Source of the DNA: Okeania sp.
Lineage (GTDB): Bacteria > Cyanobacteriota > Cyanobacteriia > Cyanobacteriales > Microcoleaceae
Assembly (NCBI RefSeq): GCF_035285525.1
Contig: NZ_JAYKGW010000196.1
Coordinates: 1 to 5,522, forward strand
Direction: 5' to 3'
DNA length: 5,522 nt
Part shown: positions 1 through 5,522 of the stretch, piece after piece
Layout: every line of letters starts with the position of its first letter
How positions within the stretch are numbered: the first letter of the stretch is position 1
Notes under the pieces: model-generated
What the model was told of the DNA's origin: nothing
The model's input: the letters and a program-made list of their open reading frames with translations, nothing else
Database searches by the model: none
Made by a program: the position numbers and the translations under genes

Positions 1-50
1 ATGCATTTTCTTAAGCACCCCAACAGAGGTGATGAGTGATGAATTTTTCC

Positions 51-73
51 ACTATTGTTCTATACGCAATAGT
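51..73. repeat. Inverted repeat (hairpin) ACTATTG-N9-CAATAGT in repeat copy 1, loop ttctatacg
   Basis: Arms at 51-57 (actattg) and 67-73 (caatagt) are perfect reverse complements. The loop is 9 nt. The hairpin is followed by taatgcattttctt. Confidence 0.7.
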
Positions 74-197
74 TAATGCATTTTCTTAAGCACCCCAACA
101 GAGGTGATGAGTGATGAATTTTTCTAACTATTGCGCAAATGAGAAGTTTCATTTTCTTAAGCATCCCAACAGAGGTAATGAGTGATGAAATTTTCCC

Positions 198-220
198 ACT
201 ATTGTTCTATACGCAATAGT
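198..220. repeat. The same hairpin in repeat copy 3, loop ttctatacg
   Basis: Arms at 198-204 (actattg) and 214-220 (caatagt). The loop is identical to that of copy 1. Confidence 0.7.
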
Positions 221-273
221 TAGTGCATTTTTTTAAGCACCCCAACAGAGGTAATGAGTGATGAATTTTTCCC

Positions 274-296
274 ACTATTGCGTATAGAGCAATAGT
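274..296. repeat. The same hairpin in repeat copy 4, with the loop in reverse-complement orientation (cgtatagag)
   Basis: Arms at 274-280 (actattg) and 290-296 (caatagt). Loop cgtatagag matches the reverse complement of ttctatacg (cgtatagaa) at 8 of 9 positions, but matches the direct loop at only 1 of 9. Confidence 0.7.
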
Positions 297-487
297 TAAT
301 TCATTTTGTGAAGCACTCGCTAGAGGGGATGAGCGGACATTAGTAAGTCTTATTGGCGGAACATTTCTACACCGAAAACTCAGTCATATATTACTTTAGT
401 ACAGGTAATTTGGGTTTGAGGAGTATGAGAAACAGAAATCACTGCTACTACTTTTAACTTGCGTGTAGCGATATACTTCCTCAAGAT

Positions 488-493
488 TATAAT
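488..493 (+). promoter_or_regulatory. Candidate -10 hexamer TATAAT (distal)
   Basis: Perfect tataat, 144 nt upstream of the ATG. There is no convincing -35 (TTGACA-like) element 16-18 bp upstream. AT-rich DNA produces such hexamers by chance. Confidence 0.15.
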
Positions 494-596
494 TCTATAT
501 AGTTCAATCAGATCAACATTTATCAATTATAAACTCGTGTACTTTTCTTCTTCTTTCTTACTGCTTCAAAAAATACTGAACTGAACTATATTGGAT

Positions 597-602
597 TATA
601 AT
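597..602 (+). promoter_or_regulatory. Candidate -10 hexamer TATAAT (proximal)
   Basis: Perfect tataat, 35 nt upstream of the ATG at 637. No good -35 and no TGn extension. A weak AGGA at 620-623 lies 13 nt before the ATG, which is long for a Shine-Dalgarno spacing. Confidence 0.2.
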
Positions 603-636
603 TTAGTAACAAACAATCTAGGAAAATCTTAGCAAT

Positions 637-3600
637 ATGGAAAAAGTTGAAATGGTAAATAAACAACCTCAACAACTAGCAGTAACTACTGGATTTTTAG
701 ACCAAGTAGCAATAGAAAATGAAACTATTTGTTTAAGCGGATGGGTTATCTCTTTTGAGTCTGAACCTGTGACTAATTTTAAGATTTTATTTGGTAGTAA
801 ACAATTAACAGAATTTTCATTAACTCAAGGTATTCCTAGTCCTGCGGTTAAGAAAGCTCATCCAAATATTTCTGCTGCTACTAATGCTCGGTTTATTATT
901 AGGTTGCCGATGAATAAAGAGCGGCAAGAGGAATTTAAAGATGCTCTAATTATTTTAATTCCTTTAGTAGAAAATCGTGAGGGAGAACCTCTGTTAAATG
1001 CTGTTACTCCAGCTTTATCTTCTGCGATTAAAACACCAAAAGCAGATAATATACCAACTACTACTCCGCAAGTAGAATTGATTTCTGTTCATGTACCAAA
1101 AGCTGCTGGAACTGCTTTTAGACAGATTTTATTACAGGTTTATGGAACTCAAGGAGTTCTGACTGATAAAACTGATATGTTTGAAGAAAATATGCCAGCT
1201 AGTATTCATTGGCAAACTAAGGTTATTGAGGGTCATTTTCGAGCTGGTAAATACGATGAATTATTTCCTAATGCTAAGAGAATTACATGGTTTAGAGAAC
1301 CAGTTCGGCGGTTAATTTCTGATTATTGTTTTCGTCATATATCTAATCCAACAAAAGACCATCTAAATAAAGACAAGTTATTAAAGTTTGCTCAAGGTAA
1401 TAGTAATTTGATGGCTTATTGTGTGAATGGTAAGTCTCTAGATTATTTTGATTTTGTGGGAATTACTGAATATTTTGCTGAGGATTTATTGGCATTGAAA
1501 AATCTTTTGGGTTGGTCTGATTATGAGGTGGTTTATCAAAATAGAAATCCTTATCCAGAGTATGTTCAGTTTCAAAAGGAAGTTTTTTCAGATCAAAAGT
1601 TAATGGATAAATTAGCATCAGCTAATAGTCAAGATATGGAACTTTATGCTGCTGCTTTGAAATTAGCTGAAGGAAGAAGGAGGAAGGAGGAAGGAGGAAG
1701 TGCTATTAGTTTACTAGAGAAAGATATAGTTAATTTGGATCGGCATCTGGTTACAGAAAAAACAGAGTTATTACCAACATTTGGTTCTCTTGATAAGGCA
1801 GAATTTGATAATGAAGAATTACGACTTGTAGGTTGGGTGGTTTCTCCTGATTCTGGGAAAGTAAAAGGTTTCAAATTAACTATTGGAAATACTAGAATAG
1901 AAAAGTTTGAAGCTGCTTTAAATTTGCCTAGTCCAGATGTGAAAAAATTGCGCCCCGATCTGAATAATTCTGGTCAATCTAGATTCCGTATTAAGGTACT
2001 TCTAAGTCAAGAACAAATTTTACAATACCAAAATTCTCAGATTGGTTTAATTCCTATTTTTAAAGATGGTGAAGGTAAGGTTTTATTGAAAGGGTTGGGT
2101 AATTCCAAAACAGCTACTTTTTCTGAAGCTCCCCAAGTTTCTGAACAACCAAAACTTATTGCTCCAATTGAAACAATTACAACAGTAGGTCATTTAGATC
2201 AAGTAACAATTTCTAATCAAAGTTTAGTTATATCTGGTTGGGTAGGTTCTCATAATTTTGGTTCTGTAGAGGGTTTTAAGGTTGTTATTAATGGTGAAAA
2301 ATTTGCTTCTTTTGCCAAAAAATTAGGTTTACCGAGTCCAGATATAGCAAAGGCTCGTCCTAAACTTAATAATGCTAAAAGTTCTCGGTTTCGCCTGGAA
2401 GTTTCTCTCTCTCCAGAACAACTTCAGAACTGTGAAAATTCTCTAATTTCTCTAACTCCAATATTTCAAGGAAAAGAAGGAAATATTCTGTTTAAATTAT
2501 TTAAACCTTCTCTATCTATTCCTGATGATAAATATATAGGTGGGGGCAAAAATAATTTTATTCCCAGAAGCTTTAAATTTTTAGGCAATTTTATCCAGAA
2601 TGTCGGTCTTCAACCCACTGCTGAAGTTTTAGAAATTGGTTGTGGAATTGGGAATATTGCTTATGGTCTTTCCTATTATTTAAAATCTCCAGGACGTTAT
2701 GCAGGATTTGATTTTTCTGAGGAGTTAATATCTTGGGCGCAGCAAAATATTACTACTGAAAAACCTCATTTCAAATTTAGTCGGATAGATTCAGATTTGC
2801 AACTTCCCGATGATGAGAAAAGTTTTGATTTTGTCTTTATTAATGCTCGGTTTACTCAGGTGGGTGGAAGTGAAGTTCGTAATTATTTAGAGCAGGTTTA
2901 TCGAGTTTTAAAACCGGGTGGTCGTCTGTTATTTAATTGTTTTTTGGTTAACCAACAGTCAGAGAAATTAATTGCTCAAGGAAGGAGTTCTCAACCTCTT
3001 GTTCATCGACTTCAGGAAGGTTTTGCTAAGGACAAAAATGCTATAGAAAAAGGTATGGGTTTTCTGGAGTCTTTATTGTTGGAGTGGGTGAATAATGCTG
3101 GTTTTAATATGTTAGGAAAATCCTATGGTTCTTGGTGTGGTAGAATTGGTTGTACAAGTTATCCAGATATGTTGATTGTTGAGAAGGAAGAAGTAAGGAA
3201 GTCAGAAGTCAGAAGTCAGAAATCAGAAGTTGGTATTAGAAAGGAAGAAGTTAAGAAGTTAGAAGTTGATGTTGAGAAATCAGAAGAAAGTCAGTCAGAA
3301 GTTAGTATTCAGAAGCAGGAAGAAGTTGCGAAAATAATTCCTGAAACTACTCCTTCTATTTCTCCTTTACTTACAGAAATAATGGCTGATTTGGAAAAGT
3401 CTAAAACAGATATTCAAGAAATGGAAGCTGATTTAGAAAGGTTCAAATCTAGAAAGAAAAATACTTCTAATAAAAATTTATCGGAGTTGGAAGCACAAAC
3501 TCCTATGAAAAAAAAAAGTATAACTGAGGAGATAGAATTAGATACTATTTTGTCTGGGGTTAAAGACCAAACCCCGACGGTGGAAACAATTTCTAAACCA

Positions 3601-5394
3601 GTAGAAAAAGTTACTATTTTGTCTGGGGTTAAAGACCAAACTCCGACGGTGGAAACAACTTCTACACAAGTAGAAAAAGTTACTATTTTGCCTAAGTTAA
3701 GAGACAAAAATTCTGAAGCAAAAGAACAAGAATTATTAGGTTTATCAGGAGTAACGGTTGAAAAGTTTTGGGAAATTATTAATCCAGTAATTTCAAACAT
3801 AGATGGAAAAAGAGATGTTTCTCAACCTGCTATTAGTATTCTGACTCCTACTTGGAATTCTTCTTTAGATTGGTTTGTCGAAACAGTTTTAAGTGTTTTA
3901 AACCAATCTATTATTAACTGGGAATGGTGTATTGTTGATGATTGTTCTAAACAAGAAGAAATTAAAAATGTTCTGGTAGGTTTAGCAGAAAAAGAACCGA
4001 GAATTAAAGTTCTACTTTCTGAAGAGAATGGTAATATTAGTGCTACGACAAATAAAGCTTTAAAAATGGCTACAGGAGAATTTATTTGTATGTTAGACCA
4101 TGATGATACTCTCGCACCTACCGCTTTAGAAGATAGTTTAAATAAGTTAGCGGAAGGATTTGATGTGGTTTATTCTGATGAAGATAAAATTGATTTTTCT
4201 GGATTAAATTATGTCGTTCCATTTTTTAAACCTGACTGGTCTCCTGAATATTTTCGTGGTGTAATGTATGTTGGTCATTTATTATGTGTACGTCGAGAAA
4301 TAGCTTTAGCTGTTGGAGGTTTTAACAGTCAGTTTGATGGGGTGCAAGACTATGAGTTTATGTTACGAGTTTCTGAGCAAACTAATAATATTGCTCATAT
4401 TCCTAAACATCTTTATCATTGGCGACAAGTGAGGGGAAGTTTATCTGGAGATCCTGATGCTAAACCGGGTATTGAAAAAGTACAACAAGCTGCGGTTAAT
4501 GCTCATTTACAAAGAGTTGGTTTACCAGCAAAAGCGGAACCTGGTTTGGGTAGACATTTGGTAAATATTAATCCTTTCCCAAGAAAGAATTTTCCTTTGA
4601 TGAGTTTGATTATTGCTTCTCCTAATATTTCTGAAAGTCTCAATCAATGGTTGGAAAAATTCTTGTCTCTTTCTATTTATCCCCAAAATGAAGTAATTAT
4701 AGTTGGTGAGAATGTAGAAAAAGATGTAATTAAAAATCCTCATGTGAAGGTTTTAAGTTTATCGGATAAGTTCACTTATTCTCGTGCTTATAATTTGGGT
4801 GCAAAAACTACTAAAGGTGAATATTTTGTTTTTCTAAATACTGATTTAGAACCTACAGTTAATGATTGGCAAAGACATCTTTTATATTATGCTGAACAAC
4901 CGGATATTGGTGCTGTGGGAGGATTTTTAGTTGCGCCTAATGGAACTGTTCAACACGCAGGTATTGTGTTAAGAAAGTCGGAAAAAGTTAATTATGTGAT
5001 GCAAGGTTTTCCGACTAATGATTATGGTTATGCAGGTTCTTTGGTTTGTGCAAGAGAGGTGTCTGCTGTGAGTAAAGATTGTTTGATGGTGAGTCGGAAA
5101 AATTTTGAGTTAGTTGGAGGTTTTAATAAGTATTATCATTCTAATTATCCGGATGTTGATTTATGTTTGAAGTTGCGAAAAGAAGGTAAACAAATTATGT
5201 TTACTCCTCGTTGTGTTTTAATTAACCGTAAGTCAGAGGAAGATATACAGGAAAATTATGATTTTCTTGATTATGAGTTGTTGTTAGAACAATGGCAAGT
5301 TAATCTGGAGTTGGGAGACCCTTATTATAATCCTAATTTTGATGTTGAAAAGAATGATTATTCTGTCTGGAAGAAGGAAGACAAGGAAGACTAA
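637..5394 (+). CDS. Multidomain glycan-biosynthesis/modification protein: sulfotransferase, class I SAM-dependent methyltransferase and two GT2 glycosyltransferase domains, with a triplicated 104-aa domain of unknown function
   Basis: A 4758-nt open frame in AT-rich DNA, where the other five frames are full of stops. Enzyme motifs appear in a sensible order: HVPKAAGT and FREPVRRLISDY, then VLEIGCGIGN, GFDFS and LKPGGRLLF, then ISILTPTWN, DDCS, DHDD and YSDEDK, then FLNTDLE, GTVQHAGIV and YPDVDLCLKLR, and finally DPYYNPNF. No TM-length hydrophobic segment is visible. The start is uncertain between ATG 637 and the in-frame ATG 652, and neither has a strong RBS. The stop is TAA at 5392-5394. Confidence 0.95.
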   Translation: MEKVEMVNKQPQQLAVTTGFLDQVAIENETICLSGWVISFESEPVTNFKILFGSKQLTEFSLTQGIPSPAVKKAHPNISAATNARFIIRLPMNKERQEEFKDALIILIPLVENREGEPLLNAVTPALSSAIKTPKADNIPTTTPQVELISVHVPKAAGTAFRQILLQVYGTQGVLTDKTDMFEENMPASIHWQTKVIEGHFRAGKYDELFPNAKRITWFREPVRRLISDYCFRHISNPTKDHLNKDKLLKFAQGNSNLMAYCVNGKSLDYFDFVGITEYFAEDLLALKNLLGWSDYEVVYQNRNPYPEYVQFQKEVFSDQKLMDKLASANSQDMELYAAALKLAEGRRRKEEGGSAISLLEKDIVNLDRHLVTEKTELLPTFGSLDKAEFDNEELRLVGWVVSPDSGKVKGFKLTIGNTRIEKFEAALNLPSPDVKKLRPDLNNSGQSRFRIKVLLSQEQILQYQNSQIGLIPIFKDGEGKVLLKGLGNSKTATFSEAPQVSEQPKLIAPIETITTVGHLDQVTISNQSLVISGWVGSHNFGSVEGFKVVINGEKFASFAKKLGLPSPDIAKARPKLNNAKSSRFRLEVSLSPEQLQNCENSLISLTPIFQGKEGNILFKLFKPSLSIPDDKYIGGGKNNFIPRSFKFLGNFIQNVGLQPTAEVLEIGCGIGNIAYGLSYYLKSPGRYAGFDFSEELISWAQQNITTEKPHFKFSRIDSDLQLPDDEKSFDFVFINARFTQVGGSEVRNYLEQVYRVLKPGGRLLFNCFLVNQQSEKLIAQGRSSQPLVHRLQEGFAKDKNAIEKGMGFLESLLLEWVNNAGFNMLGKSYGSWCGRIGCTSYPDMLIVEKEEVRKSEVRSQKSEVGIRKEEVKKLEVDVEKSEESQSEVSIQKQEEVAKIIPETTPSISPLLTEIMADLEKSKTDIQEMEADLERFKSRKKNTSNKNLSELEAQTPMKKKSITEEIELDTILSGVKDQTPTVETISKPVEKVTILSGVKDQTPTVETTSTQVEKVTILPKLRDKNSEAKEQELLGLSGVTVEKFWEIINPVISNIDGKRDVSQPAISILTPTWNSSLDWFVETVLSVLNQSIINWEWCIVDDCSKQEEIKNVLVGLAEKEPRIKVLLSEENGNISATTNKALKMATGEFICMLDHDDTLAPTALEDSLNKLAEGFDVVYSDEDKIDFSGLNYVVPFFKPDWSPEYFRGVMYVGHLLCVRREIALAVGGFNSQFDGVQDYEFMLRVSEQTNNIAHIPKHLYHWRQVRGSLSGDPDAKPGIEKVQQAAVNAHLQRVGLPAKAEPGLGRHLVNINPFPRKNFPLMSLIIASPNISESLNQWLEKFLSLSIYPQNEVIIVGENVEKDVIKNPHVKVLSLSDKFTYSRAYNLGAKTTKGEYFVFLNTDLEPTVNDWQRHLLYYAEQPDIGAVGGFLVAPNGTVQHAGIVLRKSEKVNYVMQGFPTNDYGYAGSLVCAREVSAVSKDCLMVSRKNFELVGGFNKYYHSNYPDVDLCLKLRKEGKQIMFTPRCVLINRKSEEDIQENYDFLDYELLLEQWQVNLELGDPYYNPNFDVEKNDYSVWKKEDKED
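685..996 (+). other. Domain X copy 1 (aa 17-120), unknown function, possibly a beta-sandwich or carbohydrate-binding module
   Basis: Aligns without gaps over 104 aa to aa 381-484 (36/104 identical by hand count). Shared motifs are TxGxLD, GWV, FK, PSPxV/IxK..P, RF, IP and EG..L. Confidence 0.7.
1072..1671 (+). other. PAPS-dependent sulfotransferase-like domain (aa ~146-345)
   Basis: ISVHVPKAAGTAF (nt 1090-1113 encode HVPKAAGT) resembles the hxPKxxGT 5'-phosphosulfate-binding loop of the Sulfotransfer_2-type family. WFREPVRRLISDY resembles the RxPxxRxxSxY 3'-phosphate-binding motif, and EGHF supplies a candidate catalytic His. The assignment rests on motif memory, not a search. Confidence 0.7.
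1669..1703 (+). repeat. Heptamer tandem repeat GAAGGAG x3 perfect (1676-1696), with imperfect flanking units, inside the CDS
   Basis: The sequence reads gaaggaa gaaggag gaaggag gaaggag gaagtgc. Three perfect units total 21 nt, so the frame is kept, and the region encodes EGRRRKEEGGS. It sits exactly between the sulfotransferase domain and domain X copy 2. Confidence 0.9.
1777..2088 (+). other. Domain X copy 2 (aa 381-484)
   Basis: Gap-free 104-aa alignment to copy 3 with 48/104 identities by hand count (TFGSLD..GWV..GFK..LPSPDVKKLRPDLNN..SRFRI..LIPIF..EGKVLL). Confidence 0.75.
2182..2493 (+). other. Domain X copy 3 (aa 516-619)
   Basis: TVGHLD..GWV..GFK..LPSPDIAKARPKLNN..SRFRL..LTPIF..EGNILF. 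See copies 1 and 2. Confidence 0.75.
2554..3180 (+). other. Class I SAM-dependent methyltransferase domain (aa ~640-848)
   Basis: Motif I is VLEIGCGIGNIA (nt 2626-2655). The acidic post-I residue lies in GFDFS. FDFVFINA is motif II-like, and VLKPGGRLLFN is the typical motif after it. Confidence 0.85.
3200..3234 (+). repeat. Heptamer tandem repeat AGTCAGA x3 perfect (3200-3220), plus aatcaga and a partial unit, inside the CDS
   Basis: The sequence reads agtcaga agtcaga agtcaga aatcaga agttggt. Three perfect units total 21 nt and encode KSEVRSQ. The repeat lies at the start of the linker after the methyltransferase domain. The following ~100 nt hold many degenerate NAGAAGT copies. Confidence 0.9.
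3508..3517 (+). repeat. Homopolymeric A10 tract inside the CDS (codons KKK+S after Met957)
   Basis: The sequence reads atg aaaaaaaaaa gt, with ten consecutive A at 3508-3517. Confidence 0.95.
3544..3692 (+). repeat. 69-bp tandem duplication (3544-3612 and 3613-3681), plus the first ~11 nt of a third unit, inside the CDS linker
   Basis: The two units differ at 4 of 69 positions by hand alignment. They encode TILSGVKDQTPTVETISKPVEKV and TILSGVKDQTPTVETTSTQVEKV. The third unit starts actattttgcct and then diverges. Confidence 0.95.
3829..4431 (+). other. GT2 (GT-A fold) glycosyltransferase domain A (aa ~1065-1265)
   Basis: ISILTPTWN (N-terminal beta-strand), VDDCS, DHDD as the DxD motif (nt 4096-4107), YSDEDK, GGFN...QDYEFMLR and LYHWRQ. 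This is the pattern typical of the N-terminal half of two-domain GT2 O-antigen/S-layer glycan transferases. Confidence 0.85.
4594..5241 (+). other. Second GT2-like glycosyltransferase domain B (aa ~1320-1535)
   Basis: MSLIIASPN, YSRAYNLGAKTTKGEYFVFLNTDLE, IGAVGGFLVAPNGTVQHAGIV, VSAVSKDCLMVSRKNFELVGGFN and YPDVDLCLKLRKEGKQIMFTP, followed by the DPYYNPNF tail. It matches the common C-terminal GT2 half, which I remember as LNxD...QHAG...EDVDLCLR. Confidence 0.75.
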
Positions 5395-5522
5395 GGAAGA
5401 CTAAGGTAGACAAGGTAGACAAGGTAGACAAGGTAGACAAGGTAGACAAGGTAGACAAGGTAGACAAGGTAGACAAGGTAGACAAGGTAGACAAGGTAGA
5501 CAAGGTAGACAAGGTAGACAAG
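5374..5522. repeat. Nonamer tandem array: AAGGAAGAC x3 (two T insertions between units) then AAGGTAGAC x13 perfect, plus a partial unit. It runs off the right window edge.
   Basis: AAGGAAGAC units lie at 5374, 5383 and 5393, with single T at 5392 and 5402. AAGGTAGAC units run from 5403 every 9 nt to 5519, then aag to 5522. The first two variant units encode the C-terminal KEDKED of the CDS. Confidence 0.97.

Follow-up and report, generated by a model that had tools for sequence, protein, structure and literature searches.

A predicted glycan synthase of marine cyanobacteria with a sulfotransferase and a methyltransferase joined to two GT2 glycosyltransferases

What does a cyanobacterium build with a single polypeptide that carries a sulfotransferase (ST), a methyltransferase (MT) and two GT2 glycosyltransferases, and would the two modifications end a glycan chain or decorate it? 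The question is raised by a contig of Okeania sp. which, over its entire length, is the 5522-bp window analysed here. Cyanobacteria typically make sulfated polysaccharides, and the 30 ST genes of Trichodesmium erythraeum outnumber those of every other genome surveyed (PMC8205485). An original prediction, made from the window alone, held that the protein follows the terminator-polymerase layout of ABC-transporter-dependent pathways, with a coiled coil as tether and chain-length ruler.

An intact reading frame and its domains

The reading frame is open from 637 to 5394 and encodes 1585 aa, stop codon included in the coordinates; the NCBI version is five codons shorter (P0001, 1580 aa, 'MAG: glycosyltransferase [Okeania sp.]'). 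Its features, all on the forward strand, are as follows.

637..5394, forward strand: whole ORF, in the order Ig-like module, ST, Ig-like, Ig-like, MT, linker, GT2, GT2
676..1035 (aa 14-133), forward strand: X1, Ig-like beta-sandwich module (internal repeat 31-34% identical; HMM envelopes; fold inferred from the X3 model)
1063..1647 (aa 143-337), forward strand: Sulfotransfer_2 / HS2ST-like carbohydrate O-sulfotransferase domain (Pfam; family profile against PDB)
1768..2127 (aa 378-497), forward strand: X2, Ig-like module (internal repeat, HMM envelopes)
2167..2532 (aa 511-632), forward strand: X3, Ig-like module (AF2 beta sandwich, pLDDT 90, pTM 0.81)
2593..2988 (aa ~653-784), forward strand: class I SAM-dependent methyltransferase (Pfam Methyltransf_25/11/31/23; PDB methyltransferases)
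3169..3822 (aa 845-1062), forward strand: linker of E/K/S/T-rich low-complexity tandem repeats, mostly predicted disordered (heptad scan, AF2)
3364..3462 (aa 910-942), forward strand: sole conserved confident linker helix, LLTEIMADLEKSKTDIQEMEADLERFKS (AF2 pLDDT 80-95; heptad scan; invariant residues in 11 orthologues)
3730..3780, forward strand: conserved ELLGLSGVTVEKFWEII motif ahead of GT2a, common to Wzt-linked relatives (moderate-confidence helix in AF2)
3823..4536 (aa 1063-1300), forward strand: GT2 module a (IVDD, LDHDD, YSDEDK and GVQDYE conserved family-wide; chondroitin synthase K4CP match, E 3e-19)
4552..5367 (aa 1306-1577), forward strand: GT2 module b (FLNTDLE, QHAGIV, DVDLCLK; MftF-like and HpsN-like)

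Both contig ends lie within tandem repeats and the linker is itself repetitive, as might be expected if an error of MAG assembly had fused ordinary separate genes, or if this were a pseudogene. However, at a window G+C content of 33-36% stops should make up ~7% of random codons, which by our own arithmetic puts the chance of a 1585-codon open frame at ~1e-53. Moreover, ~20 independent assemblies contain collinear full-length orthologues, among them isolate genomes and the finished genome of T. erythraeum IMS101, and these support the continuity of the ORF. A chimera or pseudogene is therefore exceedingly improbable, and the single intact ORF that had been claimed is borne out. Scans of the window for Rfam families, tRNAs, promoters and terminators returned no significant match. 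The absence of a TM-length hydrophobic stretch also holds: a 19-residue Kyte-Doolittle scan of the whole protein found no TM segment, the highest window reaching 1.2. From its sequence, the protein is soluble or membrane-peripheral.

All four catalytic assignments of the original prediction hold on Pfam, NCBIfam and PDB profile matches. Every motif it quoted is present in the translation, and of the Pfam families proposed as a check, Sulfotransfer_2, Methyltransf_25/11/23 and Glycos_transf_2 were matched. The ST domain scores 27.2 bits against Sulfotransfer_2 (PF03567; cutoff 22). Its 5'-PSB loop, PKAAGT, occupies aa 154-159, the candidate catalytic His is His200, and the 3'-PB motif reads R220-x-P-x-x-R-x-x-S228-x-Y230; the loop, His200 and the 3'-PB residues are invariant in 16 family members. 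A profile of the ST family retrieved HS2ST from the PDB (3f5f/4ndz, E 6e-5), with the catalytic His and both PAPS-binding motifs (5'-PSB and 3'-PB) in register, although the likeness extends over no more than the ~100 N-terminal residues of the profile. By score, both binding motifs and the His, the domain belongs to the HS2ST-like Sulfotransfer_2 family, but HS2ST works in the animal Golgi and modifies uronic acids, whereas the ST here is a module of a cyanobacterial fusion.

The MT is a class I SAM-dependent enzyme, with a glycine-rich motif I (VLEIGCGIGN) and Pfam matches above threshold: Methyltransf_25/11/31 fall at aa 662-770 (E 1e-14 to 1e-16), Methyltransf_25 scores 61 bits against a cutoff of 27, and matches to PDB methyltransferases reach E 2e-9. 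GT2a matches Glycos_transf_2 at aa 1067-1188 (E 9e-34, in two stretches) and Glyco_tranf_2_2 at 1216-1260, and has the complete metal motif (LDHDD, YSDEDK). GT2b matches Glyco_tranf_2_5 at aa ~1306-1530 and the MftF-like NCBIfam model at 1306-1528.

The segments that had been set aside as X1, X2 and X3 are present and can be refined to three copies of one Ig-like beta-sandwich module of ~115 aa, as judged from the internal repeat, HMM and the AF2 model of X3. Compared with the PDB by Foldseek, this model gave generic Ig-like matches only (TM-scores about 0.3-0.5) and none at E <= 0.001, and thus no functional lead. A sequence profile of the module found nothing in the PDB. X1-X3 had no Pfam match even at E<=10, and hence no direct match to Big_7 (PF17957); an exhaustive HMMER search with the X profile did find repeats that are themselves Big_7 (E 9e-11), which makes the link to Big_7 distant and transitive. 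The module was also considered as a relative of the cap-binding Wzt_C domain, and this was rejected (hhalign probability 0.4%).

The linker and the Wzm/Wzt-linked relatives

The '~216-aa charged linker' of the original prediction exists, at 218 aa, and consists of tandem repeats of low complexity that flank one conserved helix; at the DNA level the repeats span 3178-3326 and 3543-3690. In the AF2 model of the linker region, 162 of the 235 residues fall below pLDDT 50 and are predicted disordered, and there is one confident helix of ~33 residues. The heptad-compatible core measures 32-41 aa across orthologues, and the linkers of close orthologues (65-77% identical) range from 160 to 402 aa, a 2.5-fold spread. 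The extended coiled-coil spacer that defines fusions of the WbbB/O7 ORF6 type is absent, and the proposal of a tethering coiled coil that measures chain length is not upheld, confident helicity being limited to aa 910-942. A linker that is disordered and variable in length suits a tether better than a ruler. The helix itself is, in the model, a candidate short coiled-coil or oligomerisation element.

The proposed tie to ABC-dependent pathways fared better, through the glycosyltransferases. Stand-alone or MT-fused proteins at 57 further loci, other phyla included, share 40-55% identity with the GT2-GT2 unit, and a true Wzt (ABC_tran + Wzt_C) adjoins at least eight of these relatives (L024, L026, L027, L047, L058, L073, L078 and L079), with Wzm confirmed at two. 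L027, from a Pseudanabaenaceae MAG, has an operon of wzm, wzt and then an MT-coiled coil-GT2-GT2 gene (8675-11758), whose product is 50% identical to window aa 985-1577. In relatives from Pseudanabaenaceae and the Synechocystis order an N-terminal MT is already joined to GT2-GT2 via a real coiled coil, and the outgroups L026 and L027 have proline-free, heptad-rich linkers of 163-194 aa. The GT4 of the Okeania cluster has a counterpart in L024 (Leptolyngbya), where a GT4 with 60% identity to it comes after GT2-GT2 in a wzm/wzt cluster, and L047 has four such GT2 modules in one protein beside Wzt. The genes upstream of wzm in L024 were considered as rmlABCD and rejected: their products are a TPR protein, RuvB, an unknown protein and GDP-mannose 4,6-dehydratase (Gmd). 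The loci examined showed no rml genes.

Of the layout first proposed, then, the family link to Wzm/Wzt(Wzt_C) stands, whereas the coiled-coil ruler and a nearby transporter do not. Could the protein nonetheless be a true polymerise-and-cap enzyme? The ST and/or MT would then modify only the non-reducing terminal sugar and halt elongation, the resulting signal would be recognised by a CBM on a Wzt whose gene lies elsewhere in the genome, and the linker (helix 910-942 plus variable repeats) would set chain length, the whole amounting to a kinase-to-sulfotransferase swap of methyl-phosphate terminators. The order of modules is that of Klebsiella O7 ORF6 and O12 WbbB (PMC11231755), and modifier, spacer and two GTs are exactly the architecture of known terminator-polymerase fusions. 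Moreover, the nearest outgroup MT-coiled coil-GT2-GT2 gene lies directly behind wzm and a wzt with Wzt_C, a binder of terminal caps, and the heptad helix is kept in every orthologue. However, that helix amounts to ~33 residues in a mostly disordered and length-variable linker, and the MT of the window shows no detectable relatedness beyond the fold to the MT of the Wzt-linked relatives. We regard strict capping as a possibility, but the lesser one, and the gene clusters bear further on it.

Gene clusters of the orthologues and the likely use of the modifications

The architecture or a close variant occurs in about 20 genomes of Okeania, Dapis, Trichodesmium and relatives (the IMS101 orthologue, L022, has 2046 aa and maps to about 2,243,655-2,249,795 of NC_008312, minus strand), and the fusion family occurs solely in marine cyanobacteria that form blooms or mats. 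The orthologues lie in clusters with 3-5 ST and 3-4 MT domains, among conserved, co-oriented partners of the types ST1+MT24+GT2_4, GT92+X+MT and ST2-X-MT; the GT4 is conserved downstream of the Okeania orthologue. Each GT-bearing protein of the cluster comes with an MT of its own, a pattern consistent with decoration sugar by sugar. The number of ST and MT domains is far above what a cap would need; it speaks for in-chain decoration no less than for capping and does not imply a cap-only use. In one clean lineage, Trichodesmium MAG_R03, the ST is a separate gene, so that its fusion is not obligatory; this genuine variant with an unfused ST (L010) speaks against strict capping. Apparently split genes in L020 and L021 were rejected as unfused modules, the breaks being runs of 100 N or of X in the repetitive linker, and the breaks in L016 and L019 were rejected likewise as N/X runs. 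A 440-446-aa ORF between the ST2 and polymerase genes of L010, L014 and L016 was considered as a transposase and rejected, being a Sulfotransfer_3/1 protein.

A search of the flanks for wzm/wzt and PAPS genes, which the original prediction had called for, came back negative: the window has no neighbouring genes, and in 22/22 orthologous loci there is no ABC ATPase or Wzm within 10 kb, nor, over the same distance, any PAPS gene or priming enzyme. Linkage to wzm and a CBM-bearing wzt, as in proteins of the WbbB/ORF6 type, is thus lacking within 10 kb at these loci, and the putative export route is that of the relatives. In cyanobacteria, genes for EPS and O-antigen typically lie scattered, which makes a distant wzm/wzt plausible (PMC4594306). 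A search for Wzt proteins with Wzt_C in Okeania, Trichodesmium and Dapis gave at least 120 matches; the 120 listed all carry Wzt_C, and none of those named among them comes from these genera. Near the orthologues, no polysaccharide export or polymerase gene (Wzx, Wzy, PCP) is annotated, and the multi-TM proteins are limited to DsbD_TM and other housekeeping-type proteins.

Clusters with neither polymer-export nor priming genes might instead serve a non-polymerase, each GT2 acting once to add a defined sulfated/methylated di- or oligosaccharide as a branch or end-group to a glycolipid, glycoprotein, core oligosaccharide or other polymer. Many GT families (GT2, GT92-like, GT4) together with modifiers fit a complex, non-repetitive structure. 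Moreover, most orthologues have a degenerate metal-binding motif in GT2b: at the first acidic position of N-x-D-x-E the window protein has Asp (NTDLE), but 20 of the 23 Microcoleaceae-type sequences counted have Asn, outgroups having NNDxE, so that the second GT may be altered or weakly active in most of the clade. However, homologous GT2-GT2 units sit in wzm/wzt clusters, where tandem GT2 modules are the polymerase (PMC11231755), and the four-module protein beside Wzt in L047 also speaks against single additions. Such a role is improbable in our judgement.

All cluster proteins are soluble, with no exporter nearby, and GT and MT are paired in gene after gene, as could be the case if the product were a methylated and sulfated oligo- or polysaccharide that stays in the cytoplasm. 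The methylmannose and methylglucose polysaccharides of mycobacteria would be the analogues. We give this very little credence: the GT2-GT2 family is linked to Wzm/Wzt clusters, Ig-like modules of Big_7 type are typical of cell-envelope glycan enzymes, and the sulfated glycans described so far from cyanobacteria are extracellular (PMC8205485).

Taken together, we favour, at slightly better than even confidence, a soluble, membrane-peripheral GT2-GT2 glycan synthase derived from the Wzm/Wzt family, with a tethered ST and MT cassette used mainly to decorate the chain as it is made. The two C-terminal GT2 modules would extend a lipid-linked glycan at the cytoplasmic face of the membrane, while the flexibly tethered, PAPS-dependent HS2ST-like ST would sulfate, and the tethered SAM-dependent MT O-methylate, the nascent chain; the three Ig-like modules may be spacers or glycan-holding domains. 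The protein would descend from MT-linker-GT2-GT2 proteins of Wzm/Wzt-dependent pathways and, in Okeania, Dapis and Trichodesmium, cooperate with two or three neighbouring ST/MT/GT fusions and the conserved GT4. From these domains the product is probably a sulfated, methylated glycan, and the cluster as a whole may yield a heavily sulfated, methylated surface or extracellular one. The modifications would serve mainly for decoration during synthesis, though one may also stop elongation. We further suggest, as an unlikely but consequential idea, that sulfate, alone or with O-methyl, is a new chain-terminating and export-licensing cap in ABC-dependent assembly, with length set by the short coiled coil and an evolvable disordered spacer and a sulfate-reading Wzt CBM encoded elsewhere in Trichodesmium/Okeania genomes. 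If the ST does cap chains, the terminator chemistry would be new and a new Wzt CBM specificity is predicted.

Comparison with characterised systems

The hosts of this family include Trichodesmium, a globally important diazotroph, which gives the fusion ecological relevance; the exopolymers of T. erythraeum are thought to be important for colony formation and iron capture. Being compact and soluble, an enzyme of this family could also be used in vitro to produce a defined glycan bearing sulfate and methyl groups.

Its nearest cyanobacterial counterparts, the L027/L026-type proteins, have the same MT-spacer-GT2-GT2 order, the ELLxLSGxT motif and a GT4 partner, but have neither the ST nor the Ig-like modules. 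Their MT is of another subfamily, their spacer is a coiled coil where that of the window is mostly disordered, and their genes are operonic with wzm-wzt(Wzt_C), unlike the window orthologues over 10 kb.

By published description, the closest characterised analogue is ORF6 of Klebsiella pneumoniae O7, with MT, kinase, Ig-like CBM, coiled coil and two GT2 modules (Kelly et al. 2024, J Biol Chem, PMC11231755). Both are single soluble chains with N-terminal modifiers that include a SAM-dependent MT, an Ig-like module, a spacer and two C-terminal GT2 modules. ORF6 belongs to an ABC-transporter-dependent pathway, to which the window protein is tied via its GT2-GT2 relatives. However, ORF6 makes a methyl-phosphate cap and includes a cryptic kinase, in place of which the window protein carries a PAPS-type sulfotransferase; the window protein has three Ig-like modules rather than one; and its mostly disordered spacer, with no transporter nearby, contrasts with the long coiled coil of ORF6 and a gene that adjoins wzm/wzt. 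O12 WbbB (Raoultella/Klebsiella) and O9a WbdD/WbdA (E. coli) follow the same logic, in which a terminating modifier is kept away from the polymerising GTs. WbbB has the whole set in one chain, as here, and at least two C-terminal GT modules in a soluble protein are common to the WbbB/ORF6 type and the window protein, whose polymerase activity is predicted. WbdD combines two modifying activities (kinase and MT), as the window protein does (ST and MT). However, the terminators, a Kdo transferase in WbbB and a kinase/MT in WbdD, are not sulfotransferases, the rigid extended coiled coil that defines both is missing from the window protein, and the GT families of WbbB and WbdA differ from its GT2-GT2. 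WsaE of Geobacillus stearothermophilus, from an S-layer glycan pathway of ABC type, is a single protein with an MT and two GT2-type transferase modules but, unlike the window protein, has no sulfotransferase and no Ig-like modules.

To our knowledge very few bacterial genes for sulfated polysaccharides have been tied to their product, synechan being the worked example. In Synechocystis 6803 this sulfated polysaccharide depends on the xss genes, with cytoplasmic sulfotransferases encoded among GT genes (PMC8205485). The xss system is Wzx/Wzy-dependent and its STs are separate genes with no fused MT, whereas the window protein has ST and MT fused and its orthologues lie outside any cluster of that type. 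In the literature searched, no sulfotransferase is described in a modifier-spacer-polymerase fusion, and the combination of ST, MT and two GT2 modules matches, as had been claimed, no characterised system there. The known ABC-dependent fusions of this kind have methyl, phosphate/methyl-phosphate or Kdo terminating modules. On its sequence, the window protein is an undescribed sulfotransferase-bearing variant, of uncharacterised function, of these all-in-one surface-polysaccharide enzymes, and its predicted PAPS-dependent ST would add a module to a known pathway.

Gene, modules and contig ends

The window is the entire 5522-bp contig from an Okeania MAG, and the following features were found in it.

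Features of the window (nucleotide positions) and its protein (aa)
1-316: 76-bp tandem repeat, 4.2 copies, 82% match, extending to the contig 5′ end
637..5394, + strand: 1585-aa ORF, the sole long ORF
aa 14-133, 378-497 and 511-632, + strand: Ig-like modules X1, X2 and X3, pairwise identity 31-34%
aa 143-337, + strand: Sulfotransfer_2 (Pfam, 27.2 bits, cutoff 22)
aa ~656-784, + strand: class I methyltransferase models (Pfam, lowest E 2e-16)
between methyltransferase and GT2a, + strand: linker, 218 residues, E/K/S/T-rich, 11 prolines
3178-3326: 7-nt-based tandem DNA array encoding part of the linker
3543-3690: 69-bp tandem unit, 2.1 copies, encoding part of the linker
aa 1067-1188, + strand: Glycos_transf_2, the first GT2 (GT2a; Pfam, E 9e-34, two stretches)
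aa 1216-1260, + strand: Glyco_tranf_2_2 (Pfam)
aa ~1306-1530, + strand: second GT2 (GT2b; Pfam)
5374-5522: 9-bp repeat AAGGTAGAC, 16.3 copies, from the last ORF codons (KEDKED*) to the contig 3′ end

The NCBI start lies five codons downstream (1580 aa) and the annotation reads merely 'glycosyltransferase'. At a G+C content of 33-36% about 7% of random codons are stops, and therefore the chance of an open frame this long is, by arithmetic, ~1e-53. Minus-strand ORFs within the gene are all short. As no 19-residue Kyte-Doolittle mean exceeds 1.2, the protein contains no TM segment. The original prediction of one frame joining a sulfotransferase, a methyltransferase and two GT2 domains was thus borne out: the product is soluble, with four catalytically plausible modules and three Ig-like modules.

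Since repeats occupy both ends, they probably explain why this MAG contig is only 5.5 kb long. The 76-bp unit contains two small hairpins (fold z-score -1.75, not significant) and matched nothing in Rfam. None of the 82 fetched loci contains its 23-nt core, so the orthologous clusters do not have this repeat in common as an upstream element. The 9-bp repeat yields a spurious minus-strand (STL)n ORF (5333..5521).

For the sulfotransferase, an alignment of 16 sequences of the family, both fused copies and paralogues encoded by adjoining genes, shows H-x-P-[KR]-x-A-G, G-H-F and R-x-P-x-x-x-L-x-S-x-Y to be invariant. The family profile matches heparan-sulfate 2-O-sulfotransferase (3F5F, 4NDZ; E 6e-5), with the 5′-phosphosulfate loop, the H-G-H catalytic histidine (window His200) and the 3′-phosphate motif all in register. 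With these motifs in place, the assignment is sound. The best solved relative of GT2a is the chondroitin synthase K4CP (E 3e-19), whilst GT2b resembles MftF-like and HpsN-like NCBIfam models. The GT2b metal-binding motif of the window is NTDLE (4831-4851, aa 1399-1405); outgroups have NNDxE, and 20 of the 23 Microcoleaceae-type sequences counted have NTNLE, NTNLK or NINLE. The first acidic residue is thus usually Asn in the clade, the window's Asp being the exception, and given this replacement GT2b activity in the clade may be altered.

X1, X2 and X3 are copies of a single repeated module, present two to four times per orthologue. An AF2 model of X3, built on a 19-sequence alignment, is a confident beta sandwich (pLDDT 90, pTM 0.81) for which Foldseek returned generic Ig-like matches only (TM-scores about 0.3-0.5), none at E <= 0.001. 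Exhaustive HMMER searching with the module recovered 523 representative proteins: full-length matches occur in methyltransferase, GT2, GT92 and ST2 (sulfotransferase) proteins. Where the match is partial, it recurs as a tandem array of 4-9 copies, and the proteins concerned have Big_7, Amidase_3, Glucosaminidase or GH70 domains. In one protein, P0038, the matched repeat is itself Big_7 (E 9e-11); no direct Big_7 match was found for X1-X3. Kinship of the module to Wzt_C was ruled out (hhalign probability 0.4%). We read X as a divergent Ig-like module for glycan holding or spacing.

Distribution and gene neighbourhood

Scanning a single genome for each species yielded 79 loci. The Ig-ST-Ig-Ig-MT-linker-GT2-GT2 order (ST, sulfotransferase; MT, methyltransferase), or a close variant, occurs in about 20 genomes, from Okeania spp., Dapis spp., Trichodesmium, other Microcoleaceae and three unclassified MAGs. 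This clade is of ecological importance. The following genes accompany the orthologues.

Recurrent neighbours of orthologous genes
upstream, same strand: ST1+MT24+GT2_4, ~900 aa
upstream, same strand: GT92/GT2_4+X+MT, ~650-1480 aa
upstream, same strand: ST2-X-MT, ~615-625 aa
downstream, opposite strand: HTH_17 gene
3-5 kb further downstream: GT4, 385 aa

In T. erythraeum IMS101 the orthologue has 2046 aa and an extra methyltransferase between Ig-like modules. Its locus (NC_008312, about 2.236-2.262 Mb) is exceptionally dense in sulfotransferases, with five such domains of three Pfam families (Sulfotransfer_1/3 and Sulfotransfer_2); they and extra methyltransferases all fall within 18 kb, upstream of and inside the orthologue. 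A SelO gene comes next, on the opposite strand.

Fusion of the sulfotransferase is a lineage variant, because in Trichodesmium MAG_R03, in a region free of N runs, ST2 is a separate 233-aa gene; after it come an ST3 gene and then, beginning at a start of its own, a gene for a 1337-aa X-X-MT-X-linker-GT2-GT2 protein. Apparent gene splits at four other loci (L016, L019, L020, L021) were not counted as unfused forms, their breaks coinciding with N runs.

The flanks of Okeania clusters (L002, L003, L014) hold several IS605 OrfB/TnpB (Cas12f-like) and Y1 transposase copies and a PemK toxin pair, and a stand-alone ST2 ORF in L014 bears a TnpB-like N-terminal extension. In Dapis sp. BLCC M126 (L001), a 697-aa protein (2574-4667) with an IRX15/GXM-like domain, of the plant glucuronoxylan methyltransferase type, and a large TPR protein replace Okeania's ST1+MT24 gene; counting GT92- and GT61-like matches, the enzyme families of this cluster resemble a plant-cell-wall set.

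Export route and the role of the modifying domains

No ABC ATPase lies within 10 kb of the orthologous gene in any of 22 loci, and no polysaccharide exporter or primer candidate was found near it in these loci. Cyanobacterial EPS genes are known to lie scattered (PMC4594306). Taken by itself, the GT2-GT2 unit (aa ~1030-1577) has relatives of 40-55% identity in Leptolyngbya, Stenomitos, Pseudanabaenaceae and a MAG labelled Synechococcales, and also in Verrucomicrobiota, Acidobacteriota, Acidimicrobiia and Methanomicrobiales. In eight of these loci the gene adjoins Wzt (ABC_tran + Wzt_C), and Wzm is Pfam-confirmed in a Leptolyngbya cluster (L024) and a Pseudanabaenaceae MAG operon (L027). The latter reads glmS, wzm, wzt, a 1027-aa protein, GT4+MT; the 1027-aa protein comprises a methyltransferase (aa 28-183), a proline-free heptad-rich stretch (~236-410) and GT2-GT2. 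Window aa 985-1577 are 50% identical to it, ELLxLSGxT motif included, and the two methyltransferases share no BLAST similarity. The Leptolyngbya order is gmd, wzm, wzt, MT, MT, MT, GT2-GT2, GT4, MT, GT2-GT2, and its GT4 is 60% identical to that downstream of the Okeania orthologue (E 4e-178). The pairing of this ~385-aa GT4 (Glyco_trans_1_4) with the GT2-GT2 gene is conserved across cyanobacteria (L017 20138-21295; L024 11665-12819; also L023, L025, L077 and L026/L027, the GT4 being fused to a methyltransferase in the last two), and the GT4 may be the pathway's adaptor glycosyltransferase. With two core components common to transporter-linked and Okeania-type clusters, we infer that ABC-type, fully cytoplasmic assembly is the best-supported route for the clade.

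In Acidobacteriaceae KBS 96 (L047 9563-13252), a 1229-aa protein, encoded immediately before a Wzt with Wzt_C, contains two copies of the GT2a-GT2b unit and hence four GT2 modules. Units in archaeal (Methanomicrobiales/Methanoregulaceae) MAGs (L056, L072) are 46% identical to the cyanobacterial one, which suggests horizontal transfer or mis-binning.

The GT2 pair would elongate a lipid-linked glycan, as do the tandem GT2 modules of O7 ORF6, and the sulfotransferase and methyltransferase would modify that same chain. The linker spans 160-402 aa across orthologues that are 65-77% identical elsewhere, yet the part of it compatible with heptads keeps to 32-41 aa. An AF2 model of aa 836-1070 (235 residues) gives a single confident helix (aa 910-942, pLDDT 80-95), a moderate-confidence helix across the conserved VTVEKFWEII motif, and pLDDT <50 without regular structure for 162 residues. 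Eleven orthologues agree without exception at residues of helix 910-942 and of the ELLGLSGVT motif. On this model the linker is a mostly disordered tether with one conserved helix, not a ruler.

A strict capping mechanism, with the linker as ruler, would account for the layout, which equals that of known terminator-polymerase fusions, for descent from a family associated with Wzt_C transporters and for the coiled-coil-like helix kept in every orthologue; set against so disordered and variable a linker and so short a heptad core, it seems rather improbable. A sulfate cap as the specific role of the window sulfotransferase is slightly more doubtful still. We lean modestly towards co-synthetic decoration of the chain, with capping possible, because the linker is flexible and differs in length between orthologues, sulfotransferase fusion is non-obligatory, each GT-bearing cluster protein has its own methyltransferase, and sulfotransferase domains are numerous per cluster. 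The polymerise-and-cap proposal is partly supported: the layout and the kinship of GT2-GT2 to Wzt_C clusters speak for it, whilst neither a long coiled-coil ruler nor an adjacent wzm/wzt was found.

Comparison with known systems

Among characterised systems K. pneumoniae O7 ORF6 comes nearest: it combines a methyltransferase, a kinase, an Ig-like CBM, a coiled coil and two GT2 domains, adds a methyl-phosphate cap, and is the sole terminator reported with such an Ig-like module (PMC11231755). O12 WbbB and WbdD/WbdA come next (PMC11231755, PMC3482155). Nowhere does the 2024 O7 ORF6 paper (PMC11231755) contain the string 'sulf', and in an Actinoplanes study sulfotransferase and methyltransferase are separate genes within a Wzx/Wzy cluster. 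The Ig-ST-Ig-Ig-MT-linker-GT2-GT2 architecture is real, conserved and undescribed in the literature searched. It differs from the terminator-ruler family in two of that family's defining features, a long coiled coil and adjacent wzm/wzt. Rather than file the protein in that family, we would say, by analogy, that it may work like a member of it, with the sulfotransferase as the new element.

Follow-up and report, generated by a model that had tools for sequence, protein, structure and literature searches.

Triplicated, predicted beta-sandwich modules related to RDV repeats precede the sulfotransferase and methyltransferase domains of an Okeania multidomain enzyme

The RDV repeats, termed FNIII-type domains of GH70 enzymes, belong to the N-terminal part of GH70 glucansucrases from Lactobacillaceae, such as GtfA of L. 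reuteri 121, and follow the published consensus R(P/N/S/T/Q)DV-x11-12-S/AGY/F-x17-22-R(Y/F)S, with a conserved Asp and Gly-Trp that precede the RDV motif and cluster with it in one patch; the 2024 GH70 survey assigns no function to them (PMC11299179). A second relevant system is EfAmi1, an amidase from an Enterococcus faecium prophage, whose C-terminal domain was proposed by its authors as a new carbohydrate-binding module (PDB: 8C4D). Here we describe a cytoplasmic-type counterpart of these extracellular domains, found in three copies within one enzyme of the marine cyanobacterium Okeania. The window, that is, the whole 5,522-nucleotide stretch analyzed (contig NZ_JAYKGW010000196.1), encodes this enzyme in a single ORF with the following layout.

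637..5394, + strand: single ORF, 1585 aa, alternative start possible at 652
664..1023, + strand: module copy 1, pre-sulfotransferase type, aa 10-129
1063..1647, + strand: Sulfotransfer_2 domain, aa 143-337
1756..2115, + strand: module copy 2, "middle" type, aa 374-493
2161..2520, + strand: module copy 3, pre-methyltransferase type, the copy that was modelled, aa 509-628
2521..2550, + strand: short conserved linker from copy 3 to the methyltransferase, family consensus P-x-L-P-x-P...GG
2551..3132, + strand: class I SAM methyltransferase, aa 639-832, forming a "module + methyltransferase" unit with copy 3
3133..3810, + strand: E/K/S/T-rich repetitive linker, length variable among orthologues, aa 833-1058
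3811..4506, + strand: first GT2 glycosyltransferase domain, aa 1059-1290
4537..5316, + strand: second GT2-like glycosyltransferase domain, aa 1301-1560

The matching collection entry is 1580 aa long and 100% identical across the searched N-terminal region, which fits the start at 652. A Kyte-Doolittle scan of the 1585-aa protein, N-terminus included, found no 19-residue segment scoring above 1.2; with no hydrophobic segment anywhere, the protein has neither a signal peptide nor a membrane span and is soluble, presumably as a cytoplasmic enzyme. By phmmer limits, the Sulfotransfer_2 domain begins 5 residues past the end of copy 1, and the linker consensus behind copy 3 reaches into the end of the module.

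The initial annotation had described a triplicated 104-aa domain, and its description of the repeat proved exact: the copies lie at 685-996, 1777-2088, and 2182-2493 (aa 17-120, 381-484, and 516-619), and gap-free pairwise comparison gives 36, 35, and 48 identical residues out of 104, in agreement with the hand count. The best unrelated pair of 104-aa segments within the same protein reaches 21 identities, and BLASTP aligns the copy pairs gap-free with E values of 1e-23, 5e-26, and 2e-33, which rules out a chance or compositional repeat. The signature noted earlier likewise agrees with the invariant columns of the three-copy alignment, namely T8, G10, L12, D13, G26, W27, V28, F39, K40, P58, S59, and P60 in the first part and K64, P67, R76, F77, I96, L98, P100, E106, G107, and L110 in the second. 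DNA identity among the copies is just 53-57%, so the duplications are indeed old. Limits from HMM and AlphaFold analysis are slightly wider than the 104-aa blocks and are those listed above, and the predicted strands of copy 3 (aa 516 to 621) nearly coincide with the block itself.

Copy 3 was modelled with AlphaFold2 at a pLDDT of 93.7 and a pTM of 0.85 as a beta-sandwich of nine strands and two short helices. This supports a folded domain and eliminates the reading of the repeats as disordered linker; by this model, the copies are separate folding units of about 115 residues, each an Ig/FN3-like beta-sandwich. Foldseek, run on the module against PDB and BFVD as had been suggested, returned generic Ig-like structures at TM 0.3-0.5 among the matches listed, and no close solved structure was found in the PDB among the 50 of 1843 matches listed; the model of a related enterococcal phage endolysin matches the module at TM 0.53. 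Modelled together, copy 3 and the methyltransferase (pLDDT 91.7, pTM 0.89) are predicted to form one rigid unit. Nearly all listed Foldseek matches to this pair span the methyltransferase alone (about 180-220 columns), and the two matches of about 300 columns, both to di-domain AtPMT2, superpose at an rmsd of 13-14 A; the combination is thus absent from solved structures among the matches listed.

No family model matches any of the three copies in Pfam (E<=10) or NCBIfam (E<=1), and the single PHROGs match is phrog_35916, a function-unknown group, in line with the earlier view that the module has no assigned function. That view requires one amendment, as the family is not wholly an orphan. A profile built from the three copies, a search proposed at the outset, recovered 294 representative proteins at E<=1e-3. 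In one group of these, the domain is arrayed in tandem outside the cell, in autolysins and GH70 glucansucrases of Firmicutes, with KxYKxGKxW signal peptide, Amidase_2/3, glucosaminidase, NlpC/P60, and GH70 domains as partners. A Limosilactobacillus protein (P0034) with a KxYKxGKxW signal and a GH70 domain is matched over 5 stretches at E 9.7e-28 by the profile of the three window copies only. The published RDV pattern gave 116 matches in the retrieved homologues, 90 of which fall inside module matches. Profile homology shows that the modules share a superfamily with the RDV repeats found in GH70 glucansucrases of lactobacilli and with the arrays of Gram-positive autolysins. Modules and RDV repeats have in common the beta-sandwich fold and a motif order in which a conserved D and GW come first, followed by x-D-V and finally x-x-F.

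The window copies also differ from the RDV repeats. RDV repeats form five-fold extracellular arrays in secreted enzymes, whereas the window copies stand singly or in pairs before tailoring enzymes and are interleaved with cytoplasmic-type transferase domains. The strict RDV consensus is unmet by the window copies, which read SPAV/SPDV/SPDI-x12-ARF/SRF/SRF and lack R[YF]S; in the form SP[DA][VI]...[AS]RF, the Arg of "RxDV" has moved to "xRF". The last ~35 residues, comprising two strands, are specific to the branch linked to methyltransferases and sulfotransferases and are missing from RDV repeats.

More distant relationships were also recovered. The model of Big_7 (PF17957), a bacterial Ig domain, has 70 positions and covers about the first 80 module residues; its best stretches coincide with module matches in three homologues (P0033, P0061, P0086), while the window copies themselves give no match even at E<=10 (Pfam gathering threshold 24.1 bits). 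Judged by sequence, the relation of the window copies to Big_7 runs through intermediates only. The sole match in a PDB sequence search was the C-terminal domain of 8C4D, which is absent from the crystal. This EfAmi1 domain is a weak profile match (E 0.0023) with the hallmarks complete (GKLD, AGW, ARPDV, LGF), and it stands where endolysin wall-binding domains stand; unlike the window modules, it works outside the cell, with the cell wall as its target. In Gram-positive autolysins, the repeat arrays occupy the usual place of wall-binding repeats as well. Homologues in this position, together with the weak prophage amidase match, make carbohydrate binding by the module plausible from context. 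For two distant members (L017, L018), the surrounding genes were uninformative.

Two other described modules share features with the family. Listeria GW modules (SH3_8, PF13457) also carry a Gly-Trp dipeptide and form repeats in Gram-positive surface proteins, but they are SH3-like and the module is an Ig-like sandwich; with no Pfam match to connect them, the relationship is ruled out and the shared GW is coincidental. The initial annotation had drawn an analogy to the carbohydrate-binding module of Wzt. This did not hold at the level of homology, as neither Wzt_C (PF14524) at a Pfam E<=1 nor any Wzt structure among the 50 of 1843 matches listed was recovered, and a relationship is ruled out by the lack of sequence or listed fold similarity. 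What is left is a functional likeness, that of a beta-sandwich proposed to read, inside the cytoplasm, a glycan or the modified terminus of one, with the difference that the Wzt module sits on a transporter (ABC-transporter-dependent O-antigen export) and the window modules on modifying enzymes.

Across 489 instances of the domain, D13, G26-W27, [S/R]59-x-D61-V62, and [R/G]76-F77 make up a nearly invariant putative patch, the candidate binding site. G26 and W27 are essentially invariant, D13 is found in 417 domains, D61 in 454, V62 in 430, and F77 in 443; all three window copies have D13 and G26-W27. Exactly one patch Arg occurs in 471 of the 489 domains, supplied by "RxDV" in Firmicutes and by "xRF" in the window copies. 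The two main states at positions 59 and 76 nearly exclude each other, with (R59,G76) in 345 domains, (S59,R76) in 123, (S,G) in 6, and (R,R) in none, and pre-methyltransferase modules include examples of both. This pattern represents few independent events, since the division between the states largely coincides with that between two big clades; relocation of the Arg could equally preserve a salt bridge that stabilizes the fold. Copy 1 lacks the patch Asp61 of "xDV", reading PSPAV in the window and PSPGV in 89% of the pre-sulfotransferase class; an identical site is therefore unavailable to at least one copy.

The module does recur before uncharacterized methyl-, sulfo-, and glycosyltransferases, as the initial annotation had stated for a G-x-L-D...GW...RxDV...F element. 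Among the cyanobacterial and metagenomic proteins of the retrieved set, it lies less than 80 aa before a methyltransferase of the type ending in YGxWCGR in 53 cases, typically with a gap of 10-15 aa, and within the same distance before a sulfotransferase in 19. The window protein carries the same unit of module and class I methyltransferase, with aa 628 as the last residue of copy 3 and aa 639 as the first of the methyltransferase, and the alignment consensus supports the unit. Proteins of 343-387 aa that consist of the module and the methyltransferase alone also exist. In this genome and in a complete genome of the same genus, the module additionally precedes Methyltransf_24, FkbM/RfbT-like, and Sulfotransfer_1/3 domains. 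These catalytic domains have unrelated folds, and their common factor is only a substrate or a complex. At least nine module-bearing proteins are encoded in this genome, each a fused tailoring enzyme, and a neighbouring island (C237) contains five of them; the module also forms long arrays and makes up a small protein by itself. A Pfam scan of 10 neighbouring ORFs in a 60-kb region of the same-genus complete genome gave no transporter match.

Across Okeania, Dapis, and Trichodesmium, each of the copies is orthologous by position, and the copy types form positional clades with support of 100/94, 98/85 (the middle type), and 91/87. Together with dN/dS values of 0.25-0.59, this bears out the claim that each copy has been retained. 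Copies 2 and 3 lie at 0.30-0.59, the catalytic domains mostly at 0.13-0.32, with GT2b up to 0.51. Orthologues carry 2-4 copies, the middle copy varying from 0 to 2, and between 169 and 461 aa separate the methyltransferase from the first GT2 domain. With this range, and with up to 8 copies in Firmicutes arrays, three copies cannot be called unusual, and the arrangement first described as bracketing the sulfotransferase is better captured by a rule that places a module immediately before a tailoring domain, on its N-terminal side, and adds a single middle copy.

We infer that the module is a substrate adaptor that binds the acceptor glycan for the tailoring domains, at a probability of about 0.48. 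One module would be fixed before each tailoring domain, copy 1 serving the sulfotransferase and copy 3 acting with the methyltransferase as one rigid two-domain unit. Both would bind the same acceptor, which is most likely the growing glycan or its terminus, and offer it to the active site of their tailoring domains. The variable middle copy 2 may add reach or avidity. Counting against this proposal, Ig/FN3 folds are protein-binding as often as glycan-binding. That point belongs to the main rival, itself unlikely, in which the modules serve protein docking or oligomerization: the megaenzyme would associate with itself, or the tailoring enzymes of the island would dock to one another, and the result would be a multi-enzyme assembly line that leaves the glycan untouched by the module. 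Folds of this type commonly mediate protein-protein contacts, and the Foldseek neighbours of the module are all Ig-like protein-binding domains among the matches listed. The set of fused tailoring enzymes in this genome and its concentration in one island would suit such docking, position-specific clades suit partner-specific contacts, and the pTM of the two-domain model indicates a module able to pack tightly on another domain. However, the same patch is kept in extracellular autolysin and glucansucrase arrays that have no such partners, and standalone module + methyltransferase proteins occur on contigs without other module proteins.

A purely structural role is distinctly improbable. The module would then be a ligand-free lid, stabilizer, or solubility domain of the catalytic domains and the middle copy a spacer, which would agree with the short, conserved linker of fixed length and the confident two-domain model; the patch may be a salt bridge of structural value alone, allowed by compensatory relocation of the Arg, and copies 2 and 3 are under looser constraint than the catalytic domains. 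An extension specific to one fold would not, however, be expected to precede catalytic domains of four or more unrelated folds, to form long arrays, or to exist as a small protein by itself, and the middle type is itself conserved as a clade. Least probable is a ruler, in which modules and variable linker set the distances between catalytic centres and hence the placement of modifications along the chain. The varying number of middle copies and the spread in methyltransferase-to-GT2 distance fit this role, but a spacer alone leaves unexplained the near-invariant D/GW/xDV/RF patch, the tight apposition to tailoring domains (gaps of 5-15 aa), and the existence of single-module methyltransferases. 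The glycan adaptor could be part of a broader function, although we consider this extension doubtful: the RDV-type beta-sandwich may be a general glycan-reading module whose patch binds polysaccharide on both sides of the membrane. Outside the cell it would anchor autolysins and glucansucrases to the wall; inside, one copy per domain would render sulfo- and methyltransferases of unrelated folds processive on a nascent polymer.

The window modules constitute a presumably cytoplasmic branch of the already known RDV repeat family, one whose members are paired one-to-one with glycan-tailoring domains that differ in fold and are unrelated. The minimal module + methyltransferase form, at about 350 aa, should express easily, and with this two-domain form the search for the superfamily's ligand becomes tractable. 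The pairing also provides a practical rule for annotating the many "hypothetical N-terminal regions" found in methyl- and sulfotransferases that act on polysaccharides. If the general glycan-reading role were true, it would give a function to the RDV repeats, described since GtfA of L. reuteri 121, and would represent the first cytoplasmic "CBM-per-tailoring-domain" architecture. The finding bears on how marine filamentous cyanobacteria such as Okeania and Trichodesmium pattern their sulfated, methylated surface glycans.

The window is an entire 5.5-kb contig (C196) from a 6.5-Mb genome, and its single ORF (637..5394, + strand) encodes a 1585-residue protein most closely related to homologues in Okeania, Dapis and Trichodesmium.

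Domain layout of the protein (ORF 637..5394, + strand), based on Pfam, NCBIfam and our own domain searches
aa 10-129, module 1
aa 143-337, Sulfotransfer_2
aa 374-493, module 2
aa 509-628, module 3
aa 639-832, class I SAM methyltransferase
aa 833-1058, E/K/S/T-rich repetitive linker
aa 1059-1290, GT2 domain
aa 1301-1560, GT2-like domain

The enzyme is soluble: across all 1585 residues, no 19-residue window reaches the hydrophobicity expected of a transmembrane segment, and there is no evident signal peptide. Its linker contains a run of 7-bp AGAAGTx units (3189-3305) and an in-frame 69-bp tandem duplication (3543-3690; 23-residue unit ILSGVKDQTPTVET.S..VEKVT, 94% matches). These internal repeats, together with a methyltransferase-to-first-GT2 distance of 169 to 461 aa among orthologues, indicate that the linker evolves by repeat expansion. 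Both contig ends are also repetitive: a 76-bp unit in 4.2 tandem copies (1-316, upstream of the ORF, 82% matches) is probably the reason for the assembly break here, and a 9-bp unit, AAGGTAGAC, repeated about 16 times from the last codons of the ORF to the contig end (5374-5522), is a likely further cause.

The three 104-residue copies described in the initial annotation were confirmed: their gap-free alignment gives 36, 35 and 48 identities out of 104, against 21 for the best unrelated window pair within the same protein, and the signature proposed for them corresponds to the invariant columns of this alignment. Pairwise BLASTP of the copies gave E values of 1e-23, 5e-26 and 2e-33, while DNA identity between them is only 53-57%. 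A tree of 112 modules sorts the copies of the orthologues from Okeania, Dapis and Trichodesmium by position, with one clade each for those before the sulfotransferase (support 100/94), those in the middle (98/85) and, in the big enzyme, those before the methyltransferase (91/87). The triplication is therefore older than these genera, and each position has been retained. Measured against two orthologues, the modules have dN/dS values of 0.25-0.59 and the catalytic domains 0.13-0.51. Orthologues differ in how many middle copies they carry: none in P0015, one in the window and two in P0003. In a 399-residue metagenome fragment (P0022), at least two complete modules of identical sequence follow one another with a 133-residue period and have incomplete modules on either side, which suggests that the middle-type module was amplified in tandem very recently.

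An AlphaFold2 model of copy 3, built with a 58-sequence alignment (mean pLDDT 93.7, pTM 0.85), comprises nine strands and a pair of short helices, of which the first begins at the "PDI/PDV" motif. No Pfam (E<=10) or NCBIfam (E<=1) model matched the three copies, and a Foldseek search of the PDB returned no match at E<0.001, turning up only generic Ig-like sandwiches (TM 0.3-0.5); among viral models, an Enterococcus phage endolysin and an uncharacterised protein scored best (TM 0.53 each). The beta-sandwich suggested earlier still stands as plausible. The module is a genuine domain of this type, old, folded and selectively retained.

A profile built from the three window copies alone was searched against 1.84 billion representative proteins and identified 294 at E<=0.001 (128 at E<=1e-10), which split into two groups. 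Group (a), from cyanobacteria and metagenome sequences, covers the full ~115 residues and has between one and four copies in each protein, alongside methyltransferase, sulfotransferase, GT2, GT92 or GT1 domains; contrary to the initial annotation, a set of three is not exceptional. In group (b), made up of secreted Firmicutes proteins with a KxYKxGKxW signal peptide, Amidase_2/3, glucosaminidase, NlpC/P60, Muc_B2 or GH70 glucansucrase, 3-8 copies in tandem match profile positions ~10-88. This group is the already published "RDV repeat" of lactobacillus glucansucrases, classed as an FNIII-type domain in a 2024 survey (PMC11299179): 90 of 116 matches to the published RDV regex fall within module hits, and Pfam Big_7 scores over the same residues in some array members. 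The 58-sequence profile also weakly matches, with all hallmark residues present, the C-terminal domain of the enterococcal prophage amidase EfAmi1 (E 0.0023), a domain lost from the 8C4D crystal and proposed by its authors to be a new carbohydrate-binding module. A phage protein family in PHROGs, phrog_35916, has at least two RDV-type repeats (lactobacillus RDV repeat E 7e-15; window copies E 6e-4 to 8e-3). The module is homologous to RDV repeats and belongs to an RDV/FNIII-type family, partly Big_7, rather than to an unknown one. That family is known; its presumably cytoplasmic variant here is new. Of 301 cyanobacterial genomes sampled, 18 had a match, with strong full-length matches almost entirely in the window's own family.

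Modules are placed directly before tailoring domains. In group (a), one particular methyltransferase type follows within 80 aa (typically after 10-15 aa) in 53 cases, and the sulfotransferase in 19; the minimal form is a 343-387-residue protein of module and methyltransferase only. In a joint model, copy 3 and its methyltransferase form one compact unit (pLDDT 91.7, pTM 0.89), a combination present in no solved structure among the Foldseek matches listed, which span the methyltransferase part only except for two of ~300 columns at rmsd 13-14 A. The arrangement described initially as bracketing the sulfotransferase is better seen as every tailoring domain having one module before it, with a middle copy that varies. 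The window genome has at least nine module-bearing proteins, all fused tailoring enzymes; elsewhere in it, module copies, some divergent, precede two further Sulfotransfer_2 domains, a Methyltransf_24 domain and an FkbM/RfbT-like domain, and in the same-genus complete genome (G274) also Sulfotransfer_1/3 domains. Synteny with the latter identifies contig C237 (…ST-module-MT, 615 aa) as the upstream neighbour of the window. The neighbouring island (loci L002 and L003 on C237; L014 and L015 at G274:C1:2243655-2262151) encodes at least five further module-bearing tailoring enzymes, with divergent modules preceding Sulfotransfer_2, Sulfotransfer_1/3, Methyltransf_24 and FkbM/RfbT-like domains. It also contains a Zeta-toxin/AAA_33 kinase-like gene (L002:10765-11340, - strand). 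None of the 10 nearby ORFs scanned in the complete genome matched a transporter.

Conserved patch, in module alignment numbering (489 aligned instances, groups (a) and (b))
G26, 488/489
W27, 487/489
D61, 454/489
F77, 443/489 (F/Y/W 486)
V62, 430/489 (V/I/L 484)
D13, 417/489

Positions 59 and 76 (window aa 68/85, 432/449 and 567/584) covary almost perfectly in the same 489 instances: (R,G) 345, (S,R) 123, (R,R) 0 and (S,G) 6, the last having Arg at neither position. The patch therefore retains its single Arg, which in the cyanobacterial branch lies in "xRF" and not in "RxDV"; going by the alignment, it appears to have been relocated between the two positions. Both the (R,G) and (S,R) states occur among pre-methyltransferase modules, and independent Arg events are few because the distribution of the states mostly matches two big clades. 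A structural salt bridge would explain a relocated Arg as well as a ligand site would. In copy 1, D61 of x-D-V is replaced by Ala (window 838-849, aa 68-71, SPAV), so the three copies are not equivalent. Gly occupies position 61 in 89% of the pre-sulfotransferase class, and the site of this copy may be changed or lost.

The same module would serve catalytic domains of unrelated folds, which would have in common either the acceptor or membership of one assembly. Because of this range of folds, because the autolysin and glucansucrase homologues would occupy the position of wall-binding repeats, and because of the weak prophage amidase match, we tentatively favour an acceptor (glycan)-binding adaptor, at a probability of about 0.48. 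A protein-docking or oligomerisation role, the main rival, is rather unlikely. That the module extends the catalytic domains in a structural sense alone is improbable; a spacer or ruler is the least probable reading. The glycan binding envisaged in the initial annotation is still plausible, and its comparison with the Wzt carbohydrate-binding module holds as a functional one only: Pfam gave no Wzt_C hit, and the Foldseek matches listed include no Wzt structure. The main value of this module lies in a tractable way into the function of RDV-type repeats, and in a rule for annotating polysaccharide tailoring enzymes.
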